Origin: a phage
NCBI GenBank assembly: GCA_036930585.1
Contig: GCA_036930585.1_3066.1
Length of the DNA: 64,000 nucleotides
Reading direction: 5' to 3' (one strand)
In this document: positions 1-64,000 of the stretch, one piece after another
Position numbering within the stretch: the first letter of the stretch is position 1
How the letters are laid out: the number at the start of each line of letters is the position of its first letter
Made by a program: the position numbers and the translations under genes
Notes under the pieces: model-generated
Database searches by the model: none
Seen by the model: only the letters and a program-made list of their open reading frames with translations
What the model was told of the DNA's origin: nothing

Positions 1-962
1 CGATATGTATGACGGGGAGATGTGGATTCTTTAAATCGTTTTACATCTTCATTAAATGCTTTCTCACTGAGTTCTTTAACTCGTTCAATAATATTTTTAC
101 GAGTACGATCATCCAGTGAAAGAGCCTCGCGAGATGGAGCAATATCAAGTGAACCCATTGGAAACTTAATGTAATTCACTTCATTGCGAATGCTTAGCCA
201 GTTACGGTCTCTAATAACACCATCGATAGGATAAACAATACCGCCATAGATAGCATATAATCCACCACGATCAGGCCAGTATCTTTCTGGATTTACACCG
301 TAATAGTCATCAAAATCCGGAAAATAATCAATTTCGCGGTCAAGACCATTAATGATAGCCAAATCTTTGAACGGTCGCATGATATAAGAAACTTCATAAG
401 CAAAGTTTCTAAAGTCTTTTTCTTCAACTGGAACTACGATTTCAATACCAGTTTTATCATCTGGACCCATTTCTTTTACGAATGTAGGTTTAATCTGTGG
501 GCCATCACCATCCATGTAAGCTACATAACCACGAATTTCACCTTTATGATACGAAGTAATACTAAATGTATCAGTATAACTAAACGGAGATTTAGAACCT
601 AAACCAAATCCGCCAATAAAGTCATTAGATTCAGCTTTAGATGAACTGAAGTATGAATTATACAACCCAGGAGAATTATCATCACCTTGAATATCAAAAT
701 CGCTCATACCTGGACCAAAATCTCGACAAACAAATCGCGGATCTAATCGTCCTGGAACTTGAATGATAAATTTTTCAGGATTTCCATTGAGAGCATGGGC
801 ATCAATCATGTTGGTAATCAATTCACGGACTACTGCGCGAATCTTGTTTGTATACAAATCAGATGACAGAATTTTGAATACTTTAGGAGATGCTGTGATG
901 CTAAATGCCTTTGATTTAGAACCATTGCCAAGAATTGTTTCTTTTTCAGTGGTGATAATCAT
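1..962 (-). CDS. rIIA: rIIA protein, N-terminal part (gene continues beyond window start)
   Basis: ATG at 962 (minus) opens a frame that runs off the window edge; translation [56 protein letters not shown]... matches the T4 rIIA N-terminus (GHKL-type ATPase region). Absent from ORF track because no stop lies in window. Confidence 0.85.
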
Positions 963-972
963 AATTTCCTCA

Positions 973-1176
973 TTAATTCATATTGCGTTTAATAACTTCA
1001 GCAACTTCTAGTAATTCATCTTTAGTTGCGGTGTCGGATTGAATTTTATCTCTAATAGCCTTAAAGCGGTTTTTAAACTCTTCGGCTTCTCCCATATCGA
1101 AAAAGCGTTGAATGATTCTATATTCTCGATGAACTGCTTTATCAAAAAGTTCTAAATTTACTTTATATGATTTCAT
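973..1176 (-). CDS. small hypothetical protein (rIIA.1 position), 67 aa
   Basis: ATG-initiated ORF between gene 60 and rIIA; position-based assignment. Confidence 0.55.
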
Positions 1177-1201
1177 TTCAATATCCTCATTTGCCCAATT
1201 A

Positions 1202-1233
1202 ATTATACCACATCCTTGTGGTAAAGTAAACTA
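1202..1233 (-). promoter_or_regulatory. T4-type early promoter (-35 GTTTAC, 18-nt spacer, -10 TATAAT) overlapping gene 60 stop
   Basis: minus strand reads GTTTACtttaccacaaggatgtggTATAAT; identical 32-nt copy at 46673-46704. Confidence 0.5.
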
Positions 1234-1763
1234 CTGGCTCATCCATTCTTTACGAAGGTCAGCATTATCTCCCATGAGCATTTCAAAAAGTTCTTTCCAA
1301 TTCTCAGGAAGTTTAACAACATCATATACTGGATTTTGAATCATCTCACGATATTCAGATTTTTCCAAAGAGCCAAGTCCTTTAATATAACGGATGCTAT
1401 GTTTAGGTAGAGCATCTTTGGCACTCTCATATTCAGCGACTGTATAAAACCATTCTTGTTTTTTACCGACCTGAGCGATGATTACAGGAGTTTTGACGAA
1501 GCGAATTCTTCCTTGTTCAAACAGTTCTGGCCAATTACTAAAAAATCCGAGCAGAGAAGGATAAATAGAACCTAATCCAATAATCTCTTAATTATGAGGT
1601 ATTTCTATAGATAGCCCGAAGGCTATCCATCGTGATCTGCGTCTGTCATAATAGCGACATTCGCATAGTTCATTGAAGAGGATTTAATAGAACGACGAAC
1701 ATTGTTCTGCAATTTATATTTTTTCATATCAACGCTAGAAGAATCAATTTTTACAAATTTCAT
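1231..1763 (-). CDS. 60: DNA topoisomerase II small subunit gp60, decoded with 50-nt translational bypass (codons 1-46 at 1626-1763, resumes 1231-1575)
   Basis: N-terminal MKFVKIDSSSVDMKKYKLQNNVRRSIKSSSMNYANVAIMTDADHDG ends at take-off GGA followed by TAG; after the 50-nt gap the frame resumes LGSIYPSLLGFFSNWPELFEQGRIRFVK...RKEWMSQ; SD GAGGTG upstream of ATG. Confidence 0.9.
1576..1625 (-). other. gene 60 ribosomal bypass (hop) element: 50-nt coding gap between take-off GGA (1626-1628) and landing GGA (1576-1578), with UUCG-loop hairpin
   Basis: minus strand reads GGA UAG CCUUCGGGCUAUC UAUAGAAAUACCUCAUAAUUAAGAGAUUAUUGGA UUA, the classical T4 gene 60 bypass sequence. Confidence 0.9.
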
Positions 1764-2562
1764 TATACACCTCATAGAACTTTTCATCAGGAATCCAACC
1801 GCGTTTAAATTCATTAAATGCTCGGCCGAATAATTTTGAATTCACAGTTATATTATTAACTGATTTCCATTTAGCAACTCCCGTTCGTTTATAATGATCG
1901 GGGTCATATTTCGTGACGTACCATTCATATAAATTTGGTATTAATTTTACAGCCTCTGGATTTGTCGCTGATTTATTATACCATGGTTTCGCTTTTTCAA
2001 GTTCAGCTGCTTTTGCAGTAGCAGCAACAGTATTTCCAATACCAACTAATTTTTCAGCTTTAATGCGTGGGTCATTAACATGAAGACGAAAAACTTCGCC
2101 TTTTTCATTTTTAAAGCATGTCATGCCTTTAATTCCAGGAAGCTTAACACCTTTATTAACGCCGCACCATTCCTTTGGGTTAAATGATCCTTTAATTAAT
2201 AAGGCGCATTTACCCGATTTAATACTTCTCATTAAAACTTTATTTTTCATAAAGTTTTTTGACCATTCAGATACTGCTCTTTGATGGTAAATTCTAGCAA
2301 TTTCATATAATTTACTAGAACGTAAATATTTTTCAGTGTTTAACATTCTATTCATCGCATATGCCATTTCACGATTACGATGAATTTTATATAGTAGAAA
2401 ATGTGCTAAAAAGTGTTCACGAAAAGTCAGTTTCACCAAATTTTCTTTATCATCAGAACCTCCCATTGATCTTGGAAGGATATGATGAATTTCACCCTTA
2501 AATTTAGAAACGCGGGTTTTACCCCGCGCTATTAAGTCATTATAGATTTTTTCGTAATTCAC
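1744..2562 (-). CDS. mobA: HNH homing endonuclease (MobA-like), 272 aa, sitting between gene 39 and gene 60
   Basis: HNH motif region EIHHILPRSMGGSDDKENLVKLTFREHFLAHF; overlaps the 3' end of 39 and the 5' end of 60; only GTG available as start (no in-frame ATG near 5' end). Confidence 0.7.
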   Translation of the reverse strand: MNYEKIYNDLIARGKTRVSKFKGEIHHILPRSMGGSDDKENLVKLTFREHFLAHFLLYKIHRNREMAYAMNRMLNTEKYLRSSKLYEIARIYHQRAVSEWSKNFMKNKVLMRSIKSGKCALLIKGSFNPKEWCGVNKGVKLPGIKGMTCFKNEKGEVFRLHVNDPRIKAEKLVGIGNTVAATAKAAELEKAKPWYNKSATNPEAVKLIPNLYEWYVTKYDPDHYKRTGVAKWKSVNNITVNSKLFGRAFNEFKRGWIPDEKFYEVYNEICKN

Positions 2563-4090
2563 CTACTGTTATCCATTTACCATTAATCTGTACTTCATCA
2601 TTTTCATTTACGATAATTGTATCGCCATTTAGTTCGAAAGTAAACCACTCGCCATCTTCTTTTTCTTCAAACGCCTTTTCACCGAGAACTAATCCAGTGA
2701 TTGCGCAAATATCAAACAATTCTTTGTTTTTAAGCATATCAGCATATGACATACCCCAACTGTTGAGAACTTTACCGCGCAATGGATAACCACCATGAAG
2801 TTCTTTATCACGAACATCAATAAGATATCCGATAGCAGAATCACCCTCAGTCAAGAAAAGAGTAGTGTCAGCATCTTTACCGCAAAGATTCGCTTTAATG
2901 TGTTTATGAACCTTAGCTTTAGAAGCCTTTTTAGCTGCTTTAGTTTCTGCTGCCTTTTCTGCCGCCAATTTACGAGCCAAAGCAGCTTCAATAATCGGCA
3001 TTAGAATTGCTTCATTATTTAGAATAGCACGTGAAATCTTTTTAGCATCAAGTTGAATATGACTACGGATTTCACCAAATGGAGAAGTCAAACGCTCTTT
3101 AGTTTGAGAATCAAATCGCATGTTTTTCATATCACGGACAAACATAACGATAGTCAAACATTCTTTAACGCGTGCTTTAGTCACATCAATTTTGAACTTA
3201 CGTTTGATTTGTGGAATAAGGTCTTCACAAATATCATCCATAACACAGTCAATGTGATGGCCACCATTCTTAGTGTGAATGTTATTCACATAAGTTAATT
3301 GACGAAAACCATCCGGTGAACGACCAACCGCAATAGAGCAATTTTCTTGTTCTTGAACGATAGCATGTTCATCATATTGGCGTGCATATTTCTTAAAATT
3401 GCCCTGAACCTTTTTACCATTAAAGGTAAATTGAATATCAGGATAAACTACTGCAAGTGTCTGGAGACGATCTAGTGTAATGTCAAGATAAACTTGGGAC
3501 AGCTCATTAGTTTCAAATGACATAAAATCAGGAATGAAAGTAACACGAGTTCCTTTCCATTTTCCAGGAATAGTTTCCCATGATTTATTTTCCATGCCAT
3601 TTGAACAACGAACTACAATATTATTTTGACCATCACCAGTTTCACCGACAAACATCACAGAAAAAATGTTTGTCAAACTAGAACCAACACCATTCATACC
3701 ACCGGTGACACGTTCTTTATCATCACCAAAGTTACCACCTGCTTTTGGAATAGTCCAGGCAGCAACAGGACCAGGAATTTCTTCACCAGTAGGTGTTTTG
3801 ACCATCGCTTGTGGAATACCGCGACCGTTATCTTCAACTGTTACTTGATTGTTTTTAATAGTAACATTAATTTTATTTGCGAATTTAAACTTAGTACGAA
3901 TACCTTCATCTACTGAGTTATCGATAATTTCATCAATAAGCTTAACAAGACCAGGTACATACTGAACACTTTCCCATTTACCAAACAGAAAGCGCTCATG
4001 CATTTCATTAGCAGAAGAGCCAATATACATGCCGCTACGCTTTTTGATATGTTCAATATCGCTCAGAATTTTAATTTCATTCTTAATCAT
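2540..4090 (-). CDS. 39: DNA topoisomerase II large subunit gp39 (GyrB-like ATPase), 516 aa
   Basis: translation MIKNEIKILSDIEHIKKRSGMYIGSSANEMHERFLFGKW...; GHKL ATPase motifs (VEDNGRGIP); ATG at 4090 preferred over track GTG at 4093. Confidence 0.9.
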   Translation of the reverse strand: MIKNEIKILSDIEHIKKRSGMYIGSSANEMHERFLFGKWESVQYVPGLVKLIDEIIDNSVDEGIRTKFKFANKINVTIKNNQVTVEDNGRGIPQAMVKTPTGEEIPGPVAAWTIPKAGGNFGDDKERVTGGMNGVGSSLTNIFSVMFVGETGDGQNNIVVRCSNGMENKSWETIPGKWKGTRVTFIPDFMSFETNELSQVYLDITLDRLQTLAVVYPDIQFTFNGKKVQGNFKKYARQYDEHAIVQEQENCSIAVGRSPDGFRQLTYVNNIHTKNGGHHIDCVMDDICEDLIPQIKRKFKIDVTKARVKECLTIVMFVRDMKNMRFDSQTKERLTSPFGEIRSHIQLDAKKISRAILNNEAILMPIIEAALARKLAAEKAAETKAAKKASKAKVHKHIKANLCGKDADTTLFLTEGDSAIGYLIDVRDKELHGGYPLRGKVLNSWGMSYADMLKNKELFDICAITGLVLGEKAFEEKEDGEWFTFELNGDTIIVNENDEVQINGKWITVGELRKNL

Positions 4091-4143
4091 CACTTATCCT
4101 CGTTTGGTTTCGGGAATATTATACTCCGGTAATCATAAAGCTA

Positions 4144-4165
4144 AAGGCCCGAAGGCCTTTTATTT
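4144..4165 (-). terminator. stem-loop with UUCG-type loop followed by U-run (intrinsic terminator / RNA-stabilising hairpin)
   Basis: aaaggcccgaaggccttttattt. Confidence 0.5.
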
Positions 4166-4420
4166 AAAACGAATAGTCGAATCCTTGAAGAATAGTCCAG
4201 AACATACTGTTCCTTCTACTTTCTGCCCAGTAGGTCCAATAGCACGAAATCCAGTACGCTGGAAATCATTTTCAGAGCAACCGAACCAATTATATCCAGT
4301 GATTTCAATATTAGTAAAACCACTTGAAGACAAAACTTTGGTTGCATTATCAGCATCAGTACATCCTATTAAAGACACTGCTAATACTAATGCTGCGATA
4401 GAACGATTAATATATTTCAT
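4160..4420 (-). CDS. putative lipoprotein, 86 aa (signal peptide with LIGC lipobox)
   Basis: MKYINRSIAALVLAVSLIGCTDA...; ATG at 4420 preferred over track GTG at 4429. Confidence 0.6.
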   Translation of the reverse strand: MKYINRSIAALVLAVSLIGCTDADNATKVLSSSGFTNIEITGYNWFGCSENDFQRTGFRAIGPTGQKVEGTVCSGLFFKDSTIRFK

Positions 4421-4425
4421 AATTT

Positions 4426-4797
4426 TCACTTAAATTTAATGGCTTGAAGAAGACTAATAACTCTCAAGCGGCTTCTTTCATCTTTAACTGTAAAGGAAAG
4501 AGGGTCACCAGATTTCATAGTGATAGTGCATTCAAAATCAAAATCTTCGGGAACTTCTTCGAATAGATCAAATTCTTCATCATATATTAGAACATTACTC
4601 TGAAAACTGTGAAGAATTTTTCCGTCATTTCCAGATGCTGTACTAATCATTGTAACGTTATTACCTTTCATATCTTCAACGATAAATTCGCTTGTAGATA
4701 TTACATTACTAATAGAACCATTCCTATAAATAGCAGAAAATAGATATTTCTTTTCTTCACCTTCGCGAATGCGATATTTCTTACCGATTTTAAACAT
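4426..4797 (-). CDS. hypothetical protein, 123 aa
   Basis: ATG-initiated ORF in operon context. Confidence 0.55.
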   Translation of the reverse strand: MFKIGKKYRIREGEEKKYLFSAIYRNGSISNVISTSEFIVEDMKGNNVTMISTASGNDGKILHSFQSNVLIYDEEFDLFEEVPEDFDFECTITMKSGDPLSFTVKDERSRLRVISLLQAIKFK

Positions 4798-4799
4798 AA

Positions 4800-4976
4800 T
4801 TACCCTTTAAGTAAGTCGTAAAATCCGCCATTCACATGCTTAGGGGCAGAGACTAACCGAATAGCAATCCGATGACAATCAGGACATACATCAGTATCTC
4901 TTTCAGAAATTTTCTTGATTTTTTCGTATTCTTTTGCGCAGTCTTTTGATTGACATTTATAATCATAAAGCGGCAT
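4800..4976 (-). CDS. small zinc-ribbon protein (FmdB-like CxxC...CPxC), 58 aa; not in ORF track
   Basis: MPLYDYKCQSKDCAKEYEKIKKISERDTDVCPDCHRIAIRLVSAPKHVNGGFYDLLKG; fills the gap between flanking genes with 2-nt spacing. Confidence 0.5.
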   Translation of the reverse strand: MPLYDYKCQSKDCAKEYEKIKKISERDTDVCPDCHRIAIRLVSAPKHVNGGFYDLLKG

Positions 4977-4978
4977 AA

Positions 4979-5392
4979 TTATTCCTTAAAGTGAGCTTTC
5001 AACATCTGATACAAGGACCATGCCTGTTCATCATTTTCAATAGTAACTTTCATTACAGGGAATTTAGATTGATCAGTTATCGGTGCAGATTCTTCCTGCT
5101 CTTCAGCTGCCTGGTATGGATTTTCAACTTCATTAAAGAATTCAGCTTCATTCGATGAAAGCCAAATAAAATCTTCATCCAAAATATCTTTACCAGAAGA
5201 TAGTACTAAATTTCCAGCAAATGACATAATTTTAATAGGACGCCCAAGAGCATCCACATCTAAAATTTTAAAAGGATGCATGCCTAAACGGCGTGCATAG
5301 ATTCCGTTATCAGTATGGTCTTTAATAAAATTTTCTTGAGCTTGTTTATTTTTAAATTGATACCATTTATTAACTTCAAATTTAATAGCCAT
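4979..5392 (-). CDS. hypothetical protein, 137 aa (position of T4 goF/comC-alpha; not verified by sequence)
   Basis: ATG start, TAATG overlap with upstream gene. Confidence 0.55.
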
Positions 5393-5610
5393 TAATAAAT
5401 TTCCTTCCAGTAAGTTGTACCATCTTCAGTGATTTCACGAAATACACCGTAAATTGGTTGTTTATCCCCAACCTTTTCATACACATAAACCGAAGTCAAG
5501 TGAGTAAACTTAGCAGTGTGTTCCTTTTGAACTACTACCAAATCTGGATCGAATAACACATCTTCAAATTCATCATTAGTGCAATTCTGAATAATTTTAC
5601 GTTTCATCAT
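5392..5610 (-). CDS. hypothetical protein, 72 aa (position and size of T4 cef; not verified by sequence)
   Basis: ATG start; gene order. Confidence 0.5.
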
Positions 5611-5707
5611 AATTTCCTCATTAATTGAACATTGGAGCGATGCGTTTCAGAAGAGTAGCAGCACCTTTGGCAAATTTTCCATTTTATTCTCCAAGTTGTT
5701 TTCTGTA

Positions 5708-5746
5708 TCAGTAGTTGATATTGATATAGTACCATAATCAACTACT
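5708..5746. repeat. inverted repeat (11-bp arms cagtagttgat/atcaactactg, 17-nt loop) containing the recurring tatagtacca early-promoter core
   Basis: cagtagttgatattgatatagtaccataatcaactactg in intergenic region. Confidence 0.5.
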
Positions 5747-5779
5747 GATGTATATAGTTTTATGAAAAAATTTTAAACT

Positions 5780-6271
5780 TTATGCATAGCGAGCTTTGCT
5801 GTAGTGTTTAATCCAACTTTCAGGAATGACTTTGTATGTTCCTAAAAATACCGCGTTGTATAACTTAACGCCATCTTCTACCCATTGATCAGTAATGTAT
5901 GCACACATAGCGCGAGTACGCCGAGGAAGTGGTTGTCCACCTTCGATAAATTCAAACTCATAAGGAGCAATGAACTTAATAGCTTGACCGAGTTTCCACT
6001 TAAAGTCTACACCTACATGCGAAGTATCAATCGTTTCAATTCCTTTAGCGGGAACAGCTTTCAAAAACGCAGATTCAAGAAATTTCGCGCGAACATAACC
6101 AAACTGAGGTTTAGACTTTCCATCTTTAGGAATGATACGCACTTTTACTTCAGAATCTTCATCTTTAACGCCGTGTTTAAGCTGAATGCTTACAATTTCG
6201 ACCAATTTTCCTGCTGCTTTAGAACGGGATTTATCAGATACACGAGCAATTTCACCAATATTAATAATCAT
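5780..6271 (-). CDS. motB: MotB-like protein, 163 aa (position/size of T4 motB)
   Basis: ATG start; position after cef-like gene; paralogous C-terminal motif ITDQWVEDGVKLYNAVFLG shared with next gene. Confidence 0.5.
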   Translation of the reverse strand: MIINIGEIARVSDKSRSKAAGKLVEIVSIQLKHGVKDEDSEVKVRIIPKDGKSKPQFGYVRAKFLESAFLKAVPAKGIETIDTSHVGVDFKWKLGQAIKFIAPYEFEFIEGGQPLPRRTRAMCAYITDQWVEDGVKLYNAVFLGTYKVIPESWIKHYSKARYA

Positions 6272-6315
6272 AGTTATCTCTCACTTGTTAAAAAGATTTT
6301 ATACTCCACAGGACC

Positions 6316-6344
6316 ATTATACTCTGGTCCCAAGAGTTTGTAAA
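6316..6344 (-). promoter_or_regulatory. early promoter (GTTTAC-17-TATAAT)
   Basis: minus strand GTTTACaaactcttgggaccagagTATAAT upstream of 5780-6271. Confidence 0.5.
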
Positions 6345-6347
6345 CTA

Positions 6348-6893
6348 TTAATTCAAAATAGCTACCACCGCACTACGAGGTACTACACTAAAATCTCCTG
6401 CATGGACAACGTTCAGAAGCTCAACACCATCTTCAATCCACTGGTCTGTTACCCAACCACAGATAGGATTATCAAAAGGACGACGGATAGACACAGCAGC
6501 ACACAACAGGTCTGTAGGGTCTTGTTCTTCAACTTCTTGGAACAGGATGAACTCATCTTCATAAACCAGGTTTTTCTTTATTTTGTTATTATCTAACCGG
6601 CGACCGTGGATGACGTAAGATTTGTCAAACCACTCACTTTTGGCAAATTCTTCAACAATAAATTCGCCTTCGCCAAAAACATCAGTCAGAGTTTTATGAC
6701 CAGAAATCAAGGCATTAGTTTTAATTTTAGGTTCAACCAGTTTGTAGGTTTTGCCGATTTCAATAGCGGTAGTCATAGTAGGTTCCTTAATTTCCAGTGG
6801 TTTAACAGGGCATACATAAGTACTTACAACGTCAAAATCAATCAGTTTAGCTGCCGGATTCGGTGTGTATTCAGGATTATAATTAAATTTCAT
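6348..6893 (-). CDS. hypothetical protein, 181 aa, paralog of MotB-like gene
   Basis: shares C-terminal motif VTDQWIEDGVELLNVVHAG with 5780-6271 product. Confidence 0.55.
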   Translation of the reverse strand: MKFNYNPEYTPNPAAKLIDFDVVSTYVCPVKPLEIKEPTMTTAIEIGKTYKLVEPKIKTNALISGHKTLTDVFGEGEFIVEEFAKSEWFDKSYVIHGRRLDNNKIKKNLVYEDEFILFQEVEEQDPTDLLCAAVSIRRPFDNPICGWVTDQWIEDGVELLNVVHAGDFSVVPRSAVVAILN

Positions 6894-6895
6894 AA

Positions 6896-7393
6896 TTATC
6901 TCATTTCAATAAAATCTACAAGTTCAGCATGGGATTTACGGAACATTACTTGATGCCCGCCAATGATAACTTGGTCATCTGGTACTTCGTATACAGCAAG
7001 ATAAAATCCTTTCGAAGCTAATTCTTCACGCTCTTCTCGTGTGAACCATCTCATCATATCATATTCGCTAGCGAAAGCAAAATGATAAAGAGCTATAAAC
7101 CATCCTGGAATATGATATTCTACTCCAACATAATCTTTCTTGAACTTAGTATTAATTACTATATTAGCGTTTTTAACTAATAGTTTATCTTCGTGTGGTA
7201 AAGGAATTCTTTTATTATCGCTATGATGCATAAAATTAGGTCTGTCATAACCTACGTGTAATAGCCACTCTTCGCTCCATGAATCTATTATACTCCTGTA
7301 CGGCGTTATTTGAACACAAAGATTTCGACGTATTGTTATAGCATCTTCACAATCAAGAATACTAAACGATGATTCAACACGATAAATTTTCAT
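6896..7393 (-). CDS. hypothetical protein, 166 aa
   Basis: ATG at 7393 (MKIYRVESS...) preferred; track TTG start at 7432 lies inside the promoter. Confidence 0.5.
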   Translation of the reverse strand: MKIYRVESSFSILDCEDAITIRRNLCVQITPYRSIIDSWSEEWLLHVGYDRPNFMHHSDNKRIPLPHEDKLLVKNANIVINTKFKKDYVGVEYHIPGWFIALYHFAFASEYDMMRWFTREEREELASKGFYLAVYEVPDDQVIIGGHQVMFRKSHAELVDFIEMR

Positions 7394-7420
7394 TTTATTA
7401 TCCTCAGTAGCTATGGTGTT

Positions 7421-7450
7421 ATAATACCACAACTAACCGAGGAAGTAAAC
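7421..7450 (-). promoter_or_regulatory. early promoter (GTTTAC-18-TATTAT)
   Basis: minus strand GTTTACttcctcggttagttgtggTATTAT. Confidence 0.5.
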
Positions 7451-7456
7451 AACTTT

Positions 7457-8140
7457 TTATCGTTTTGTTGGAAGAGATAGAGGATCGCAATCTTCCTCTG
7501 ATGGAGCATCTTCAAGACCCATAGCATATCGCAAAGCGTACTTCATCATCAGGATGTCTTTCGCACAGTCATGAATAGAATCATGCGCAACGAATCCATC
7601 TAAAGTTCCTTTTGGAAGAGGACACGTGGTCATATCACGAACAAGTAGAAGTGCTTCAATTCTGGTACGAATATCACGCTGATTCCAGAATTTACATGGT
7701 TCTAACTTAAATGTGTCAAGCTCATTCTCAGAAACACCATTAAGACGTTGAATATCACGAATGAGATCGACTAAAATTGGAAAATCAAACGACATTCCAC
7801 GGCACCAGCCTTGAGATTTCCAAGGATCGATATTATGTGCATTGATGTAATCATTAAATTTTGCAATACCATCGATAGTGCTTACATCTTCATCTGATGG
7901 TGCAATATTTTTTCGAGCTTCAGGAGATTGATTCTTCCACCATTCGATAGTGCTTTTAGTAAAAAGACGATGTCCTTTTTGGCTTTTTAAATCAAACTTG
8001 ATTTTAATGCCGCGTGAAACTAATTCATCAAATGTTTCAACTACTTCTGGATTAGGGTCAAAAGCAATTACAGCTAAATCAATAACAGCTGCTTTTTCAC
8101 CACTTCCCATTGTTTCAAAATCTATAATAAAATCAAACAT
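7457..8140 (-). CDS. dexA: exonuclease A (DnaQ-like 3'-5' exonuclease), 227 aa
   Basis: MFDFIIDFETMGSGEKAAVIDLAVIAF...; DEDD exonuclease motifs; T4 gene order. Confidence 0.8.
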   Translation of the reverse strand: MFDFIIDFETMGSGEKAAVIDLAVIAFDPNPEVVETFDELVSRGIKIKFDLKSQKGHRLFTKSTIEWWKNQSPEARKNIAPSDEDVSTIDGIAKFNDYINAHNIDPWKSQGWCRGMSFDFPILVDLIRDIQRLNGVSENELDTFKLEPCKFWNQRDIRTRIEALLLVRDMTTCPLPKGTLDGFVAHDSIHDCAKDILMMKYALRYAMGLEDAPSEEDCDPLSLPTKR

Positions 8141-8382
8141 TAAATTTTCCTTGCTAAATCGCGAATTTGACCTACAGTATAATCTTGAATATAAACTTTA
8201 TTAATAGGTTCATCAATAAATTTTGCCATAGATTCAATATCTTTTTGTATTTCTTCAAGACTGTATACTATCTTTAAAGCTTTTTCGCGAATAGTAATAT
8301 TTTCAGGACCCTGATTTTCTTCAATGACAGCTTTAACATTTGTCATAAGAGATTTAAACTGGTACCAACTCAATTCAATCAT
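8140..8382 (-). CDS. hypothetical protein, 80 aa
   Basis: ATG start, overlaps dexA start. Confidence 0.5.
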   Translation of the reverse strand: MIELSWYQFKSLMTNVKAVIEENQGPENITIREKALKIVYSLEEIQKDIESMAKFIDEPINKVYIQDYTVGQIRDLARKI

Positions 8383-8620
8383 TAATAATCGCCTTATAAA
8401 GATAGCTAATTTCGCCTAAAATATAATCATTGATTGTAACAGTTTTCACTTCACCACAAAAGAATTCTAACGCAATTAAATCTCGTTCAATTTCTTCTAA
8501 TTGAAGCCTCAACTTACTAGATTCTATTTTTACAGTTTCACGATTTTTGCTATAAGCAATTTCATAAATTTCGCTTACTTTATCTTGAAGAAGATAAAAC
8601 TGATCTTTAGTTATTTCCAC
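8375..8620 (-). CDS. hypothetical protein, about 81 aa (likely GTG start with GAGGAA SD)
   Basis: no in-frame ATG; GTG at 8620 preceded by GAGGAAG. Confidence 0.45.
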   Translation of the reverse strand: MEITKDQFYLLQDKVSEIYEIAYSKNRETVKIESSKLRLQLEEIERDLIALEFFCGEVKTVTINDYILGEISYLYKAIIND

Positions 8621-8641
8621 GAATAGCTTCCTCAAATTTAA

Positions 8642-9961
8642 TCATACATAAAACACATCATAACGACCACGGGTTACACCAACATAAAGAAGTTGTTGAG
8701 CCAATTCAGCATCTGCATAATGAATACAAGGCGTATAAATGAAAGCACGGTCTACAGACATGCCCTGTGCTTTATGGAATGTTGATGCAGGAAGTGCTTT
8801 CACTTTACTAAACTGTGATTTAGCATCCCAAAAATCACTCCACGGGGCTTTTCCGCCTTTATTCCAATTTTTATAAGTTTCTGCCGTTTTACCTAAAAAT
8901 AGGTTAAACTTATACAGTTCTTCATCAGATGAAATTATTTTAATCTTTTCACGATAATATTCATCATCGCCATAAGTTTCTACTGTTAAATCCCAATGAC
9001 GAATTAAGTATTCTCCAGGAACACCACGAGCTTTAACAAACGTCGATGTATACTCTGCTTCTATAATACGAACTAATTGTCCGTTATTAAAAATAATTTC
9101 TGACACAGGCTTTCCATCAATTTTATATGTTTTAATTAATGGTTCCTGCATTACAATAATTTCACCGACAATAAAATCTTTATCAGTTTCAAAAATCTTT
9201 TTACGAATAATGCTATTTAACTTGTCAACAGATTTATTCGTAAATGCCATTACGCGATTTTCAAACAAATCATCTAGTGATTTTACGATTGAAAAATAAT
9301 TTACCATAAAATCGCGTAAAGCGGTATCACCTGTAAATCCACGTACTCCATGCCCGTCAACAATTTTATCATAAATCCACTTACCGTTACGAACGTCAGT
9401 AGCTACATCAATAATAGGAGCATTACTGCGTTTAACTTCAGTAAGTTCACACTGATAAAAATCTTTGTGTGTAAAGAATGGACTGATATAAGCAGTGTTT
9501 TCTCCTGGGTCAACAGGTCTAATTTGCTTATTATCACCTATTCCAATTATAGTACACCAAGGTGGAATAGTTGAAAGCAGAATTTTAAATAGCTTTCTAT
9601 CATACATTGACACTTCGTCGCAGATTAATACCCTGCATTTAGCTAAATCTGGTACTTCCTTCTGTTCAAAAAGAACGTTTTCTTCATACGTAACTGGGTT
9701 AATTTTAAGAATACTGTGAATAGTATTCGCTTCTTTCCCCGACAGTTTTGAAAGAATCTTTTTAGCTGCATGTGTAGGAGCTGCCAAAATGATACCAGTT
9801 TCGCCTGTTGATATTAAAGCTTCAATGATGAACTTAGTAAGAGTAGTCTTACCAGTACCAGCAGGTCCATTAATAGTTACATGATGTTTCTTTTCTTTAA
9901 TAGCCCTCATAACGATGTTAAAGGCATTTTTCTGGCCTTCGGTCAAATCATCAAATGTCAT
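8642..9961 (-). CDS. dda: Dda DNA helicase (SF1B), 439 aa
   Basis: MTFDDLTEGQKNAFNIVMRAIKEKKHHVTINGPAGTGKTT...GVTRGRYDVFYV essentially identical to T4 Dda. Confidence 0.95.
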   Translation of the reverse strand: MTFDDLTEGQKNAFNIVMRAIKEKKHHVTINGPAGTGKTTLTKFIIEALISTGETGIILAAPTHAAKKILSKLSGKEANTIHSILKINPVTYEENVLFEQKEVPDLAKCRVLICDEVSMYDRKLFKILLSTIPPWCTIIGIGDNKQIRPVDPGENTAYISPFFTHKDFYQCELTEVKRSNAPIIDVATDVRNGKWIYDKIVDGHGVRGFTGDTALRDFMVNYFSIVKSLDDLFENRVMAFTNKSVDKLNSIIRKKIFETDKDFIVGEIIVMQEPLIKTYKIDGKPVSEIIFNNGQLVRIIEAEYTSTFVKARGVPGEYLIRHWDLTVETYGDDEYYREKIKIISSDEELYKFNLFLGKTAETYKNWNKGGKAPWSDFWDAKSQFSKVKALPASTFHKAQGMSVDRAFIYTPCIHYADAELAQQLLYVGVTRGRYDVFYV

Positions 9962-10269
9962 CGGAAAGTCCCTGCAATTGGAATACTAACAATACGCCCA
10001 GTATCTAGAATTCGTTGATATAATCTTTGTGTATCTACATCAGGCTTAACATGTTTAACTTCTATTTTATTAAACCAAAACTTGCGTGGAGTCTCAACTA
10101 ATCTTGGAATTCCCTTACCTAAAGCTAATCGATACTGCTCTTTGAGAGTAGTAAAAACTCTATCAGCAATCTCTCTTTCAAAAAACACAGCAGGACGATG
10201 TTCATCAAGTGGAACTGGCGCCGTAAATCCGTCTTTGTCTCGGTAAACTATCGCATATACATAAACCAT
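9958..10269 (-). CDS. hypothetical protein, 103 aa
   Basis: ATG start overlapping dda. Confidence 0.55.
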   Translation of the reverse strand: MVYVYAIVYRDKDGFTAPVPLDEHRPAVFFEREIADRVFTTLKEQYRLALGKGIPRLVETPRKFWFNKIEVKHVKPDVDTQRLYQRILDTGRIVSIPIAGTFR

Positions 10270-10270
10270 A

Positions 10271-11017
10271 TTATCCTCGGATAAGTTTAAAAATTGAACA
10301 ATTTAGCGGATATCCTCTTTTCAGTTTAAGTTTATCAATAAAAGACAAGTTTTGATACCGCTCTACACCTTGAATAATTTTATCACACATATCATATTGC
10401 ATTTCTGCTTCTGACAGCTTTTTCACAGTTTTCCAATCCGAGCCTTTAAGAAGAACGTTCAATTTAACAACTTCAGCGCCTTCTGCTATACGAGAACCAT
10501 CAATACGTGCTTTAAGTGCTATAATCCTTAGCTTAATGTCAGAGGTCTGTTTTGATTTAGAAAGCTGAGAAATGTGTTCAATTCGGTTTTCACGTTTTTT
10601 CTGTATAGCTTTAATTTGATTATAAGTCTTTTTGATTTTAGCCCATTTCTTTTCATCTAAATTTAGTTTATGAACTTTTTTCGCAGATGAACGACCAATT
10701 CGCAAAGCAAATAAATCACGCTTTTCAATCAACTCTTCTAAAGTATAATCAGAACGAAATGTATTATACTTTTTCTTTACTGCAATAACATTCCCTTTAA
10801 TGTATCCAACGTTATTATCAAAACGTTCTAATGATAATTTCTCTCCTTCAATACGATTATCAAAAGGTTCTCCTGAATAGGCACAAACTTTTTGATCTAA
10901 AATGTTCTTAATGTAATTGAAGTCTAAGTTAAAATCTTTAGAACGTCTTTTTGCAGATGCCTGAGTATGCTCTAGACGACGTTTAATTTTACGAATTTGG
11001 TTATTAGATAGCTTCAT
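10271..11017 (-). CDS. srd: Srd-like protein, 248 aa (position/size of T4 srd)
   Basis: gene order dda - dda.1 - srd - modA - modB; basic coiled-coil-rich protein. Confidence 0.6.
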   Translation of the reverse strand: MKLSNNQIRKIKRRLEHTQASAKRRSKDFNLDFNYIKNILDQKVCAYSGEPFDNRIEGEKLSLERFDNNVGYIKGNVIAVKKKYNTFRSDYTLEELIEKRDLFALRIGRSSAKKVHKLNLDEKKWAKIKKTYNQIKAIQKKRENRIEHISQLSKSKQTSDIKLRIIALKARIDGSRIAEGAEVVKLNVLLKGSDWKTVKKLSEAEMQYDMCDKIIQGVERYQNLSFIDKLKLKRGYPLNCSIFKLIRG

Positions 11018-11053
11018 ATTTTTCTCACATCTTACGGACGGTTAACTACTTAT

Positions 11054-11083
11054 ACTATAACATTTTTACCTTAACTTGTAAAC
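11054..11083 (-). promoter_or_regulatory. early promoter (GTTTAC-18-TATAGT)
   Basis: minus strand GTTTACaagttaaggtaaaaatgTTATAGT upstream of srd. Confidence 0.45.
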
Positions 11084-11140
11084 AACTTTATGTAAAAATG
11101 CTTTAAAACTTTCATGGTATAATGAATCTAAGTCCTTCCA

Positions 11141-11743
11141 TTATAGATTAAATCCTTCAAAATCAAGAGTATAGATAGTGTATGTTGAATACTTTTTGTA
11201 CTCATATCTATCTGCAATTCTAAATACACTTCCAGCTGGTATCATTACTTCTTGTTCATCTGAAACTAATTCCATATTACGATAACGATGGCTATCCGGA
11301 AACTTAAAGTTTGGATTGTATTCTTTACAACGTAGAGCTTTTATAGCATACTCCTGGAAATTGAATACCATAGGAGCTTTGAATTCAAAAATAACTTGTG
11401 TGTTATACTCTAAACCGGAAGCAAAATGTAGAGCTATATTTTTATCATATGAAGCTGATACGACTTTATCAAATGTAATAATATCAATTCCTTGATTTAA
11501 TACTCGCTTAGTCTCAGCTGGAACACCTCTCCAAAGAGGTTTATCGTTTGGTTCCAAACGAGATTTGATTATTTCATTTAACCAAATATGGTCATCTGGT
11601 TTATTAGTAATACAATGAATTAAAAGTTCAATTTCAGATAAATTAAACCCTTCAGAAAGTAATTCTTCACGAATAGAAGCACGCACCGATGCATCCATTG
11701 ATTTGATTTTAAAATCTTTTAATTGCATTGCTGAATATTTCAT
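11141..11743 (-). CDS. modA: ADP-ribosyltransferase ModA, 200 aa
   Basis: size and order as T4 modA; paralogous to adjacent modB. Confidence 0.75.
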   Translation of the reverse strand: MKYSAMQLKDFKIKSMDASVRASIREELLSEGFNLSEIELLIHCITNKPDDHIWLNEIIKSRLEPNDKPLWRGVPAETKRVLNQGIDIITFDKVVSASYDKNIALHFASGLEYNTQVIFEFKAPMVFNFQEYAIKALRCKEYNPNFKFPDSHRYRNMELVSDEQEVMIPAGSVFRIADRYEYKKYSTYTIYTLDFEGFNL

Positions 11744-12363
11744 TCAACTACCTCAATATCATAAACTTTAAATGTTCCAAATGAATCGTGTAATTTTTCT
11801 TTTGAAATAGAAGTTATTCTATACTTTCCAATTGGAATCATCCATTCTTGTTCACGCACAATCATCATTAAGTTATCAGTACGCTCTGAATCTAGCCCAT
11901 CAGTATCTTCATACGTGTACTTAAACTCAGTATTAGGAGAAGAAAGTATAATATCGCTGATATGGTCAGAATAATTAAAAGCTTTATCAGTTTTTAAGCG
12001 AAATATTATTTCAGTGAAATACTCAACATAAGAAAAACCACATGCTGTGTGCAAACTAGTAGTAAATGAATCTACCCTATTCGTTGAAAACACTTCTCCA
12101 ACTTGTAAATCTTTAATGAGTTCTTTTGTCGATTTTGATATACCACGATATAACTGATAAGGTGATTTAGTTAAATGCTTTTTAACGATTTTATTCAACT
12201 GCCGATGAAGAGCTTCATTCTTTTTAGCTTCCATACATTGCCAAAGAATTGACTGCTCAAAGTCAGTAAATTTTTCACAGACTTTTTTATACATATCATA
12301 TTGAAAATCAACGCTTTCAGCTTTTATAGATAACTGTTCAACATCTGCAAGATTAATAATCAT
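11740..12363 (-). CDS. modB: ADP-ribosyltransferase ModB, 207 aa
   Basis: size and order as T4 modB; ATGA overlap with modA. Confidence 0.75.
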   Translation of the reverse strand: MIINLADVEQLSIKAESVDFQYDMYKKVCEKFTDFEQSILWQCMEAKKNEALHRQLNKIVKKHLTKSPYQLYRGISKSTKELIKDLQVGEVFSTNRVDSFTTSLHTACGFSYVEYFTEIIFRLKTDKAFNYSDHISDIILSSPNTEFKYTYEDTDGLDSERTDNLMMIVREQEWMIPIGKYRITSISKEKLHDSFGTFKVYDIEVVE

Positions 12364-12389
12364 GATAGCCTCCGTATACTTCAGAAGCT

Positions 12390-12419
12390 ATCATATCATC
12401 GTTAGAAAGGAAAGTAAAC
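12390..12419 (-). promoter_or_regulatory. early promoter (GTTTAC-18-TATGAT)
   Basis: minus strand GTTTACtttcctttctaacgatgaTATGAT. Confidence 0.45.
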
Positions 12420-12430
12420 AACTTTTTGAA

Positions 12431-12613
12431 TTATTTTGCCCAGGGAGCCCAAGGCGGAGGGTCAAGATGGTATGAAGCTAGTTCTTCTAGAAGAGCATCT
12501 GGGGCTTCAATTCCATAATTCTGTAATACTATACGGTACTCTTTCTTATAATCACTAGAATCATTCTGGTTATTCGTAGAATGATTATCTTCTAACATCT
12601 CAAATAAATCCAT
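12431..12613 (-). CDS. hypothetical protein, 60 aa
   Basis: ATG ORF. Confidence 0.5.
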   Translation of the reverse strand: MDLFEMLEDNHSTNNQNDSSDYKKEYRIVLQNYGIEAPDALLEELASYHLDPPPWAPWAK

Positions 12614-12621
12614 ATTAATTC

Positions 12622-13092
12622 CTAGCGATAAAAACCAAATTGACGATTAGCTTCAATAATCTTTCTTTCTTCTTCGGACATTCTCCAACGTAGTCCAACA
12701 TCAAAATGAGCCCAGACCATCTTAACAAATGCATTTATATCTTTAATATCTTCAATAATGAATGTTTTACTTTTAGAAGGTTGACTCACTAATTTAACTT
12801 TATCATCTTCAAACAGGTCAAAAAGACCATATTCATGAGCTCTTTTATAGCCTTTAATAGTTAAAGCTTCAGAAGAAGAAAACGGTGAATCTGTATTCTG
12901 CAAAATATCTTCAGTATGCTTTATAATTAGAATAACATTTTCTGGATATTTTCTTTCTTTTATATCTTTAATTAAAAAATCCGGATTTTCTGCTAAAGGA
13001 ATAATTAATGAGCATTTTTTACCAAGAGTATTTACTGATTTACCTTCTTTAGACATGAATTCTACTGAATAATGTTTTGCTACTTCAATCAT
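12622..13092 (-). CDS. hypothetical protein, 156 aa
   Basis: ATG ORF. Confidence 0.55.
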
Positions 13093-13249
13093 GTGATTTC
13101 CTTTTGCCTACTAATGGACCATCGGGAATTTTGTTTTCCTGGATATATTTCTCATTTTCTTCCATCATTTTACTGCCAATTTTAAGAAGCAAATCCAGTG
13201 CTTCATTTGCTTTTGCTTTAGCCTCTTCTAACGTTATATCTTTGTTCAT
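13085..13249 (-). CDS. small hypothetical protein, 54 aa (not in ORF track), translationally coupled at both ends
   Basis: [54 protein letters not shown]; ATGA overlaps. Confidence 0.45.
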
Positions 13250-13449
13250 GATTTATCACCATAGATGTCTCTCATCAATTTAAGCGCTGAGCGTTCTAAT
13301 TTCTTTTCTTTCTCAGCACTAATCATTGATTTCATCCATTCTTCCGATTCGTTCTGCATTTCTTTATTTGCTTGTTCAACCCAACCATCGTCAATATACA
13401 TTGAGTTTGGTCTATTGAACCATTCAAGAATCTTCTTGGGAGCTTTCAT
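13246..13449 (-). CDS. hypothetical protein, 67 aa
   Basis: ATG ORF. Confidence 0.5.
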
Positions 13450-13909
13450 TTATTTTACCTAAAACAATAGTAGGAGCATCGTCAAATTTATGAATTTTTA
13501 GTAAATTTGGATTTAACTTATTCCATAAAGAGGTAATAAAATATGATAGCGCACTTTCGTCCGTAATTATAAATTTATTTCCTTTATCTATTTTCCAATC
13601 ATATATTGAATCATATGAATAGAAGGATAACGGTTTATTATTATAATATGCTTCACTAACATCAATATAGTTAGATTTAGTAAATGCTTGAATTGCCATA
13701 AATGGAGAATTTTGTACAGTTTCAATAATTCCGATCTTTTTAAGTTTTATTTCAACATCTTCTGGAATTGGCATTGAAATAAAATCTTCTACTAGATACA
13801 TGTTATTGTCATATCTTTTATCAATCATTACTGCTACGGTAATTGGAACATCCTTGACAAACGCCATACTAATACTATTGATAGACATTTCAAACAAAAT
13901 TGCTTCCAT
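13424..13909 (-). CDS. hypothetical protein, 161 aa
   Basis: ATG at 13909 (MEAILFEMS...) preferred over track TTG. Confidence 0.5.
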
Positions 13910-13917
13910 AATTTTCC

Positions 13918-14259
13918 TCAATCACAAGATGTAGATGAACAACTAGAATCACAAGAACTTCCACATGAATCACCTGCCCATACGTGAACAGGAACATTTG
14001 TATCATATGAATCAGAACTAGACTGTGTTTTCTGTGCATTAGATGATGTAGTAGGTATTGACCAGCGCCAAGGATTTTTATAATATTCTTGGGCTTCTTC
14101 ATAAGTCATAGTAACTGCTTCTACTGTTCCATCTCCCATATAAACATACTCAACTACAGTTAAAGGAAGGTAGTCATTTGAAATAGGAACTACACCTTCT
14201 CCGGGAGTTGTAGAGAAAAAATCCGTAAAGAAACTTTTAAACCAATTAAAGATAAACAT
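13918..14259 (-). CDS. hypothetical protein, 113 aa, with Cys/Ser-rich C-terminal tail
   Basis: C-terminus [18 protein letters not shown]. Confidence 0.5.
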
Positions 14260-14465
14260 TACAAAAAGCCTCTTTTGAATTCAACTTGCTTCTCACCATA
14301 ATCATATCGAATCTCTGCATTAAATTCAACAGAACCATCTGCGTACATCATAAATGAATGCACAACAACTTCTGTAGACCATGGTTGTAGTTCATATTTC
14401 TTCATTACGTGTCGTGAAATGATAATATCTAAATCTTCATTCGGTTTAATCCAACGATTTAACAT
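14259..14465 (-). CDS. hypothetical protein, 68 aa
   Basis: ATG ORF. Confidence 0.5.
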   Translation of the reverse strand: MLNRWIKPNEDLDIIISRHVMKKYELQPWSTEVVVHSFMMYADGSVEFNAEIRYDYGEKQVEFKRGFL

Positions 14466-14492
14466 AGCGCTCTCCTCTATAAGATAATTCTA

Positions 14493-14521
14493 TTATACCA
14501 TACTCATTTTGGAAAGTAAAC
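14493..14521 (-). promoter_or_regulatory. early promoter (GTTTAC-17-TATAAT)
   Basis: minus strand GTTTACtttccaaaatgagtatggTATAAT. Confidence 0.5.
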
Positions 14522-14531
14522 CATTTAAATG

Positions 14532-14556
14532 AAAAAGGACTCCCGAAGGAGTCCTT
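14532..14556 (-). terminator. stem-loop terminator downstream of soc
   Basis: aaaaaggactcccgaaggagtcctt. Confidence 0.5.
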
Positions 14557-14580
14557 GAATTATTAACCACCAGTTACTTT

Positions 14581-14808
14581 TCACAAATCTTCGTTTGCAG
14601 CAATCCATTCAGTACGCTGATTTTCTTCATATACAGTAGTATATGCTGCTTTTTCTGAAGGGAACGTCTGGTAATGAGCACCAGAAATTTTGTGAACGTC
14701 AGAATAAAGAGGGAAAGCTACTGAAATTTCCTTTCCTTTAATTTTCTTATTTCCATCTAATTTCTGCTCAAATGTTTTGATATTAACATAACCGCGAGTA
14801 CTAGCCAT
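14581..14808 (-). CDS. soc: small outer capsid protein Soc; ORF closed by in-frame TGA 5 codons before a TAA
   Basis: MASTRGYVNIKTFEQKLDGNKKIKGKEISVAFPLYSDVHKISGAHYQTFPSEKAAYTTVYEENQRTEWIAANEDL then TGA AAA GTA ACT GGT GGT TAA. Confidence 0.85.
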   Translation of the reverse strand: MASTRGYVNIKTFEQKLDGNKKIKGKEISVAFPLYSDVHKISGAHYQTFPSEKAAYTTVYEENQRTEWIAANEDL

Positions 14809-14838
14809 GTAATTCTCCTTTTATTTAAATTACATGAT

Positions 14839-14846
14839 TATTTATA
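14839..14846 (-). promoter_or_regulatory. late promoter box TATAAATA upstream of soc
   Basis: plus tatttata = minus TATAAATA about 30 nt upstream of soc ATG. Confidence 0.5.
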
Positions 14847-14876
14847 ATAAATTCTCGCGGCTTTTAAGACGAGCTG

Positions 14877-15392
14877 TTAATAACCTCGGTCTTGACGTTC
14901 AAAATTATGTTTGTTTTTCAAATAATAAAGTTTAAAGATTTCTTCCGCATTCATTCCAAGGCCAGCAAACATATTTAATACGAAATGAAATATATCCACA
15001 AGCTCAAATTTAATTTCGAGCTGATCTTCTGGGGACATTTCATCAATGCGTTTTTCTTGCGCTTCAATATAACGTGCTTTCCATTTTTTCCAAACTGCCG
15101 ATGCATCTTTTTCACCACGTGACATTTCACCAAGAGAAGTCAGAAGTTCGCGGAATTCATCGTCAATGCAGTCTTTTTGTTCACGCATCCAAGAAACAAC
15201 ATCACCGGCAGTTTCTAATTTATCTGGATGATAGCAGTATTCGCGGTCATTTGCTAAACGAATCTGCAGAGATTTCTGCATGTCAAGCATTACCTGCAGC
15301 GGGTCTTTTTCATCACCGAGAATATCCCAATATTCATTTTGAGCTTTATCAGCGCCTTCGATCAGTTGACTACATTCGTTAAAGTAAGCCAT
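14877..15392 (-). CDS. 56: dCTPase / dCTP pyrophosphatase gp56 (MazG-like), 171 aa
   Basis: MAYFNECSQLIEGADKAQNEYWDILGDEKDPLQVMLDMQ...; ATG at 15392 preferred over track TTG. Confidence 0.9.
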   Translation of the reverse strand: MAYFNECSQLIEGADKAQNEYWDILGDEKDPLQVMLDMQKSLQIRLANDREYCYHPDKLETAGDVVSWMREQKDCIDDEFRELLTSLGEMSRGEKDASAVWKKWKARYIEAQEKRIDEMSPEDQLEIKFELVDIFHFVLNMFAGLGMNAEEIFKLYYLKNKHNFERQDRGY

Positions 15393-15427
15393 TATTTTTC
15401 CTTTCAATTCATTAATAAGTTAAATAA

Positions 15428-16240
<813 letters not shown>

Positions 16241-16342
16241 TCATTTATTGCAGCAAAAAACGAATTATATAATTCTTCATCATATGTATTTGATAGTAAT
16301 ACTAACACGTTTTGCGATAAATATTAATTTAAAGGAGGACAT

Positions 16343-16543
16343 ATGGCACAAAAATTAATGGCACTTGTTAATGCCATCAAAGGTAATAAAAAACGTATAG
16401 CTTTTACTATTTCTGCTATGATAGGAATTTTACTTTGGAATTTTGTTTTATCGCCAGTTGCTATTGCTCATGGTGTTAGTATTCCAGTAGTTACTCTTGA
16501 TACATTCGTAGATCTAGCATTTGCTTTAGTTGGGTTAATTTAA
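16343..16543 (+). CDS. small hydrophobic protein (predicted 2 TM helices), 66 aa, on plus strand with strong SD
   Basis: AAGGAGG 4 nt upstream of ATG; MAQKLMALVNAIKGNKKRIAFTISAMIGILLWNFVLSPVAIAHGVSIPVVTLDTFVDLAFALVGLI; only plus-strand ORF lying in an otherwise non-coding gap. Confidence 0.45.
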   Translation: MAQKLMALVNAIKGNKKRIAFTISAMIGILLWNFVLSPVAIAHGVSIPVVTLDTFVDLAFALVGLI

Positions 16544-17571
16544 ATCTTGGCATATTTAGATAACCGCATTTTAGCCATTAACCCCTGGGCAATATTATTT
16601 TTCATATATTCCACAATTTGTTCAGGGGTTGCACCTTCCTTTCTAATCATATCATTAACATCTTTTGATTTCCAGGGAGATTTATCCCAAAACATAACCC
16701 TTTCTCCTGCATCAACTAATTTAGTCATTCGCTTGATAGTGTCAGGGTGACGAGGTTCATTATCTAAAACCCACACTCGTCTATCTTTAAATGGAACAAC
16801 TTCTAGGTCTAATTGACCACCCGTAATAGCTATACCATTTTCAATAAAAAGTGAATCTATAGGTCCTTCTAGAACATATACATCACCATCTTTAACTCGT
16901 TCGACTCCATATATTTTTGTTGCCTCAGGATAAGCTTTGATGGTGATATATTTTTGAGGAGCATCTTTCTTTAATGCACGTCCTTGAAAAGACTCAGCTT
17001 TTCCGTTAGCATTATAAATTGGAATAACAAGACGAGGCTCAGGTGTTTCCTTTTTATATGTTCCTGGAGCTATACTATTAACTAATTTAGGCCATTCAGT
17101 TGTAAACCAAAGATATTTCCATTTATCCTTTGGAATACAACGAGCTTTTACATATTTTATAATTGGATGGTCTTCCGCCAATTTATCTAATCTGATGCAT
17201 GACGGAAGAGATTTAATTATTTTCTTCTCAGGTTGTTTAGGAAGTTCTTTAGGTTTTTCTACTGGACGACTTTTACCTTTTTCTTTTCTTATTTCAAAGA
17301 TATACTCACGATATAAATCAGGTTCAAACTCCTTTAAATATATTCCGATTGGTGCATGATAGTTACAGTTATAACAATGAATATTTCCTTCATTATTATC
17401 ATCGCCATAATACCATCCACGGGCTTTATTTTGATCGGTTTTTGAATCTCCACAAACGGGACATCTAAACCGTAATTTAAAAGTTGAACTATTATTTACT
17501 TGTGCGAATTTAGGTAAATGAGCCAATGCACGGTATGCAAACTCATTATCAATCCAAGGTATTGATGACAT
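16540..17571 (-). CDS. 61: DNA primase gp61, 343 aa
   Basis: MSSIPWIDNEFAYRALAHLPKFAQVNNSSTFKLRFRCPVCGDSKTDQNKARGWYYGD... zinc ribbon + TOPRIM. Confidence 0.9.
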   Translation of the reverse strand: MSSIPWIDNEFAYRALAHLPKFAQVNNSSTFKLRFRCPVCGDSKTDQNKARGWYYGDDNNEGNIHCYNCNYHAPIGIYLKEFEPDLYREYIFEIRKEKGKSRPVEKPKELPKQPEKKIIKSLPSCIRLDKLAEDHPIIKYVKARCIPKDKWKYLWFTTEWPKLVNSIAPGTYKKETPEPRLVIPIYNANGKAESFQGRALKKDAPQKYITIKAYPEATKIYGVERVKDGDVYVLEGPIDSLFIENGIAITGGQLDLEVVPFKDRRVWVLDNEPRHPDTIKRMTKLVDAGERVMFWDKSPWKSKDVNDMIRKEGATPEQIVEYMKNNIAQGLMAKMRLSKYAKI

Positions 17572-17573
17572 TT

Positions 17574-17738
17574 TTACTCTTCTTTTTCTTTAGATTCCTC
17601 TTTTTTCTTTTTAGGAATCTGTTCAGGACCTTTATTTACTACAGCGCCTGACGTTGTTCCAGTAGAGATATTTTCAGGACTACCACCTGAATCTCCAGCG
17701 ACCATATCTTCTTTGATAAATTCTTTATATGTTTTCAT
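17574..17738 (-). CDS. small hypothetical protein, 54 aa (61.1 position; not in ORF track)
   Basis: MKTYKEFIKEDMVAGDSGGSPENISTGTTSGAVVNKGPEQIPKKKKEESKEKEE. Confidence 0.5.
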   Translation of the reverse strand: MKTYKEFIKEDMVAGDSGGSPENISTGTTSGAVVNKGPEQIPKKKKEESKEKEE

Positions 17739-17784
17739 ATTAACCTCTATTCATAAAAGCATTAAAAATTTGGTCATCAATAGA
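17736..17784. repeat. 49-bp direct repeat copy A (37 nt identical, then 2 mismatches in 12) spanning the stop of the 118-aa gene and the start of 61.1
   Basis: catattaacctctattcataaaagcattaaaaatttggtcatcaataga. Confidence 0.8.
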
Positions 17785-18096
17785 TGGCGCAGTAATATTT
17801 TCTGCATCATTTAGCAAATCATTAATTTCATCAGATAGCATAACACACGTACCTTTATTTCCTGTAATTGTTACTGCACAATTACGAACGTTTTCTTTAT
17901 CAAATTTTAGGTTAATATTTTCATAGTGAAAATCCTTTAATGCCGAATATATCTTTAAAATGAAATTGTCTTTTACTACAATAAACCCAACCTCACTATT
18001 AAAACGCGGTTCATGGAAACTGTAATAAACCTTTTCATCTATAAAATCGTATGAAATTTTTTCCATTTTTAAATATGAAAATTCAGAACTATACAT
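17740..18096 (-). CDS. single-domain paralog of 61.2, 118 aa
   Basis: shares VKDN-containing domain and identical C-terminal 14 aa SIDDQIFNAFMNRG with the 210-aa 61.2 product. Confidence 0.6.
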   Translation of the reverse strand: MYSSEFSYLKMEKISYDFIDEKVYYSFHEPRFNSEVGFIVVKDNFILKIYSALKDFHYENINLKFDKENVRNCAVTITGNKGTCVMLSDEINDLLNDAENITAPSIDDQIFNAFMNRG

Positions 18097-18142
18097 ATTA
18101 ACCTCTATTCATAAAAGCATTAAAAATTTGATCGTCAATAGA
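18094..18142. repeat. 49-bp direct repeat copy B spanning the stop of 61.2 and the start of the 118-aa gene
   Basis: catattaacctctattcataaaagcattaaaaatttgatcgtcaataga. Confidence 0.8.
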
Positions 18143-18730
18143 AACTTTTACTTTAGGCTGTTCTTCAAACGGTAATTCATATCCACATATTACAATTTTG
18201 TGATCGATACCAAAATACACAGAAGCAATATGATTAATGATGTTTTCAGTAAAGTCTAAATTAACATCAATATCTTTTTGACCACAGCCCAAAGGATAAA
18301 TAATGCGAGTAATTCGATTATCTTTAACAAATATTCCACCGACATACTCTGTGCTGCGTTTAAAGTTTACACGTTTCCTAAATGAAAAATATTCAGGTTC
18401 TTTATGGGCTCGACTCATAGGGCTTAAAGTGTATTCCGAATATGAAATATCAAATCCTACACCTTCAATATGAGCCAAAGTGTCATGATTAAACCAATTA
18501 TAATCGTATGCCAAATCCATTAAATTGTAATATGTGAAAGGCACCGGATTAACATCATATGTTGTACCTTTAAAATCTGCCCAGGCAACGATTTCGTTAT
18601 CTTTAACAATTACAAAAATTGTGCCAATAAGATATCCACGGTTATTTTCATCGGGCGTTATATTATAACATTGTGCATCAGGAAATTTACCGTATTTAAA
18701 CGGTGGATTTTTGTGCATATAATAAATCAT
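18098..18730 (-). CDS. 61.2: 61.2-like two-domain protein, 210 aa (T4 61.2; possibly the protein reported as anti-DarT factor AdfA, from memory)
   Basis: position between 61.1 and sp; internal duplication of VKDN domain. Confidence 0.6.
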   Translation of the reverse strand: MIYYMHKNPPFKYGKFPDAQCYNITPDENNRGYLIGTIFVIVKDNEIVAWADFKGTTYDVNPVPFTYYNLMDLAYDYNWFNHDTLAHIEGVGFDISYSEYTLSPMSRAHKEPEYFSFRKRVNFKRSTEYVGGIFVKDNRITRIIYPLGCGQKDIDVNLDFTENIINHIASVYFGIDHKIVICGYELPFEEQPKVKVSIDDQIFNAFMNRG

Positions 18731-18731
18731 A

Positions 18732-19025
18732 TTATTCGCCTGTGATTTCGGTTACGATATTTTTATTATTGAAGTTTTTATCACAATACAGAACGTAATT
18801 ATACTGCATTACACCACCAGACTTAAGCTGTTTTTGTACTTCAGCTTTCATTTCAGGACGATCACGTTCAACGATATTCATAATATCCGCTTCAATTTGA
18901 GTTTCAACTTCAGTCTGATCTGCAGTCATAGACCATTCGCACAAATCTTTGTCATAACCCGCCATAGCAGGCTGAGCAGCGCAAGAAGATAAAGCAAAAA
19001 TTGCAGCAAAGATAAATTTTTTCAT
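18732..19025 (-). CDS. sp: Spackle (Sp), periplasmic protein with signal peptide, 97 aa
   Basis: MKKFIFAAIFALSSCAAQPAMAGYDKDLCEWSMTADQTE... Confidence 0.85.
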   Translation of the reverse strand: MKKFIFAAIFALSSCAAQPAMAGYDKDLCEWSMTADQTEVETQIEADIMNIVERDRPEMKAEVQKQLKSGGVMQYNYVLYCDKNFNNKNIVTEITGE

Positions 19026-19085
19026 GATAATCTCCTCAGTAGTTTATGTTTATATAGTATCTCAATTTCCAACAAAAGTAAATAG

Positions 19086-19343
19086 TTATTTTAAAACTTC
19101 TGCATAATCACATGTTACAAACTGTTTCTCTAACTTGGCGATTTTACGAAAGTATCTTTTGCATTGACGAATCTGTCGCTTTGTAGGGCGCACAGCAAAC
19201 TTAATAAATTCCACTCGACCAAATGGAGGGCTTTCTTCTGCCGGAATATCTAATACTAATTCCCACGTATCCGCAATAAGCGCTTTGAATTGCGTATTTT
19301 TCCTGACGTTATACGGAGTAGGTTTAAATAAAACAATATGCAT
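19086..19343 (-). CDS. hypothetical protein, 85 aa (61.4 position)
   Basis: ATG at 19343 with GAGGA SD; track TTG start rejected. Confidence 0.55.
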   Translation of the reverse strand: MHIVLFKPTPYNVRKNTQFKALIADTWELVLDIPAEESPPFGRVEFIKFAVRPTKRQIRQCKRYFRKIAKLEKQFVTCDYAEVLK

Positions 19344-19344
19344 A

Positions 19345-19527
19345 TTATCCTCGGCAATCCACTTCACATACCTTCTTGTCATCAATGAAAGCTTTAACTA
19401 GTGCTTTATTAACTTCAGCATATTGAGTAGTAGCCCATTGAACGTCATCTTTCATCATTGTGGTTTCTTTAGTAAACATGCTTTCATTCTTAAACCACCC
19501 CATAAAAACTACCTTTACCAATTCCAT
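19345..19527 (-). CDS. dmd: Dmd (discriminator of mRNA degradation; antitoxin of RnlA/LsoA), 60 aa
   Basis: MELVKVVFMGWFKNESMFTKETTMMKDDVQWATTQYAEVNKALVKAFIDDKKVCEVDCRG. Confidence 0.9.
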   Translation of the reverse strand: MELVKVVFMGWFKNESMFTKETTMMKDDVQWATTQYAEVNKALVKAFIDDKKVCEVDCRG

Positions 19528-19585
19528 AACAATCTCCTCATTTAACCAACAAGACTACTATACCATAGTCTTGTCAGCTTGTAAA

Positions 19586-21013
19586 CTAAAATTTTAATTC
19601 ATTTGCCAAAGCATCTAACTGAGCTCGAGTGGATTCATTTCTTTGATAGCGATTCTGTTCAGCCTGAATCTGTTGTGAACCTGCTACTTCACTCACTTCG
19701 GTTGGAGTAGAATCTTGTTCAATTTCTACCCATTTTTGATTTCCTTTTTGAACACCCATCAAAAACTTATTCCACTTATTCTTATCACCATATCGTGATT
19801 TGATTTGCTTAATGAGTTGCTGTTCAGCAGCTGCTAGCTCCTCTGTTTCAATGACCGCAAGCATAAAATCAGCTGTCGCAGGAAGTCCGGCAGACTCTGC
19901 AATATCGCTCATGTTAACATCAGAAGAATCCCAAGCTTGTTTACCAACCTGTGCCGCAGTCCAAAGAACAGTTTCTGTTTCAACAGCCAAAGCACGCAAT
20001 TCCTCTGCAATAGCTTTAACAGTTGTGTAACTGTTTTCTGAATAAACTCTGATGCGACAAGATTTACAAATACCTAGATAGTCGACAATAATGATTGTTG
20101 GAACAAAATTCTTCTTGAGCTTCAATTCGTTTAAAAGTGATCGAAATGTATTAGCATCTGCTCCACCAGTAGGATACTGTTTAACGATTAAACGGCCGAG
20201 AGTAGATTTCTCACGCCATTTTTCCATTTTTCCTTTATATTCAGCGTAAGAAATATGCCCATCATCAATGTCATCAAGAGAAACATCAAGCATGTTAGCG
20301 TCAATACGCTTAGCACAGACTTCTTCTGCCATTTCCATGGAGATATAAAGAACGTTATGACCAAGCTGTAAATAATCCGCTGCTAATGAACAAAGTCCTA
20401 ATGATTTACCAACGTTAACACCAGCCATTAAAACGTTCAGTGTTCCAGTCTCAGCTCCGCCTTTAGTAATTTTGTTTAGAATTCTGAGTTTAAATGGAAC
20501 CTTACGAGCTTTATTCATATAAGATAGCCAACGTGCTTCGTAGTCATCCATCCAATCATGACCAACGTAGCTATCAAATGAAATTGATAATGCTTGACGC
20601 ATGATATCAGGAATAGCACCTACATCTGGCATTTTCTTATTTCGTTTTTCCGGAGGAAGCTCAGCATTGGTTTGAATTTCGATTATTTTAGACGTAGCAT
20701 TAAACATCGCCCTTTGCTGAACATATTTTTCTGTTTCTTTTATTAACCAGCTGTGGTCTTCCGGAGAATCAACTAGTTTTGAAATAAGTGTTTTTACACC
20801 AGAATATTCTGTTTCAGTAAATGAACTATTTTCTAATGCAACATTTAACGCATTAATAGATGGAACGCTATGGTACTCATTAACATGAGATTTAATTAAT
20901 TTGAATGTATTTTTAGCTGGACCACTTTCAAAATATTCTGAATCCATATATGGCCAAACTTTTGAAAAATAAGCTTGATCAAATATGAGATGAGAAAGAA
21001 TAATTTCTACCAC
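19586..21013 (-). CDS. 41: replicative DNA helicase gp41 (DnaB family), 475 aa, GTG start
   Basis: MVEIILSHLIFDQAYFSKVWPYMDSEYFESGP...; Walker A GVNVGKS. Confidence 0.95.
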   Translation of the reverse strand: MVEIILSHLIFDQAYFSKVWPYMDSEYFESGPAKNTFKLIKSHVNEYHSVPSINALNVALENSSFTETEYSGVKTLISKLVDSPEDHSWLIKETEKYVQQRAMFNATSKIIEIQTNAELPPEKRNKKMPDVGAIPDIMRQALSISFDSYVGHDWMDDYEARWLSYMNKARKVPFKLRILNKITKGGAETGTLNVLMAGVNVGKSLGLCSLAADYLQLGHNVLYISMEMAEEVCAKRIDANMLDVSLDDIDDGHISYAEYKGKMEKWREKSTLGRLIVKQYPTGGADANTFRSLLNELKLKKNFVPTIIIVDYLGICKSCRIRVYSENSYTTVKAIAEELRALAVETETVLWTAAQVGKQAWDSSDVNMSDIAESAGLPATADFMLAVIETEELAAAEQQLIKQIKSRYGDKNKWNKFLMGVQKGNQKWVEIEQDSTPTEVSEVAGSQQIQAEQNRYQRNESTRAQLDALANELKF

Positions 21014-21022
21014 ACTTACTCC

Positions 21023-21367
21023 TTAAAAGAATTTAAATTTTTTCTTTGACCTTTTATTAAATGCATCTTGCAGTTGCATTGTAATACATTTTTCTACATG
21101 AGGAGCTAACTCAGCTTTTCTTTCTTGGTCAAGAACAGCAAAGTCCATTACGACTTTTCCATCAACCCAATCTAATTTTGTCACATACACAATGTGTGTA
21201 GAACCATCTTCTAGTTTAATGACAATCTCCTGGATAACATTTTCCATAGCGGATTTAATTATCTTAAGAGATTCATTAAAAAGACGTTCTTTTCTTTCTT
21301 CTTCCCCCTCCGAAGAGGGGGATTCATCGATAATTTCTAGATCTAAGTCTAAATCATCTTTATTCAT
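21023..21367 (-). CDS. 40: gp40 head vertex assembly chaperone, 114 aa
   Basis: ATG at 21367 (MNKDDLDLDLEIIDESPSSEGEEERKER...) 2 nt after uvsX stop. Confidence 0.7.
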   Translation of the reverse strand: MNKDDLDLDLEIIDESPSSEGEEERKERLFNESLKIIKSAMENVIQEIVIKLEDGSTHIVYVTKLDWVDGKVVMDFAVLDQERKAELAPHVEKCITMQLQDAFNKRSKKKFKFF

Positions 21368-22535
21368 TAAATTCTTCCATATCACTTAACTGCTCGAGGT
21401 CAGTTTCTAAATCAGCAGCTGATTTACTTTTACTTTCTGGAGATTTAAATTTTTCAACCTTTGAGTTAATCAATTCATCAACTTCAGCTTCAACAATTTC
21501 ATTACTATCAATAGCACCTAACTGATAAGCACGTTTAATAGCATCTCGGAATGGTTGATGCTTAAATAAAGGACCCCAGAATGTAGTGCAGTTAGTATCT
21601 TTTGCACGCCAAGATTTTTCTTCGCGAATCATCTCGCCGGTTTCTTCGTCAAGAAATTCACGAGCATACCAACCATTCTTAGGTTTTACTACAAATCCTA
21701 ATTCTAGAGCCATATCTAACAATCCAGAATAAGGATCGATACCACCGTCAAATTTAACATCAATAAAGAATTTACTTTTTTCTTTAACGGTACGAGATTT
21801 TTCTACATTTAGAACAAATTGATACCCCTGAAGATCAGAACCATCTTTAATCTGACGTTTACCGATAATGAATACAGTATCAGCCGAATACATCGGTCCA
21901 GTACCACCTCCCATAACTGTTTTACTAAACATTTCTTGTGTTTCGTATGTATGGTTAATAGCAATACATGGAATATTTTTAGTACTAAAATAGGGAGTTA
22001 CGATACGAAATAAGCTTTTCATTGTTTTAGCTCTAGTCATATCACTAACAACTTTTTCATTTAAAGCATCTTCAGTTTCTTTCTTAGAAGCTAAGTTACC
22101 AAGTGAATCGATAAAAACGACTACCTTTTCGCCGCGTTCAATTGCATCCAATTGATTAACCATGTCAATACGTAATTGCTCAAGTGATTGAACCGGAGTA
22201 TGAATTACTCGTTCTGGATCGACTCCCATAGACCGCAAATAAGCAGGAGTAATACCAAATTCACTATCATAAAACAAACATACTGCATCAGGATATTGAC
22301 GCATGTAAGATGACACCATTGTTAATCCAAAGTTTGATTTAAATGATTTCGATGGACCTGCCAAAATTAACAGACCAGATTGCATACCACCAGTAATTTC
22401 ACCAGAAAGTGCAATATTCATCATAGGAATTTTTGTTCGAACTACATCTTTTTCATTAAAGAATTTAGATGCTGTTAATTCTGCAGTCAATTTAGAAGTA
22501 GAAGCTTTAATCAAACGAGATTTTAAATCAGACAT
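21360..22535 (-). CDS. uvsX: UvsX recombinase (RecA/Rad51 family), 391 aa
   Basis: MSDLKSRLIKASTSKLTAELTASKFFNEKDVVRTKIPMMNIALSGE... Confidence 0.95.
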   Translation of the reverse strand: MSDLKSRLIKASTSKLTAELTASKFFNEKDVVRTKIPMMNIALSGEITGGMQSGLLILAGPSKSFKSNFGLTMVSSYMRQYPDAVCLFYDSEFGITPAYLRSMGVDPERVIHTPVQSLEQLRIDMVNQLDAIERGEKVVVFIDSLGNLASKKETEDALNEKVVSDMTRAKTMKSLFRIVTPYFSTKNIPCIAINHTYETQEMFSKTVMGGGTGPMYSADTVFIIGKRQIKDGSDLQGYQFVLNVEKSRTVKEKSKFFIDVKFDGGIDPYSGLLDMALELGFVVKPKNGWYAREFLDEETGEMIREEKSWRAKDTNCTTFWGPLFKHQPFRDAIKRAYQLGAIDSNEIVEAEVDELINSKVEKFKSPESKSKSAADLETDLEQLSDMEEFNE

Positions 22536-22543
22536 ATAATACC

Positions 22544-23209
22544 TTATAGTAGTGTTCTTGTTCCACGAAATACTTCGAGCATTCTTGCATAAGATTTATT
22601 TGGAAATCCAGCTTCAATTGCTAATTTTTTAAGCTTAATAGCACCGGGTTTTCCAGAGTTTTCCCATATTTCTTTAATCTTTTCAATGTTATCCCACATT
22701 ATTGGGTCACGTTTATGTGATGGTTTATTTCTATTATAACCATATGGATTATTAAGCAAAGCTTCTTTTCGTTTTGCTTTAGTTTCTTCTGACTGCTTTT
22801 TGCCTAGCTGGGCTTTCCGGCAAACATCACTAAATCCAAGATGTTTTGGTTTTCCTTTTTGAGCTTTTGAAATTTTTTCTTTGGTTTCTGATGAAACTCT
22901 ATAACCAATTCTTCTACCACCCTCTCCACCAATTTTTAAATTATAAGTCATAGGATCATTTACCACATCTATTGTTACTAATTCTCTTTCAGCATCACGG
23001 GCTGATTTAAAATCTTTATAAAACCCAAGAATGCTTAAATTAAAATTTTTCTTACCATACTTTTTCTTGGCTTGTGCTAATAAAGTTCCTGATCCCATAT
23101 AACCATCATTTAAATCATCGGTTGAATGAGTTCCATAGTAAATTTTATTATTAACTAAATTAGTTATAACATAAGTATAATTATATTTCTTTTCTTTATG
23201 TCTTTTCAT
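22544..23209 (-). CDS. segA: GIY-YIG homing endonuclease SegA, 221 aa
   Basis: MKRHKEKKYNYTYVITNLVNNKIYYGTHS... GIY-YIG motif; located between uvsX and the glucosyltransferase locus as in T4. Confidence 0.85.
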   Translation of the reverse strand: MKRHKEKKYNYTYVITNLVNNKIYYGTHSTDDLNDGYMGSGTLLAQAKKKYGKKNFNLSILGFYKDFKSARDAERELVTIDVVNDPMTYNLKIGGEGGRRIGYRVSSETKEKISKAQKGKPKHLGFSDVCRKAQLGKKQSEETKAKRKEALLNNPYGYNRNKPSHKRDPIMWDNIEKIKEIWENSGKPGAIKLKKLAIEAGFPNKSYARMLEVFRGTRTLL

Positions 23210-23213
23210 GTCA

Positions 23214-24062
23214 TTAATCAACTGCTATTGGATGAATAGCATTAAACTTATGAAATGCTTCTGATTTTTCTTTACGCGAAACACACATGCGAAGAACCTT
23301 TAATGGTTCGTCTTCTTCACCCAACGATTTTCGTTTTTCAATATTAGAAGTTTTCCAACGAGCTTGCTCTGGAAACTCTCTATTGATTTGCTCAAGCGCT
23401 CTATTATGTTTAGAATTACTACGAATTGAACTACACCCGCCAGGAGCTTGTGCTTTTCCAGATACAACCAGATATTTGAACAAGGCCAAATGCGGATAAC
23501 CTTGATTAATTAAATTGAGAAATGCATACATATCTTCGCACAAATCAATTTTTCCATACCCAATTTGTTCTGTCGTAAGTTTTCCGAGGTCATACCATGT
23601 ATTCGTGAATCCATATGAATTTTCACGATAATTACCCCAAGATGAAGTAATTTTAAAAATAGGTAGGCGAGCATGACCGTGATAATACCCGCAATCCATG
23701 GCATCTTCGACGTATTGAATCAATTCATAGAACTGTTCATGAGTCAATTGATTGACTTTATCTACACAGCGACGATCATCTTTCTTTCGCATTGAACTCA
23801 TACGAATAGTAGTATCATCGTCAATCATCCAGATTCGTTGACCTGCATACATATCAGTAATCGCTTTACGAGTACCAGCAATTCCATTAACATCATCAGG
23901 AATAGTTATAATTTTAGCTCTAGAGCCATAAGCGTCATAATAAGCTTTTTCTTCGTGTTCACGTACTACAATATGTGGTTCATAATCAGTCGGAAACATA
24001 TCAAGGGCAGAAACTGCCCCTACGCGTTGATAACTTGGAATTACGAATTGAATCATTTCCAT
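23214..24062 (-). CDS. GT-A fold glycosyltransferase (DxD), 282 aa, at the locus occupied by beta-glucosyltransferase in T4; candidate beta-glucosyl-HMC alpha-glucosyltransferase (T2/T6 type)
   Basis: N-terminal VIPSYQR and MIDDDTT (DxD) motifs; no resemblance to T4 Bgt (GT-B); locus between segA and 42. Confidence 0.65.
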   Translation of the reverse strand: MEMIQFVIPSYQRVGAVSALDMFPTDYEPHIVVREHEEKAYYDAYGSRAKIITIPDDVNGIAGTRKAITDMYAGQRIWMIDDDTTIRMSSMRKKDDRRCVDKVNQLTHEQFYELIQYVEDAMDCGYYHGHARLPIFKITSSWGNYRENSYGFTNTWYDLGKLTTEQIGYGKIDLCEDMYAFLNLINQGYPHLALFKYLVVSGKAQAPGGCSSIRSNSKHNRALEQINREFPEQARWKTSNIEKRKSLGEEDEPLKVLRMCVSRKEKSEAFHKFNAIHPIAVD

Positions 24063-24793
24063 TCACCGTTATAATCTTTTTTCGCAATATGAGTTTCACC
24101 AGTGTTCCACCAATGGTCAACTAAATAAAACTGATTTTCGTACACATGAAGACTTCCAACGTTCCATATAATAGAACCTGCTTTATATTGCCGCGATGGG
24201 TCGCCTGCATTCAAATCAGATACTAATTTATCTAGTACGTATTTTTGCCAAGCATAATCATTACGATAGCCTGCCCAGCAATCATTGCTTCTCATGCTAA
24301 CAACCGCATTGACTTTCTTATCACGAATCAGGTACTGTACTGTATTAGTACACATGAAATCTGACATACCATCTTTATTGTAGTCAAATTGCATGGATGG
24401 ACGAGTATAAATCATGATACCACGTCGAGAATCAGGATTTTGACCAAGTTCAGCTAAACACATATCATACTGGGCATAGTTATCTTCTGACCAAATAGCC
24501 CAACCATAATTCGAGTTAATTTCGCCTTTAGAAGATGCTACCTGCTGCCAAATCTTTGGTGTTTCACCTGGAATATCTTTAACAAACAAACTCTTAGATT
24601 TATACCATTCAAGTTCACGCTGAATGTATTCATCATTAAGAGCGCCAAAAATAAACGGTTCATCTGCTATAAATGATGCGCCAATAATTTCAATAGTTTT
24701 AACGCCAGTTTTATCAACTACGAAATCTTTTTCCTTTAATGCAAGCCCCAAATGAAGACGGATTTCTTCAACTGTCATAGAGTCACTAATCAT
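24053..24793 (-). CDS. 42: dCMP hydroxymethylase gp42, 246 aa
   Basis: MISDSMTVEEIRLHLGLALKEKDFVVDKTGVKTIEIIGASF... Confidence 0.95.
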   Translation of the reverse strand: MISDSMTVEEIRLHLGLALKEKDFVVDKTGVKTIEIIGASFIADEPFIFGALNDEYIQRELEWYKSKSLFVKDIPGETPKIWQQVASSKGEINSNYGWAIWSEDNYAQYDMCLAELGQNPDSRRGIMIYTRPSMQFDYNKDGMSDFMCTNTVQYLIRDKKVNAVVSMRSNDCWAGYRNDYAWQKYVLDKLVSDLNAGDPSRQYKAGSIIWNVGSLHVYENQFYLVDHWWNTGETHIAKKDYNGEWK

Positions 24794-24800
24794 TTAAACC

Positions 24801-24950
24801 TCAATTGATACATTCATATTTAACTTGTAACAGTAATAAACCCCACCCTATGATAAAAGTTGGAATCATAAGAGGAACCGTTACACTATAGTATATACTT
24901 ATTATAATCATCAAGATTAAAAGCAACACTGTTATAATTTTGCTTTTCAT
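24801..24950 (-). CDS. small membrane protein, 49 aa (imm.1 position; not in ORF track)
   Basis: MKSKIITVLLLILMIIISIYYSVTVPLMIPTFIIGWGLLLLQVKYECIN; ATGA overlap with imm stop. Confidence 0.5.
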   Translation of the reverse strand: MKSKIITVLLLILMIIISIYYSVTVPLMIPTFIIGWGLLLLQVKYECIN

Positions 24951-25198
24951 TCCTTCTCTCTGATGATAATTACCTGATTTGGCTGTGCAGACTTTTTAGT
25001 TTCACCCGCAATTGACCAAATAAATGTAATAAACCAACCAATAATTGACCAGTTAAACAGTAAAGATGTGAAAAAGATTCCTACTGTCGATTTTGACCCA
25101 CGCATCAAGGCAATGAACCATGGAAGCATGTATATAATAATAGCCAACACACCTGAAACTAAAACCATAAAAATTGAACCTGCTACTAAAGTTTCCAT
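24947..25198 (-). CDS. imm: superinfection immunity protein Imm, 83 aa
   Basis: METLVAGSIFMVLVSGVLAIIIYMLPWFIALMRGSKSTVGIFFTSLLFNWSIIGWFITFIWSIAGETKKSAQPNQVIIIREKE. Confidence 0.9.
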   Translation of the reverse strand: METLVAGSIFMVLVSGVLAIIIYMLPWFIALMRGSKSTVGIFFTSLLFNWSIIGWFITFIWSIAGETKKSAQPNQVIIIREKE

Positions 25199-25205
25199 GT
25201 TTTCC

Positions 25206-25586
25206 TCACTTAGTCAAATTTTTTACACATGAATTATAAGAATTCACTACATACTCCATCGGAGCATTTTTACCAGTACGCCATTGGTAATTATTAGCCC
25301 AATTAGCCCAAAGCTCGGCGCAGTAGTTTTCAATTTTTTCTTCGCGTGTAATTACATCTGAATTACGATATGCTTGAGCAGATTCATCTGGACGAATAGC
25401 TTCGTCAAAATTCGCCTGCATTTGTTCTACTGTTTGCTTTGGAGCTTCTTTATAACACTTGACATTAGGATTATAAAACTTGCTTGAACAGTTTACAATT
25501 TTTCCTGCATCAGACTGATTTACTACCGGTCCTTGAGCTACACAACCAGTAAGACCTAATGCAATAACCAAAATAGCGATTTTCAT
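25206..25586 (-). CDS. putative lipoprotein, 126 aa
   Basis: MKIAILVIALGLTGC lipobox signal peptide. Confidence 0.6.
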   Translation of the reverse strand: MKIAILVIALGLTGCVAQGPVVNQSDAGKIVNCSSKFYNPNVKCYKEAPKQTVEQMQANFDEAIRPDESAQAYRNSDVITREEKIENYCAELWANWANNYQWRTGKNAPMEYVVNSYNSCVKNLTK

Positions 25587-25596
25587 AATAATTTCC

Positions 25597-25833
25597 TCAA
25601 ATGCAAGTAGTAATTACTCCAGTAGTGCTTATGCAGGTATTACCCATTTGCACACCTAAAGATCCATTTGTATTCACATGAAGATTATCATCAATTTTAA
25701 CTGATATTTTACCATTAGTGTGAATAACGGTGCTAGATTCAATCACAGGTTGAGTATCATTTTCAACACTAACAAATGGAACTGCTGCTAATGCAACTAA
25801 ACAAACTGCTAAGCATCCCATAACAATTTTCAT
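25597..25833 (-). CDS. small secreted/membrane protein, 78 aa
   Basis: ATG at 25833 (MKIVMGCLAVCLVALAAVPF...); track TTG rejected. Confidence 0.5.
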   Translation of the reverse strand: MKIVMGCLAVCLVALAAVPFVSVENDTQPVIESSTVIHTNGKISVKIDDNLHVNTNGSLGVQMGNTCISTTGVITTCI

Positions 25834-25870
25834 TTCATTCTCCAAATCCGTATCAGTAGTTGATAGTTGT

Positions 25871-25900
25871 ATAGTACCATAGAAGAACAGGGATGTAAAC
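25871..25900 (-). promoter_or_regulatory. early promoter (GTTTAC-18-TACTAT)
   Basis: minus strand GTTTACatccctgttcttctatggTACTAT. Confidence 0.5.
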
Positions 25901-25987
25901 AGTTTTGTGAAAAAATTTTTAGGGAATCCAAAGGGTCCAGAATCATCTCTTTTTCATAAGTATAGATTTATATTACTTGTATGAAAA

Positions 25988-26005
25988 AGGGACCTGGAGG
26001 TCCCT
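25988..26005 (-). terminator. stem-loop downstream of gene 43
   Basis: gggacctggaggtccc. Confidence 0.45.
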
Positions 26006-26017
26006 AGATTTATTCTA

Positions 26018-28714
26018 TCAGCCAAACAGGAAGTCTAACGAAGCTTTTTCTTCATAGTCCATACCTGCCGATTCACACATACCCGCAAGCGGTTTAACAA
26101 ACGATTTTTGGAACAAAGTTGAGTGGTCAATCCAAGATAGCACATCAGAACGAATTTCTTTTGGAAGTTCTGTACCCGATGGCCAAGCAATGCACTTGTC
26201 ACCAAATGGATTTCCTTCACGTAATGGAAGAACCATTACTTTATTTCCATCCAAAATTGGAGCTACACCCAGACCACTAACAGCTCGACGATAAGTTAGC
26301 ACACCGCGAATATGGAACGGGCATTTAAATCCTGGCCAACCTTTATCATCATATTTCGCTATATCGTTCGCAGTTTTTACTTCAGCAATAACTTTATAGT
26401 CAAGTTGACGATATTCTTTCTCGAAGTTCTTGTAGTATTCTTGGACAGACTCTTCACCTTCTTGAAGAATACGACGAATACTTTCTTCGAGAGCTTCTTG
26501 CACTGCTTTTGGTGTTGAACTCTGCTGAGTTTCCATACCCATGATTTTTAGATGCGGTTCAGCAAATCGTTTATCTTCCATATCATAAACGTTCAGAGCA
26601 TAACGCTTTTTCGCTTTCCAAAATCCACCAACACCCTTTGAACCAAGTGGAGGGCAAGAAATAGCTTCACGGTCCATATGCATCAGATGCTCGCGGTTAT
26701 TCATATAATCACATAACTCACGATATGCAGCATCAATCATAGGTTCCATCTTTTTCTTACCGAACTGATTCATGAATTCAACTAAATCGTTCTGCTCTTT
26801 GAATCGGTCAAGACCAACTTTTTCAATAACTTTATCTACACAAACATATACCGAATCAGTATCACCTGCTGCGATGAAATCTTCACCATTAGTTCCGCAT
26901 ACTTTATTCAGATATTCATTAATTTTACGAGCAATCCACTGAATACCAACTTGGCCGAAAATTGTGATAGCAGTAGCATTTCGCAAATCATAGTAACGGA
27001 AATGAATATTACCAAGAGCACCGTAAAGACTGTTAATAAGAATTTTACGGTTCAGCTGATTTGTGTTAGCAAGTGTAGCTGCTTTTTCACATTCTTCAAT
27101 CAAACTATTGAGAACAGATTCGGTGTAATTCGATAGTTCATTTAAGAAATCATCACTGAACTTAACATATCGTTCAACTTCAGGTTTAGTTGAACAAGAC
27201 CCTGCGCCTTTCATAATAATCTTTTTGATAGCTTCGGCATTCATTTCTTCAGCGAACATTTTCTTTTTCCAGTCTTTACGCTGGAAAAATACTTTAGCGA
27301 TTTCCTTTGGAATGATACCTTCTTGATGCTTATCATACATCCATCCATTCGGAGAACAAGAATATTCATCACTTGGTTTAGGAGCTGTTCCTGCGATATA
27401 TTCATGAATTGGATGAACTTTAAACTGACCACGAATAGTCTCAGGACTAATGTTAACCTGACGAATAATGCTCGGATACAGAGACGTCAAGTCAAAACTC
27501 ATAATATATCGACGAGCAATTGGTTTAGGTTCAAATACGAATGCACCCGGAAAACTCTGTTTAACGTGCGAACCTTGTTGAGGAATAACCTTATGTTCAC
27601 CTTTCAATGAGTTAAAAATAATAGCATCCCAAGTTTTAATAGGACTCATTACACCAGAAAAAGGCATTTTAGCGTAATAAGACATACTTAAAACTAGATC
27701 GATAAACCCGCGAATTTTATCAATTGCTTGAACTGATTCTACGTCAATGATGTTATAACTAATGTATCGTTGATGATTAGTCTCACGAAGTTTATTAATA
27801 GGACCGTCGTATGGTAATTTACCTTTTTTGGTTTCATGTTGAGCAACTGATTCCAAAGAGAATGACGGCAAATTAGTAAAAGCGAATTTCTTGTACAAAT
27901 CTAAATAATCAAGAATAGATACGCCATCAATAGAATAAATTTCTTTGCTACCGTACACATTTTGAATTAGTTTAGATTTTACCCGACCGATTGGAGAGAA
28001 ACGTTTCATACTACGTTCACCGAGAACCATTTTAACACGATTCATGATATACGGAACGTCAAATCCCTCAATATTCCAACCAGTAAAAATAGCAGGTCGT
28101 TTCTGTTCCCAAAGATTAATATATTCCATGAGCATATCACGCTCATTATCGAATGGCATATAAATTACTCGGTCAAGAATTTCTTGAGGAACTTCATCAC
28201 CACCTTCACAGTCAAGCTTAGCAGCTAACTTTGCATCCCATTTTGATACTGAACCGTACATTGAATTCAAAAGGTCGAAAACATAAAAACGATCATCAAT
28301 TGAATCATAATGAGTAATAGCATCAATTTCATATTCTGCTTTCATTGGGTCAGGAAATTTATCACCAGTAACCTCAATGTCACAGTTAGCTACACGAACA
28401 AATTTTCGGTCATAAACAATTTCTGAACCGTATGTATCACTGATATAAGCGAGTTTAAAATCGTTCATACCAAGAGCTTCGAGACCGATGTCTTCCATTC
28501 GCTTCATCCAATCTTGAGCATCTTTCATTGATGGAAATTTTTGAGGAGCACAGTTTTTACCATAGATGTCTTTGTACTTTGACTCTTCCTTACAATGCCT
28601 AAACATAGTCGGAAGATATTCTACTTCACGAGTACGTTCCTTTCCGTTTTCATCAATATAACGTTCAACAATGTTATTTCCGACTGTTTCGATAGAGATA
28701 TAAAATTCTTTCAT
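26018..28714 (-). CDS. 43: DNA polymerase gp43 (family B), 898 aa
   Basis: MKEFYISIETVGNNIVERYIDENGKERTREVEYLPTMF...; exonuclease and polymerase motifs (YGDTDS). Confidence 0.95.
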   Translation of the reverse strand: MKEFYISIETVGNNIVERYIDENGKERTREVEYLPTMFRHCKEESKYKDIYGKNCAPQKFPSMKDAQDWMKRMEDIGLEALGMNDFKLAYISDTYGSEIVYDRKFVRVANCDIEVTGDKFPDPMKAEYEIDAITHYDSIDDRFYVFDLLNSMYGSVSKWDAKLAAKLDCEGGDEVPQEILDRVIYMPFDNERDMLMEYINLWEQKRPAIFTGWNIEGFDVPYIMNRVKMVLGERSMKRFSPIGRVKSKLIQNVYGSKEIYSIDGVSILDYLDLYKKFAFTNLPSFSLESVAQHETKKGKLPYDGPINKLRETNHQRYISYNIIDVESVQAIDKIRGFIDLVLSMSYYAKMPFSGVMSPIKTWDAIIFNSLKGEHKVIPQQGSHVKQSFPGAFVFEPKPIARRYIMSFDLTSLYPSIIRQVNISPETIRGQFKVHPIHEYIAGTAPKPSDEYSCSPNGWMYDKHQEGIIPKEIAKVFFQRKDWKKKMFAEEMNAEAIKKIIMKGAGSCSTKPEVERYVKFSDDFLNELSNYTESVLNSLIEECEKAATLANTNQLNRKILINSLYGALGNIHFRYYDLRNATAITIFGQVGIQWIARKINEYLNKVCGTNGEDFIAAGDTDSVYVCVDKVIEKVGLDRFKEQNDLVEFMNQFGKKKMEPMIDAAYRELCDYMNNREHLMHMDREAISCPPLGSKGVGGFWKAKKRYALNVYDMEDKRFAEPHLKIMGMETQQSSTPKAVQEALEESIRRILQEGEESVQEYYKNFEKEYRQLDYKVIAEVKTANDIAKYDDKGWPGFKCPFHIRGVLTYRRAVSGLGVAPILDGNKVMVLPLREGNPFGDKCIAWPSGTELPKEIRSDVLSWIDHSTLFQKSFVKPLAGMCESAGMDYEEKASLDFLFG

Positions 28715-28751
28715 AGATATTCCTTAGTTTATAGCCCGAGTTATTAGGCTC
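28715..28751 (-). promoter_or_regulatory. gene 43 translational operator (hairpin AGCC-uaauaacuc-GGGCU plus SD) for autogenous repression by gp43
   Basis: minus strand gAGCCtaataactcGGGCTataaactAAGGAatatctATG. Confidence 0.6.
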
Positions 28752-28772
28752 TTGATATATTATACTCCAATT

Positions 28773-28790
28773 AAGGGGCCGAAGCCCCTT
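28773..28790 (-). terminator. GC-rich stem-loop (aaggggccgaagcccctt)
   Basis: perfect 7-bp stem with GAAG loop. Confidence 0.45.
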
Positions 28791-28792
28791 GC

Positions 28793-29014
28793 TTAAATTA
28801 GTACTATTTGTCGGGTGAAAATTGTCAATCCATCTGCATTAATTGACTTAACGACCGCGGTAAAGTGTTTTTGTTCTGGGTGAACTAATTTTTGAAATTC
28901 TACCTGAAATTTTAGTTGAAGGTTTTCTGGTAAATCGAAAAGTGTTTCTGTTGCAGAAAGATTATATTTTTCTTTAAGAGACGCCATGTATTCTTGCGGA
29001 GTTATAGCAGTCAT
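28793..29014 (-). CDS. hypothetical protein, about 73 aa, in the regA-43 intercistronic region
   Basis: ATG at 29014 directly after regA stop (MTAITPQEYMASLKEKYNLSATETLFDLPENLQLKFQ...); track start at 29056 overlaps regA. Confidence 0.45.
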   Translation of the reverse strand: MTAITPQEYMASLKEKYNLSATETLFDLPENLQLKFQVEFQKLVHPEQKHFTAVVKSINADGLTIFTRQIVLI

Positions 29015-29015
29015 A

Positions 29016-29384
29016 TTAATTACCAATCGTATATTTAGGAACGAGTTTCCATTCATGTTTTTGTTTAAAAGAAATAACTCGGAAATTATTAGTTAAATCT
29101 TTCATAAAAGTTCTTTGACCAGGAACGATTTCAATCAGTCCCCAATCTTCTAACAGCCATGCAATCGAATCACGACGAACTTCATCTTCTTCTGTCATTT
29201 CAACTTGACGGCCATCCATACGAAGCATTTCTTTAAAATGAACGATATAGTATAGTCCTTTTTTCTGAAGAATATGACAGGACTGATACAGAACTTTATC
29301 TTTATTATTAGCAATTCCCATACGAGTCAAAGTTTCTTTTACTTTCAGAAAATCTTCAGGTTTTTTAAGAGTAATTTCAATCAT
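29016..29384 (-). CDS. regA: translational repressor RegA, 122 aa
   Basis: MIEITLKKPEDFLKVKETLTRMGIANNKDKVLYQSCHILQKKGLYYIVHFKEMLRMDGRQVEMTEEDEVRRDSIAWLLEDWGLIEIVPGQRTFMKDLTNNFRVISFKQKHEWKLVPKYTIGN. Confidence 0.9.
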   Translation of the reverse strand: MIEITLKKPEDFLKVKETLTRMGIANNKDKVLYQSCHILQKKGLYYIVHFKEMLRMDGRQVEMTEEDEVRRDSIAWLLEDWGLIEIVPGQRTFMKDLTNNFRVISFKQKHEWKLVPKYTIGN

Positions 29385-29385
29385 T

Positions 29386-29949
29386 TTACCATTCCAATGC
29401 TAGTTTTTTGAGTTGTTTCTGTTCTTTTACGTTCTTAGTCACTTCTTTCAAAAAATCATCCGTGACTAAACCTTTAAGTTCTTTTAATACTAAAGGTAGT
29501 TTTCCATTTTTAGTAAGAATTGATTTATAGTTAATTGCATCATTTGTATTAACTTGATACCGTTTAGCAAGTAACTTAATAATCAATACTTCGGTGGAAT
29601 CTTCAACCAGTTTTGCCCATTTACCATATCTTTTACCACGAGGAACTGCAGCCATTAGATAATTAAAATGAGCTTCATCACTTAATCCAGAACCGATTAA
29701 ATTCATTGCATACACTGCTGGCATGCACTCTGGAAATTGTGATAATGCATTTTCGACCATGAATTTTGAATAATCTTTTTGAGCAATAGAGCATTTAGTT
29801 TTATTATTGATAGCTCCAATTATTTCAAAAAACTCATTTTCAGCTTTTTCTTTAAAAGAATCAGCAGCAGATTGGACAGCTGTCCAATCTTTTGAATACC
29901 AAGCAACTTGATGCTCGTTTAATTGAATATCATCTTCAAATAAGCTCAT
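29386..29949 (-). CDS. 62: clamp loader small subunit gp62, 187 aa
   Basis: ATG at 29949 ([22 protein letters not shown]...). Confidence 0.9.
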
Positions 29950-29950
29950 A

Positions 29951-30910
29951 TCACTTCCACTGCATTTCACATGCTAATTGAATGAAAAGATAAGCTAGAT
30001 GCAATTCAGTATTAGCTGCAATACCATGATACTGATTATTTTCGCCGACAATTTCGTACATACGAATAATACTCGGTGGAGTTACACGTGAATAGATTTC
30101 TTCGGCAAGTTTACCCACGAACCACGAATAATCGGCTGCATATTTTGGTGCTAAAGCTCTGAGTTGTTTAACATCTTTATTTTTGAGAGACTCAAGAACA
30201 TCATCAATAGCACCACGATCGTTAGTAACCAGTGATAAAATACCAGCATCCAAAACACCTTTAGATGAATAACTATCGAGCTCGCCAATAGTTTTACGAA
30301 AATCAGGAAAATTCTTTTTAACCAAAGCTGCTACAACTTTCATATCAGCTATAGCAATTCCTTCATGCTTACAGATTTCAGTCAATCGACGAATCATCTG
30401 CTTCATCATTTCAATTTTATCTTCATCGGTCGGTTGACCGAACGTAATAACTCGGCAGCGTGACTGAAGTGGTTTAATAATACCATCAATATTATTAGCA
30501 GTAATAATAATACTACAGTTTGAACTATAAGCTTCCATAAAGGAACGAAGATGTCGCTGAGATTCTGCTAAACCTGAACGGTCAAATTCATCAATAACGA
30601 TTACTTTTTGACGACCATCAAATGAAGCGGCGCTGGCAAAATTAGTCAAAGGACCACGAACGAAATCAATTTTACAATCTGAACCATTCACAAACATCAT
30701 ATCAGCATTTACATCATGACACAATGCTTTTGCTACAGTTGTTTTACCTGTTCCTGGAGAAGGAGAATGAAGAATAATATGTGGAATCTTACCTTTACTT
30801 GTAATAGATTTAAAGGTTTCTTTATCAAAGGCGGGAAGAATACATTCATCGATAGTAGATGGACGATATTTCTGTTCAAGAATGTGTTCTTTTTCATTTA
30901 CGGTAATCAT
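29951..30910 (-). CDS. 44: clamp loader large subunit gp44 (AAA+), 319 aa
   Basis: ATG at 30910 ([22 protein letters not shown]...); Walker [11 protein letters not shown]. Confidence 0.9.
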
Positions 30911-30942
30911 AATTTCCTCATTCAAGTTTTAGTGTAAATTAT

Positions 30943-30960
30943 AAAGGGCCGAAGCCCTTT
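30943..30960 (-). terminator. stem-loop between genes 45 and 44
   Basis: aaagggccgaagcccttt. Confidence 0.5.
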
Positions 30961-30961
30961 A

Positions 30962-31648
30962 TTAAAAATCGTGGGTAGAATCAGCTTCAAGAGCTACCAC
31001 ATAATTCGCGTGTTCACCTTCAAATTTAGCAGCACCTTGTTTACCTTTTGCCCAGAGCAGAAGTTTATAATTTCCTGGTTGCATTTTCATATTTGCCATA
31101 TTGATAATGAAATTAAATGTGTTTTCACCATCATAATCACCAAGAGTCAAAGAATATTTAACACGAGTCAAAGCAGAATCTTCTACTTTATTAAAACCGT
31201 TAATTACGATTTTACCTTCTTTTACTGTGATAGCAATTGTATCAATCTGCAGACCGCGAGATACACGCAACAGCTGTTGAAGGTCTTCAGCTTTAATTTC
31301 GGTAACAACAGATGCTACCGGGAATGGAATTGGTTTATTAGGAGCAACTACTGTACTCGGATCGGCTGCTGGCCAAAAAATTGTTGAACGAGCATCAGCA
31401 ATTTTAATATTTCCATCTTCTGACTGAGAAATTTCTGCATCATCATTAACTAGCGACAGAATACCGAGAAAACCGTTCAAATCGTAAATTGCTACATCAA
31501 AATCAATAACGTCAGAAATATTTGCTTCCGCATAAGTTGTACCATTAACTGCGCGAGTCATAATAAATTGACCGGATTTAAGCATAATGCCAGAGTTAAT
31601 AGTAGCGAAATTTTTAAGCAGAGCAGTAGTATCTTTAGACAGTTTCAT
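30962..31648 (-). CDS. 45: sliding clamp gp45, 228 aa
   Basis: MKLSKDTTALLKNFATINSGIMLKSGQFIMTRAVNGTTYAEANISDVIDFDVAIYDLNGFLGILSLV... Confidence 0.95.
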   Translation of the reverse strand: MKLSKDTTALLKNFATINSGIMLKSGQFIMTRAVNGTTYAEANISDVIDFDVAIYDLNGFLGILSLVNDDAEISQSEDGNIKIADARSTIFWPAADPSTVVAPNKPIPFPVASVVTEIKAEDLQQLLRVSRGLQIDTIAITVKEGKIVINGFNKVEDSALTRVKYSLTLGDYDGENTFNFIINMANMKMQPGNYKLLLWAKGKQGAAKFEGEHANYVVALEADSTHDF

Positions 31649-31677
31649 GTAATTTCCTTCAATTCAAATGAGATTTA

Positions 31678-31704
31678 ATTTTATAACTAATTTAATAAAG
31701 CAAT
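31678..31704 (-). promoter_or_regulatory. candidate MotA-dependent middle promoter upstream of gene 45 (MotA box TTGCTTTA, 12-nt spacer, -10 TAAAAT)
   Basis: minus strand aaTTGCTTTAttaaattagttaTAAAATtaaatc. Confidence 0.4.
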
Positions 31705-32093
31705 TAACGATTAAAATCAGCCGCAATTGTTTCCGCAACAATTTGTGCAGCAACAATTAGACGTTCATCTGCATTACCGCAATAATCATCTTCAAGACGT
31801 TCACCACATGAAGTCATAATAAATTTAGCACCGGCGTTTAGGGATTCTGTAGTATGTTTGCGCATTAGTTCAATCCATTTATTACTTACTTCACGATCGA
31901 TAGCTTCATAATACGCATGACGAGCAGGTGCAGATTTAATTTTGTTCTGAATAACTTCCATTGCGTTATCAGAAAGAGACAAAACCCATGCTCGACGAAT
32001 TTTATTTTGGTTTTGTGGATTTGATTCAGAACGCACGTGTTTTGGCTGAATATCTTTTACGTCAACAGTATAATTCACAGTAATTTTAGTCAT
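31704..32093 (-). CDS. rpbA: RNA polymerase-binding protein RpbA, 129 aa
   Basis: size and position as T4 rpbA between 45.2 and 45. Confidence 0.7.
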
Positions 32094-32102
32094 AATACAC
32101 CT

Positions 32103-32291
32103 TTAGTCATAATAATCAGTAACAGTCCAAGCTTCATTTCTGTTGGACATTATTTTCGTATATTCTGATTTAAATGCATTCTTAAGCATAGATTCAGTAA
32201 CTATATGCTCTTCATTAGAAAAATTATTTCTCAGAATATATCGTTTTATTTCAGGAATAGTTAATAGATGCTGTCCAGTTGAATATTCCAT
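32103..32291 (-). CDS. hypothetical protein, 62 aa (45.2 position)
   Basis: ATG ORF. Confidence 0.55.
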   Translation of the reverse strand: MEYSTGQHLLTIPEIKRYILRNNFSNEEHIVTESMLKNAFKSEYTKIMSNRNEAWTVTDYYD

Positions 32292-32346
32292 GTTTTTCCT
32301 CCATAGAGATTATACTCTAATAAATTAAAGCATAATCTCTTATAAA

Positions 32347-34029
32347 TTAAACCATTACAGTAAATCGACCAACTTTCTTCATTTGAAGGTGCTGACCATA
32401 TGCTTGTGGGTCATGGTCTCTATGCGAAATAACAAAAACATTAGTATTTTTTAAACTATCTAAAATAGTTGAAATAGCTTTTACACCTTCAACGTCGGTC
32501 GCTGAATCAAAAACTTCATCAAGAATTAGTGTGTTTATTTTAACACCTGAAACTTTTTCAGCAATATCACGCCAAGTAAATAAAAGAGCAATATCAATTC
32601 GTGCTTTTTCACCTTGACTGAATGAAGCATAACTAAAATCTTCACGACCACGTGATTTAATTGTCTCATTAAATTCTTCATCTAATGTAAACACATAATC
32701 CGCTTCCATTATTTTAAGATAATGGTTAATCTGCTTATTAAATAATGGAATGTACTTTTTAATAATAGCACCTTTAATACCAGAATCTTTGAGCATATCA
32801 GTCAAAATTCCTCGGTGATATTTTTCCATTACTAAATTAGTTTTTGTCTTAACAATTTTATCAAGTTCTTCTTGAAGCAGTGCTATTTCATCAGCATGGT
32901 CAATAAACTCAGAAGATGCTTTTTCTATAGCCGCTTTAACCTTTTTAGCTTTATCTACTGCTGCGATCAGAGATTGCTTTTTATTGCGAATATCATTTGC
33001 CAACGTCTGCTGGGTTTTAATATTATCTCGGTATTCATCAACAAGAACTTTTAAATTATCACGATGTGTTGAAAGCTGTTCAAACGAATGCGTACATTCA
33101 GAAACTTTATCTTTAATTTTAGAAACAACTTTATCACCGGAACTTAATTGTGACAAGCAGGTTGGACATAATCCACCTTCGTGATACATATTAATGACTT
33201 TATTATACGAGTCAATTTTTGATTTAATTAAAACTGCTTCTTGACCGATTTTATTAAATGCATCAGTCGGGTCTTCATCTAAAACAATATTAACTAATCT
33301 TTCGTTAGCTTCTTCTATTTCCGATTTTAGCGTTCTAGCTTCTTTTGCCAAATCATCATACATATTTTGAAGACGAGTAAGGTTGTCACCCGTTAATTTT
33401 TTCTGGCGTTCAACGTTATCATTATATATTTTAATTTGTTGGATAATACTATCTTTTTTAACATCAAGCACTTGGTTTTGTGAATTTAATTCACGTATTA
33501 GTGCTTTATTAAGCTTATCCATTTCAGCTAATGTTCCTACCTCGAGCAGGTCTTCCACAAGCTTTCTTCGCGCAGGGGTCGACAAACCCATGAAAGGGGT
33601 ATACCCTGCTGTACCAAGGACAACAATCTGCTTGAAACTGGCATATGACATTCCGATAAGCTGTTCAAATTCTGCTTGGAAATCTTTACTGCTGGCAGAT
33701 TCATTAAGACGTGTACCGTTAACGGTGATTTCGAAAACGTTCGGTTTTTGTCCTCTTTTGATATAGTACTTTTTCTCATCATATTCCATCCACAGTTCAA
33801 CTAAAAGTTCTTTCTTATTTGTGCTGTTTATTAATTGACCTTTCTTTACATCACGAAATGGCTTGCCAAAAAGCCCAAACGTGATGGCTTCTAACATAGT
33901 AGACTTACCACCGCCATTTCGTCCAGTAATAAGAGTTTTTTGAACCTTATCTAATTGAATGTCAACTCCATTTTGACCAACTGACATTATATTTTTATAC
34001 CTAACTCGGTTTAGTTTAAAATTTTTCAC
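32347..34029 (-). CDS. 46: recombination endonuclease subunit gp46 (Rad50/SbcC-like ATPase), 560 aa, GTG start
   Basis: Walker A GRNGGGKST, coiled coil with CPTC zinc hook, Walker B ILDEVFDS. Confidence 0.9.
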   Translation of the reverse strand: MKNFKLNRVRYKNIMSVGQNGVDIQLDKVQKTLITGRNGGGKSTMLEAITFGLFGKPFRDVKKGQLINSTNKKELLVELWMEYDEKKYYIKRGQKPNVFEITVNGTRLNESASSKDFQAEFEQLIGMSYASFKQIVVLGTAGYTPFMGLSTPARRKLVEDLLEVGTLAEMDKLNKALIRELNSQNQVLDVKKDSIIQQIKIYNDNVERQKKLTGDNLTRLQNMYDDLAKEARTLKSEIEEANERLVNIVLDEDPTDAFNKIGQEAVLIKSKIDSYNKVINMYHEGGLCPTCLSQLSSGDKVVSKIKDKVSECTHSFEQLSTHRDNLKVLVDEYRDNIKTQQTLANDIRNKKQSLIAAVDKAKKVKAAIEKASSEFIDHADEIALLQEELDKIVKTKTNLVMEKYHRGILTDMLKDSGIKGAIIKKYIPLFNKQINHYLKIMEADYVFTLDEEFNETIKSRGREDFSYASFSQGEKARIDIALLFTWRDIAEKVSGVKINTLILDEVFDSATDVEGVKAISTILDSLKNTNVFVISHRDHDPQAYGQHLQMKKVGRFTVMV

Positions 34030-34289
34030 AAAAGATTCCTTTTAATGTATCTTTTAGACCATTCTATCATATCATCATAATCTAAAAAGTATTCATCAAA
34101 TTCAGCCATGCAAACAACACCTTGTGCTGTTTTTGATGTAATATAAATTATTCCAACATATCTAGAATCTTCTTCGGTGTAATCAATATTTGCTATGAAT
34201 TCATCATTAATGTCAAATGTCGAAAACTTCACAGTATGCATCCTTAATACAAGATACAGCCATATCTCGTAATGATTTAGGTGTATCAT
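34026..34289 (-). CDS. hypothetical protein, 71-87 aa (46.1 position); start uncertain (ATG 34289 or 34241)
   Basis: overlaps next gene in a different frame. Confidence 0.45.
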   Translation of the reverse strand: MIHLNHYEIWLYLVLRMHTVKFSTFDINDEFIANIDYTEEDSRYVGIIYITSKTAQGVVCMAEFDEYFLDYDDMIEWSKRYIKRNLL

Positions 34290-34476
34290 TATCTAAAATG
34301 TTGAAGTTAAAAGATACGGCCCAATCAGTGCATACCGTAACCTTTTTAATACAATTATCTTCAACCTCTAGCGGTTCAAACCAATATTCAATAATTTCTT
34401 TATGCCCAATATCATCTTTTACTTCGCATTCAAAATGCTGACTCATCATAACATTTTTAAATTCATCAAAAGTCAT
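34213..34476 (-). CDS. hypothetical protein, 87 aa (46.2 position)
   Basis: ATG ORF overlapping gene 47 stop. Confidence 0.5.
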   Translation of the reverse strand: MTFDEFKNVMMSQHFECEVKDDIGHKEIIEYWFEPLEVEDNCIKKVTVCTDWAVSFNFNILDNDTPKSLRDMAVSCIKDAYCEVFDI

Positions 34477-35492
34477 TGTGTTGCCTCTACATATAACTGA
34501 TTTGCATATTGAATAAGTGCTTCACGGTCAGAATCAGTGATGTCTGGAATTGCATTAATGTATTCTTCCATCAATGTCTGAAGCGATTGAACTTCAACTT
34601 CTTCACTGTCATCTGACTCGACAGAGTTATCAATCTTTGACACAACTCGTAATGAATGCACAACTTTTTCTAGTTCAGATTCGAACTTCGTCAGATTTTT
34701 GTCTACTTCAGTTACTATAACACGTACTGATAGATTTGTAAAATCTTTATAGTCAATTTTTCCTTTAAATGGATAATGAATTCTACGATGCCAGGTAGTA
34801 TTATTTGGAATAAATTCCATTCGTTCTGTTTCTGTATCAAACATCCAGAACCCACGAGGGTCATTCTCGTCACCTGCAGTTAGTGTCCATGGTGTCCCAA
34901 TATATCTGACGTTAGCAGCCTCAGAGATAGTATGGAAGTGACCAGACCACACTTCCTTATAAGTCTTAAGGAAATCAGGTTCAAGACCGTGAGATTTCAT
35001 TCCTTTATAAAAATAAAATCCGTTCAGTTCCCAGTGACCAACACAAAAAGAAGCAGATGAAGTTTTGATATGCTCAAGAATTTCACCAGTATTTTCTTCA
35101 CACATCCAAGGAATTAAATCAATTAAACATCCGTCAAAATCTACTGTAGTAGGCTTATCATATACTTTAACATTAGGATATTTAGCCAAAAGCTCAGTAG
35201 AGGCATTTGGATGCATTACATTTTTATAGTGGAGATCGTGATTTCCTACAATAGTATGTAATGTGATTCCAGCACCATCAAGCATTTGAACTATTTCACG
35301 GGCAAACTCCATAGTTTTATGCGTGATTGCTTTTCGCACATCAAAAATATCACCATATTGAATCCAGGTAGTAATTCCATTTTTCTTAGAATATTCTATC
35401 GCTTGCTTAATTCCGTCAAGTTGAATACCGCGAATCCATTCATCATCAGCTTTAACGCCTAAATGCCAATCACCTAAATTTAAAATTTTCAT
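34473..35492 (-). CDS. 47: recombination endonuclease subunit gp47 (Mre11/SbcD-like phosphoesterase), 339 aa
   Basis: MKILNLGDWHLGVKADDEW...GNHD phosphoesterase motifs. Confidence 0.9.
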   Translation of the reverse strand: MKILNLGDWHLGVKADDEWIRGIQLDGIKQAIEYSKKNGITTWIQYGDIFDVRKAITHKTMEFAREIVQMLDGAGITLHTIVGNHDLHYKNVMHPNASTELLAKYPNVKVYDKPTTVDFDGCLIDLIPWMCEENTGEILEHIKTSSASFCVGHWELNGFYFYKGMKSHGLEPDFLKTYKEVWSGHFHTISEAANVRYIGTPWTLTAGDENDPRGFWMFDTETERMEFIPNNTTWHRRIHYPFKGKIDYKDFTNLSVRVIVTEVDKNLTKFESELEKVVHSLRVVSKIDNSVESDDSEEVEVQSLQTLMEEYINAIPDITDSDREALIQYANQLYVEATQ

Positions 35493-35629
35493 ATATCAAG
35501 AACCGTCATTGAAATGCAAAATAAAATTATTGAAATAAATCCATCTGGAGTGCTAAAGAACCCAATCCAACATGCTCTAGTGAATAGATAAAATGCAAGA
35601 AAAAGTATCACATATCCAAGAAATATCAT
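35489..35629 (-). CDS. small hydrophobic protein, 46 aa (not in ORF track)
   Basis: MIFLGYVILFLAFYLFTRACWIGFFSTPDGFISIILFCISMTVLDI; ATGA overlap with gene 47 start. Confidence 0.4.
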   Translation of the reverse strand: MIFLGYVILFLAFYLFTRACWIGFFSTPDGFISIILFCISMTVLDI

Positions 35630-35653
35630 TATATCAAACTCCGTATAAAGCTA

Positions 35654-35670
35654 AAGGGCCGAAGCCCTTT
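35654..35670 (-). terminator. stem-loop at 3' end of alpha-gt
   Basis: aagggccgaagccctt. Confidence 0.45.
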
Positions 35671-36871
35671 ATTTTGTAATAATGTCAAACTGTTCTTTAA
35701 AGCAGAAGCTTGAATCTTGATGCTGATACAAAAATTCATATGCTTTTTCTCGCTCACGGTCATAAAGAGCTCGGTCAGATGACAGTTCTTTAATACGCTC
35801 GAATGTTGATTCCATGTCATTTTCATCAAACCAAATGATACCGCTATCATGCGAGGTCAAAGGAGTATTATCAACACGGAATTTTAAATTTTCGCCAGTA
35901 GATTTCCAAAATACCGGAATTGTTCCACATGCACCAAGCTCGAGATGAGTATATTCTAAAGAGCGCTGTAGATATTTTTTATCCAACTTACTCAACTGAT
36001 AACCAAAACCGGATTTACTCATACGTTCAAGCATTTCGCTATTTACATAACGGTCAAGAATTTGCGTTGGCAAATTAGGAGCAATTTTAATTTGGTCTAC
36101 TTGATGAAGACGATAATACTCGTATGGAATTCCTTTTTCTTTAATAGGAATGAACGCTGGAGAACGTTCCAGACCTTCCATAATAGTACTTAGTCCTGCA
36201 GGTTTAAGATGTTTTTCGTGAAAATCAAACATCTGATAAAAACCTTTCCATGTAGTCGTACGACCAATCCAACGGTTGATATTCATATTAATTTCAGAAA
36301 CATCTTTCCAGTAGGTTGACCGAACCTTCGCAATATCCATAGGAGGCTGAAAGTTATATACGGTCGGTGCTTCTTCAATATCATCAAACAGAGAAACAGT
36401 TTCTGGATACCATTCTTTCATCAGAACTTTATTAAAATCACCATTATCAGAATGACTAAAAATAACATCAGCTCGACGAACAGTTTCTTCTAATCCCAAA
36501 TTTCGACGCAAAGAAAGAGAAGAATGGTCATGTTGATAAACTACAACACGAACAGAAGGTTTAATGTTATCAATAATTTTTTTATAGTTATTAATAGTGT
36601 CTTCTTCAACCGAAGTAGCAGGAACTGAATTGATAATTAGAATATCACAATCATTTACCAGCTTAAGTGTTTTATCGTATTCTTTTGCCAATAAAACCGG
36701 AATTGAAAATGATTTATAATCATGCGCGCAATTACGAGTAAATGATTTATCTTTAGCATAAACCAAAGTCACTTCATGACCATTTTTAATAAACCAATCA
36801 CGTTGCTCGAGTGAGAATTTTGTTACACCACAACCTTCAAGACCTCGAGCCATAAAAATACATGCTTTCAT
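35669..36871 (-). CDS. agt: DNA alpha-glucosyltransferase, 400 aa
   Basis: MKACIFMARGLEGCGVTKFSLEQRDWFIKNGHEVTLVYAKDKSF... Confidence 0.9.
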   Translation of the reverse strand: MKACIFMARGLEGCGVTKFSLEQRDWFIKNGHEVTLVYAKDKSFTRNCAHDYKSFSIPVLLAKEYDKTLKLVNDCDILIINSVPATSVEEDTINNYKKIIDNIKPSVRVVVYQHDHSSLSLRRNLGLEETVRRADVIFSHSDNGDFNKVLMKEWYPETVSLFDDIEEAPTVYNFQPPMDIAKVRSTYWKDVSEINMNINRWIGRTTTWKGFYQMFDFHEKHLKPAGLSTIMEGLERSPAFIPIKEKGIPYEYYRLHQVDQIKIAPNLPTQILDRYVNSEMLERMSKSGFGYQLSKLDKKYLQRSLEYTHLELGACGTIPVFWKSTGENLKFRVDNTPLTSHDSGIIWFDENDMESTFERIKELSSDRALYDREREKAYEFLYQHQDSSFCFKEQFDIITK

Positions 36872-36922
36872 TTAATATCCTCTTTGTTTTGGTTTATTTT
36901 ACCAAAAAATTTATAAAGCAAT

Positions 36923-36942
36923 ATAGGAGCCGAAGCTCCTAT
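36923..36942 (-). terminator. stem-loop upstream of alpha-gt
   Basis: ataggagccgaagctcctat. Confidence 0.45.
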
Positions 36943-37115
36943 CCGCATAATACACCGTATAGAGGCTCATTAGAGCTTCTAAATTTTATGCGCTTATATT
37001 TTATAGTTCCTTCTGCTTTAGCTTTATCATGAGACTCTTTAAAGAGTCTCATCATTTCCTTTTTAGAGGAACGAATTTTATTATAATCTATTTCAGAAGT
37101 CTGGGTGTTCATCTT

Positions 37116-37319
37116 TCATAGTTGCCACCATTTTTTGACTTGATAGGAATCAACCCACACTTTCATATTAGGGTCTGCTCTTACAATAGGAGGATTAACT
37201 TCTTTAATTGAACTATCGTGGTATTCTTTTTCAGAAATTTTCACACAAAGATGACCATTCAAAGATTCAGTAAATCCTGCATTAATTTTAAGACGCTTGA
37301 ATTTTACGCGTGTAAGCAT
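37116..37319 (-). CDS. hypothetical protein, 67 aa
   Basis: ATG at 37319. Confidence 0.45.
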   Translation of the reverse strand: MLTRVKFKRLKINAGFTESLNGHLCVKISEKEYHDSSIKEVNPPIVRADPNMKVWVDSYQVKKWWQL

Positions 37320-37605
37320 CAATCATATCCTCAATCTGCGATCTAGTAGTCTTCCAAAGAATACTAATGAGTTCATCGTTATATGGCTGTTTTAGAATAT
37401 CCCGACTTTTCTTGATAGCATATTCGTATTGAGCAAAATTATTATTTTCAGCTGCGATCTGAGCATGCTTATAAAGACGATTCAGTTCGCGTTTGTTTTT
37501 AGACAATAACTTATTTGCTTTTCTTTCTGCTTCAAGACGGTTCTTTTCTTCAATAGAAGAAATAAGCTTTTCCACTTCATCATTAATTTCGGGTTTATCA
37601 GTCAT
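37288..37605 (-). CDS. hypothetical protein, 105 aa
   Basis: ATG ORF. Confidence 0.5.
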   Translation of the reverse strand: MTDKPEINDEVEKLISSIEEKNRLEAERKANKLLSKNKRELNRLYKHAQIAAENNNFAQYEYAIKKSRDILKQPYNDELISILWKTTRSQIEDMIDAYTRKIQAS

Positions 37606-37606
37606 A

Positions 37607-37825
37607 TTATTTCTCTAATATAAAATAAAAATCATCATCTGTTAAATGATATCTGTAATTTAATTCTACACCATTAGATTTAAAAGCGGTATCATACGGA
37701 TTTTCTGGATCAATATCAATGTCAAGAGCTAAAACTTCCCTGAGATACATTTTAAGTAAATAGGGAATAGCTTCAACTTCAGGTATTTCTTCCAAGAATC
37801 CGGAGAGGTTAATCGTTAGCCTCAT
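37607..37825 (-). CDS. hypothetical protein, 72 aa
   Basis: ATG ORF overlapping gene 55 stop. Confidence 0.5.
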
Positions 37826-38366
37826 ATAAAAAATCCAAACTAGGAGAATCGTCTACAACACTTTTCTTTTCAGCCCCCGGTGTTCTATAGGTTGATTCTT
37901 CGTAATGCGTCATTTTATCGTAGATGTCTTGAATAAAAGTTTCATCTACTAACGCAACCATATCGTCGTCACGACTGTCATAGACATTGTGAACGAAGTA
38001 ACTATATTTCTTTGCAACTTCCTTACGTTCTTTTTTAATACGTTGGACGAATGCATTAAAACAAGCTTGAGTTATATATGCATGTGGGTTTTTATATTTC
38101 GTTTCATCAAAATTATGAAGCCCCTTAATAGAAGCTTCTATACCATCTGCAATCATTTCTTGTTTCCAAGACTGGGTGTATCCTGAAAAGTTGAAACGTT
38201 TAGATAAGCCTTCTGCAATAAGCATAATGGCTAATCCGATAGTATCATTCTGACGAACTACTTTATTTGGGTCTTTATTATTTGCTAATTCTGTTTTCCA
38301 ATCAATAATAGCTTGTAAAAGCTCTTTATTGTTTACGTAATTATATTTAGGCTTAGTTTCTGACAT
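37809..38366 (-). CDS. 55: late-transcription sigma factor gp55, 185 aa
   Basis: ATG at 38366 ([58 protein letters not shown]...). Confidence 0.9.
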
Positions 38367-38444
38367 TTTCACCTCTTAGCTCAATTCATAGATCTATTAT
38401 ATCATAATATTTGAAGATCTATCTTAAAGCATAGAGGATATCAG

Positions 38445-38714
38445 TTATCTAAGTAAACAGTATGCTTGGAATACTTTCTCCATCATCTTTTTAAATTCAT
38501 GAATATCTATATAATGACTAGTTAGATCAGCATGATATAAAAAGTCTAAAAACTTTTCATGTGTACTAACATATTCACTTTCATTTAATTCAGAAACATG
38601 GCTTTCCCAATATCCAACACCAGTCTTATTTGGGAAAAATGAAATTTTCATGTATTTGTCAACATAGAAAATGCCATAATTTTCAATAGTAATAGAAATA
38701 TTAATAAATTTCAT
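38445..38714 (-). CDS. hypothetical protein, 89 aa
   Basis: ATG ORF. Confidence 0.5.
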   Translation of the reverse strand: MKFINISITIENYGIFYVDKYMKISFFPNKTGVGYWESHVSELNESEYVSTHEKFLDFLYHADLTSHYIDIHEFKKMMEKVFQAYCLLR

Positions 38715-38926
38715 ACATTCATCAACTTAGCCGCTTCAAGAGCTGCATCTAGTGAATCAAATTGATCAACATATTCAATCAATTCGCCGTAATTAGCATA
38801 TAACCACCATTGGCTAAATTCATACTCAAGGATGAATCCGTTTCCTTCAATTTGAGTTAAACCAATGCCATTTGTATTTACTTCATACCAAGCAAGACGT
38901 AAATCGTTAATAAGAGCTTCGTTCAT
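38711..38926 (-). CDS. hypothetical protein, 71 aa
   Basis: ATG ORF. Confidence 0.5.
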   Translation of the reverse strand: MNEALINDLRLAWYEVNTNGIGLTQIEGNGFILEYEFSQWWLYANYGELIEYVDQFDSLDAALEAAKLMNV

Positions 38927-38928
38927 AA

Positions 38929-39255
38929 TTATACCTTAGTAATTTTCAGGTCTGCAAATTTTTTCTTGCGTTGATTTTTCATGCGACGAATAGTTTTATC
39001 GGAAATTTCATGCTTTTGATAAGCTTTAGATTCTACACCAAAAGCTTTAACATCAAATTCTGACAAGATATATTGAACCAACAATTCACGGACAGTATTG
39101 CGTCCAATCTTCTGATCATTCTGTTTCATCGTCTGATGAAGCTCTTTTTCCCATTTATCCAAAATTTGAGGAGTTACAATATCGCCTTTTTCTAGCAAAG
39201 AAACTACTTTATCATATGCGTAAGAATTAATGACGTTTTTAATTTGAATAGTCAT
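38929..39255 (-). CDS. hypothetical protein, 108 aa
   Basis: ATG ORF. Confidence 0.5.
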   Translation of the reverse strand: MTIQIKNVINSYAYDKVVSLLEKGDIVTPQILDKWEKELHQTMKQNDQKIGRNTVRELLVQYILSEFDVKAFGVESKAYQKHEISDKTIRRMKNQRKKKFADLKITKV

Positions 39256-39293
39256 ACATTATCCTCAATTACGTTAAAATTTTATTATCCAAA

Positions 39294-39309
39294 AAGGGCC
39301 GAAGCCCTT
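39294..39309 (-). terminator. stem-loop (aagggccgaagccctt)
   Basis: perfect 6-bp stem, GAAG loop. Confidence 0.45.
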
Positions 39310-39508
39310 AGCTAAACTTTTTGGCACCCTTCCAGCCTTCGTACATCATTGCGACTGACAATGACAAAGCTCCTTCACATGCTGCATACTTATTATTCCA
39401 GAACCAATTTAGAAAAACTTCATCCTCAATACCATTGTGTTTCATGTTCTGGAAAAATTTGGCGCGTTCTTCAGCAATTCGCTGCGATAATTTAGATTCA
39501 GGATTCAT
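39308..39508 (-). CDS. hypothetical protein, 66 aa
   Basis: ATG ORF. Confidence 0.5.
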   Translation of the reverse strand: MNPESKLSQRIAEERAKFFQNMKHNGIEDEVFLNWFWNNKYAACEGALSLSVAMMYEGWKGAKKFS

Positions 39509-39640
39509 TTAAATTTCCCAATTGCCATTTTCATCAATAAATTTAATCCAGTCATTTACTGACCACTTAGTTGTATCGCCTTTTGGAGTAACATTTAAAG
39601 TATATAACCCCTGCTTAAAAAGCATTCGTTTGATATTCAT
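39509..39640 (-). CDS. small hypothetical protein, 43 aa
   Basis: ATG at 39640 with GAGGA SD (MNIKRMLFKQGLYTLNVTPKGDTTKWSVNDWIKFIDENGNWEI); the longer track ORF start overlaps the upstream gene. Confidence 0.4.
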   Translation of the reverse strand: MNIKRMLFKQGLYTLNVTPKGDTTKWSVNDWIKFIDENGNWEI

Positions 39641-39647
39641 ATTTTCC

Positions 39648-39941
39648 TCAGCTATAACGATAACACTCGTTTGATTTACGTTTAGCAACTCGTTGAGAAG
39701 TATTATAATCAAAATCATCGTCAATGTAAACTGATTTTTTCAACTTTCTTACTTCACCGCGTAATTGACGATTTAACTCATCTTTAACTTCTGAATCAAT
39801 ACCTTTCATTCTACGCCATTTATCTGAGCGAAAAATGTTTTCAACCATATCTTTATGACTTACAGCATCAGGAGCTTTACGCTTTCCGAAATAGTCATAA
39901 TCACGAACTTTCAAGTCTTTACGACGATACGTTTTACCCAT
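39648..39941 (-). CDS. hypothetical basic protein, 97 aa
   Basis: ATG at 39941 with AAGGAA SD. Confidence 0.45.
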   Translation of the reverse strand: MGKTYRRKDLKVRDYDYFGKRKAPDAVSHKDMVENIFRSDKWRRMKGIDSEVKDELNRQLRGEVRKLKKSVYIDDDFDYNTSQRVAKRKSNECYRYS

Positions 39942-40116
39942 GGAGTTTAATTTCCTTAGCAACTGAACTAAATGCAGCACGATCGCAAATCATGTGTTTA
40001 TGTAACTTAAGTATAAGATAATAAACATCATAACCATTTACGTAAGTAACACGAACAGCATTACCATTAATGAGATAATACTGCCCCTTTTTAATTTCTT
40101 TATCAACCATAACCAT
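39934..40116 (-). CDS. hypothetical protein, 60 aa
   Basis: ATG ORF. Confidence 0.45.
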   Translation of the reverse strand: MVMVDKEIKKGQYYLINGNAVRVTYVNGYDVYYLILKLHKHMICDRAAFSSVAKEIKLHG

Positions 40117-40145
40117 ATCAATTCCTCAAAGGCAATTCATATGTT

Positions 40146-40175
40146 AATAATACCACAGTTTGAGCTCGTTGTAAA
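40146..40175 (-). promoter_or_regulatory. early promoter (GTTTAC-18-TATTAT)
   Basis: minus strand GTTTACaacgagctcaaactgtggTATTAT. Confidence 0.5.
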
Positions 40176-40274
40176 CAACTTTGTGAAAATTATTTTAGGG
40201 AATGATAAGAAGGGAACGATAGCTTAGAATGGTAATATACAGAATGTGAGAAAGAAGGACCCAGAGGGCCCGTC

Positions 40275-40598
40275 TTAGTCTTCTATGATATCTCTATCAT
40301 ATCCAAGTGAAATGAGAGTTTCTTTGAAGTGTTTAATGTTCTTTTGTCTAGAATCATTAATGAAAATGACTGGATAACGAATGTTAAGAGATGTGAATCC
40401 AGCGCGTTTAGCAAGAGATACAATCAGCGGACGATCATACTCAATCTTACCGTTATTTGTAAGAACTTTATAGAAAGTAAAAGGAGCATTGAGCTCCTTT
40501 AGAAGTTTTGTAACTGATTGACATCCAGGACAACGACCTACTTCTTCGGGGATGCCATAGATTTCAATCTTATTCTTTAAGTTCGAGTTTTGTTCCAC
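40275..40598 (-). CDS. nrdH: glutaredoxin-like protein (CPGC active site), NrdH-like; start uncertain (GTG at 40598 with AAGGA SD proposed)
   Basis: KIEIYGIPEEVGRCPGCQSVTKLLKELNAPF...; long track ORF N-terminus overlaps upstream gene and is low-complexity. Confidence 0.55.
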   Translation of the reverse strand: MEQNSNLKNKIEIYGIPEEVGRCPGCQSVTKLLKELNAPFTFYKVLTNNGKIEYDRPLIVSLAKRAGFTSLNIRYPVIFINDSRQKNIKHFKETLISLGYDRDIIED

Positions 40599-40881
40599 GA
40601 GAAATAATTCCTTGATAAGCCCAGTATGGCGGGTTAACAGAATCCTCACCAGAGTTTTCTTCAGGAAAATAAACCTGGATAACAAATCCAGATGCATCAA
40701 AGGTAAAATAAACCGTAGGCAGTTCACCTAACAATTCGGCACGAGCATTAATTTCTTCGAGATCTCGTTCACGTCCAGCCCAAAAACTAGGATTTAGACT
40801 ACATTCGTAAAAATAATAGTCATTACCGAACATATCAAAACCCTTCCAACTCTCTACTACATACCGCTCAAAACTAATCAT
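40570..40881 (-). CDS. hypothetical protein, 103 aa
   Basis: ATG ORF. Confidence 0.5.
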   Translation of the reverse strand: MISFERYVVESWKGFDMFGNDYYFYECSLNPSFWAGRERDLEEINARAELLGELPTVYFTFDASGFVIQVYFPEENSGEDSVNPPYWAYQGIISRGTKLELKE

Positions 40882-40883
40882 AA

Positions 40884-41099
40884 TTAAGCCTTTTTATCAA
40901 GAACAGAATTCAGCTTGTTAGTAATTTTATCCAGACGCTCATTGAACTCGCTAGAAGATAAACCCTTTTCTGGAGAAATCAAACTAATCACGAAAAATAT
41001 AGCAATAAAAGGAATAAGGAAAATAGCTCCAACTGCCATAAACAGAAAGAATGTTACAGTTGTAAGAAAATCAGCTAAACCTTTACGAAATTTATACAT
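40884..41099 (-). CDS. small membrane protein, 71 aa
   Basis: hydrophobic N-terminal segment. Confidence 0.5.
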   Translation of the reverse strand: MYKFRKGLADFLTTVTFFLFMAVGAIFLIPFIAIFFVISLISPEKGLSSSEFNERLDKITNKLNSVLDKKA

Positions 41100-41214
41100 A
41101 TTTTACCCTTAATCGATTAACCGAGCATTGATAAGTACTAAACTATACTGCGAATAAAATTCTGGACCAAAATGAAAAATCATATCATTTATAGTATCCA
41201 TAATGTAATTCAAT

Positions 41215-41652
41215 TTAATCATGTGTCCACACCCCATCGGTATTTGACCAAAGCCGCTGATTATCTGATCCTCGCCACAGCTTTTTGGTCGGAAGATTTT
41301 TCTCATACTTCCCATCAATAATAACATCAACATATTTAAGCATTTCTAGCTGTTTAATATCTTCAAACTTATATCCTGTCCACAACCAAATGTCTTTCTC
41401 AGGAAATCTTGCTTTAACCCAAGAAACTAAATTTGAAATCTCTTCTCGGTTCTGTGGATAAAGCGGGTCACCACCGGTTAAGGTAAGGCCTTGGATATAT
41501 GATTTGCTTAAATGGGACGCAAGTTCTTTAACGGTATTCATAGTGAATAACTGTCCGTTACGAGCATTCCAAGTACTACGATTATAACAACCTTCGCATT
41601 TATGCAAACAACCTGTAACGAAAAGAACGGTCCTGCATCCAGGGCCATTCAC
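41215..41652 (-). CDS. nrdG: anaerobic ribonucleotide reductase activase NrdG (radical SAM), lacking a canonical ATG start
   Basis: VNGPGCRTVLFVTGCLHKCEGCYN (CxxxCxxC); only GTG at 41652 available; in-frame TAG TAG 7-8 codons upstream. Confidence 0.7.
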   Translation of the reverse strand: MNGPGCRTVLFVTGCLHKCEGCYNRSTWNARNGQLFTMNTVKELASHLSKSYIQGLTLTGGDPLYPQNREEISNLVSWVKARFPEKDIWLWTGYKFEDIKQLEMLKYVDVIIDGKYEKNLPTKKLWRGSDNQRLWSNTDGVWTHD

Positions 41653-41716
41653 AAAGCAGCACGGGATTGTCTACTAGAGAGGTTCCCCGTTTAGACCGGT
41701 TTTACATGAGCCTGAA

Positions 41717-42263
41717 TTAAATTAACTCATACGCCTGGAATGCATCGTATACATCTTTTTCTGTTTTAGATTGGGCATAATTCAATGCATCAGCGATTTG
41801 CCATTTTTCTGCGTCCTCAATATGTTTTGCGTAGGTACGTTTAACATAAGGAGAAAGTACTTTATCTACATTCGCAAAAGTCGTTCCGCCGTATTGGTGA
41901 GAAGCAACCTGTGCAGTAATTTGTGCCATAATTGCAGTAGCAACACCGATTGATTTAGGAGTTTCAATCTGTGCATTACCAAGCTTAAATCCGTTTTCAA
42001 GCATTCCTTTTAAATCTACTAAACAACAATTAGTAAATGGCAATGATATACTGTAATCTAAATCATGGAAATGAATAATTCCGCTTTCATGCGCTTTCAT
42101 AATAAAAGACGGGACCATATTTTTGGCAATGTGTTTAGACACAATACCAGGCCATAAGGTCCCGTTGAGTTGGAAAAACACGAGAATCTTTATTAGCATT
42201 CTCGTTTAAAAGGTCTTTATTAGTTTTATGAATCAATCCTTCAATTTCTTTTTCAATTGTCAT
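41717..42263 (-). pseudogene. nrdD: nrdD (anaerobic ribonucleoside-triphosphate reductase) remnant: only about the first 180 codons, with a +1 frameshift near codon 37 and no C-terminal catalytic/glycyl-radical region
   Basis: frame 1 MTIEKEIEGLIHKTNKDLLNENANKDSRVFPTQRDLMA then stop; second frame continues GIVSKHIAKNMVPSF...IHFHDLDYS...VYDAFQAYELI-stop; homology to NrdD N-terminal region ends abruptly about 65 nt before nrdG. Confidence 0.8.
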
Positions 42264-42733
42264 TTTAAACTCTTTCTAAGCTGCTTCTTGAATGAAGCTA
42301 TTAATTGTGTTTTGGTGTCAGATTCATTATATTCAAATCCTCTTTGAAGCATCTCGGCCATCATTTCCTCTTTTCCGAAACGAGAAAATTCCTTTGATTT
42401 ATCTCCAACAAAGTTAGGGTGAATATTATTTTGGGTGTAATCGGATTTTAAATAAGTAAGTAAATTTTCTAACCATTCAAGATAATCAACACCTTGTCCC
42501 TTTAAGCCAGAACGATTAAATTTATGCTTCATTTGACCTTCTGCGGCATTGCATAGATTACAAAGCAATCCACGTACCTTTCCTGCTTTTGGTCCATTTA
42601 ATTCATGGTCATGATCAAGATGATTAGCTTGAACATCAGGATTTAGTTCTCGTTGGCAAATTAAGCATTTACCGTTTTGTGCATCATAAAATTTCTGTTT
42701 TTCTTCTTTATATAATTTGCCAGTCAATAACAT
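42260..42733 (-). CDS. 49: endonuclease VII (Holliday junction resolvase) gp49, 157 aa
   Basis: MLLTGKLYKEEKQKFYDAQNGKCLICQRELNPDVQANHLDHDHELNGPKAGKVRGLLCNLCNAAEG... Confidence 0.95.
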   Translation of the reverse strand: MLLTGKLYKEEKQKFYDAQNGKCLICQRELNPDVQANHLDHDHELNGPKAGKVRGLLCNLCNAAEGQMKHKFNRSGLKGQGVDYLEWLENLLTYLKSDYTQNNIHPNFVGDKSKEFSRFGKEEMMAEMLQRGFEYNESDTKTQLIASFKKQLRKSLK

Positions 42734-42774
42734 AATAAACCCTTACCTTAAATAGATAAGGGTATTTATTATTT

Positions 42775-43260
42775 TCAAGTATTGTAAAACATTTGATTCA
42801 ATCGCTTATATTGCCGAATCTTTTGGTCAGAAAAAGAAATTTGGGTTTCAAGCCATTCAATGTACTCTGCGGCAGCTTGCATCAGGTTACCTTCATAGCC
42901 ATCGTTATTTTCTTGCGCAGCTAATTTAGCTAATGCGTATGAAATACGTTCACCTTGAAAAGCGGCTTTAGGCTTCTGAACATCTTGGCTAGTTCTCTCT
43001 ACAACTTCTTCAATTTCGCCATTTTCTACTGATTCAGTATTCCACAAACACCAGTATGTAATTGGCTTATCATAGATGTTAATAATCTTTCCGTCAGAAA
43101 GTTCAATTTCAATAATTCCAGTGTCAGGCTCTATATCATCTTCACATTCTTTTACAAGTTCACGAACTTTAAAGACAGTACCTGCACTAAGTTCCGGCCA
43201 GTAATTACACAGCCCTGTATCAGCACGATTAATTCTAAACCACTTATCTACTGTAATCAT
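42775..43260 (-). CDS. pin: Pin (inhibitor of host Lon protease), 161 aa
   Basis: ATG at 43260 gives 161 aa as in T4; position next to gene 49. Confidence 0.7.
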   Translation of the reverse strand: MITVDKWFRINRADTGLCNYWPELSAGTVFKVRELVKECEDDIEPDTGIIEIELSDGKIINIYDKPITYWCLWNTESVENGEIEEVVERTSQDVQKPKAAFQGERISYALAKLAAQENNDGYEGNLMQAAAEYIEWLETQISFSDQKIRQYKRLNQMFYNT

Positions 43261-43382
43261 GTCCCATCTCCATATCAATTAAGTCATTTATCGTTGGTTC
43301 ATTATATACTGTTTCTTCATCAGTGTAAACCGGTTCTTCCGGCTCTGGCTCTACAGTTTCCCATCTAGCCGCCCACCAAGGT

Positions 43383-43553
43383 TTAACCCCGAAGCTTATT
43401 AAGTTCTTCATCATCAATCCAGGATTCTAGTCCTGATGGCAGGTCACATTCAATTTCCCAAAGAAGTTCTTCAATTTTTTGAAGACGATCTAGTTCTTCA
43501 GCAGGAATAGTAACCATTGACGGAGCTCTTGCTACATTAATATCGTAAATCAT
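43383..43553 (-). CDS. small hypothetical protein, about 56 aa
   Basis: ATG at 43553. Confidence 0.35.
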   Translation of the reverse strand: MIYDINVARAPSMVTIPAEELDRLQKIEELLWEIECDLPSGLESWIDDEELNKLRG

Positions 43554-43555
43554 AT

Positions 43556-43771
43556 TTACCCCAGTTTGACCATACAATCGCCGTATTTCCACTTAGAAAT
43601 AGACTTTTCACCATTAGAATAATAAACTTCAAGTTTAGCACGATTATTTTTAATTTGAATAACCTTTGCTGTCATCAAAGTTCCATACCCATAATAAACT
43701 GCAACTTCATCACCTACATATACCGCACTTCCGCGGTAATCGTGAATATAGTCAGTTCCTTCGAGCATCAT
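43556..43771 (-). CDS. hypothetical protein, 71 aa
   Basis: ATG ORF overlapping nrdC stop. Confidence 0.5.
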   Translation of the reverse strand: MMLEGTDYIHDYRGSAVYVGDEVAVYYGYGTLMTAKVIQIKNNRAKLEVYYSNGEKSISKWKYGDCMVKLG

Positions 43772-44031
43772 TTAAAGTATTCCCGCAATTGGTCAAATCC
43801 ACCAATATGACTTCCATCTGGAGCGAATACCTGCGGCATTGTCAATCCAATTTGAGTATCACGACCTAGTTTAGTCAGAAGCTCAGCGATTTTCTCATCA
43901 TCAAAAACACCTTTTTCCGGCATAATGTTGATAAATTCAAACGGCTGTTTCTTCACGGTCAAAAGACGTTTTGCATTATCGCAATACACACATTTATGGA
44001 TGTTGCTATCATAACCATATACTTTAAACAT
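43768..44031 (-). CDS. nrdC: thioredoxin/glutaredoxin NrdC, 87 aa
   Basis: MFKVYGYDSNIHKCVYCDNAKRLLTVKKQPFEFINIMPEKGVFDDEKIAELLTKLGRDTQIGLTMPQVFAPDGSHIGGFDQLREYFK. Confidence 0.9.
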   Translation of the reverse strand: MFKVYGYDSNIHKCVYCDNAKRLLTVKKQPFEFINIMPEKGVFDDEKIAELLTKLGRDTQIGLTMPQVFAPDGSHIGGFDQLREYFK

Positions 44032-44032
44032 A

Positions 44033-44275
44033 TTATTCCTTAATTCCTAGTACTTGTTTAAAAGTCTCGTCGTAATCAAGACTTTGGCCCGTTTGTTCTT
44101 TATGTTTGTATATAATATCACTTACTTCTGATAGCATATTTTTATATGAACGAGTTAAAGCAGATTTAAGCACGCTGTATCTATCAGGAAATTTACCATG
44201 TTCATTATAATAAGCTATTGCTAATTCACGGACTGCCTTTTCAGCAGCCTCCATATATTCTTTACGCTTGGTCAT
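44033..44275 (-). CDS. hypothetical protein, 80 aa
   Basis: ATG ORF. Confidence 0.5.
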
Positions 44276-44277
44276 TT

Positions 44278-44667
44278 TTAATCCAAAATATTATTAGGCA
44301 TTGGTTGAACACTCACAAGTTCTTTAAAGAACTCAGTAGAGTCAGGCAATTTAACCATTTCCGGAGCATGCTTACTGAATTTATGTTTACATTGACGGCA
44401 TTTATATTCAAGCTCTGGTTTACGCCAGTTAATCAATTGAACTTGTTCAGTTCCACATTCAGGGCAATTAGGAACGTTTTTAGAAGCTCTTTCACGTCGT
44501 TCAACCATAGCCATAATAGCATCCCATGCTGGAGGTTTAAAATCTAAATCGTCGCAGCCGTGAATCTTTCCACGCATTTCCATATCATCTTCCTCACCAG
44601 CCATAATAATTTTAATTAAACTGGAATTACTTGAAGCTGCAATGTCTTCTAATAGACGCTTTTTCAT
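44278..44667 (-). CDS. hypothetical zinc-binding protein, 129 aa
   Basis: CPECG...CRQCKH cysteine pairs. Confidence 0.5.
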
Positions 44668-45590
44668 TTCAATACCTCAATAGCATTACGTAAACCATTT
44701 GCTTTGGCGGTTAAAGCCTTAAGAACTTTAGTATGCTCTTCAATTTGTTTTTCAACTTCAGTCAAACGGACATTGAGATATTCACGTTCTTCTTTCATAG
44801 TATCATTTCCATGATTGGGTTTTGGTATAGGTTTAAATTCACTAGGGTCCTTTAATTTAATAACAAATTTAGTTTCAAACAGTGAAAGACCATAATTCGT
44901 ATTATCATCAAAGGATTTGACTACATCCATATCAGATAATAACACGCGCAAATTATAAGCCAAAGAACTAATAGTTTCATTGTGTTTATTAGCTTCGCGT
45001 GGTTTCATATACGGAAGATTTTTATATATCTCATGCGGAGCGCAAACGATAATTGACAATTCAAATTGTCCATTCTGGGACGATGGAATGAATTTAGCCG
45101 TAACCCAGTCTTTTACATTCACATTAATAGTACGGTTATCACCATGACAAAACAGTCTACGAGAATGCTTAAAAAGCATATTCACGTTATTATTGAATTC
45201 GTGTGAAAATTCACTAGCAAATTTTTCTTTACTATCTTTAGAAAACCATTCTTCTAAATAAGTTCTTTTCACGTCGTTAATAATATTAAATGTAACAACA
45301 CTAGCATTTGATACATTAGTCTTAATGTAGCTTGGATACATAAATTTTTTAACATTATTAACAGCTATCACAGAAGATAGTAATCGGGAACGTTTGAACC
45401 ACTCGAGCAAAGAACCAAGAGAATGTGAATACGCATTTTGTGTATCTTTACAAATATGGTTTTCCCATCCAATATAGTCTAAAAAATCACGAAGAATATT
45501 ATTGATTACTGCTCTGTGTCCGATCTGATAATTACGGTGTTTAGTAATAAGACTGTCAAAATAATCAATATAATGTTTACGAGTTTTCAT
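44664..45590 (-). CDS. hypothetical protein, 308 aa, member of tandem paralog family with C-terminal coiled coil
   Basis: MKTRKHYIDYF... N-terminus and C-terminal coiled coil shared with the next three genes. Confidence 0.6.
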   Translation of the reverse strand: MKTRKHYIDYFDSLITKHRNYQIGHRAVINNILRDFLDYIGWENHICKDTQNAYSHSLGSLLEWFKRSRLLSSVIAVNNVKKFMYPSYIKTNVSNASVVTFNIINDVKRTYLEEWFSKDSKEKFASEFSHEFNNNVNMLFKHSRRLFCHGDNRTINVNVKDWVTAKFIPSSQNGQFELSIIVCAPHEIYKNLPYMKPREANKHNETISSLAYNLRVLLSDMDVVKSFDDNTNYGLSLFETKFVIKLKDPSEFKPIPKPNHGNDTMKEEREYLNVRLTEVEKQIEEHTKVLKALTAKANGLRNAIEVLK

Positions 45591-45642
45591 ATTCTTCTCA
45601 CTTGGTTAATGGTTTATACTCCGAGCCATCCTTGGCTTTAAA

Positions 45643-46644
45643 TTACTTAATTAACTGTAAAGCTTGTTCAAGACGATTAAGACGATTAACGGATTCTTCC
45701 CAAATCTTTTTAGCCTGCTCATATTCTTTCTGCGCTTTATTAGAAATTTCTAGAACTTCTTTATAAGCTTTTTCTAGTGCAATAACTTCTGGACGAATTT
45801 CTACTGGTTCAGGCGAATCGTCAAGACATTCCATTAGTTCCTCAAGGGTAGTTTCTTCTTTAGGAGTATTCACAATTTCATCACATTTTTGTTGGTAAAT
45901 TTCTTTATCAGTCGGTGAGTACGCACACTTTACTTCACGGAGACTAACTACAATTTTATATCCTTCCCAACCGCATATATTCTTAAAAGGATAAGTATGA
46001 ATATTTTCTACTGTTTCCATACAAAGTAATGCGGTCTCTAATTGACGAGTTATAGTGCTAGCAATTGAGAAAAATTTATTAATGTTCTTTTGATTAGCTT
46101 CTGGTGTAAAAAATCTGTAATTAATAAAAATAGCTACTTTGTTTTTATCAAGTTCATATTCTTCTGCTATAATCATATCATCAGCTAAGGGATGAATTTG
46201 ACGATAATCGCCATAACATAATTTAGAAGCTGATTTTAGAATTTGCTTCGTAAAACTCCTAAATTCACTAACCCAACGACGAGTAAAAATATTCTCAGGG
46301 TCTTCTTTAGTATTAAGATGATAAGTATTAACATCACCGAACCAATTATATCCTACTACATCTTTAGTTCGTTTAATTTCTTTCCCAAATTTACTAAGAA
46401 TATCTCTGTTGACTAAGTATGAAAGAAGACGAGACTCTTTAAAGGTTTTCTTGATAAGATCTTTATCTACACGACTAGAAATTTTACGAATTTCATGAAT
46501 AAATTTGCTGGAAGAAACAATACTTGCATCAGTATTGTTGAGCCACTGATTGATAATAGAAAGAACACTATTCTGACTAGACATAGGTTTAACTTTATCA
46601 TCAATAACGCTATTGAATGATTTGATATATTCGTTACGAGTCAT
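45643..46644 (-). CDS. hypothetical protein, 333 aa, tandem paralog family member
   Basis: ATG at 46644 with GAGGAG SD (MTRNEYIKSF...); track start at 46674 lies within the promoter. Confidence 0.6.
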   Translation of the reverse strand: MTRNEYIKSFNSVIDDKVKPMSSQNSVLSIINQWLNNTDASIVSSSKFIHEIRKISSRVDKDLIKKTFKESRLLSYLVNRDILSKFGKEIKRTKDVVGYNWFGDVNTYHLNTKEDPENIFTRRWVSEFRSFTKQILKSASKLCYGDYRQIHPLADDMIIAEEYELDKNKVAIFINYRFFTPEANQKNINKFFSIASTITRQLETALLCMETVENIHTYPFKNICGWEGYKIVVSLREVKCAYSPTDKEIYQQKCDEIVNTPKEETTLEELMECLDDSPEPVEIRPEVIALEKAYKEVLEISNKAQKEYEQAKKIWEESVNRLNRLEQALQLIK

Positions 46645-46672
46645 ATTAATCTCCTCAGTAGAAAGTAAGAAC

Positions 46673-46704
46673 ATTATACCACATCCTTGTGGTAAAGTAA
46701 ACTA
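46673..46704 (-). promoter_or_regulatory. early promoter; exact 32-nt repeat of the promoter at 1202-1233
   Basis: attataccacatccttgtggtaaagtaaacta identical at both sites. Confidence 0.5.
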
Positions 46705-47730
46705 GTTCAGTGCATTTAATGCATTGTTCAGTTTAGAACGTTGCTTCGTGAGATTTTTGACTTTTTCTTGTGCTTTTTCTAGCATCTTTTCAGCTTCTAG
46801 CATTTCATTGGTCGCTTTAACGAGTTCATCATCTACTGCCTTAAGAGACTTTTCAATCGCATCAGCGTGCCATTTTTCTACAGGTTTAAAATTTGAATTT
46901 TCAGTAGGAAGAAAACTCACTTTATTAAGTTTACATGCATCTATGTTACTTGAACTGTACATCCAACATTTAGGATCGTTTGATAAGTAATTGGATAAAT
47001 TTAAATTTAAGGTATCTTGCACTTCCTGCTTTTTCTCTTGCGGGACTTCATCCTTTCTCAAAAAATCGTATTTAAATGAAACGATCATATCAAGTTCATA
47101 CGTTGTTGTATGTTCCCAATTTCGCTCAAAATGAGGTAAAATCTTAGACTGAACAGCGGCAACAACATCCATATACTTAAATGCTTCTGTCAACTGTGAT
47201 TTAAGGCATTCACAAATTGAAAGAGAATTTTTTGTATTAGGTTTAAAGCTAATTCGTGCAGTTCTATTATTTTCTTTTAACGGTCTTACTTCCATCTGAA
47301 GAGTATAACCATCAAATTTCAGGTTCTTTAAGTTAATGTCAGAACCTTTTAATCGACTAGCCGTCGACAAAATTTGCTTTAATTGTCTACGGAACAGAGC
47401 AATAAATCTCCATTCAATGCGATAATGATTTGGATTGAAAAATCCAGATGATAAATCGACCTTACTCTGACCAACACCTTGAACAAATAGAGGATTTTTA
47501 TAATCAATAGTTTTACAGAAATCGGTGAGCTGTTCACGAGCAGTCATTTGAGTAATATACCCAGCTTCATTAAAATTACGCACCCATTCACTGCTGTTCA
47601 GATGTTTAAAGGCGTGAATGGAACAATTAACTTTACCAAGGTCTAAATTATTTTCGCACAAAAATGTCATAGCATCACGAGTATAGCTGGCATTACGAAC
47701 CATATCTTCAATTTGAGAACGAGTTTTCAT
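46702..47730 (-). CDS. hypothetical protein, 342 aa, tandem paralog family member
   Basis: MKTRSQIEDMV...; C-terminal coiled coil. Confidence 0.6.
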   Translation of the reverse strand: MKTRSQIEDMVRNASYTRDAMTFLCENNLDLGKVNCSIHAFKHLNSSEWVRNFNEAGYITQMTAREQLTDFCKTIDYKNPLFVQGVGQSKVDLSSGFFNPNHYRIEWRFIALFRRQLKQILSTASRLKGSDINLKNLKFDGYTLQMEVRPLKENNRTARISFKPNTKNSLSICECLKSQLTEAFKYMDVVAAVQSKILPHFERNWEHTTTYELDMIVSFKYDFLRKDEVPQEKKQEVQDTLNLNLSNYLSNDPKCWMYSSSNIDACKLNKVSFLPTENSNFKPVEKWHADAIEKSLKAVDDELVKATNEMLEAEKMLEKAQEKVKNLTKQRSKLNNALNALN

Positions 47731-47738
47731 GGTGTTCC

Positions 47739-48626
47739 TTAAGATTTAAGTAAATCGATAATTTTAATTAACTTTTCACGCTCAGATTTAGCTTTACTAC
47801 TCAGTCCAGATAGTCTGAAAATTTCATCATCATATTGTTGAATAGAAATATTCAGTTCTTCAATCTGTTTATTAAAATAATCAATTTGTTCAGAATGTTT
47901 TTCGTTACTACGAACTGGTACAGGTTTCGTAGGCAATGTAGTTGAACTGGATTCATCCGGGCGATAAATTAAAATACAATTTGAACCAATCGGGCATTTA
48001 GCACCAGACACATATTCTAGTGTTCCAGCTTCTTTTAAAACTTCAAAAGCTAAACAGAGATGATGACCCATATTGACATAATCTGTAGAGTGAGCTCTGA
48101 TATAATAATCATCTCCACGAGTACTAAATTTAAAGCATTTAAGGTCTTCTGTATTATTAGTTTTAAAAATCATTTGTTTATCTAGACCTTTAGCTAATCG
48201 AGCGCCTAATGCTAATAATCGTCGTTGATTTTCCCACAAATCTGCGATCATTTGGTCAAATGATAATTTCGGCATTAGTCGACCATAAAGGTCATATCCT
48301 TTATTATAATTGCGAAGGATTTCACACGCATTAATACGAGACAACGCTCCAATTTTATTAAGTGCTTTCATAATGCGATTAGATAAAAGCATTCCAGACC
48401 CGTTTGTTCGTTGTAAATGTTTATCTAATCCAAACCCAATATCAACTTTAAACTTATCTAAAATTTCAGCATGAACATCTCTGTCAATAACATTCAAATC
48501 CAAAGTTGGGTTAAATCTATGAAAAAATTTATCTGGTTCTCCACGGCGAAGTACAGTCCATTCATTTGATTTTTTATTAACTAAAGATTTAATTACTGCA
48601 TTGACATTATTAATTACTACTGACAT
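47739..48626 (-). CDS. hypothetical protein, 295 aa, tandem paralog family member
   Basis: ATG at 48626; C-terminal coiled coil ...SEREKLIKIIDLLKS. Confidence 0.55.
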   Translation of the reverse strand: MSVVINNVNAVIKSLVNKKSNEWTVLRRGEPDKFFHRFNPTLDLNVIDRDVHAEILDKFKVDIGFGLDKHLQRTNGSGMLLSNRIMKALNKIGALSRINACEILRNYNKGYDLYGRLMPKLSFDQMIADLWENQRRLLALGARLAKGLDKQMIFKTNNTEDLKCFKFSTRGDDYYIRAHSTDYVNMGHHLCLAFEVLKEAGTLEYVSGAKCPIGSNCILIYRPDESSSTTLPTKPVPVRSNEKHSEQIDYFNKQIEELNISIQQYDDEIFRLSGLSSKAKSEREKLIKIIDLLKS

Positions 48627-48637
48627 ATTTTTCTCAC

Positions 48638-49042
48638 TCAATTTTCAATTTTACTAAATACACAGAATATGATGGAAAAGACTATATAAGCACCGCATAC
48701 AGATTGAACTAATACCATTCCAAAGAACCAAACAATATTATCAAACAATGTCTGTTTTACGTCGAAAGGACGTAAACTTACAGTAATATTATCGCCTTTT
48801 TCTATTGATGAATACATCTCTGGGGAAATATATTCACTAAATCTATAACCGTCTTTGAGTTCATATACGGCAATAAACGATAAACTAGACCCCTTTCCTT
48901 GAGTTCCTGTAAGGGTATTAACTACAGTAACATCATAATCTTTATAATGCATATAATCATTAATTGCATAATAACCATATGCAACTACTACACATAAACA
49001 ACATATCAATAAATTCAATCTTTTAATTATCAACTGTTTCAT
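48638..49042 (-). CDS. membrane protein, 134 aa
   Basis: N- and C-terminal hydrophobic helices. Confidence 0.55.
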   Translation of the reverse strand: MKQLIIKRLNLLICCLCVVVAYGYYAINDYMHYKDYDVTVVNTLTGTQGKGSSLSFIAVYELKDGYRFSEYISPEMYSSIEKGDNITVSLRPFDVKQTLFDNIVWFFGMVLVQSVCGAYIVFSIIFCVFSKIEN

Positions 49043-49097
49043 AATAATCTCAATTAAAAGGGCTTAGAACCATTATACCATCCTTGGTATAAAGCGG

Positions 49098-49625
49098 TTA
49101 TGCGAGTACCGTCTTTAACCGTTCTTCAAACTTCCGAAGAGTATTTTGGCGTTCAGCTCTTTGCTTTTTGTAAGTTTCAATACGCTCTGAAATGAGAGTG
49201 TATCGTTCATTTACTGATTCTTTCATAAAATCAGGAATTTCACGAGAAGCTTTAATCTCATCAAATTTATCAATAACAGCTTGCTCTTCAGCAATTAAGT
49301 TATCATACATCAAAATATCTTTCTTGATGAACTCAATATCTTCTTGAGTTACACGAGATAATTTAGATGCTTTATCCTTTTTGTACTGTTCGTTAGTATC
49401 ACGAGACCAGTGTAATGTACGATTTTTATTCGTATTCTTGTAAATTTCTACAATACCAATCTCATCGATAATAACGATCCAATTCCAATGAGATTTGTAA
49501 ATTTGTCCTCCGTCAACCGTGATTTCACCTCCGATTGAGATGTCATTAAAGAACTTGCTTTGTGCTTCAGATTTAAATTTACCATCGTTGTAATTTACCA
49601 GGTTGAAAATATCTTTAGCGTTCAT
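49098..49625 (-). CDS. hypothetical protein, 175 aa
   Basis: ATG ORF. Confidence 0.55.
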   Translation of the reverse strand: MNAKDIFNLVNYNDGKFKSEAQSKFFNDISIGGEITVDGGQIYKSHWNWIVIIDEIGIVEIYKNTNKNRTLHWSRDTNEQYKKDKASKLSRVTQEDIEFIKKDILMYDNLIAEEQAVIDKFDEIKASREIPDFMKESVNERYTLISERIETYKKQRAERQNTLRKFEERLKTVLA

Positions 49626-49653
49626 TTTGTGTTCCTCCGTAGTTGATAGTTGT

Positions 49654-49683
49654 ATAGTACCACAGAGGAACAGTCTTGTAAAC
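49654..49683 (-). promoter_or_regulatory. early promoter (GTTTAC-18-TACTAT)
   Basis: minus strand GTTTACaagactgttcctctgtggTACTAT. Confidence 0.45.
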
Positions 49684-49685
49684 CA

Positions 49686-50000
49686 CTAAAAGAAACTTCT
49701 TTCACAATTTTTTCCACTGAACCATGCGCTTACCGCTTTCTTAGTCTCAGGAGCAGTGTTATCCATAAACCATTCAAAGGCAGCCTTTTTATGATTCTGG
49801 AGGGCTTCTCGGGCTTTAATCTGCTCACGGTCTATTAACACTAACATATGAGCCTTTCTTGTCACCATGGGCTTCTTATGATTTTTTGAATACTCCCAGT
49901 CATTTGTCCAACGCATCGTTGTTGCGAACTGATGAACCGCGTCTTTAATTTTAGTTTCGTAAATTTCACGAGCCTTTGAGTATAACATCATTACCTCCAT
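49686..50000 (-). CDS. hypothetical protein, 104 aa
   Basis: ATG ORF. Confidence 0.5.
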   Translation of the reverse strand: MEVMMLYSKAREIYETKIKDAVHQFATTMRWTNDWEYSKNHKKPMVTRKAHMLVLIDREQIKAREALQNHKKAAFEWFMDNTAPETKKAVSAWFSGKNCERSFF

Positions 50001-50090
50001 TCACCAGTTTAATTCTAGTCATCTTTTTAATGGCAGTCCATATAATCTATTTCTGAACTGCCTTTTTGTCATAGAAGTCCTCTTATGAAT

Positions 50091-51059
50091 TTATTTCAGA
50101 AGAGTAACCTCAGCGATTTCTTGCCAACCGTTTTTGTCGGTCATAATAAAGTCAGCAAGATAAAGTGCAGTACGCAGTGAAACATTGCGTAAACGATTAA
50201 CATTGACTTTCATCCATGATAATGCTTTATAAGTTTCTTCATCAGAAAGACCGCGCTTTTGCATCATGTCAGTTGAAAGAATAACATCTTCAACCCTGAC
50301 CATAATTTCTTCATTAGTGTGAACACCCAAATCCAAATAAACCGAGCGGGACACTAATGCTTGTAAATGTGGAGCAAGTTTAGTACCACGGTCTAATTCG
50401 CGGTCAATGTCAACGTTTGTGATAAAAACAATCGTTCCTTTAAATTCAAACTCACGCTCAATGCCTTTTTCTTCTAAGTAAGAAGATGCGGTGCTCCAGC
50501 AGACTTTACGGGTCTCTCCAGTGTCCAGAGCAGCTTTCAGAAGATTAAGAATGTCCATATCAGAGAAAACATCCACATCATCAATCAAAAGGACAGAATT
50601 CTCTTCACGATTATTCCAAAGTTGTTCATAAAGACCGATACCGGAGATTTTACCGTTAATGCTTTTATATTCAATGTATCCATTATCATTTGCTTTATTC
50701 AAAGCTTTATCTAAAGAATACGTTTTACCAATACCCGCCGCACCAGAGATAATTAATGAACGAATGTTTCCGTTAATAATACCATTCGTCATCATTCCCA
50801 TAACATTAAATCTTTTATTAATGCGGGTTTTCATATCTTCATATGATTCTTTAACTTCTTCAACTTTTACACCATCATATGAAATGTCTGATTTGTAAAC
50901 CCAAACACCGCGACGCTTACCGTCAATTTCAACAAAAACTTTACCATCTCCTTGTGCATCTACCGGAGCATTATCTGGGAACCATTCACCTAAGAACTCA
51001 AAAGTTCCAGAGATTTCTTTACCGAAGTAGATACCCTTATTGATAGTTACAGTTTTCAT
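50091..51059 (-). CDS. AAA+ ATPase, 322 aa
   Basis: Walker A GAAGIGKT, Walker B LLIDDVD; ATG at 51059 with GGAG SD. Confidence 0.6.
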   Translation of the reverse strand: MKTVTINKGIYFGKEISGTFEFLGEWFPDNAPVDAQGDGKVFVEIDGKRRGVWVYKSDISYDGVKVEEVKESYEDMKTRINKRFNVMGMMTNGIINGNIRSLIISGAAGIGKTYSLDKALNKANDNGYIEYKSINGKISGIGLYEQLWNNREENSVLLIDDVDVFSDMDILNLLKAALDTGETRKVCWSTASSYLEEKGIEREFEFKGTIVFITNVDIDRELDRGTKLAPHLQALVSRSVYLDLGVHTNEEIMVRVEDVILSTDMMQKRGLSDEETYKALSWMKVNVNRLRNVSLRTALYLADFIMTDKNGWQEIAEVTLLK

Positions 51060-51128
51060 TTTATTCTCCAATCTCACATTTGTTTTGATAGGGTAATAGT
51101 ATCACACTACTACCCTTCTGTAAACAAT

Positions 51129-51392
51129 TTATTTTAACGTTCGCCAAATTTTTACTGCTTCACGGCGAGATACTTCTACAGCTCCAAGTTCTACAGCTTT
51201 TTGGCGTCGGCGAGCGTGTAAGTCATAATGTTTAATGCGTTTATCTTGAAACCAAGAACGTTTCATTCCTATTGCTTCTGCCATTTCATGAAGCTCTTCA
51301 ATATCTCCATCAGTGAACATATGACAATTTTTAGTTGGATGACCGCGAAGTTTCCATCCATGATTCATTAAAACATCTACGTAAACTGTCAT
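51129..51392 (-). CDS. DUF4031-like small protein, 87 aa
   Basis: MTVYVDVLMNHGWKLRGHPTKNCHMFTD... Confidence 0.5.
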   Translation of the reverse strand: MTVYVDVLMNHGWKLRGHPTKNCHMFTDGDIEELHEMAEAIGMKRSWFQDKRIKHYDLHARRRQKAVELGAVEVSRREAVKIWRTLK

Positions 51393-51538
51393 TGATTCTT
51401 CTCCAAATAAGTTTCGATAATTTTCTGAGCGAGATAAACTGCATTATCTTCAGTTGCATCTTCTAAGAAACTTTCAAAACACTCTGAAATTTCTTCTGTG
51501 TCAATCAACTTTTTTACTTCAATTGGTGTAATTTTCAT
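51389..51538 (-). CDS. small hypothetical protein, 49 aa
   Basis: ATG at 51538; the longer TTG-initiated track ORF would start inside the promoter. Confidence 0.4.
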   Translation of the reverse strand: MKITPIEVKKLIDTEEISECFESFLEDATEDNAVYLAQKIIETYLEKNQ

Positions 51539-51575
51539 TTTGTTTTTCCGTTTAAGTGTTTGTTTTGATAGTTGT

Positions 51576-51605
51576 ATAGTACCATAAAGCTTTATGCTTG
51601 TAAAC
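51576..51605 (-). promoter_or_regulatory. early promoter (GTTTAC-18-TACTAT)
   Basis: minus strand GTTTACaagcataaagctttatggTACTAT. Confidence 0.5.
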
Positions 51606-51635
51606 AATTTTGTGAAAAATTTTTGAAATAAAAAA

Positions 51636-51653
51636 GGGAGCCCGAAGGCTCCC
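51636..51653 (-). terminator. stem-loop downstream of nucleotidyltransferase gene
   Basis: gggagcccgaaggctccc. Confidence 0.5.
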
Positions 51654-51655
51654 TA

Positions 51656-52666
51656 TCATTTATAATAACTTCGGTGGTTTTCAAGATAAACCCTCTCAAG
51701 GAAGTCATCCCAGAAACCCATGTCTACTTTTTGCTGCATACCGTTCTTAGAAGCTTCAGTAGATGCTGCTTCTACTTGATCGACCACATCTTCCAAAAAC
51801 TCTTGAACCGTTTTAAATGGATGTTTACCCAACTTCACGTCGAGAATAAATGGAGCATCTTTGAGTGGATAAACCAAGTCACCAGTTTTGTAAATTTCCA
51901 ATAGTTGGAGTCCACCACGGCAAGCATGGCTCAGAGCTTTCCAGTCAATACCTTCATTGGCTTCGGCCTTACGAGCACGTTCACCATATTCAGCATCTAA
52001 TTTGTTCAGTGACTGCTTAAGCTCAATAAGAGAAAGCGTTGTCTGATATTTACGACCCAACACTGTGTAAAACGTCTGTGGGCCTGTTTTCTCATGATTA
52101 TGGAACACCCATTCACAGAATTCGTTTTCTGGAAGACGATGCTTAATATCTTCAACTTTAGTACGACGCTGCTTAATGGAACCGTCTTCTTGGTAATCAA
52201 CCCATTGCTCAGGGATTTGATTAACTACTTTCAATACATCACGTAATGCAGCCAAACGAGAACCCTTGACACCGTATTTAGAAGCTTGCTTGCGGACATA
52301 TCCTAAATAGGATTTCATGTTAGTCGTATAAAAACGAGAACGGTTGTCTTGAATAAACTTCCACACATCAGGCAAATCAGATTTAACCACTAGTTCAGGT
52401 GGAGTGTGAAGCATATCCAATGCTACAGTTTCACCATCTGCTGCTAATTTAAAGAAATATTTAAGACTGTATAGTTCATGGTCAATATCATCTTTAGTGT
52501 TTTTAGATGATGTGTTGTTAGTGTTTTTACTCATGTGCTCTTTAACGTTTCCGATAAGAATATCACGAGCAGGAGGAACAAAGATTTCTTTAAAATCTAC
52601 ATCAGATTCTGGGGTAGAAGTTCCATAAAGATGACTACCAAAATAAGACTTAACTACAGTTTTCAT
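51656..52666 (-). CDS. Pol-beta-superfamily nucleotidyltransferase-like protein, 336 aa
   Basis: N-terminal FGSHLYGTSTPESDVDF (GS...DxD minimal nucleotidyltransferase motif). Confidence 0.55.
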   Translation of the reverse strand: MKTVVKSYFGSHLYGTSTPESDVDFKEIFVPPARDILIGNVKEHMSKNTNNTSSKNTKDDIDHELYSLKYFFKLAADGETVALDMLHTPPELVVKSDLPDVWKFIQDNRSRFYTTNMKSYLGYVRKQASKYGVKGSRLAALRDVLKVVNQIPEQWVDYQEDGSIKQRRTKVEDIKHRLPENEFCEWVFHNHEKTGPQTFYTVLGRKYQTTLSLIELKQSLNKLDAEYGERARKAEANEGIDWKALSHACRGGLQLLEIYKTGDLVYPLKDAPFILDVKLGKHPFKTVQEFLEDVVDQVEAASTEASKNGMQQKVDMGFWDDFLERVYLENHRSYYK

Positions 52667-53127
52667 TATTCAGCCTTATATTCAATAACAGGACATACTT
52701 TAGCTTTACGAGCTTTTAAAAATTCAACGATAACCGATTTCTTTGGTTGAATAGGAGGTAAACCTTTATACGCCCTATCAATATTTTCTACATGTAAAGC
52801 ATAATCCTTTTTCCATTTATAATCTTTATATTTTTCATGCAGTTGTGCAGGAATAACAAATGAACCAATAATAAGTAAAATAAGCAAAATGGCAAGTATA
52901 AATGCTGATGGAATAAGAGTCCATAAACTACCAAAAATAAGCCATTTCTGTATGATTTCTGCACAGATAATAGTTAGACCTGCGAGTATAGTACATCCGA
53001 AAAAAGAAACGAAAAATGTAGGGATAACAATAGACCAAAAGTATGCACACAATGTCTTAGGTCGTTTCCATTCGTCGTTAAACAGTTTGAATAATTTATA
53101 GTGCCAAGAGTTTTCATTAATAATCAT
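52666..53127 (-). CDS. membrane protein, 153 aa
   Basis: multiple hydrophobic helices. Confidence 0.55.
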   Translation of the reverse strand: MIINENSWHYKLFKLFNDEWKRPKTLCAYFWSIVIPTFFVSFFGCTILAGLTIICAEIIQKWLIFGSLWTLIPSAFILAILLILLIIGSFVIPAQLHEKYKDYKWKKDYALHVENIDRAYKGLPPIQPKKSVIVEFLKARKAKVCPVIEYKAE

Positions 53128-53129
53128 AA

Positions 53130-53651
53130 TTATCCTTTCATTGAAGGTGTAACAGTTGTTAAATACTTAATCATAGCCTCAGCTTCTGATTTTGATAATG
53201 AAATTTCTTCATTGTTTTGACGAATAGAAATAAAATCCGGATGACGGTCACCACCAGCTTTTAAAACACACATATAAGTATCAGTTTCATCTTCAATATC
53301 TGAAATGATTGAAGCAGTTCCACATGAATGTGGTTTTTGATAAATCAATACAGCTTTTCTTCCACCGTTTGACTGTTCATAAACTTTTAACACATCAAAC
53401 AAATCGCTTCTTTTATCAATAGCTAAGATGTTGTTTTCATCTTCAATATTAAATCCTTCGGATACTTCATAAAGTGTCACCCATAAATCACCAATATCAA
53501 TAACAGCGTTCACTTTTCCATGACTTTCAAGAGCATTACAAATTTTCTTAATTTCATCATAACTCATTTTAATAATATCATCTCCTTGAATAAGGAAGAT
53601 GTCATTTTTAAATTCAACACGAATTAAACCGCTTCCACTTGAAATAAACAT
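53130..53651 (-). CDS. hypothetical protein, 173 aa (paralog pair with next gene)
   Basis: similar C-terminus to 53658-54191 product. Confidence 0.5.
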   Translation of the reverse strand: MFISSGSGLIRVEFKNDIFLIQGDDIIKMSYDEIKKICNALESHGKVNAVIDIGDLWVTLYEVSEGFNIEDENNILAIDKRSDLFDVLKVYEQSNGGRKAVLIYQKPHSCGTASIISDIEDETDTYMCVLKAGGDRHPDFISIRQNNEEISLSKSEAEAMIKYLTTVTPSMKG

Positions 53652-53657
53652 ATTTCC

Positions 53658-54191
53658 TCACTTTGAAATCATAGTTGGAATGACAGAATCAAGATAAGTC
53701 TTTAACGCAATAGCTTCGTCTTTGGTAAATGTGACAATATGTGCTTGAAAATCGTCAATTTGACGAATAGTTAAGACATCTCCCTCTTCATAACATTTTG
53801 ATACATTTAAAAGAGTTTCATCATTCTGATTGCAAGCGTTAGTAATAATAGCATTGCAATTTTTGAGCCATTTTAAACTATGTTTTCTTTCATTAGAATA
53901 ATAAAAATATTTAATCTTAGCTATAAAACTATCCCAATGGATAACTGATAAACACATTGACTCACTTTTAATATTAAATCCTGGGCATGAAGAATAAAAA
54001 TGAATTTTGTGCTCATCATTGATGCTTACTATTTTATCAGTATAAGGATATTCAATTTGGGTTAAATGAATGATTTCACTAGGCGTAAAATATAGCATAT
54101 CGTCTTCTTGCGTCAAACGATACATGTTATTTACTTTTTCTATAGCCAATTCACCAAAAAGCGGACTAACTTCTAATACTAATCGTTTCAT
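53658..54191 (-). CDS. hypothetical protein, 177 aa
   Basis: ATG at 54191. Confidence 0.5.
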   Translation of the reverse strand: MKRLVLEVSPLFGELAIEKVNNMYRLTQEDDMLYFTPSEIIHLTQIEYPYTDKIVSINDEHKIHFYSSCPGFNIKSESMCLSVIHWDSFIAKIKYFYYSNERKHSLKWLKNCNAIITNACNQNDETLLNVSKCYEEGDVLTIRQIDDFQAHIVTFTKDEAIALKTYLDSVIPTMISK

Positions 54192-54192
54192 A

Positions 54193-54459
54193 TTAATCCT
54201 TTTTATTGGCACGAATTTGTTCTAAAATTTTAGAATATTCCTTTGTATCAGATTTACGTACAATTGATACACTATAAGGCATACTATCGGTGTCTTTTAT
54301 AAAGCGTTCCAAATGACACTCTAACAAAATTTCTGGATTATAAATCGTGTACATCAAATTACCTGTTGCTCCACGATATTGGCAGATTTCTACTGATTGA
54401 ACACCATTCCATAATTTTGTTAAAACTAAATCACCTACTTCTAATTTAGGAAAGCCCAT
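54193..54459 (-). CDS. hypothetical protein, 88 aa
   Basis: ATG at 54459. Confidence 0.45.
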   Translation of the reverse strand: MGFPKLEVGDLVLTKLWNGVQSVEICQYRGATGNLMYTIYNPEILLECHLERFIKDTDSMPYSVSIVRKSDTKEYSKILEQIRANKKD

Positions 54460-54460
54460 G

Positions 54461-54646
54461 TTATTCACCAATTAAAGTTTCAATATAAGAATCAAGATTT
54501 ACTTTAGCTTCTTCCATAAGAGTTTTGTATTTAATCTTGTTAGCATGTCCGGAGAAAGCTGATTCATCAATAACTGTTGATGTATGAACAGCTCTACTAT
54601 ACGTCTCAATTAATTCTCTTAATTTAAAAGCCTGCTCACTTGTCAT
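54461..54646 (-). CDS. small helical protein, 61 aa
   Basis: ATG ORF. Confidence 0.45.
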   Translation of the reverse strand: MTSEQAFKLRELIETYSRAVHTSTVIDESAFSGHANKIKYKTLMEEAKVNLDSYIETLIGE

Positions 54647-54778
54647 TACATACTCCTTTGAATCATATCAATAATATTGTTCACCAGATTATAAGTAAAC
54701 ATTGGATAATTATATTGAATCATCACATACACAACAAACAAAACTTTCATTCTCTTCTCCTTGGCAGTTGACAAGATT

Positions 54779-54808
54779 ACTATATCATAACCTTGCCAAC
54801 TTGTAAAC
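54779..54808 (-). promoter_or_regulatory. early promoter (GTTTAC-18-TATAGT)
   Basis: minus strand GTTTACaagttggcaaggttatgaTATAGT. Confidence 0.45.
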
Positions 54809-54810
54809 CA

Positions 54811-54984
54811 TTAAATGACGTTTTCAATAAAATTCTGAAGCTTTGTGTGAGCATCAACCATGATTTTCATTTCTTCCTTTGCGAAAGCTGTACCTCTTTC
54901 CCTAGCAGAATACTCATAGTCAGAAACTGCATTAGCATATTCTTCAATTAGCTTCATTAAAAACATCTGCTTTTCAGTTTTCAT
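54811..54984 (-). CDS. small helical protein, 57 aa (not in ORF track)
   Basis: MKTEKQMFLMKLIEEYANAVSDYEYSARERGTAFAKEEMKIMVDAHTKLQNFIENVI. Confidence 0.4.
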   Translation of the reverse strand: MKTEKQMFLMKLIEEYANAVSDYEYSARERGTAFAKEEMKIMVDAHTKLQNFIENVI

Positions 54985-55168
54985 TATTCCACCTAATCAT
55001 TTCAAGATATTGAACTAACTTAGCTTTGGATTTATCCAAATCCTTTTTAGCTGCTTCTATACCATCGTATGAGTATCCTTCACAATGCTCAACTGCTAAT
55101 TGATATGAATCTATTTCAACATCACGTGCTAATTTAATAATTTTTTCAAACTGTTCACGTGTTAGCAT
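54974..55168 (-). CDS. small helical protein, 64 aa
   Basis: ATG ORF. Confidence 0.45.
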   Translation of the reverse strand: MLTREQFEKIIKLARDVEIDSYQLAVEHCEGYSYDGIEAAKKDLDKSKAKLVQYLEMIRWNNEN

Positions 55169-55170
55169 AC

Positions 55171-55374
55171 TTAAACTCTCGTATTATGATCGATAATTTC
55201 ATCAAGAAACATATCTAAAGCTTCTACAGCATTATCAACTTTAGCTTCAAATTTTTCAATACCTTTATTTGCAATGCCTGCCGAAAACCAAGCAAAGTCA
55301 CTAAGTTCCTCATCTGCTTTGCGAATTAAAGCTACCAATTCTTTAATTTTATCTGCTTGTTCAATTCTAGTCAT
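55171..55374 (-). CDS. small helical protein, 67 aa
   Basis: ATG at 55374. Confidence 0.45.
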   Translation of the reverse strand: MTRIEQADKIKELVALIRKADEELSDFAWFSAGIANKGIEKFEAKVDNAVEALDMFLDEIIDHNTRV

Positions 55375-55562
55375 TATTCCACCACATATGAAAGAGAGAA
55401 TATTGCACACGCCATATGAGTTGCAGCTTCATCACACATATCATAACGTTTCTTAAGAAGTTCTACAAGTTCTTCACTAGTGACTTCATCCATGTCGACG
55501 AAAAAATCACCATTAATGATGACATAGATATTTCCTTCTTGATTAAGTGCTTCAATTTTCAT
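55374..55562 (-). CDS. small acidic protein, 62 aa
   Basis: ATG at 55562. Confidence 0.45.
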
Positions 55563-55590
55563 GATGTTCTCCTCTTTATCCGATGGTTGT

Positions 55591-55620
55591 ATAGTACCAC
55601 AGCTCAAACGGAAAGTAAAC
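55591..55620 (-). promoter_or_regulatory. early promoter (GTTTAC-18-TACTAT)
   Basis: minus strand GTTTACtttccgtttgagctgtggTACTAT. Confidence 0.45.
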
Positions 55621-55634
55621 CGGTAAAATGAAAA

Positions 55635-55653
55635 AAGTCTCCCGAAGGAGACT
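55635..55653 (-). terminator. stem-loop (aagtctcccgaaggagact)
   Basis: 7-bp stem, CGAAG loop. Confidence 0.45.
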
Positions 55654-55657
55654 AATG

Positions 55658-56044
55658 TTATTCGAGGGAAAGAAGATATTTGCTCTGGTAAAACATCCCA
55701 GTAATATCATCTATCGTGCTTTGAATGGCTGGAGGCATTTCTTTATAAATGCTGTTAGATTGGTCTAGTATGTGATCAATCATTCTAATTGTGTCGGTAG
55801 GAAGTTTACTGGCATCTGGAATAGAAGGCGTGTATTTTCTACCAGAATACCCCAAATATTGCTCACCAAATTTATCAATCAAATCTGGCAACTCGGAGAA
55901 AATAAAATCGTATGCTTTGTGTCTAGCATAACTTTTAGTTTCAAAATGCGCAGAATGAAAATAAGCTTGTGCAGCCATTAATAAACCTAAGTATTCATCT
56001 GCCTTTGAAGGTTTTCCACTTTGTGAAAAGTCGCTGAATTTCAT
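55658..56044 (-). CDS. hypothetical protein, 128 aa (rI.1 position)
   Basis: ATG ORF overlapping rI stop. Confidence 0.5.
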
Positions 56045-56334
56045 TCAGTCTCCAATTTAATGTTCATAATTCTAGCGTATGATTGTGCCATCTCCGCGCC
56101 TCGCTCTATACATTCAAAATCGGAAGAGCACGGGTCATTTTTATAAGTCGTTCGCATAAAACTATAGAACTGTTCAGATGATTCTATGCTTTTGTTTTCA
56201 AAAAGCATATAAACGTGTCTAATACCAGATTCCATAAATTTATCAAAATGAGGATCGACATTCGCTTCAATTGGTGGAGATAAAGCAAACGCTAATCCTA
56301 GCATGACAAATAGTGCCGTTGCTTTTAAGGCCAT
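56041..56334 (-). CDS. rI: lysis inhibition regulator rI, 97 aa
   Basis: [97 protein letters not shown]. Confidence 0.85.
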   Translation of the reverse strand: MALKATALFVMLGLAFALSPPIEANVDPHFDKFMESGIRHVYMLFENKSIESSEQFYSFMRTTYKNDPCSSDFECIERGAEMAQSYARIMNIKLETE

Positions 56335-56346
56335 AAAGGCCTCCTA

Positions 56347-56559
56347 TCATTTTTGTCCTGTATTTACTTTATGCCGATGCACGGCCTTAACTTTATCAAG
56401 GTATTTTTCAAAATTTCGCAATCTAGTATAGTCTGCCGGAGATTGGTTGAGTGATACTTCTCGACGCAAAGCTGAAATGATATTTCCAACTTCCCTACGA
56501 ATTTCATCTAATTGAAGAACAGTAAGATTGCGAAGTTGCTTTTCAGTTAATTGTAGCAT
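56347..56559 (-). CDS. hypothetical protein, 70 aa (rI.-1 position)
   Basis: ATG ORF. Confidence 0.5.
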
Positions 56560-56602
56560 ATATACCCCTTTAGTTAGATAAAACCTATTTATAACTTTTG
56601 CA

Positions 56603-57184
56603 CTAACCGAGCTTTTTAGTTAATTCATTCCAATGTTTTCTACACAAAGAAACATAAATTTCATCACCAATACAGATTTGATTACCTTCTTTAACTGGTG
56701 TTCCATCTTCCATTAATCGAGCTGTCATAATAGCTTTTTTACCACAATGACAAACTGCCTTTAGTTCAATAAGTTTATCTGCAATCGCCAAAAGTTCTTT
56801 AGAACCTTCAAATAATTTTCCAGCGAAATCAGTCCTTAGCCCATAAGCCATAACAGGAACATTATATGTATCAACAATTCGACTTAATTGATGCACCTGT
56901 TCAGTTTTTAAAAACTGAACTTCATCTACAAATACACAATGAATATCTTTTTGTGCTTCAGCCCATTTATAGAACTCAAAAATATCCATATCATCCGTAA
57001 TAATATTCGCTTCCTGCTTAATTCCAATGCGAGAAACGACTTCACAGACAGAATCGCGAGTATCAATAGCAGGCTTAAGAACTAATACACTCATCCCACG
57101 TTCTTTATAATTATGCGCAGCAGTCAAAAGAGAAGCAGATTTTCCAGCATTCATTGCTGCATAAGTAAAAATTAAACTCGCCAT
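56603..57184 (-). CDS. tk: thymidine kinase, 193 aa
   Basis: [44 protein letters not shown]... Confidence 0.95.
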
Positions 57185-57193
57185 ATCACCTTC

Positions 57194-57379
57194 TTAAAGC
57201 ATATTCACATAAGCTATTAATTCGTTTTCTTTCTTATCAAACCGATCAGCAAATTCTTCTTGCTGTTCGGGAGATAGCGGGCCGTATTCATCATAAAAGG
57301 TGTTTGCTTCTGTATGCTCATCTAGAAGTTCATGGATAAGCTCAAACAATTTATCTTTTTGTTCTTTACTCAGACTCAT
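57194..57379 (-). CDS. small acidic protein, 61 aa
   Basis: ATG ORF. Confidence 0.5.
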   Translation of the reverse strand: MSLSKEQKDKLFELIHELLDEHTEANTFYDEYGPLSPEQQEEFADRFDKKENELIAYVNML

Positions 57380-57549
57380 ATATTAATTTCCAGGAGTTTT
57401 AAAATAATTCGCTTTTGCTTAAATATTTCCATAGTTAAATGACCAGTATCTTTTTGACCGATTCCAATGGCAAAACCTTTATTGACAGCGAGTTCAATTA
57501 AATTATCAAGCTCACGTAACACTTCATACTGTAACTCAAAACTATTCAT
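57376..57549 (-). CDS. small hypothetical protein, 57 aa (not in ORF track)
   Basis: MNSFELQYEVLRELDNLIELAVNKGFAIGIGQKDTGHLTMEIFKQKRIILKLLEINI; ATGA overlaps. Confidence 0.4.
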   Translation of the reverse strand: MNSFELQYEVLRELDNLIELAVNKGFAIGIGQKDTGHLTMEIFKQKRIILKLLEINI

Positions 57550-57758
57550 TTCGGTTTACCTTCTTTAACGAAATCTGGATAAGGATAAAATCCCGAATAA
57601 AATCCTTCACCTTTATGATTGATGCATCCTTTATTAGAACAATAGCACCAATAATCGAAATCACAAGCCATTTCATCGTTGCATAAAGCAAAAACAACTG
57701 GCCATTTACACTTTTCACAATGGGCATTTTTAAGAATACTAGTTTGGCTCATAACCAT
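57546..57758 (-). CDS. cysteine-rich small protein, 70 aa
   Basis: CEKCKW...CDFDYWCYCSNKGCINH. Confidence 0.5.
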   Translation of the reverse strand: MVMSQTSILKNAHCEKCKWPVVFALCNDEMACDFDYWCYCSNKGCINHKGEGFYSGFYPYPDFVKEGKPK

Positions 57759-57961
57759 GTAACCTTTAAGCAGTATTCTTCTACATGCTGTTTACGACCT
57801 TTCTTATCAATAAAGGTATATTCAACGAATGTTCCAATGTAGTCTTTATCTACATCATGCGGACTATTAATTGGACATTTAGTACGGCAAATGCGTTCCC
57901 ATTGACGAATAATTACTGCCTTATTCTTTGGGTCATATGGATGTGGATAATGTATATTCAT
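57749..57961 (-). CDS. hypothetical protein, 70 aa
   Basis: ATG at 57961 overlapping macro-domain gene stop (ATGA). Confidence 0.45.
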   Translation of the reverse strand: MNIHYPHPYDPKNKAVIIRQWERICRTKCPINSPHDVDKDYIGTFVEYTFIDKKGRKQHVEEYCLKVTWL

Positions 57962-58425
57962 AATAACGGTTCCCAATCAACAATCACAATTTCTAATTTA
58001 GAGGAATATGTATCTAAAATCCCCTCAATAATATCCCAGTTCCCTTTACCTATGCCTGCACCAATCCTAGGCATATAGATTGTAGGTTTAATCAGTTTAT
58101 TTTCACCAAACTCATTTAATTCTAACATACAATTCATTAAAGCGGAATACTCAAAATTTGGCCCTGGTTGAAATTGAGTATAAAGGTTGAAGCAATACGC
58201 TTTATGAGTCCTAAAGTATTTTTCATAGACTGAGTAAGAACCGAGTTTAGTTACATCACCCCATTCAGTCTGTAATTTATCAGCTTCCAAAATTTTAGGG
58301 AAAGCTTTGGTTAATTGACCCGCTACGCCTGAACCCATAGTATGAAAACAATTGCATCCATGCGCAATATTTTTACCTTCAGCGAAAAGGGCGACAATAT
58401 CGCCCTTGATATATTTTACAATCAT
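57958..58425 (-). CDS. macro domain protein (putative ADP-ribose binding/hydrolase), 155 aa
   Basis: GDIVALFAEGKNIAHGCNCFHTMGSGVAGQL and MPRIGAGIGKGNW resemble macro-domain glycine-rich loops. Confidence 0.55.
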   Translation of the reverse strand: MIVKYIKGDIVALFAEGKNIAHGCNCFHTMGSGVAGQLTKAFPKILEADKLQTEWGDVTKLGSYSVYEKYFRTHKAYCFNLYTQFQPGPNFEYSALMNCMLELNEFGENKLIKPTIYMPRIGAGIGKGNWDIIEGILDTYSSKLEIVIVDWEPLL

Positions 58426-58763
58426 CTAGTACTCAATCCTCGATTATAAGAATCTACCAAACGGTCAACCATTGAATGACAAGCGGCTTTATCTTTCTCC
58501 TCCGCAACTGAACATTCTAAGGTATTCCACTTTTTAGCATATCGTTTTAATAATGTATCGTTTTTGTATCTGCTTGATTTATCTCTTTCTCCGTCTTTAT
58601 ATGCATATATTAATTTCTGCGCAAATTCAGCTTGGCATTCTTTATTTTTCCCACAATAATCCGCGGCAGTACGGTTTACATACTCTCTAATTTCAGTATA
58701 TGATGTATCTGCTAACGCAGAAAATGAAATTAATCCTATACATAAAACCAAAATTTTAGTCAT
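58422..58763 (-). CDS. secreted protein with signal peptide, 113 aa
   Basis: MTKILVLCIGLISFSALA signal peptide. Confidence 0.5.
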   Translation of the reverse strand: MTKILVLCIGLISFSALADTSYTEIREYVNRTAADYCGKNKECQAEFAQKLIYAYKDGERDKSSRYKNDTLLKRYAKKWNTLECSVAEEKDKAACHSMVDRLVDSYNRGLSTR

Positions 58764-59301
58764 TTACTATTTCCAAAAGTTTATTATTTTTAAGGTAATT
58801 AGCCTTTTCTAGGACTTCAGAAGCATATTTAGAACCAGCTTTAACATTCCATCCCGAATTATAAGAGGATATTGCTTTTCTTATATCGCCCTTATGTATA
58901 TTTAACCAATAAGAAAGTTCAATGCACGCCCAGGAAGCTGAATTGGATCGTTTATTCAACATTCTTTTTATTTCAGCATCGGTCATATTATAACCAAGTT
59001 CCTTAACTCTTGCTCGCATAGTAGGCAAATAATTTTGGAACATTCCATAAGCGTGATGCTTTGGTTTAGATTTTAAATTAACTCCGCCAGAGCTTTCTTG
59101 CCATAAAATAGCAGCCATTATATGACCTAATCCGCTCTTGCGGATATTTTTGTGTGTTTTATATTTTCCATCCTTAGAAAATTGTTCCCCGAATTGATAC
59201 GCGTAACGCATGTTATCGAGTTGGACATTACTGAAAGTATGCTCGGAGCTATGTGCCATCATTGAAATGGCCAATAGACCAGCGAGTAGTGCTTTTCTCA
59301 T
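58756..59301 (-). CDS. periplasmic lytic transglycosylase-like protein, 181 aa
   Basis: signal peptide; ILWQESSGG...YGMFQ resembles Slt catalytic motif. Confidence 0.5.
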   Translation of the reverse strand: MRKALLAGLLAISMMAHSSEHTFSNVQLDNMRYAYQFGEQFSKDGKYKTHKNIRKSGLGHIMAAILWQESSGGVNLKSKPKHHAYGMFQNYLPTMRARVKELGYNMTDAEIKRMLNKRSNSASWACIELSYWLNIHKGDIRKAISSYNSGWNVKAGSKYASEVLEKANYLKNNKLLEIVND

Positions 59302-59308
59302 GCTTACC

Positions 59309-59770
59309 TCATTGAGTTTTAATTACTGCTTTAGAAGCCTTTCCTGGTAAACGACGACTGTTGATAATTGCCATCCTACATTGAAGTGACGGGTCTTTGA
59401 ACTTCGCGTTAGGTTTACAAACTGTAAATCCAAGCCAAAGATTTCCATCTGTGATTTCTAAACGTCCAGGACGGTATTCAACCCCATCAATAAAATCCTC
59501 ATCAATGTCAGGACGCGGAGGCATACTCAGGAATTCATTAACTTCTAAAACATGGTCTTTTATTTTGTGGAATAATTCAAAAACATATGTCTCATCAATC
59601 TCCCGTTGAATTGCACGATCAAGAAGATGCTGAGAATATTTTAGATGAAACGATGAGACCCCTGCTGCTTTTGATGCCTCACGAATATCATTGTTAATTT
59701 GACGAAACTCCGACTCAAAGTGACGACGAAGCTTATTTCGACGGATAAAAACTTCTGTGTTGATAGTCAT
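59309..59770 (-). CDS. regB: endoribonuclease RegB, 153 aa
   Basis: MTINTEVFIRRNKLRRHFESEFRQINNDIREASKAAGVSSFHLKYSQHLLDRAIQREIDETYVFELF... Confidence 0.9.
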   Translation of the reverse strand: MTINTEVFIRRNKLRRHFESEFRQINNDIREASKAAGVSSFHLKYSQHLLDRAIQREIDETYVFELFHKIKDHVLEVNEFLSMPPRPDIDEDFIDGVEYRPGRLEITDGNLWLGFTVCKPNAKFKDPSLQCRMAIINSRRLPGKASKAVIKTQ

Positions 59771-59797
59771 GTTATTCTCCTCTTAACTGATAGAAAA

Positions 59798-59827
59798 ATT
59801 ATACCACAGTCAAGAGGAAAAGTAAAC
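59798..59827 (-). promoter_or_regulatory. early promoter (GTTTAC-18-TATAAT) upstream of regB
   Basis: minus strand GTTTACttttcctcttgactgtggTATAAT. Confidence 0.5.
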
Positions 59828-59829
59828 AG

Positions 59830-60108
59830 TTATTCTTTAAATCTAATCAATTTATTCATAGACTTTGAAACTTCGGCACGAACCTCATGTAGATTTTTGA
59901 GCTGTTCAAGACGCTGCGTATAGTAAGCAATTTCATCTTCTTCGAGACAGTCCTGTGAATCTTCTTTAAGATACCGTGCATAGTCCTGGAAAGCGTTACG
60001 GACTACTTCCTGGAAGTCATCAAGACTTTGAATTTTCTTAGGAGCAGCAGACACACGACGAGGGGCAGTATAATACTCATAACCAAACCCTGCGCTTAAT
60101 TGAGCCAT
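59830..60108 (-). CDS. hypothetical protein, 92 aa
   Basis: ATG at 60108. Confidence 0.45.
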
Positions 60109-60374
60109 TAGTATTTTTCCTCTGGTTGGAACACAGCACGACAAGCCCACATACTGGCTTCTTTGAGTTTCGTTTTAGCAATAGCTAACTGATCGAGGCT
60201 TTCAGCATAATTCTTCGCGAGTTCAAAGTCTTCGCAATTATCTAGTGCTTCCCAGAATTCATCATATAAAGCATCAAAGATAAGTCCTAAACGAACTTCA
60301 GCGTCTTTAATAGCATTTACTTTACCGATTTTTTCGTCGGTATGTGGCTTATAACCTTTAATATCTTCAATCAT
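60108..60374 (-). CDS. hypothetical protein, 88 aa
   Basis: ATG at 60374. Confidence 0.45.
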
Positions 60375-60588
60375 ATTTGACTTCCTCACCAGTACATAAA
60401 TCGTATTCAACTAAACGAATAGGTTCATGAATGCCATATCCTTGAACAGAAATTTCTGTCGTAGGATAAATTCCACTAATATCACCCATATTCCACGCTT
60501 CATTAAATTGCTGTTCGCCTGAATTACTAAACCATTCTGCGAAAGCATTTAACACATCTTTAGAACCTTCAATAATTATCTTTGCCAT
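60367..60588 (-). CDS. hypothetical protein, 73 aa
   Basis: ATG ORF. Confidence 0.5.
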   Translation of the reverse strand: MAKIIIEGSKDVLNAFAEWFSNSGEQQFNEAWNMGDISGIYPTTEISVQGYGIHEPIRLVEYDLCTGEEVKYD

Positions 60589-60949
60589 TACAAGCTCTCA
60601 GTAAAGGTACGAGCGATAACGTCGCGCTGCTGTTCCGGAGTCAGAGAGTTAAAGCGAACTGCATAACCGGATACACGGATGGTCAGCTGCGGATATTTTT
60701 CCGGATGCTTAACTGCATCTTCCAGAGTTTCACGACGCAGAACGTTAACGTTCAGGTGTTGACCACCTTCAATTTTAACTGTAGGCTGTGGTTCAATTTC
60801 AATTTCACGGGCATGCAAACCGTAGAAAATTTCTGGGTCTACAAAAGAGTCCTCTTTAAAGGTTTAGAAACAATAATTCGTGCTTGAATACCATCTTCAA
60901 AATAAATAGTACCTTTATGTGTGCCTTCAAGAATTTGATATGCTTTCAT
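60588..60949 (-). pseudogene. grcA/yfiD-like autonomous glycyl-radical cofactor gene (T4 Y06I-type), interrupted by a 1-nt frameshift in a homopolymer run
   Basis: frame a [36 protein letters not shown]-stop; shifted frame [90 protein letters not shown] (glycyl radical motif RVSGYAV). Confidence 0.75.
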
Positions 60950-60955
60950 ATAACC

Positions 60956-61285
60956 TCAATTAGAAAATAAATTTATCCAAGATTGTTCTTTAATTAAAAA
61001 TGGCTCAGAATCATATGCCATTAAACTCTGTGTGATTAGTCCTTTAAAAGGCCCATCAATAAATTCCATGGTAAAATATGGAATTTTATTCATTAGCCGT
61101 GCATTAGGAGCAGTACATAAAACTCTGCATCCTTTGAATACACCTTTTTGTAATTTGTATTGCTTGGGATAAAATTCGCTCAAAATGTTATTATTTGCTA
61201 AAATTTCAAAATGATTCACCAATTTATTTTTAATAGTTTTTGGCGAAAAATAAAGATATTCGAAAAGCTGTGTGTCTGTCATCAT
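60956..61285 (-). CDS. hypothetical protein, 109 aa
   Basis: ATG ORF. Confidence 0.5.
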   Translation of the reverse strand: MMTDTQLFEYLYFSPKTIKNKLVNHFEILANNNILSEFYPKQYKLQKGVFKGCRVLCTAPNARLMNKIPYFTMEFIDGPFKGLITQSLMAYDSEPFLIKEQSWINLFSN

Positions 61286-61824
61286 TGCATTCCAATCACA
61301 AAAAATTGAGGACGAACTGTTTCACCTGTTTCAGCATTATAGCTTCGACAACAGTGCTGCACAGTTTCAATATGAATATCGTAAATTTTATCCATATCAG
61401 GAGATTTAACAGGCTCATCAATTATATACAAAATTCGTGAAAGCGATAAACCTCTGAACTTGCTACCTCTATTACCAATAAAACTGCGCACAGAATCAGT
61501 AAATAAACGAAAACGTATATCATCATTAGAATAACGCGAAAATTCCTTTTTAATGTTATTTGCAGAAATTTTAGCGTAAGCTGAAGTATTAGATAGAACA
61601 ATAACTGTTCCGCCATCATACAGCCAATTAGCAGCAAAGTTAGTCACAGCAAGTGATTTACCGGATTGACGTCCACCATCTATACGAAGTGTGCAGTACT
61701 GTTTAAGTACGTCTTCAAATGGTGGGACATAACCGTTCTTACAAATTTCTTCTACTCTAGCATCAGAATGGTGTGTAAAAGCATTCATCAGGGATAGATA
61801 AGGTCCAGTTAAAAATGTTCTCAT
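61282..61824 (-). CDS. P-loop NTPase, 180 aa
   Basis: Walker A GGRQSGKS, Walker B-like ILYIIDEP. Confidence 0.55.
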   Translation of the reverse strand: MRTFLTGPYLSLMNAFTHHSDARVEEICKNGYVPPFEDVLKQYCTLRIDGGRQSGKSLAVTNFAANWLYDGGTVIVLSNTSAYAKISANNIKKEFSRYSNDDIRFRLFTDSVRSFIGNRGSKFRGLSLSRILYIIDEPVKSPDMDKIYDIHIETVQHCCRSYNAETGETVRPQFFVIGMQ

Positions 61825-61982
61825 TTAGTTTCTCTTTTAGGTTGGGCCATTCCGTGGCACATGAATTGTCCATTTCTGTATTTACCCATTACCGCACTTG
61901 GGCACGACCTTATTACAGGTTGGCGGGAATCCCTCATAGAATCATGAGGTCCAGGTTGTTCCCATTTTATTTGAATGTAAAT

Positions 61983-62000
61983 AGGCCTAAGTATAGGCCT
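61983..62000 (-). terminator. stem-loop formed by two palindromic AGGCCT sites downstream of ipIII
   Basis: aggcctaagtataggcct. Confidence 0.4.
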
Positions 62001-62002
62001 TA

Positions 62003-62581
62003 TTAATTACCGCGGGCCGCATTAGCGACGGCGTAAGCGTACTGAACATTAGCGTCTTTAAACGTACCTTTAGAGGTATCTATTTCTGCCTTAAAGCCAC
62101 CTTTAGCCATAACATCGGCAAATTCTTTACGGAAAGCCATTGCATCAAGACCTTTCCATGATGATTTATGCTTGGCAAATTCAAGACCAGCGTAGTTGAC
62201 AGCTTTAGCTAATTTATTATCAATAACCCATTTACCGGCTTTAGGCACAAACTTCGGGCCTTTTTGTTTAGAGAACAGTTTTAAATTCCAGCGACGAAGA
62301 TCACTGTCGGCTTTAACAAAAGCTGCATCTAAGTTACTAGCAACAACATCTTCAATATGAGCAAATTTGAGTCCGTCAACTTCAATATTTAGATCGTTAC
62401 GCCAGCGAAGTCCTTCCCAAGCAAAGGCTTTAAAATCAGAAGCCTTTGTAGCTAAGTACCGTTCAATAGGAGCAGTTTTAGGGTCAAAGCCGTTTCCGCC
62501 ACGATAAGTCCACTCGTCCTTATTAATGCCTTGAGCTTTTCCTGCAAAGGCCTCGGCGATAAATTCTTTATACGTTTTCAT
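62003..62581 (-). CDS. ipIII: internal protein III (IPIII) with N-terminal capsid-targeting sequence, 192 aa
   Basis: MKTYKEFIAEAFAGKAQGINKDEWTYRGGNGFDPK... Confidence 0.8.
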   Translation of the reverse strand: MKTYKEFIAEAFAGKAQGINKDEWTYRGGNGFDPKTAPIERYLATKASDFKAFAWEGLRWRNDLNIEVDGLKFAHIEDVVASNLDAAFVKADSDLRRWNLKLFSKQKGPKFVPKAGKWVIDNKLAKAVNYAGLEFAKHKSSWKGLDAMAFRKEFADVMAKGGFKAEIDTSKGTFKDANVQYAYAVANAARGN

Positions 62582-62670
62582 TTTTGTTTCCTTTAAATAT
62601 TTTAATTGGTAATTGTCTATTCAAGTAATTGTGAATATACTATCACAATTCTAGGAGAAAGTAAATAACT

Positions 62671-63639
<969 letters not shown>

Positions 63640-63643
<4 letters not shown>

Positions 63644-63933
63644 TTTAATTTCCTGCAATCACTCACAAACTCTTTCATTGATTCATTTTCAATATAAGAC
63701 ACGTAGTTGTTATATTCTTTTAATTGTATTTTGTAATCCTTTTTTCTTTGCCAATTTATTTTAAAATTATCATAATGAAAATATAACATAATACCAAAGA
63801 ATGAAAATAATGAAATAATTTTAGTATAGTGAAGTTCACTCCAAACTTCTATTATATCTACTGTGCCGTCGATGTTTAAAATAAGACAGTCAATTAACAA
63901 TCCAAAAAGACTACCCGCAAGAGCTGCAGCCAA
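63640..63933 (-). CDS. hypothetical membrane protein, up to 97 aa; start uncertain (TTG only)
   Basis: in-frame stop at 63958-63960 limits N-terminus; no ATG near 5' end. Confidence 0.4.
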
Positions 63934-64000
63934 CGCTACAGCAAAAATTAAAAATGACTCAGGAAGCGAATATTTGACTTTATTTAGTTTTGGCTTTTGC

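Follow-up and report, generated by a model that had tools for sequence, protein, structure and literature searches.

Bypass signals in gene 60 and an uninterrupted mobA reading frame in the split topoisomerase gene of a T4-like phage

Phage T4 carries gene 39, mobA and gene 60 side by side, and gene 60 contains a 50-nt segment that ribosomes cross by translational bypass (Huang et al. 1988; Weiss et al. 1990; Bonocora et al., PNAS 2011). MobA elements of clade 1 are 1097 to 1106 nt long, are accompanied by a 64-nt deletion, supply a C-terminal extension (CTE) of about 44 aa, contain a HomR that is 67% to 81% identical to the deleted segment, and include 9 extra nt past the landing codon (Manning & Atkins, bioRxiv 2022).

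We examined a stretch of phage DNA of 64,000 nt, which we refer to as the window. Positions 1-4500 were read together with a list of their open reading frames, and the order on the minus strand was found to be rIIA (partial, up to position 960), rIIA.1 (1176-973), gene 60, an HNH ORF, and gene 39 (4090-2540). The region is almost certainly a T4-type clade 1 MobA mobile element that interrupts the gene for the large subunit of topoisomerase II in a T4 relative. The anatomy of the element, its identity to T4, the intactness of all of its parts and the comparison with an empty site were observed directly, and nothing in the sequence speaks against this reading. The features of the locus are as follows.

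2540-4090, minus strand: gene 39 (ORF1), 516 aa, which encodes the N-terminal portion of the large subunit of topoisomerase II and includes a GHKL ATPase, GyrB domain 2 and the TOPRIM glutamate (LTEGDSA)
2543-2671, minus strand: CTE, a 43-aa tail at the C-terminus of gp39 that is encoded by the element, FEEKEDGEWFTFELNGDTIIVNENDEVQINGKWITVGELRKNL, which follows GEKA (aa 473) and has no counterpart in Shigella phage ESh29
1567-2672, minus strand: the whole MobA mobile element, 1106 nt in place of 64 nt, from an ungapped comparison with the mobA-less phage ESh29
1744-2562, minus strand: mobA, HNH homing endonuclease ORF with the HNH core EIHHILPRSMGGSDDKENLVKLTFREH (H27, N41, H50), assigned by homology to PHROG 655 and T4T
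2509-2530, minus strand: predicted 8-bp GC-rich hairpin (fold prediction), 10 nt past the gene 39 stop codon and within mobA codons 11-18
1626-1763, minus strand: gene 60 segment 1 (codons 1-46), a 30-aa element-specific NTE with KYKLQNNVRRSIKSSS plus the 16-aa HomR, with 100% nucleotide identity to T4T
1626-1673, minus strand: HomR, MNYANVAIMTDADHDG, 16 aa, identical at 36 of 48 nt to the deleted ESh29 segment
1639-1664, minus strand: 5' stem-loop GCGAAUGUCGCUAUUAUGACAGACGC upstream of the take-off site, present in the minimum free energy (MFE) and centroid folds of 1770-1480
1607-1630, minus strand: take-off stem-loop, 10 bp with a UUCG tetraloop, which holds the take-off GGA and the UAG
1576-1625, minus strand: 50-nt coding gap, the same as the T4T feature 'non-coding translational bypass region'
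1231-1575, minus strand: gene 60 segment 2 (codons 47-160 and the stop codon), LGSIYPS...KEWMSQ, of which the first 9 nt (1575-1567) belong to the element
1511-1554, minus strand: predicted host-encoded 3' stem-loop region (forward slippage barrier, FSB), an RNAfold prediction, with synonymous changes at 1524 and 1516

The product of gene 39 matched the Pfam families HATPase_c (1.3e-9) and DNA_gyraseB (1.2e-13), and the gene has the same length as the gene 39 CDS of T4T, from which its product differs at 4 amino acids. The original prediction held that a mobile cassette had split an ancestral GyrB-like gene and proposed an alignment to a contiguous version of the gene. We performed this alignment with Shigella phage ESh29, which lacks mobA and contains a single contiguous topoisomerase ORF of 605 aa, and the split was confirmed. 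The 5' part of gene 39 is 99.9% identical to ESh29, and the alignment ends abruptly: in the ungapped comparison there were no mismatches from 4568 to 2676 and one at 2675, after which the identity collapses from 2672 and resumes at 1566. Because the identity to ESh29 breaks at 2672 and 1567, these 2 positions delimit the element, and 1106 nt have taken the place of 64 nt. The insertion point is located after residue 473 (GEKA) of the contiguous topoisomerase, which agrees with the interval of residues 466-473 of Topo2L characteristic of MobA elements, and as a result of the split the TOPRIM glutamate (LTEGDSA) is found in gp39 and the DxDxD motif (TDADHDG) in gp60. Furthermore, the CTE of 43 aa, the NTE with HomR of 30+16 aa, the total length within 1097-1106 nt, and the existence of an empty-site relative are all as described for such elements. 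The parental ESh29 segment LNYHNIAIMTDADHDG and HomR are 75% identical in nucleotide sequence. It was also noted that T4T and BF15 differ from the window at 2692-2691, only 19-20 nt outside the edge of the element; together with the ESh29-type left flank, which covers 1.9 kb and extends to about 3 nt from the edge, these differences would imply, for a recent homing into an ESh29-like backbone, that there was almost no 5' co-conversion.

Between the reading frames of genes 39 and 60, and overlapping both, a 272-codon HNH ORF had been predicted. This ORF was found at 2562-1744 on the minus strand; it is uninterrupted and shares 23 nt with gene 39, whose stop codon is at 2542-2540, and 20 nt with gene 60, in both cases out of frame. 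Since the in-frame triplets TAA-CAG-TAG directly abut the GTG start codon, a start further upstream is impossible, and with a start at the next in-frame ATG, which is M33, the HNH motif would lose its first histidines. The GTG, noted as the only start in the original prediction, is thus the sole canonical start codon that keeps the motif, and the same GTG-started CDS of 819 nt is annotated in T4T. With an HNH motif in an uninterrupted frame of 272 aa, the protein falls within the range of 269-279 aa for MobA. It matched the PHROG 655 'homing endonuclease' profile (1.1e-57) in an alignment that begins at residue 1. Other similarities were weaker: the match to the Pfam HNH family (7e-4, 20.1 bits) was below the gathering cut-off of 21.4 bits, the search of NCBIfam gave only a sub-threshold match to the HNH of IscB, and a search of PDB sequences gave only weak matches to the HNH core, in which EIHHILPRSMGGSDDKENLV aligned with the HNH region of a maturase from a group II intron; the NCBIfam and PDB matches add nothing to the HNH motif itself.

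The ribosome-binding context of mobA is weak, consisting of a Shine-Dalgarno-like GGA triplet about 9 nt upstream of the GTG. The predicted hairpin at 2530-2509 was not called as a terminator in a terminator scan, and it may be an RNA-stability or attenuating element. Low or regulated expression of mobA is plausible from these sequence features. The caution in the original prediction, that expression from a GTG start is open, is fair as far as it goes; it is not specific to the window, since the same start codon was found in all close carriers examined. A scan for promoters gave fewer promoter-like sites than in shuffled sequence, and a TTTACT-17-TACAAT site at 2644-2616 was not counted as evidence that mobA is transcribed.

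Compared with mobA of T4T, the gene is 99.25% identical in nucleotide sequence, with 6 nucleotide differences of which 3 alter the amino acid (A12V, N107D, A169T). That half of the differences are non-synonymous suggests a weaker constraint than on the topoisomerase. In the T4 reference record (AF158101/NC_000866), mobA is labeled a pseudogene, with 11 single-base insertions, mostly of G. The insertions are missing from both T4T and the window, and the remaining T4 records align without any change in length. Bonocora et al. reportedly found the mobA ORF to be intact as well. The exact MobA protein of the window, with the same neighbors, was found once in the public assemblies searched, in a 4.5-kb contig from an independent sequencing run.

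These features bear on the possibility that the cassette is an immobile relic, in which the bypass works, mobA is silent or inactive, and homing has been lost. The weak Shine-Dalgarno-like element ahead of the only start codon that retains the HNH motif, the stable hairpin within the first 18 codons, the 3 amino acid differences from T4T, and the pseudogene label in the T4 reference annotation could all be taken in its favor, as could the stepwise loss of the endonuclease in several lineages (Manning & Atkins, bioRxiv 2022). However, the 272-codon ORF is uninterrupted with H27, N41 and H50 intact, the PHROG alignment from residue 1 indicates that the GTG yields a full-length protein, and the pseudogene of AF158101 reflects the 11 insertions described above. 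Moreover, according to the account of Bonocora et al. 2011 given by Manning & Atkins, intact MobA is active and highly efficient in homing in mixed infection, and a recent transfer of the element from one backbone to another is indicated by the flank, which is identical to ESh29 almost as far as the element begins. We consider a relic possible but disfavored, and rather improbable. MobA in the window would instead be active, to judge from the experiments on T4.

All coordinates originally proposed for the hop in gene 60, including the take-off GGA, the UAG, the UUCG hairpin, the 50-nt gap, the landing GGA and the frame resumed there, proved correct on the minus strand. The ATG start codon of gene 60 is located at 1763-1761 and is preceded by GAGG. 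The first 46 codons read MKFVKIDSSSVDMKKYKLQNNVRRSIKSSSMNYANVAIMTDADHDG and end with the take-off GGA at 1628-1626, which is directly followed by the UAG at 1625-1623. The take-off hairpin, AUGGAUAGCC-UUCG-GGCUAUCUAU, spans 1630-1607, with 10 bp, a CC-UUCG-GG tetraloop and the take-off GGA within the 5' arm. In an RNA fold of 1640-1570 (71 nt), which contains this hairpin, the MFE was -17.5 kcal/mol (z = -2.0), and 5 of 200 shuffled sequences folded equally well. The landing GGA is located at 1578-1576, and the mini-Shine-Dalgarno triplet GAG at 1587-1585 precedes it by 6 nt, in agreement with the distance of 5-7 nt, in AU-rich sequence, described for bypass sites. Counted from the UAG through the landing GGA, the gap is 50 nt long (1625-1576), whereas 47 nt separate the 2 GGA codons. 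In-frame sense codons in place of the UAG and the hairpin, which would speak against a bypass, were looked for; both signals are present, the gap between the matched GGA codons is non-coding and contains stop codons in all 3 frames, with just 3 open codons in the landing frame ahead of the landing GGA.

The 46-aa leader is the same as in T4 and includes the nascent-peptide signal KYKLQNNVRRSIKSSS; the residues Y16, Q19, V22, R24, Y33, M39, T40 and H44 were all found in it. A role has been described for the 5' stem-loop upstream of the take-off site (Manning & Atkins, bioRxiv 2022). After the landing GGA, the gene 60 frame reads LGSIYPSLLGFF and continues until the TAG at 1233-1231. This resumed frame (DHDG/LGSIYPS... 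across the junction) is colinear with the contiguous protein of ESh29, and the joined product matched the Pfam family TOPRIM_C (6.4e-8). Experiments on the identical T4 sequence indicate that ribosomes would bypass the gap and produce a single polypeptide.

A reading in which the 50 nt are not hopped, and are either removed from the RNA in the manner of an intron or separate 2 polypeptides made by termination at the UAG and downstream re-initiation, is very improbable. A stable hairpin in the 5' part of the gap and the GAG triplet 6 nt ahead of the landing codon, which could in principle serve re-initiation, are compatible with it. Yet no RNA family, intron or other, exceeded the Rfam gathering threshold anywhere in the window, and ARAGORN found nothing there; none of the start codons ATG, GTG and TTG occurs where landing takes place, and only 3 codons are open in the landing frame before the GGA. 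Furthermore, for the identical sequence in T4, mass spectrometry has shown a bypass product that lands at this GGA.

The bypass cassette is strongly conserved. The alignment to T4 gene 60 and mobA that had been proposed was run, and the 197 nt at 1567-1763, which cover the 5' part of gene 60 and the gap, were 100% identical in 27 records including T4 and T4T, and at least 97.5% identical in 42; because of the identity in 27 records, the cassette cannot be due to chance. The gp60 protein is identical to that of T4T at 160 of 160 residues. In nucleotide sequence, the 3' segment of gene 60 is 97.7% identical to T4T, with all 8 differences synonymous, and purifying selection thus acts on the resumed frame. 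Gene 39 is 96.8% identical to T4T. With identities to T4T of 99.25% for mobA and 100% for the 197 nt, the element shows stronger conservation than the flanking sequence (96.8% and 97.7%), as would be expected for a cassette that spreads laterally, and the combination of a conserved cassette with an ESh29-type left flank fits a movement of the element between backbones. An error of sequencing or assembly as the cause of the interruption, or a recent inactivation of gene 60 in this phage, is the least credible of the alternatives, having nothing specific in its favor beyond the splitting of gene 60 into 2 'genes' by automated annotation in many relatives (e.g. BF15), and facing the same 197 nt base for base in 27 independent records, the assembly of the exact MobA and its neighbors from an independent public sequencing run, and the purely synonymous changes in the downstream frame.

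In a megablast search of positions 4200-1100 against 50,697 phage records, 519 records of the Tequatrovirus type were matched. The whole query was contained in 42 of these 519 records, among them T4, T4T, RB55, RB59, HY01 and BF15, at 97.3% to 98.1% identity; the 5' part of gene 39 was carried by about 504 records, and the whole cassette by 42. Diverged cassettes of about 72% to 81% identity were found in Salmonella S16-like, Proteus and Shewanella phages. A search of the IMG/VR viral contigs for the exact 53-nt pattern from GGA to GGA gave no match, and the cassette is therefore not common in IMG/VR. The 25 kb of adjoining sequence showed at most about 97% identity to any record. Judged by these identities, the window represents a T4 relative (Tequatrovirus) that is about 97% identical to T4, and not T4 itself. 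In T4T, the homologous stretch is annotated as gene 39, mobA (H-N-H homing endonuclease, 819 nt, GTG) and gene 60 joined from 2 pieces. Several public relatives, e.g. BF15, have parts of gene 60 and mobA annotated as unrelated small 'hypothetical' genes.

Downstream of the landing site, the RNAfold energy of 1578-1480 was -13.3 kcal/mol in the window, compared with -20.0 in T4T and -20.6 in ESh29, and the synonymous changes are thus predicted to weaken the 3' stem-loop in the window. This stem-loop is regarded as poorly conserved (Manning & Atkins, bioRxiv 2022). We suggest, tentatively and with considerable doubt, that the phage could have arisen naturally and very recently, when MobA homing or recombination brought the element into an ESh29-like backbone, in which a weakened 3' stem-loop stands beside an invariant cassette. 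If true, this would provide a ready before-and-after pair for the study, under natural conditions, of co-conversion tracts and of how much the forward slippage barrier contributes.

For the clade 1 MobA element, the following course of events would apply. An element of 1106 nt has taken the place of 64 nt in a contiguous GyrB-like gene, cutting inside the TOPRIM domain. It gives the upstream half, gene 39, a 43-aa tail, encodes the HNH homing endonuclease MobA, and provides gene 60 with a new start codon, a 30-aa leader, the 16-aa HomR and the 50-nt coding gap. During translation of gene 60, ribosomes would stall and rotate at GGA-46 ahead of the UAG under the influence of the take-off hairpin and the nascent peptide. 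This peptide, together with the UUCG hairpin as it forms in the A site, would also favor release of the peptidyl-tRNA-Gly from the mRNA, sliding would be driven by EF-G, and the tRNA would re-pair at the GGA 47 nt downstream, aided by pairing of the GAG mini-Shine-Dalgarno with the anti-Shine-Dalgarno. In the literature on T4, the reported share of ribosomes that finish the hop is about one half, mass spectrometry of the bypass product shows landing at the same GGA, and cryo-EM and kinetic studies describe the sliding ribosome. The hop would yield a gp60 of 160 aa, and gp39, gp60 and gp52 would form the topoisomerase.

In a mixed infection, MobA would nick the uninterrupted genes of the T2 or ESh29 type within the region equivalent to HomR, and repair would copy the element into them. 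Located some 20 nt away from the site of nicking, the gap would shield the carriers against self-nicking; such self-protection is suggested here by analogy with the identical T4 sequence. Nicking by MobA, self-transfer and protection by the gap are attributed to Bonocora et al. 2011 in the account by Manning & Atkins.

The arrangement is the textbook T4 gene 60/MobA cassette, which is already known, and the window is one more clade 1 carrier. The finding adds only another carrier, because 42 comparable records are already public. The expectation that novelty would be limited was correct: published work already covers the phenomenon as well as the element with its boundaries and distribution. 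Programmed translational bypassing has its classic case in the gene 60 hop, the origin of which is explained by the MobA cassette. For annotation, the practical consequence is that gene 60 should be joined across 1625-1576 and mobA started at the GTG at 2562. The points specific to the window are the ESh29 pair, which is an unusually clean pair of occupied and empty sites that leaves existing knowledge unchanged, and the predicted weakening of the 3' stem-loop (from -20.0 to -13.3 kcal/mol).

Among known systems, the 'byp' elements in the mitochondria of Magnusiomyces capitatus resemble the locus in that inserts of 27-55 nt are bypassed between matched take-off and landing codons, with a slow-to-decode codon in the A site. 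They differ from it in being mitochondrial, in occurring in many copies per genome, in being unrelated in sequence, and in having no link to an endonuclease. A closer parallel in its mobile part is MobE of the Aeromonas phage Aeh1, which is also a free-standing HNH homing endonuclease inside an essential gene, nrdA; the halves of the split nrdA likewise bear element-derived tails and reassemble into an active enzyme. However, MobE has another target gene and does not involve translational bypass.

[quoted passage not shown] They are about 68% to 81% identical to the window in nucleotide sequence and have other codon pairs, loops and gap lengths, and the window is not among such variants.

From T4 itself, the window differs in that MobA is 3 aa off the T4T protein, that the backbone is not that of T4 (gene 39 is 96.8% identical, and the left flank, 4568-2676, is 100% identical to ESh29), that the predicted 3' stem-loop is weaker, and that the 11 extra mobA bases of the T4 reference record are absent. 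It is like T4 clade 1 in the following: the 5' segment of gene 60, the gap and gp60 are identical, mobA has the same length and the same GTG, and the overlaps agree, as do the element (1106 nt), the deletion (64 nt), the CTE (43 aa) and the stretch of 9 nt that follows the landing codon.

Judged from the sequence, the locus of the MobA element, the 1106-nt insertion (2672-1567) that splits the topoisomerase gene into genes 39 and 60, is mosaic: its left and right flanks match different phages, and hardly any donor-type sequence is present 5' of the element. The left flank (2676-4568) showed no mismatches over about 1.9 kb to the mobA-less Shigella phage ESh29, and this identity reached the edge of the element. 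The right flank (1231-1566) carried 9 differences from ESh29 and 8 from the cassette carrier T4T; its closest matches (99.0%) were further phages without mobA, among them SF2-1 and KFS-EC3.

Within the right flank, 4 synonymous alleles between positions 1498 and 1524 (C1524, A1516, A1509, and C1498) were found in none of T4T, ESh29, or phage BF15, another carrier. Two of these were located in the 3' stem-loop predicted to form past the gene 60 landing site, and they made this structure less stable in the prediction (about -13 rather than about -20 kcal/mol). Directly 3' of the gene 60 stop codon and upstream of rIIA.1, we also noted a good predicted match to a sigma-70-type promoter on the minus strand (1202-1230, TTTACT-17-TATAAT, with an extended -10 TG).

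At the other end of the element, a fold was predicted early in mobA, the gene for the HNH homing endonuclease, starting 10 nt past the gene 39 stop codon:

2509-2530, minus strand, predicted 8-bp GC-rich hairpin followed by UUCUAAAUUU, mobA codons 11-18

The A12 codon of mobA was GCG in the window, a window-specific variant, and GTG in T4T, which changes a U-G pair in the stem to C-G. The hairpin was not called by the terminator scan; as a predicted structure, it could attenuate or stabilize transcripts entering mobA.

The following regions of public records were noted for their versions of mobA and gene 60:

AF158101.6 (T4 reference record), 1972-2768, annotated as "mobA pseudogene" and "gene 60.1", compared with T4T
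Phage BF15, 2738-3270, example of the split gene 60 annotation, also seen in other relatives

The "mobA pseudogene" and "gene 60.1" are produced by 11 single-base insertions together with 5 substitutions. Neither T4T nor the window carries any of these changes, and the other T4 assemblies aligned without length change. On these alignments, the differences look like legacy sequencing error rather than biology. In many records, gene 60 is represented by 2 unrelated small genes ("small subunit" and "subunit") or by hypothetical proteins instead of a joined CDS, and mobA is frequently labeled "hypothetical protein" in relatives, which is a problem of annotation and not a difference in sequence.

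Residues 60-112 of MobA showed a weak, sub-threshold similarity to the C-terminal domain III of the T4 baseplate protein gp6 (Pfam PF21871, E = 6.5e-4, 20.1 bits against a cut-off of 27 bits; PDB 9f4a, E = 0.14). This similarity is probably a chance match between helices.

A further endonuclease was identified in another cassette carrier:

Escherichia phage CJY920, PQ349265.1, 3155-3967, second HNH endonuclease region

In this phage, the end of gene 60 is separated from rIIA.1 by an additional insertion of about 890 nt, which encodes a 270-aa HNH endonuclease (…NYTETHHILPKSMGGSNAKSNLV…) different from MobA, so that 2 homing-endonuclease genes flank gene 60. Across the window (1-64000), MobA was the sole HNH-type ORF detected by tblastn, a simple motif search found no GIY-YIG endonuclease, and no tRNA was found. 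No Rfam family reached its gathering score, and the window is therefore taken to contain no group I intron. Homing elements seem to be fewer in the window than in the equivalent stretch of the T4 genome.

Follow-up and report, generated by a model that had tools for sequence, protein, structure and literature searches.

The window, the whole stretch of 64,000 nucleotides of phage DNA analysed here, is identified by its sequence as DNA of a Tequatrovirus (T4-like phage), and the region discussed below is 96-98% identical to Tequatrovirus genomes, hundreds of which were matched. The dmd-tifA-adfA region has been proposed as an anti-TA island, the remaining genes of which are 'attractive anti-toxin candidates' (PMC9391042). 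Between sp and gene 61.1 lie the two open reading frames, of 118 and 210 aa, that an earlier note on this DNA had described, and both are present at the positions given there. The two proteins end in the same 14 residues, SIDDQIFNAFMNRG (the tail), encoded within a direct repeat that carries over from each gene into the next:

19345-19527, minus strand: dmd, a known anti-toxin gene of the same island
19086-19385, minus strand: tifA (61.4), a known anti-toxin gene of the same island
18732-19025, minus strand: sp (spackle, 61.3), bounding the variable slot on its upstream side
18098-18730, minus strand: adfA (gene 61.2), anti-DarT factor A, 210 aa, assigned from the open reading frame and Pfam PF23813
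18094-18142, minus strand: repeat copy B, with the last 14 adfA codons, a second set of P61-type promoter elements, SD, stop and the short-gene ATG
18113-18122, minus strand: MotA box TAATGCTTTT of copy B, from the sequence and the annotation of phage Lutter
18095-18100, minus strand: -10 element TAATAT of copy B, with a predicted start near 18088
17740-18096, minus strand: short AdfA paralog, 118 aa, assigned from the open reading frame and PHROG 4122; 'RB32ORF033c', called 61.2 in T2
17736-17784, minus strand: repeat copy A, with the last 14 short-gene codons, a P61-type promoter, SD GAGG, stop TAA and the 61.1 ATG
17755-17764, minus strand: MotA box TAATGCTTTT of copy A, within the F-N-A-F codons
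17737-17742, minus strand: -10 element TAATAT of copy A, overlapping the short-gene stop and the 61.1 ATG; predicted start 17730, equal to T4 19122
17574-17738, minus strand: gene 61.1, 54 aa, PHROG 1823, in Tequatrovirus invariably next to the tail downstream
16540-17571, minus strand: gene 61, primase, the gene served by P61

The two copies of the repeat are 49 nt long, agree at 47 of 49 bases and are spaced 358 nt from start to start. On the plus strand the first 37 nt are identical, the two mismatches are synonymous and fall in two Asp codons, and each copy spans a stop codon together with the ATG of the next gene (TAATATG). The earlier description of the repeat, with its 37 identical nucleotides, its stop and start codons and the common 14-residue ends, is thus accurate. 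Likeness of this degree is far beyond chance, since the alignable codons of the two gene bodies are only 51% identical in DNA compared to 95% in the tail. As an observation on the downstream neighbor, gp61.1 begins MKTYKEFIKE and a 192-aa open reading frame beside the lysozyme gene (62003-62581) begins MKTYKEFIAE, with 23 of the first 24 nt identical. This shared start resembles the capsid-targeting leader of the T4 internal proteins, a leader that ends in a prohead-protease site (I-x-E). The 61.1 start also has a BLAST match to 'ip7' of RB15, in agreement with the idea of an internal-protein leader, and gp61.1 might be a packaged and injected peptide.

The 210-aa protein matches Pfam PF23813 (AdfA) with 455.8 bits across the full model, and its gene is labelled 'anti-DarT factor A' in PV857777, a 97%-identical record. 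AdfA (gp61.2) is the anti-DarT factor A of RB69/T4 in the account that PMC11257639 gives of LeRoux et al. (2022), and the suggestion in the earlier note that 61.2 is an anti-DarT factor agrees with both the Pfam match and the literature (PMC11257639, PMC9391042). Few phage inhibitors of DarTG defence have been characterised, AdfA among them. It binds DarT1, with one residue of its C-terminal half switching that binding, and in RB69 AdfA a His at position 164 (R164H) is required for DarT1 neutralisation (PMC11257639). The AdfA of the window bears His at the equivalent position, in the motif INHIAS. Between the two halves of AdfA, only a VKDN strand motif of ~10 residues recurs; the score of the N-half against the C-half was reached by 424 of 2000 shuffles and is not significant, and an internal duplication of AdfA beyond the VKDN motif was rejected on this count. 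A single-sequence AF2 model of AdfA (pLDDT 32) was of no use. The gene also appears mosaic: RB69-like sequence makes up the N-terminal ~55 residues of the window AdfA and the end of sp on its 3' side (MIYYMHKNPPFKYGKFPDAQCYNIT; ...IVTEITGE), the T4 allele of the same adfA/sp stretch (18098-18730, 18732-18800) is very different (MLYQMHKCKDTYKYKGAQCYIINRENAG; ...IIAEVVGE), and further adfA segments (RITRIIYPLGCGQ vs RIIRINYPLSVSQ; INHIAS, INNIAS or INRIAS) assort independently among clusters.

With the tail included, BLASTP aligns the short protein with AdfA at 34% identity over 123 columns (E 5e-10). Because much of this score comes from the tail, the last 14 residues were cut from both proteins for all tail-free comparisons. 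BLASTP then retains 34-35% identity to AdfA ~111-174 over ~62 aa (E about 1e-3), the profile-profile alignment by hhalign gives P=0.002 over 59 columns, and the score against AdfA 101-196 was reached by none of 2000 shuffles; the score against the N-half (AdfA 1-100) was reached by 145 of 2000 and is not significant. The multiple alignment is collinear from short-protein residue 2 and AdfA Tyr96 to the C-terminus, residues 2-10 of the short protein (YSSEFSYLK) aligning from Y96 on. The Pfam AdfA profile (PF23813) matches residues 22-118 of the short protein to profile positions 113-211 with 31.9 bits, against a gathering cut-off of 27, and residues 1-104 alone, from which the tail is removed, gave no Pfam AdfA match. 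The match to PHROG 4122 is strong (E 2e-72), and cluster representatives P0001-P0005 bear a precomputed PF23813 match. The AF2 model of the short protein (pLDDT 82.7, pTM 0.69) places the tail in a separate, low-confidence helix, and a Foldseek search of BFVD with this model returned family members as its sole significant structural matches: the short protein of Gaprivervirus (E 7e-12), a 212-aa AdfA model (1.5e-4) and a 145-aa protein of Gaprivervirus VR25 (4e-4).

The support for membership of the body in the AdfA family, independent of the tail, is modest but consistent. Of the full-length AdfA architecture (~210 aa, composed of N-half, C-half and tail), the short protein has the C-terminal half only, and it can be identified as a paralog of AdfA residues ~96-210, including the helix with the DarT1-specificity residue. 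As neither the comparison with the N-half nor that of the AdfA halves with each other is significant, the short protein corresponds to the C-half of AdfA and not to a copy of an AdfA-internal repeat. The earlier note had taken it for one copy of a domain duplicated within 61.2; the paralogy to a part of AdfA holds, the internal duplication does not, and the similarity beyond the shared tail is real but modest and confined to the C-half. The short protein shares with AdfA the slot between sp and 61.1, the identical 14-residue tail, the VKDN β-hairpin and the helix of the R164H site, but it has 118 aa instead of 208-216 and bears Asn72 at the position equivalent to His164. Among distant sequences, a search of 1.84 billion representatives returned one full-length cluster and otherwise fragments, word-indexed searches found close relatives only, and searches of PADLOC and NCBIfam gave no matches.

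DNA of the short gene occurs in ~299 phage records, including T2, RB32, RB27 and RB68. It is labelled '61.2' in the records of T2 and PP01, and that of RB18 describes 'some similarity to gp61.2; RB32ORF033c'. Pairwise dN/dS values of 0.07-0.29 indicate purifying selection. In Gaprivervirus (VR25, DK-13, DCP80), the same slot holds a 46%-identical ortholog, and the short gene must for this reason be old; it is best regarded as an old and functional gene rather than a recent duplicate. A recent tandem segmental duplication would be expected to leave copies alike over their whole length and bounded by no homology other than the junction repeat, whereas the bodies of the short gene and adfA share 34-35% of their protein residues and 51% of their DNA, compared to 95% in the tail. 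The proposal of a recent segmental duplication in the earlier note is accordingly contradicted by the ~299 records and the Gaprivervirus ortholog. In FL12, a 1-nt deletion in an A6 run right after Met11 frameshifts the short gene (1640-1894 of the compared piece) and leaves a called 33-aa open reading frame (MLSDEINDLL...NRG), a type represented by clusters P0030-P0032 and ~20 contigs; this is either a real inactivation or a homopolymer sequencing error.

A point missed in the earlier note is that the repeat contains the promoter P61. The review by Hinton lists P61 among the T4 middle promoters identified by experiment, with transcription starting at 19122 (PMC2988021, Table 1), and with the T4 61.1 ATG at 19130-19128 that start is nt +9 of 61.1. 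Mapped on the sequence, P61 consists of TAATAT at -12 to -7, the 12-nt spacer ATGAATAGAGGT and the MotA box TAATGCTTTT, all within the tail. The coding strand of the repeat thus reads TCTATTGAYGAYCAAATTTT-TAATGCTTTT-ATGAATAGAGGT-TAATAT-G. The consensus for such promoters is a MotA box (a/t)(a/t)(a/t)TGCTTtA followed after 12+/-1 bp by a -10 element TAnnnT (PMC2988021), and both copies of the repeat fit this description with TAATGCTTTT, a 12-nt spacer and TAATAT, the single mismatch being at the last position of the box. The record of phage Lutter has a 27-nt promoter annotated in both copies. Copy A, which has the same sequence and place as T4 P61 and the same start at nt +9 of 61.1, can be identified as this MotA/AsiA-dependent middle promoter serving the primase gene, its start site having been mapped in T4. 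Unlike T4, the window bears the same elements a second time 358 bp upstream, and copy B is a putative second P61-type promoter that would start transcription inside the short gene. Its predicted start (~18088) lies inside the short open reading frame and upstream of Met11, the start annotated in T2.

Across 24 Tequatrovirus genomes the MotA box and the -10 element are invariant in every copy, and the variable positions belong to the spacer or to upstream bases. Box bases are altered (TGCCTT, TGCATT) in Gaprivervirus and in RB69-like phages while DDQIFNAFM is invariant there, so that selection also acts on the tail at the protein level, independent of the promoter. A scan of IMG/VR with the back-translated tail recovered 16 contigs, all of this locus, and the tail was not found elsewhere; a terminator and stem-loop scan of the region returned 0 terminator-like sites. 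RB3 (2073-2084 of the compared piece) and W143, which are without both genes, have no P61 MotA box and keep the -10 TAATAT and SD (GGTGAATAATTAGAGGCTAATATG). Middle-mode transcription of the primase gene must be organised differently in such RB3-type phages, which have no box.

The locus occurs in four arrangements in Tequatrovirus, counted by junction-specific searches of the phage collection; the counts are approximate, as BLAST pieces were joined and RefSeq and GenBank records are duplicated:

adfA only: ~168 records, for example T4
both genes: ~158 records, for example the window
short gene only: ~141 records, for example T2, all with the junction GGTGAATAAT/TAGAGGTTAGTATG
neither gene: ~25-30 records, for example RB3, RB5-10 and W143

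In a three-way alignment, taking exactly one repeat unit and the body of the short gene out of the window gives T4, and T2 is without precisely the adfA open reading frame. The tail adjoining 61.1 ends ...AATAGAGGT in 24 of 24 Tequatrovirus genomes. The adfA tail of 12 two-gene genomes ends in NKG (6), NRD (5) or NRG (1, the window), and adfA-only genomes have the 61.1-linked variant in 10 of 10 examined. Tails of this kind would be expected in adfA-only genomes if the crossover fell in the first ~40 nt of the repeat. Junctions of the T2 and RB3 types keep what appear to be the last codons of a tail (TAGAGGTTAGT, TAGAGGCTAAT), and these remnants, together with the two-gene array of Gaprivervirus, make an ancestral pair of genes with repeated loss more parsimonious than expansion. 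The evidence thus points to recurrent loss in a polymorphic anti-toxin island and not to expansion, a direction given by parsimony and not by a rooted phylogeny. Deletion mediated by the repeats, which the earlier note had thought possible, is supported by T4 and by the 10 adfA-only tails, and the comparison across T-even genomes, with its four haplotypes, does not favor the recent gain and the expanding counter-defence locus also envisaged there. Amplification is likewise not upheld, as the sole apparent extra copy comes from the Yersinia phage phiD1 (HE956711; 1458-2366 of the compared piece), where a tandem second short gene and a 33-aa fragment meet at a junction with many N; the junction being full of N bases, this copy is probably a misassembly caused by the repeat. 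Two further observations concern single genomes. L020, a Gaprivervirus-like contig with the 145-aa gene only, has kept that gene's own ...RD tail and fits a crossover inside the repeat poorly. The T2 sp gene (2841-3119 of the compared piece) has an extra A near its 3' end (AAAAATAATCATC vs AAAAATATCATC), so that the annotated Sp is shortened to 92-93 aa.

In Gaprivervirus, the slot downstream of sp holds a 145-aa gene (PHROG 8539-like) followed by a gene of 117-119 aa (VR25_038/037). The window likewise has two genes in this slot; those of Gaprivervirus both end in DDQIFNAFMKR(D/G) followed by TAATATG, the tail of the 145-aa gene reading ...SVDDQIFNAFMKRD, and the 119-aa gene is the short-gene ortholog (46%). 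The first gene of the array, in contrast, is not AdfA, and its tail-free similarity to AdfA is not significant. The 145-aa protein is linked to the AdfA family by the Foldseek match (E 4e-4) alone; as a counterpart of the AdfA N-half, in the manner of a split or fused gene, it gave no more than hints, with p 0.02-0.12 for one allele, no significant score with the T4 allele, and P 0.19 by hhalign. Since AdfA, the 118-aa protein and the Gaprivervirus 145-aa protein all bear the tail, at least three gene families share it at one slot. Gaprivervirus VR25 (2859-3080) and DK-13 (2811-3032 of the compared pieces) also have a 73-aa TifA(61.4)-like gene (RPTKRQIR) directly downstream of the short paralog, and a second 61.4-like gene lies upstream of sp, so that anti-toxin genes are differently arranged around the same tail junction.

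Tails of paralogs within one genome differ at 1-2 of 42 nt in Tequatrovirus, 2 in DK-13, 7 in VR25 and 6 in DCP80, compared to 7-9 of 42 between the short-gene orthologs of the two genera. The bodies reverse this pattern, with orthologs 46% and paralogs ~35% identical. The pattern fits homogenisation of the tails by recombination, to which genus-specific promoter and coding constraint could contribute; these constraints alone could also explain the nucleotide identity, with no gene conversion.

The explanation favored here, held as rather probable when taken as a whole, combines an old half-size paralog, a promoter-bearing repeat, repeat-mediated loss and a presence/absence polymorphism. The short gene most likely arose when a stretch reaching from adfA codon 96 or so to the next gene's start codon was duplicated once in tandem, a single event that would supply a copy complete with ATG, ribosome-binding site and tail. 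The bodies would then have diverged to ~35% identity while the tail stayed near-identical, held by a conserved C-terminal peptide, by the same bases serving as the MotA-dependent P61 and the translation signals of the next gene, and by homogenisation of the copies through recombination. The 49-bp repeat would in turn be a substrate for homologous recombination, a crossover inside it removing the short gene to give the T4 arrangement, and other small deletions could have left the short gene alone, as in T2, or removed both genes, as in RB3. Within the dmd-tifA-adfA anti-toxin island, the locus would thus be polymorphic for the presence or absence of genes.

In T4, recombination occurs readily at microhomologies as short as 6-10 bp (PMC9391042). 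The dmd-tifA amplifications and deletions of T4 (Srikant et al. 2022, PMC9391042) likewise concern recombination-driven copy-number change in the same island, but those used 6-10 bp microhomologies under laboratory selection, whereas here a natural 49-bp repeat marks a standing polymorphism in which loss alone, not amplification, is documented. Parallels are also offered by short segments common to different genes at a hypervariable slot, which combine a functional signal with recombination homology. The capsid-targeting leader of the T-even ip genes (reportedly from Repoila et al. 1994) and the promoter/stem-loop cassettes, or PeSL, of T4-type phages (reportedly from Arbiol et al. 2010) are said to be such conserved end-segments promoting cassette shuffling. 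The segment described here differs from these in its position at the 3' end, in coding for a C-terminal peptide and in containing a middle rather than an early promoter, and no stem-loop was found (0 terminator-like sites).

Other readings of the repeat and of the short gene deserve consideration. The repeat could mainly be a duplicated regulatory cassette, its identity kept by P61 and the ribosome-binding site, with recombination and the shared peptide as side effects. P61 does map exactly onto the repeat, the box and -10 element are invariant in all copies of the 24 Tequatrovirus genomes and Lutter has promoters annotated in both, but in RB69-like phages and Gaprivervirus the box is altered and DDQIFNAFM is not, and phages of the RB3 type are viable wholly without the box; this reading is a possible one that seems on balance unlikely. 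A recent gain, in which an unequal crossover during co-infection by a T4-type and a T2-type phage placed the short cassette beside adfA and the locus is expanding, is still harder to sustain and is considered improbable. The sequence TAGAGGTTA(A/G)TATG common to all junctions could support such a crossover, T-even phages recombine freely in mixed infection (PMC11257639), and the tails of the window are unusually alike, its adfA ending in NRG being the only one among 12 two-gene genomes. Against this, the T2-type junction TTAGTATG differs from the sequence TTAATATG that precedes the short gene in two-gene genomes, junctions of the T2 and RB3 types resemble remnants of the last tail codons, Gaprivervirus also has a two-gene arrangement with a tail on each gene, and the NKG and NRD variants of two-gene genomes are absent from 10 of 10 adfA-only genomes.

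There is little likelihood that the 118-aa open reading frame is what is left of a decaying partial duplication and has no function. The gene is dispensable, being absent from T4 and the RB3 group, and FL12 and others have it frameshifted by the 1-nt deletion in the A-run; that deletion is in a homopolymer and may be a sequencing error, however, while the dN/dS range, the intact frame in ~299 records, the ortholog kept in a second genus and the confidently predicted fold all speak for a maintained gene. That the duplicated tail arose by misassembly of one gene has next to no probability: the extra copy with N bases in phiD1 is apparently an artefact of this kind, but ~158 independent records share the adfA-to-short junction, which refutes the artefact that the earlier note had asked about, and bodies that are ~35% identical cannot be collapsed copies. 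An old paralog subject to repeat-mediated loss thus remains the preferred reading.

With regard to function, the short protein would be a stand-alone toxin-recognition half of AdfA with a different target, and is most likely an AdfA-like small binder or blocker of a host toxin with a different specificity. Without adfN, T2 is 10^4-fold sensitive to DarTG1, with four logs of plating lost (PMC11257639). As T2 has the short gene and no adfA and yet needs AdfN, the short protein at its native level is not protective against that DarT1. The AdfA of T4 can equally be dispensed with there, and the T2 result therefore leaves activity against other DarT variants possible. A more speculative and rather doubtful proposal is that the tail is a portable functional module by which various toxin-recognition domains could be docked to a single shared partner. 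If true, the short protein and the 145-aa protein would each independently inhibit other toxins, DarT-like or unrelated, and part of the system would still be present in T2 and other phages described as being without adfA. Tethering to the replisome through a clamp-like tail was considered and set aside: the clamp-binding C-termini of gp43 (26018-28714; ...KASLDFLFG) and gp55 (37809-38366; SLDFLY) share with the tail SIDDQIFNAF only S-[IL]-D...[IL]-F, a resemblance too weak to serve as evidence, and nothing tested supports the idea.

The short gene and the repeat constitute a variable locus, not a new or expanding one, and the finding is incremental, there being earlier records of the gene, of the family and of the promoter. 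What appears to be undescribed in the literature consulted is their combination, namely one tail across three families, four haplotypes, and a paralog in phages said to lack adfA. For annotation, the '61.2' of T2 and PP01 is the short gene, whereas T2 has been scored as being without an adfA homolog (PMC11257639). The half-size paralog, present in ~300 T-even-type records including T2, provides a concrete candidate for an inhibitor with different specificity, and the coincidence of the recombination repeat with the mapped primase promoter P61 means that one short sequence couples gene content, transcription and translation in an accessory locus.

Follow-up and report, generated by a model that had tools for sequence, protein, structure and literature searches.

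The locus between segA and gene 42

In a 64-kb stretch of phage DNA (hereafter the window), translation of the open reading frames places a frame of 282 codons on the minus strand at 23214..24062, flanked by segA and gene 42. Its translation starts MEMIQFVIPSYQR and includes RIWMIDDDTTIRM, so that the reading frame, its neighbors and the two motifs VIPSYQR and MIDDDTT are exactly as the initial annotation of this DNA had described them. The first ATG of the frame (24062) is a GTG in both T2 and T6, while the second (24056) is conserved, has the sequence GGTGA just 5' of it, and overlaps the stop codon of gene 42 as ATGA, an arrangement shared with the T2 gene. For these reasons the true start is most likely the second ATG, which would yield a product of 280 residues, the length annotated in T2; the 282 codons originally reported thus hold for the reading frame, whereas the protein is most likely the shorter form. 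Residue numbers given below (R11, D79 and so on) count from the 280-residue form of this gene, ba-gt.

Upstream of ba-gt lies gene 42, which is collinear with gene 42 of T4 at 92–94% identity (blastn), and the overlap of its stop codon with the ba-gt start suggests that translation of the two genes may be coupled. Downstream, the ATG of segA follows the ba-gt stop codon by 5 nt; segA is a neighbor only and stands outside the modification pathway. An alpha-glucosyltransferase gene, a-gt, is found elsewhere in the window, and its product is 92% identical to T4 Agt and likewise to T6 Agt (Table 1). In T4 the slot between gene 42 and segA is taken by b-gt, which specifies a protein of 351 residues.

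A scan for promoters and terminators across 22400..25300 was uninformative, with 16 promoter-like sites where 12.3 ± 4.0 would be expected. The first 60 nt of ba-gt coding sequence contain a G+C-rich hairpin of 9 bp (TAGGGGCAGTTTCTGCCCTTG) and, after it, a run rich in T, identical in sequence in T2 and T6, which could be an RNA structure acting on translation or transcript processing, or could be plain coding sequence. Between genes 42 and 43 the window also contains two reading frames for small hydrophobic proteins of 49 and 82 residues; T4 has no annotated counterpart there, whereas the annotation of T2 records includes small genes like these.

Table 1. Features of the glucosyltransferase locus and related sites (window coordinates unless another record is named).
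Feature	Position	Strand	Details
ba-gt (ggt, TAGT), beta-glucosyl-HMC-alpha-glucosyltransferase	23214..24056	(-)	280 aa; 282 aa from alternative ATG 24062
Gene 42, dCMP hydroxymethylase	24053..24793	(-)	PHROG 160 (thymidylate synthase family), E 2.4e-66
segA, GIY-YIG homing endonuclease	22544..23209 (ORF 22544..23221)	(-)	PHROG 314, E 7.6e-44
a-gt, alpha-glucosyltransferase	35669..36871	(-)	400 aa; PHROG 2888, E 3.4e-222
Glucosyltransferase cassette	23237..24070		Replaces T4 24263..25496 (b-gt); blastn against T4, T2 and T6, and boundary alignments
ba-gt 3' remnant	23212..23236; T4 24239-24264		Boundary alignment
T2 ba-gt alleles	L003:3007-3849; L005:2283-3125; L006:2286-3128		T2 records PV958097, AP018813 and MH751506; window R11 codon at 24024..24026
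Hairpin	24002..24022	(-)	Within ba-gt coding sequence
Small hydrophobic-protein ORFs	24801..24950; 25597..25845	(-)	49 aa; 82 aa
Sites lacking segF and mobB	14846..14877; 36862..36887		Comparison with T4

The product belongs to the T2/T6 family and is unrelated in sequence to T4 Bgt

Over its full length of 280 residues the window protein is 98–99% identical to the proteins of three independent T2 records and of T6 (98.2% for T2 by tblastn), whose genes likewise lie directly 3' of gene 42, are accompanied by alpha-gt, and encode the same motifs. It matches PHROG 842, "beta-glucosyl-HMC-alpha-glucosyltransferase", over residues 2–277 with an E value of 1.7e-89, and it scores 39.6 bits with the Pfam family PF20691 (TET-associated glycosyltransferase, TAGT), whose gathering cutoff is 27.5, with residues 5–209 aligned to positions 2–205 of the 205-position profile. 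Up to an E value of 10, TAGT was the only Pfam family matched, and no NCBIfam model matched either ba-gt or a-gt. Relatives are abundant: tblastn identified homologues in 690 phage records, with at least 95% identity in 472 of them, searching 1.84 billion cluster representatives with a profile recovered 1777 relatives at an E value of 0.001 or below, and all but one of the 118 diverse relatives that we scanned (117/118) match PF20691.

We also considered whether ba-gt might be a diverged Bgt, and rejected this on the basis of both the protein pair and the window as a whole. BLASTP of T4 Bgt against the window protein gave nothing significant (best E 0.28, over 10 residues), and tblastn of T4 Bgt across the 64-kb window identified no homologue (best E 8.3, a chance match). 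Near-identity to the T2 and T6 proteins and the PHROG 842 assignment, together with the lack of similarity to Bgt, bear out the original proposal that a T2/T6-type enzyme sits at the b-gt locus of T4. According to the literature, T4 Bgt resembles ba-gt in its slot between gene 42 and segA, in its use of UDP-glucose, and in forming a beta linkage on phage DNA; the T4 protein, however, has 351 residues, is of the GT-B type and glucosylates bare hmC. The window protein is predicted to be a GT-A enzyme of 280 residues with alpha-glucosyl-hmC as its substrate.

Although the enzyme does differ from that of T4, as first noted, this does not make the phage out of the ordinary, since alpha-gt together with a TAGT is common in Tequatrovirus and the majority of T4-like coliphages have this gene at the b-gt position of T4. 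Most phages pair a TAGT with an alpha-GT or a beta-GT, and the alpha-gt plus beta-gt pair of T4 is rare, occurring in 6 of 753 genomes (PMC13216743); in T6-like Tequatroviruses the TAGT occupies the slot syntenic with T4 beta-GT (PMC13390438). The window gene is an already characterized T2/T6-type ba-gt in its usual place, and it is T4 that is the unusual case. Earlier publications already cover the identity of the gene, its position syntenic to b-gt of T4, its GT-A fold, T6 deletion mutants and LC-MS analyses of related phages.

Predicted fold and active site

The window protein was modelled with AlphaFold2 from an 11-sequence alignment (mean pLDDT 82, pTM 0.83), and the model is of the GT-A type, with a single Rossmann-like alpha/beta/alpha domain like that of solved GT-A enzymes and with the DDD motif, in agreement with the GT-A assignment made initially. 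Foldseek comparison of the model with the PDB gave an E value of 7.5e-7, and among predicted viral structures the best match was ba-gt of a Klebsiella phage (E 3.8e-40), with proteins containing a TAGT domain next in rank. A PDB search with the single protein sequence returned unrelated matches (best E 1.6), and a search with a profile of 118 family members returned nothing significant (polycystin at E 0.25, a chance match, and AvpGT at E 0.77). As neither PDB search found a solved TAGT structure, the assignments of catalytic residues given below rest on the model and on analogy. The inverting GT-A enzymes of GT2 type (WrtF, AvpGT, TarP/TarS, SpsA, and the catalytic domain of BcsA) are 8–16% identical to ba-gt, with no match at the sequence level even for the family profile, and differ from it in acceptor: theirs is a lipid-, teichoic-acid- or glycan-linked sugar, and that of ba-gt is DNA-linked glucose. 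For the T6 protein itself, PMC13216743 reports membership in PF20691/TAGT, a GT-A model and a sister relationship to GT2.

An alignment of 149 family representatives shows complete or near-complete conservation of I6, P7, R11, R63, D79-D81, E174-D175, G186, G206-G207 and R212, every one of which the window protein retains. R11 is present in all 147 representatives that are ungapped at this position, and R11, D79-D81 and E174-D175 are each conserved in 87–100% of the 149. The active-site signature R...DDD...EDY/F has been reported for GT-A enzymes with which phages modify DNA and for the trypanosome JGT (bioRxiv 10.1101/2023.12.21.572611), and the window protein carries R...DDD...ED.

Intactness of this kind bears on whether the gene might be an inactive relic. 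Both public T6 records contain a damaged allele, with a different lesion in each. In MH550421 (L002, about 4951-4953) a TAG stands in place of the Q10 codon, which is why ggt is annotated there from Met20 as a protein of 261 residues; in AP018814/NC_054907 (L004:921-1760) Q10 is intact and a 3-bp deletion, one codon, reduces DDD to DD. These lesions could be mutations of laboratory stocks, or errors made in sequencing DNA that is heavily glycosylated, and they imply that loss of ba-gt may be tolerated in the laboratory. The window gene, however, is intact and full length, keeps all of the invariant residues, and has a start codon that appears coupled to gene 42, and we regard a relic as extremely improbable, the least likely of the readings that we weighed.

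An enzyme with a specificity other than that of T2 and T6, using another sugar donor or glycosylating bare hmC directly in the manner of the TET-associated TAGTs, would be nearly as hard to credit. Some members of the wider TAGT family are indeed believed to glycosylate 5hmC itself and to use various sugars (PMC13216743; bioRxiv 10.1101/2023.12.21.572611), and many phages have a solitary TAGT and neither alpha- nor beta-GT (PMC13216743). The signature and predicted fold of PF20691 proteins, including the GT-A DNA glycosyltransferases of phage clusters with a 5mC dioxygenase, match those of ba-gt. In those clusters, according to the literature, hmC arises through a TET-like dioxygenase and the TAGT acceptor is the hydroxymethyl group, whereas in T-even phages gp42 supplies the hmC before replication and ba-gt acts on a sugar that the base already bears. 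Against a changed specificity in the window protein, it differs from each T2 or T6 protein at only 3–5 positions, in variable columns (K92, which is R in both, and positions 40, 55, 106 and 251), with Y40 and D55 as in T2 where T6 has N and G; its gene context is the same as that in T2 and T6, and alpha-gt is present.

A T2/T6-type cassette in a T4-like backbone

The first 41.6 kb of the window (1 to ~41655) are collinear with T4 at 95–98% identity by blastn, with small indels as the only breaks, and the glucosyltransferase cassette is the sole replacement relative to T4 in its neighborhood. On the right its boundary falls within roughly the final five codons of gene 42, and on the left ~25 nt short of the stop codon of ba-gt. 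To the left, uvsX-segA (22000..23236) is 99.8% identical to T4 at the DNA level, and its uvsX part is 77% identical to T2 and T6. Homology between T2/T6 and the window stops right past the ba-gt stop codon: segA, which comes next in the window as it does in T4, is absent from the ba-gt locus of T2 and T6, where uvsX follows directly. The order uvsX-segA-ba-gt-42, with segA adjoining ba-gt, was found in 9 of 514 matching phage records.

Between b-gt and segA, directly 5' of the latter, T4 still has ~25 nt that match the end of the ba-gt frame exactly (GTTCATCGAATAGCAGTTGATTAATG). This remnant suggests an ancestral ba-gt in the slot, displaced by b-gt on the line leading to T4, which agrees with the rarity of the alpha-plus-beta pair. 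The T4-like backbone with a T2/T6 cassette, the T4 remnant and the rare pairing of segA with ba-gt led us to entertain, tentatively and as a reading with the odds clearly against it, that the slot 3' of gene 42 is a sharp-edged swappable cassette, with the neighboring SegA promoting its exchange when T-even phages co-infect; that SegA takes any part in moving the cassette is speculation. The 99.8% identity of uvsX-segA had also raised the idea that SegA homed recently out of T4 into a genome of the T2/T6 kind. We rejected this as a simple story, since the whole of the first 41.6 kb is 95–98% T4-like and only the glucosyltransferase cassette differs. Two other homing endonuclease genes of T4, segF (T4 15606-16280) and mobB (T4 37885-38679), are absent from the window, in which segA is kept.

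Proposed pathway and expected DNA sugars

From the identity, fold, motifs, genomic context and partner enzyme described above, we infer the activity, residue roles and sugar proportions that follow. With high confidence, we take the gene to specify a T2/T6-type glucosyl-DNA beta-glucosyltransferase that would make gentiobiosyl-hmC from the product of alpha-gt; the T2/T6 enzyme and its product are long established (reviewed in PMC6024577). In the proposed scheme gp42 would make hm-dCMP and replication would place hmC in the DNA, after which the alpha-GT encoded in the window, a GT-B enzyme, would alpha-glucosylate roughly three quarters of the hmC. The GT-A enzyme specified by ba-gt would then transfer a second glucose from UDP-glucose, in beta-1,6 linkage, onto alpha-glucosyl-hmC to give gentiobiosyl-hmC; the historical name of the gene is misleading, as it is a beta-1,6-linked glucose that ba-gt adds onto alpha-glucosyl-hmC. 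The chemistry would be that of an inverting, metal-dependent GT-A enzyme resembling GT2. By analogy with GT2-type GT-A enzymes, D79-D81 and R11 may hold the metal and UDP-glucose, and E174-D175 may supply the general (catalytic) base; inversion at the anomeric carbon would agree with the beta linkage of the product.

All components of the T2/T6 scheme (gene 42, alpha-gt and ba-gt) lie in the window. Since a beta-GT is absent, which holds for the 64-kb window, hmC out of reach of the alpha-GT would stay bare. Virion DNA would most likely contain gentiobiosyl-hmC, some alpha-glucosyl-hmC, ~25% bare hmC and no beta-glucosyl-hmC. In T2 and T6, ~25% of hmC is bare, and gentiobiosyl-hmC amounts to ~5% in T2 and ~72% in T6 (PMC6024577; bioRxiv 10.64898/2026.02.25.707755). 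Deletion of ba-gt from T6 leaves alpha-glucosyl-hmC only and alters sensitivity to Brig1 and BapA (PMC11078745; bioRxiv 10.64898/2026.02.25.707755). In ten wild T6-like Tequatroviruses with an alpha-GT and a TAGT, LC-MS detected hmdC, alpha-glucosyl-hmdC and alpha-gentiobiosyl-hmdC, in ratios of about 1:2:2 or as about one third hmdC and two thirds gentiobiosyl (PMC13390438).

The principal competing explanation is that the enzyme acts as its orthologue does in T2, so that a few per cent of hmC would be gentiobiosyl and the DNA would contain mainly alpha-glucosyl-hmC and bare hmC. The proteins are 98.2% identical, and T2 has the gene yet makes only ~5% gentiobiosyl-hmC (PMC6024577; bioRxiv 10.64898/2026.02.25.707755), which means that presence of the gene does not fix the extent of the second glucosylation. 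All three public T2 records (PV958097, AP018813 and MH751506), however, differ from T6 by R11H, H106R and P251S, and at each of these sites the window protein has the T6 or consensus residue (R11, H106 and P251, where T2 has H, R and S). The arginine at position 11 is the one found in every ungapped representative of the family, and the ten wild phages with an alpha-GT and a TAGT have from 40% to two thirds gentiobiosyl-hmC (PMC13390438). We accordingly consider a T2-like level unlikely. Based on its T6/consensus residues at the sites where T2 differs, and on the LC-MS of wild relatives, the sugar pattern of the window phage would probably resemble that of T6, with gentiobiosyl-hmC making up a substantial part.

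In T2 a histidine thus replaces the invariant arginine (R11) of the active-site signature, and judging from the sequences this substitution is a plausible candidate cause of the low gentiobiosyl level in T2 (~5%, compared with ~72% in T6). We found no statement in the cited literature that offers R11H as an explanation for the T2 level. The T2 substitution, the lesions in T6 records and the T4 remnant are minor observations that concern other phages or evolutionary history.

Significance for host defense

The pattern of sugars on hmC determines which host defenses can attack a T-even phage. Gentiobiosyl-hmC is resistant in vitro to the Brig1 glycosylase (PMC11078745) and is resistant to the BapA deglucosylase (bioRxiv 10.64898/2026.02.25.707755). 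The ~25% of hmC that is bare where beta-GT is lacking leaves T2 and T6 open to attack by Brig3, a 5hmC glycosylase (bioRxiv 10.64898/2026.02.25.707755), and enzymes of the GmrSD/BrxU type still cut such DNA (PMC13390438; PMC13216743). Assignment of the window gene to ba-gt is routine annotation of a described family and no discovery; its value is that a correct annotation of ba-gt predicts the sensitivity of the phage to these defenses.

Follow-up and report, generated by a model that had tools for sequence, protein, structure and literature searches.

The anaerobic ribonucleotide reductase locus of a T4-like phage was found in a collapsed state, which very probably arose through a spontaneous deletion of approximately 1.7 to 2.9 kb between two copies of the 8-bp sequence CCCGTGCT in a Tequatrovirus genome. 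Judged from its sequence, the locus is a defective derivative of the T4-type nrdD(sunY)-nrdG module, and is neither a functional NrdD gene nor a functional member of the group I introns. The particular feature of this case appears to be that the intron core supplies one of the two recombination arms, so that the deletion removes both the intron and its host gene.

Genome setting and organization of the locus

The window, by which the whole stretch of DNA analysed is meant, covers 64 kb of a genome of approximately 168 kb and is a segment of a Tequatrovirus (T4-like) phage. The 24 kb around the locus are collinear with, and approximately 96-97 % identical to, many Escherichia, Shigella and Yersinia phage genomes. 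Gene 49, nrdD and nrdG are all located on the minus strand, and in the order of transcription gene 49 is followed by the start of nrdD, a short non-coding stretch and the NrdG-like frame (41652-41215), beyond which lie homologues of the JB75 genes annotated as putative membrane protein, hypothetical protein and NrdH glutaredoxin. The counterpart interval in T4 consists of gene 49, nrdD (two exons separated by an I-TevII-bearing intron), mobC and nrdG. The endonuclease gene of this interval had been given as mobD in the first-pass annotation and is corrected here to mobC, following the T4 record and the published account, in which mobC is listed as a free-standing HNH gene at the nrdG/nrdD site (PMC2988022, Table 1). 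For the mapping of the deletion endpoints the window was compared with T4 and five closer relatives. The features of the locus are as follows.

42733-42260, minus strand: gene 49 (endonuclease VII), from the open reading frame list and the sequence
42263, minus strand: ATG at the start of nrdD
41725..42263, minus strand: nrdD exon 1 remnant, identified by tblastn with T4 NrdD, Pfam and a check of the T4 splice site
42150..42151, minus strand: +1 C frameshift, GGCTGG in relatives and GGCCTGG here
42135..42137, minus strand: premature TAA, reached from the nrdD ATG after 42 codons (open reading frame 42135..42263, 42 aa)
42041..42061, minus strand: substitution block in nrdD codons 68-74, identical to the Mosigvirus ST0 nrdD allele
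41658..41724, minus strand: 5' end of the nrdD group I intron, 67 nt, identical to the introns of 236Ecol005PP and 215Ecol030PP
41671..41676, minus strand: TAG TAG in the nrdG frame, within the intron core sequence CTCTAGTAGACAATCCCGTGCT
41658..41665, minus strand: deletion junction, where the 8-bp direct repeat CCCGTGCT occurs once, both copies being present in 215Ecol030PP
41215..41664, minus strand: nrdG remnant from codon 8 to the stop codon, 98 % identical to T4 NrdG residues 8-157 by tblastn
41650..41652, minus strand: GTG, the native Val12 codon of NrdG, sequence CAATCCCGTGCTGCTTTGTG

Remnant of nrdD exon 1

The exon 1 remnant is 539 nt long, corresponding to the usual 538 nt plus one extra C, and after correction of the frameshift it encodes NrdD residues 1-179 and the first base of codon 180. 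In tblastn searches, T4 NrdD residues 1-38 matched 42263-42150 at 100 % identity and residues 30-180 matched 42175-41723 at 92.7 %, the second match being in a different frame from the first. Homology to the N-terminal NRDD domain is present, with a Pfam NRDD (PF13597) score of 140.7 bits over model positions 1-141 of 562 only. Residues 181-605 had no match anywhere in the 64 kb by tblastn or by blastn with exon 2, and the window lacks the full barrel that holds the thiyl-radical cysteine, as well as the C-terminal Zn site and glycyl-radical domain (T4 residues 181-605), in line with the first-pass annotation, which had reported the catalytic barrel and the glycyl-radical domain as missing. 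The same annotation had placed the end of the NrdD homology, at ...YDAFQAYE, near 41725 and had read it as a truncation. The position is correct, but it is a natural exon boundary and not a deletion end. In T4, exon 1 comprises 538 nt ending in ...GAGT and is followed by a 1033-nt intron, the excision of which restores a frame of 605 codons, and the NrdD homology ends at ...FQAYE because 41725 is the natural end of exon 1.

The nrdD reading frame is interrupted within the remnant. Translation halts after 42 codons because of the additional C at 42150/42151, where T4, 236Ecol005PP, 215Ecol030PP and JB75 all read GGCTGG; this frameshift was absent from the first-pass annotation. In the 24 kb aligned to JB75, only one further uncompensated frameshifting indel was found in a coding sequence. 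This second one, also a +1 C, is located in a run of C at 37103 (CC to CCC). It interrupts, six codons in, the open reading frame homologous to JB75_0210 (a hypothetical protein of 59 aa; frame at approximately 36939-37119, minus strand), and translation would end after 8 codons. The two insertions are alike in kind, and either both are real or both come from one mode of sequencing error, and the insertion in nrdD could be such an error. The frameshift site also resembles a blend of two alleles, with ATGG-CCGG in Mosigvirus ST0, ATGG-CTGG in Tequatrovirus and ATGGCCTGG in the window, the window thus reading GCC-T-GG versus GCC-GG in Mosigvirus and GCT-GG in Tequatrovirus. Such a blend at 42150-42151 could have been produced by a heteroduplex-repair error during the exchange that left the Mosigvirus-type patch described below, or by a consensus error from mixed templates.

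Intron stump

A spacer of approximately 65 nt ahead of the NrdG frame had been noted previously. The spacer is present, but it is not an anonymous gap: it is an intron remnant consisting of the first 67 nt of the nrdD intron, which run straight into nrdG codon 8, so that the homology to NrdG already begins at 41664. The stump is identical in sequence to the 5' end of a genuine group I intron that occupies the same site in 236Ecol005PP and 215Ecol030PP. The intact intron of 215Ecol030PP scores 70.9 bits against the Rfam model Intron_gpI (RF00028; gathering score 50), and the window stump reaches about position 100 of the 253 positions of this model. In the gathering-threshold run that recovered this intron, 236Ecol005PP (5082-5300) gave no match although its core reads alike, and this negative is probably not reliable. 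No Rfam group I match was obtained in the window, at the gathering score or even at E<=1, because only the 67-nt stump is left. On the Rfam structure line the stump holds paired 5' elements that we take, by general group I nomenclature, to be P1/P2, the 5' strand of P3, P4 and P5; all core elements 3' of it are missing, and in the same nomenclature these are P6, P7 with the guanosine-binding site, P8, P9 and the 3' strand of P3. A complete catalytic core and a 3' splice site are absent from the window, and the stump is predicted to be unable to fold into a ribozyme or to splice. An involvement of mobile elements, suggested in the first-pass annotation, is borne out to the extent that the left repeat of the deletion lies inside the conserved core of the group I intron.

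The nrdD intron exists in at least three states among close relatives, namely an ORF-less form of 479 nt (215Ecol030PP, 1180-1658), a form with a split I-TevII gene (236Ecol005PP, 5345-6116) and a form of 1033 nt with an intact I-TevII gene (T4). The intron-core allele of 215Ecol030PP and 236Ecol005PP is CCCGTGCT, and that of T4 is CCGTTGCT.

A break inside an intron also raises the possibility of a split gene, in which exon 2 and the 3' part of the intron are encoded elsewhere and NrdD is restored by trans-splicing or as two polypeptides. The window represents 64 of the approximately 168 kb of the genome, and precedents are available in nrdA of Aeh1 and in the fragmented nrdD of phiAS4 (PMC3653736). 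This arrangement had been named in the first-pass annotation as the finding that would speak against a deletion, and it was checked over the 64-kb part of the genome, in which nrdD exon 2, I-TevII and further intron sequence were not found by tblastn or blastn. The break is located inside paired intron core elements and outside a loop, the junction runs on into nrdG as in a simple deletion, exon 1 is frameshifted, and nrdD was found at this locus only in every relative examined at the locus; a functional split gene is thus regarded as highly improbable.

Remnant of nrdG

Homology to NrdG starts at 41664, equivalent to residue 8 of T4 NrdG and slightly before the GTG at which the gene had been said to begin. 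This GTG (41652-41650) is, as reported, the first start codon in the NrdG frame and opens a reading frame of 145 aa (41652..41215), and the two TAG codons described just upstream (41676-41671) do lie in the nrdG frame, 18 nt 5' of the GTG. The gene has lost only its native ATG and the first 7 codons, and the frame is otherwise intact. Inspection of the sequence 5' of GTG 41652 revealed no Shine-Dalgarno-like purine run, and a native ATG start that overlaps or is coupled to the preceding gene is absent for nrdG in the window. Relatives in which no endonuclease gene separates the two genes have the nrdG ATG overlapping the nrdD stop codon (ATGA), which suggests translational coupling of nrdD and nrdG. 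The predicted 145-aa GTG-initiated product matches Pfam Fer4_12 at 169.5 bits over model positions 1-136 of 137 and Radical_SAM at 32.9 bits, and the CX3CX2C 4Fe-4S motif is retained in the remnant (GCLHKCEGCYN). The nrdG remnant thus remains open as a frame but is predicted to lack a usable initiation site.

The SHFML-11 record starts its nrdG annotation at an internal Met, giving a product of 108 aa (3573-4043). The full-length frame is present in that genome, with a 5' end identical to that of 215Ecol030PP, and the short gene is an annotation choice and not a truncation.

Probable imported patch and the question of decay

Compared with every Tequatrovirus allele seen, the 21-nt block at nrdD codons 68-74 carries approximately 13 substitutions, among them Ser TCC to AGT and Leu CTT to TTG. 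The mosaic formed by this patch was found in no phage record, the best full-length identity over 76 nt being 82.9 %. Among T4, 215Ecol030PP and JB75, exon 1 shows 0-1 nonsynonymous versus 12-15 synonymous codon differences. Decay of exon 1 as a pseudogene was considered, as the changes I68L, P72I and A73S looked private to the window, but this was rejected because the block matches the functional allele of Mosigvirus ST0, whose nrdD encodes a full-length NrdD. The identity with ST0 suggests that the block is an imported patch of a functional allele, acquired by a very short inter-genus gene conversion.

The nrdG remnant differs from T4 and 215Ecol030PP by 14-17 synonymous and 3 nonsynonymous codon differences and contains zero stops. 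In a dN/dS-type comparison of the remnant, these codon differences were too few to date the deletion. The deletion is probably recent because the 450-nt nrdG remnant has remained without stops or frameshifts and the +1 C in exon 1 is the sole sign of erosion; on the scale of the divergence among these phages, we infer that the event was probably spontaneous and fairly recent.

Deletion junction

The alignment against the T4 nrdG-nrdD region that had been proposed as a check was run, and the deletion endpoints were mapped to T4 45781 and 42886. Position 41658 of the window corresponds to T4 45781 (intron nt 67) and 41655 corresponds to T4 42886 (nrdG nt 31), with 2894 bp missing. The mapping against T4 and the five relatives supports the original reading of the junction as a deletion that inactivated the anaerobic reductase module, and shows that the deletion also cuts into nrdG.

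Copies of the octamer are located in the relatives in the intron core (intron nt 60-67) and in nrdG codons 7-10 (TAC CCG TGC TGC). The introns of 236Ecol005PP and 215Ecol030PP read ...GACAATCCCGTGCT followed directly by AAATG... and are identical to the window up to CCCGTGCT, the 5' end of nrdG in 215Ecol030PP and SHFML-11 reads ATG AAT TAT GAT AGA ATA TAC CCG TGC TGC TTT GT, and the window reads GACAATCCCGTGCTGCTTTGTGAATGG across the junction. The two copies in 215Ecol030PP are at 1239 and 3593, 2354 bp apart. When a deletion between them was made in silico, the product matched the window seamlessly at 239 of 248 nt with no mismatches near the junction, and the mismatches look like ordinary allelic differences. 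On the nrdG side, the 56 nt of the window counted from the octamer are 100 % identical to the intact nrdG of U5, AndreasVesalius, GADU22, KK4 and HZ_ZJUN4, and no untemplated bases are therefore needed. An imperfect microhomology (CCnTGC) with 2-3 untemplated bases, as obtained with 236Ecol005PP as the reference, was rejected, since the nrdG allele in relatives itself reads CCCGTGCTGC.

The junction has the form of a microhomology or short-direct-repeat deletion, with the repeat at both ends in undeleted relatives, one copy in the window and zero filler. The probability that an arbitrary junction would carry 8 nt of microhomology is about 1.5e-5. The corresponding interval of 215Ecol030PP (3.4 kb, 36 % GC) contains 223 direct 8-mer pairs. 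Ranked by nearest-neighbour stacking energy, CCCGTGCT comes first in stability among the 192 repeated 8-mers, being one of only two with six G/C, and it is 5th of the 161 maximal direct repeats, behind four 10-11-mers. The stability of the octamer fits a mechanism that depends on annealing, yet stability alone does not single it out.

No match to the junction was found in phage records, IMG/VR, GTDB genomes or JGI metagenomes, and within the databases searched the junction is private to the genome of the window, a single genome showing the event, and could in principle represent a minority variant. Absence from every other record and contig would also be expected if the real locus were intact and the contig had been misjoined, and the two +1 C indels could hint at sequencing error. 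Such an assembly or consensus artefact, also raised in the first-pass annotation as a refuting possibility, is nevertheless very unlikely, as an 8-bp repeat is far below the k-mer and overlap lengths of assemblers, the junction has the classic one-repeat-copy form of biological deletions, and the 24 kb are collinear with relatives and contain only 2 uncompensated frameshifts in coding sequences. A deliberately engineered nrdD knockout is hardly credible; one end falls within the core of the intron and the other 7 codons inside nrdG, the 8-bp repeat is a natural one, and there is no scar, marker or designed boundary.

Two further genomes were examined as references and not used. U5 was rejected as a model of the pre-deletion state, as it has the octamer only in the nrdG copy, and L006 (IMGVR_UViG_2974742932_000001) was set aside as a close relative because of a palindromic nrdD duplication at its start. 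Positions 1-1005 of the latter contig encode NrdD on both strands, with residues 51-377 forward and residues 178-501 reverse, and are probably an assembly chimera.

Origin of the deletion

In the favoured explanation, a spontaneous deletion, recombination or slipped mispairing would have occurred between the intron-core octamer and the nrdG octamer, with one copy kept. Two routes could lead to the same product, namely slipped mispairing during replication and, where a double-strand break has occurred, annealing of the resected ends. The deletion would have removed the intron from nt 68 onwards, with any I-TevII gene in it, and the whole of nrdD exon 2 (425 codons); in T4 this exon carries the glycyl-radical domain, the Zn site and the thiyl-radical cysteine. 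The content between nrdD and nrdG would have been lost as well, which depending on the ancestor would be nothing, mobC or another endonuclease gene, as would nrdG codons 1-7 with the start codon and the translational coupling to nrdD. The deleted length is given as a range because no record combines the intron allele of the window with its exact nrdG allele.

A more specific trigger would be a double-strand break made near nrdD/nrdG by the homing endonuclease of a co-infecting phage (MobC, the 279-aa AndreasVesalius-type protein or another), followed by resection and single-strand annealing of the octamers. The boundary between nrdD and nrdG is a variable endonuclease insertion site, which is empty in 236Ecol005PP, JB75 and U5, occupied by mobC in T4, 215Ecol030PP, Pinarejo and SHFML-11, and in AndreasVesalius taken up by the gene of a putative endonuclease of 279 aa. 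The distance from this insertion site to the right repeat, inside nrdG, is only approximately 20 nt, free-standing endonucleases cleave near their own insertion sites (PMC2988022), and the Mosigvirus-type patch is a sign of other exchange with divergent phages at the locus. However, the activity of MobC is listed as not determined and its target as unknown (PMC2988022, Table 1), the left repeat is approximately 1.7-2.9 kb away and would require long one-sided resection, and break-induced annealing and replication slippage would leave the same sequence; a break of this kind is considered conceivable but unlikely. The broader reading, in which the deletion would be collateral damage of selfish-element traffic, with a break by a co-infecting endonuclease at the insertion site repaired by annealing of the octamers, is distinctly unlikely. 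If it were true, mobile introns and free-standing endonucleases would be able to purge themselves along with a host metabolic gene, and this would constitute a natural route for the loss of auxiliary metabolic genes in T4-like phages.

Several observations concern the endonuclease genes themselves. AndreasVesalius (Bas42) carries the gene of the 279-aa putative homing endonuclease at 2952-3791, in place of the 210-aa mobC, and the 5' end of its nrdG is the exact allele of the window. The presence of a segH gene between nrdD and nrdG in U5 was considered and discarded, as it found no support in record AY262145. At 1921-2562 (minus strand) the window contains a 214-aa open reading frame that is 30 % identical to T4 MobC and scores 20.6 bits against Pfam HNH (cut-off 21.4), and this is probably a free-standing HNH homing endonuclease gene.

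Predicted consequences of the deletion

With exon 2 lost, the intron reduced to a stump and exon 1 frameshifted, the phage is without a class III (anaerobic) ribonucleotide reductase of its own. From the roles of NrdD and NrdG, its de novo synthesis of deoxynucleotides under anaerobic conditions should rely on enzymes of the host, and the NrdG activase is without a phage-encoded substrate once NrdD is gone. The nrdD gene is dispensable under aerobic propagation, and it is presumably for this reason that the loss has been tolerated. The intact nrdG frame may have been kept through continued expression and an action of its product on the NrdD of the host, which would be a weaker variant of the selfish-element reading given above.

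The spontaneous deletion favoured here is a known kind of gene loss by ordinary deletion, and no new mechanism or system is proposed. It provides a natural phage nrdD knockout, described at base resolution in a T4-like coliphage, nrdD being present in the relatives examined at the locus, and it indicates that a conserved group I intron core can serve as a deletion arm that destroys its own host gene. Some sequenced phages, 215Ecol030PP among them, hold the pair of repeats that predisposes to the deletion. At this locus, annotation pipelines would report a 'short NrdD' together with a 'GTG-initiated NrdG', and neither should be read as a functional gene. The isolate could be used as a natural nrdD-null control for the role of phage NrdDG in anoxic settings such as the gut.

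Comparison with known systems

The closest described system is the T4 nrdD (sunY)-I-TevII intron-mobC-nrdG locus (NC_000866, 42446-46385), which has the same gene order and strand after gene 49 and is homologous in exon 1, the intron 5' end and nrdG, with flanks that are 95 % identical in DNA and NrdG that is 98 % identical. The window differs from it in the absence of 2894 bp, in the intron allele CCCGTGCT and in the nrdG allele (Cys10). T4 is without either copy of the octamer and so could not undergo this deletion. The best model of the pre-deletion state is 215Ecol030PP (PP328843), in which both octamers are in place and the 5' end of the intron is identical to that of the window. In that phage the locus is intact; the intron is ORF-less and 479 nt long, mobC is present, and nrdG differs from that of the window at 8 of the first 50 nt that follow the octamer.

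Spontaneous T4 deletions between short direct repeats in the rII region were reportedly described by Pribnow et al. in 1981 and by Singer and Westlye in 1988. The present case shares with the rII deletions the retention of one copy of a short repeat and a kilobase-scale loss in a non-essential region, and differs from them in that one repeat comes from a group I intron core and the deletion was found in a natural isolate and not under selection. A deletion has also inactivated I-TevIII in the T4 nrdB intron (PMC2988022), and is similar in being a deletion within the intron of a T-even ribonucleotide reductase gene that destroyed the function of a mobile element. The I-TevIII deletion stays within the intron open reading frame and leaves splicing and the host gene intact, whereas the deletion in the window destroys both the ribozyme and the host gene. 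The Aeromonas phage phiAS4, in which nrdD is fragmented (PMC3653736), is likewise a T4-like phage with a disrupted class III ribonucleotide reductase gene; it keeps all coding segments in three pieces, whereas the window lacks approximately 70 % of the gene.

Follow-up and report, generated by a model that had tools for sequence, protein, structure and literature searches.

The question raised by this locus is what became of nrdD, a gene of the anaerobic ribonucleotide reductase, in a T4-like phage whose DNA was analysed over a stretch of 64,000 nucleotides (GenBank assembly GCA_036930585.1, contig GCA_036930585.1_3066.1), referred to here as the window. The original prediction described a gene that begins normally and is interrupted by a +1 frameshift, an otherwise normal nrdD being implied. 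The current analysis supports the one-base mechanism of the shift but not the picture of the gene as a whole. A larger lesion had been missed, the gene ends after codon 179, and what is present is a 179-codon remnant of exon 1 followed by a 67-nt intron stub and a 5'-truncated nrdG. With a probability of about 0.85 in our estimate, the nrdD-nrdG anaerobic ribonucleotide reductase operon of this phage (Tequatrovirus) is a recent pseudogene remnant, produced by a deletion and by the duplication of a single C, both of which were tolerated.

The region around nrdD belongs to the genome of a T4-like phage (Tequatrovirus) whose genes lie on the minus strand. Many T4-type phages of Escherichia, Shigella and Yersinia match a 24-kb query with 96-97.5% identity, and no identical record has been found among these phage matches. 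The gene preceding nrdD is complete:

42260 to 42733, minus strand: gene 49 (endonuclease VII), intact, according to the open reading frame list and the gene 49 annotation in relatives

The Pfam family Endonuclease_7 has been identified on the gene call of gene 49 in the Logan contig described below. The TGA of gene 49 (42262-42260) overlaps the ATG of nrdD (42263-42261) in an ATGA arrangement that is also evident from the open reading frame list, and the overlap of an ATG at 42263 with the gene 49 stop had been correctly recognised before.

The interruption of the nrdD reading frame is described by the following features:

42135 to 42263, minus strand: 42-residue open reading frame from the native nrdD start, MTIEKEIEGLIHKTNKDLLNENANKDSRVFPTQRDLMAWYCV*, comprising 38 correct NrdD residues, then WYCV and the stop
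41717 to 42199, minus strand: 160-residue open reading frame in the shifted frame, comprising NrdD residues 39-179 and then two intron codons (..AFQAYE-LI*)
42150 to 42151, minus strand: extra C, CC against a single C in every relative, giving a +1 frameshift in codon 38

The stop that ends the 42-residue frame is situated at 42135-42137, and the longer frame contains GIVSKHIAKNMVPSF...HFHDLDYS.... In tblastn comparisons with the intact NrdD of RB51, residues 1-38 match at 100% over 42263-42150, and in another frame residues 30-179 match at 93% over 42175-41726, the two matches having a joint E-value of 2e-98. Homology to the N-terminal region of NrdD is thus distributed over two frames, and no uninterrupted NrdD reading frame, of the kind seen in relatives after splicing where an intron is present, is left in the window on account of the +1 shift and the stop. 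The assignment of the short frame to the NrdD N-terminus and the continuation of the protein in another frame, both proposed from the letters of the sequence, are borne out by these matches.

An extra nucleotide had been placed in the GCCTGG stretch, with re-sequencing and an alignment to T4 and other T-even nrdD genes named as the means of checking it. In a base-level alignment with seven relatives (T4, a T4 mutant, RB51, JB75, 236Ecol005PP, ES12 and TH58) exactly one extra base is observed. The sequence GGCTGG has become GGCCTGG at 42150-42151 (ATGG-CTGG has become ATGGCCTGG), the C of the coding strand being a G on the plus strand, and the shift follows codon 38. A 71-nt search returned 627 matching phage records with a best identity of 98.6% (70/71 with one gap), and the insertion occurs in 0 of the 627. 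The exact frameshift 26-27-mer has zero matches in IMG/VR, in metagenome contigs and in genome contigs (species-representative genomes).

The surviving coding part of nrdD has been delimited by comparison with an intron-less and an intron-bearing relative:

41725 to 42263, minus strand: nrdD exon-1 remnant, codons 1-179 and the first base of codon 180, ending at the group I 5' splice site

Exon 1 measures 539 nt in the window as against 538 nt in relatives. Alignment with the intron-less RB51 and the intron-bearing T4 places the 5' splice site after ...TATGAGT, between ...GAGT and TAATT, at 41725. The homology to RB51 stops exactly where the T4 intron starts, the splice site follows a U, and the residues AFQAYE correspond to the end of exon 1 in comparison with both phages. 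The Pfam NRDD match (3e-35) covers only profile positions 18-141 of 562. Residues 180-605 of NrdD gave no tblastn match anywhere in the 64-kb window, and the catalytic barrel and the C-terminal glycyl-radical domain, located at about residues 180-605 in T4 and RB51, are consequently not represented in it.

Beyond the end of exon 1 the following features have been identified:

41658 to 41724, minus strand: 5' stub of the nrdD (sunY-type) group I intron, 67 nt, 100% identical to 236Ecol005PP (L001 4077-4143)
41656 to 41657, minus strand: deletion junction, two bases (GC) matching neither flank of relatives
41215 to 41655, minus strand: nrdG remnant, codons 11-156 and the stop, without the ATG, the first 10 codons and the ribosome-binding site

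The 67-nt stub is also identical to the 5' end of the intron in JB75. By our own reading of the Rfam alignment it starts at the 5' splice site and reaches roughly as far as the 5' strand of P6; P6', P7, P3', P8 and P9 are gone together with the I-TevII open reading frame. A stub that has no P7, P3', P8 and P9 cannot be a ribozyme. An Rfam scan of window positions 36000-48000 found no group I intron at E<=1, which is consistent with an intron reduced to a stub. The intact relative 236Ecol005PP gives 70.9 bits with RF00028 over L001 4041-4276, the gathering threshold being 50, and no complete group I catalytic core above this threshold is found in the window.

The extent of the loss is evident from the alignment with 236Ecol005PP, which runs over L001 3001-4143 and resumes over 6429-7283, so that 2285 bp are absent from the window; the same deletion pattern is obtained against JB75. 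The missing DNA corresponds to the remainder of the intron, the I-TevII gene, the whole of nrdD exon 2 (residues 180-605), with the catalytic and glycyl-radical parts of NrdD, and the first 30 nt of nrdG. I-TevII has no match anywhere in the 64-kb window. Examination of the junction against four nrdG alleles revealed no clean overlap indicative of microhomology and left two nucleotides unexplained, and the deletion looks like the product of illegitimate recombination. The 30-nt junction sequence is not present in the phage database as one contiguous match and has zero matches in IMG/VR, metagenome contigs and genome contigs.

The absence of exon 2 bears directly on a reading in which the shift is programmed, so that ribosomal +1 recoding or transcriptional slippage would restore a functional NrdD. 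The only point in its favour is that a frameshift falls early in a conserved gene. The frame downstream of the shift, however, stops after residue 179 within the intron stub and has neither a 3' splice site nor an exon 2 to lead to. The region is in a single frame in 627 of 627 relatives, and direct reading of the sequence reveals no known slippery motif at CUU AUG GCC UGG. Neither a conserved shift nor a functional full-length product is therefore in evidence, and programmed frameshifting is effectively refuted by the lack of exon 2.

In the nrdG remnant the coding sequence resumes at codon 11 (TTT GTG AAT GGC) at 41655. The CxxxCxxC radical-SAM motif is retained (CLHKCEGC), with Pfam matches to Fer4_12 (6e-50) and Radical_SAM. 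The native start codon, the ribosome-binding site and the N-terminus of NrdG are missing, and the only start left is a GTG in frame, in front of which no Shine-Dalgarno sequence can be seen. The remnant is probably not translated, and its product would be without a partner. The remnant is also a mosaic, the first ~60 nt being similar to RB51 and JB75 and the remainder to T4. In T4, nrdG adjoins mobC, which is absent from the window by tblastn.

The possibility that the two lesions arose in assembly or sequencing has to be weighed. The Logan assembly of SRA run SRR28171614, a separate k-mer-based assembly from the raw reads, contains a 20.8-kb contig (SRR28171614_192) whose alignment with the window runs for 15,488 bp at 100% identity, free of mismatches and gaps. 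The extra C and the deletion junction both lie within this stretch. Other contigs of the same run are 100% identical over 4,338 bp and 3,258 bp, again with no mismatch or gap. At the locus, SRR28171614_192 carries three gene calls, namely the identical 42-aa product, one of 133 aa (NRDD) and the 145-aa nrdG remnant (radical SAM). Such exact agreement of a separate k-mer assembly argues against an artefact of the assembler or of polishing, with the caveat that, if the record of the window was also built from SRR28171614, a systematic read error would be common to both assemblies. An error-free contig of 20.8 kb would nevertheless imply accurate reads. Both lesions are probably real and not assembly errors.

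For the deletion, the competing explanation is a misassembly or a minority variant, the phage having a complete intron-containing nrdD with the +1 shift as its sole lesion. No other public sequence searched contains the junction, and the similar group I cores in td and nrdB, giving two to three similar places per genome, could confuse an assembler. However, the two assemblies are identical across the junction, exon 2 and I-TevII are both missing from the whole 64 kb, and the right-hand junction is located in nrdG and not in a repeat. We consider this explanation highly improbable.

For the extra C, the competing explanation is an error of sequencing or of the consensus, in which case the true phage would have GGCTGG in a gene still truncated by the deletion. 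This is suggested by the lack of the extra base in all 627 relatives and by two further single-base indels within genes, in dam and in a gene at the T4 vs.6 position, which lie in homopolymer runs and are found in no phage-database record searched:

15428 to 16231, minus strand: dam DNA adenine methyltransferase, one-base loss in the T-run at 15546-15550, last 33 residues replaced, open reading frame of 267 aa
60588 to 60949, minus strand: grcA/yfiD-like glycyl-radical gene (T4 vs.6 position), one-base loss in the T-run at 60863-60865

Three single-base frameshifts within 64 kb could point to data prone to indels. The one-base loss in dam occurs in 0 of 180 phage records, and the Logan assembly of SRR28171614 also encodes the frameshifted Dam protein. 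The vs.6 gene is split into open reading frames of 36 aa and 76 aa, with a Pfam Gly_radical match of 8.5e-19, and its one-base loss is absent from all full-length matches in the phage database. The same vs.6 frameshift allele is, however, also encoded on a contig from run ERR7569065, which represents a different T4-like phage with 93% local identity and other gene content. Its presence in a different phage and run identifies it as a real circulating allele, and the recurrence in another sample argues that indels here are not generally errors. The separate k-mer assembly moreover reproduces the extra C inside a mismatch-free contig, an outcome that noisy long reads would not be expected to give, and the site is not a homopolymer in relatives, the change being from one C to two. 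Besides nrdD, comparison of the whole window with JB75 revealed four uncompensated single-base indels inside genes, and the window does not look generally indel-ridden overall. A sequencing error as the source of the extra C now seems less likely, and we regard it as unlikely, though not to the degree of a spurious deletion.

Apparent frameshifts against JB75 at 28889 and 37103 have been set aside as common natural variants, found in 34 and 23 records respectively. Single-base length differences in A-runs at 14537, 36904 and 56580, again relative to JB75 (and to ES12 where covered), are intergenic and have otherwise identical 71-nt flanks. Logan contigs of two different runs share an end point within vs.6 (window position 60743). 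The sequence past about 60743 presumably resembles E. coli grcA closely, and the contig breaks may reflect k-mers common to host DNA, if host DNA was present in both samples. Comparison with JB75 also reveals an insertion of ~1.1 kb at 1566-2676 in the region of the topoisomerase gene 39. It carries an HNH match at 1921-2562 on the minus strand whose encoded protein is 30% identical to T4 MobC, and its product is probably a mobA-like free-standing HNH homing endonuclease.

Apart from the +1 shift, exon 1 has one private substitution (alignment column 427) and one dense patch of changes:

42041 to 42061, minus strand: cluster of 13 substitutions within 21 nt, encoding HDLDYSISLPF as against HDIDYSPALPF in most relatives, private among the 7 aligned

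The Ser and Leu of this patch are unchanged although their codons differ at several bases. In a 35-nt search, Mosigvirus OLB35, whose nrdD is intact and intron-less, matched the patch at 100% over 34 nt, and about 40 further T4-like phages matched it at 97%. Its occurrence in intact nrdD genes rules out decay of a pseudogene as its origin. For a templated mutation, no donor is present in the window and none in IMG/VR. By these matches the patch is best described as a natural alternative allele and not as decay, and the mosaic looks like a gene-conversion exchange between genera.

On the preferred reading of the locus as a pseudogene remnant, an illegitimate deletion of ~2.3 kb connects nrdD intron position 67 with nrdG codon 11. 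It takes away the greater part of the ribozyme core, the gene of the homing endonuclease I-TevII, exon 2 of nrdD and the start of nrdG, and a single C is duplicated in codon 38 of the surviving exon 1. The native start yields only a 42-aa peptide and, as both the 3' splice site and exon 2 are missing, nothing is left to splice. Either lesion alone abolishes NrdD, and we infer that no NrdD activity would be possible. As the gene is already truncated by the deletion, the frameshift is not decisive for its function.

The nrdD gene of T4 is non-essential. The lesions are presumably tolerated because nrdDG is dispensable in aerobic growth or under the conditions of propagation, the phage probably relying on its own aerobic NrdAB or, when anaerobic, on the NrdDG of the host. 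The small number of private changes in exon 1, taken with the occurrence of the lesions in no other public relatives searched, indicates that both events are recent and lineage-specific. In the protein cluster, P0032 is another early-truncated nrdD N-terminal product, of 54 aa and ending out of frame, which hints that disruption of nrdD recurs.

The genes nrdD, dam and vs.6, which are the three frameshifted genes absent from the phage database in that form, are all dispensable in T4. A doubtful extension of the preferred reading is that nrdD, nrdG and vs.6 were lost together, either with the GrcA-like protein being activated by NrdG or with all three serving one anaerobic function that is no longer needed. 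The basis for this is their co-occurrence in one genome, and the vs.6 allele is also found in the phage of ERR7569065.

A literature search returned nothing on SRR28171614, on OL964745, or on nrdD/nrdG deletions in Tequatrovirus. The specific allele combining deletion and frameshift is new, the loss of a dispensable phage gene and of a mobile intron being well known. The locus represents ordinary decay of a dispensable gene and opens no long-standing question. It should be annotated as an nrdD pseudogene remnant with an intron stub and a truncated nrdG, and not as a frameshifted but otherwise complete nrdD. It adds one more natural case of a T4-type phage discarding its anaerobic reductase operon along with a mobile intron. 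Poor growth under anaerobic conditions, for example in the gut, is predicted unless host enzymes compensate, and this could matter for use of such a phage in therapy.

Among known systems the closest is T4 nrdD (sunY), which has the same place after gene 49, the same ATGA overlap, the same 5' splice site and nrdG downstream, and to which exon 1 of the window is 94% identical. Unlike T4, the window lacks the greater part of the intron core, I-TevII, exon 2 and nrdG codons 1-10, and its exon 1 has the +1 shift. The mobile nrdD intron of T4, its I-TevII and the location of mobC between nrdD and nrdG have been described (PMC2988022), and no mobC separates the two remnants here.

A comparable, independent deletion is known in the T4 mutant clone T4_7t1 (OL964745; region 2035-3928), which keeps exon 1 but has lost exon 2 of nrdD together with the 5' portion of nrdG. 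It differs from the window in its breakpoints, in keeping the 5' part of the intron and an I-TevII fusion, in its nrdG remnant of 108 aa and in having no frameshift in exon 1, and it is labelled as a mutant clone. The viability of this deletion indicates that such losses across nrdD and nrdG are tolerated.

Single-base frameshifts by strand slippage in T4 are the subject of the Streisinger model, developed on the rII system. The extra base in nrdD resembles such events in duplicating its neighbour (C to CC), and in dam and vs.6 a single base has been lost from a T/A run. In relatives, however, the nrdD site does not form a run, which makes slippage a weaker explanation there.

In the nrdB intron of T4, I-TevIII has been crippled by a deletion, and the intron is regarded as carrying the remnant of a defunct mobile element in T-even phages (PMC2988022). 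The two cases are alike in the decay by deletion of an intron and homing endonuclease cassette in a T-even gene of nucleotide metabolism. They differ in that the T4 nrdB intron still splices and its host gene works, whereas the deletion in the window removes the ribozyme core and the downstream exon, and the host gene is lost with them.
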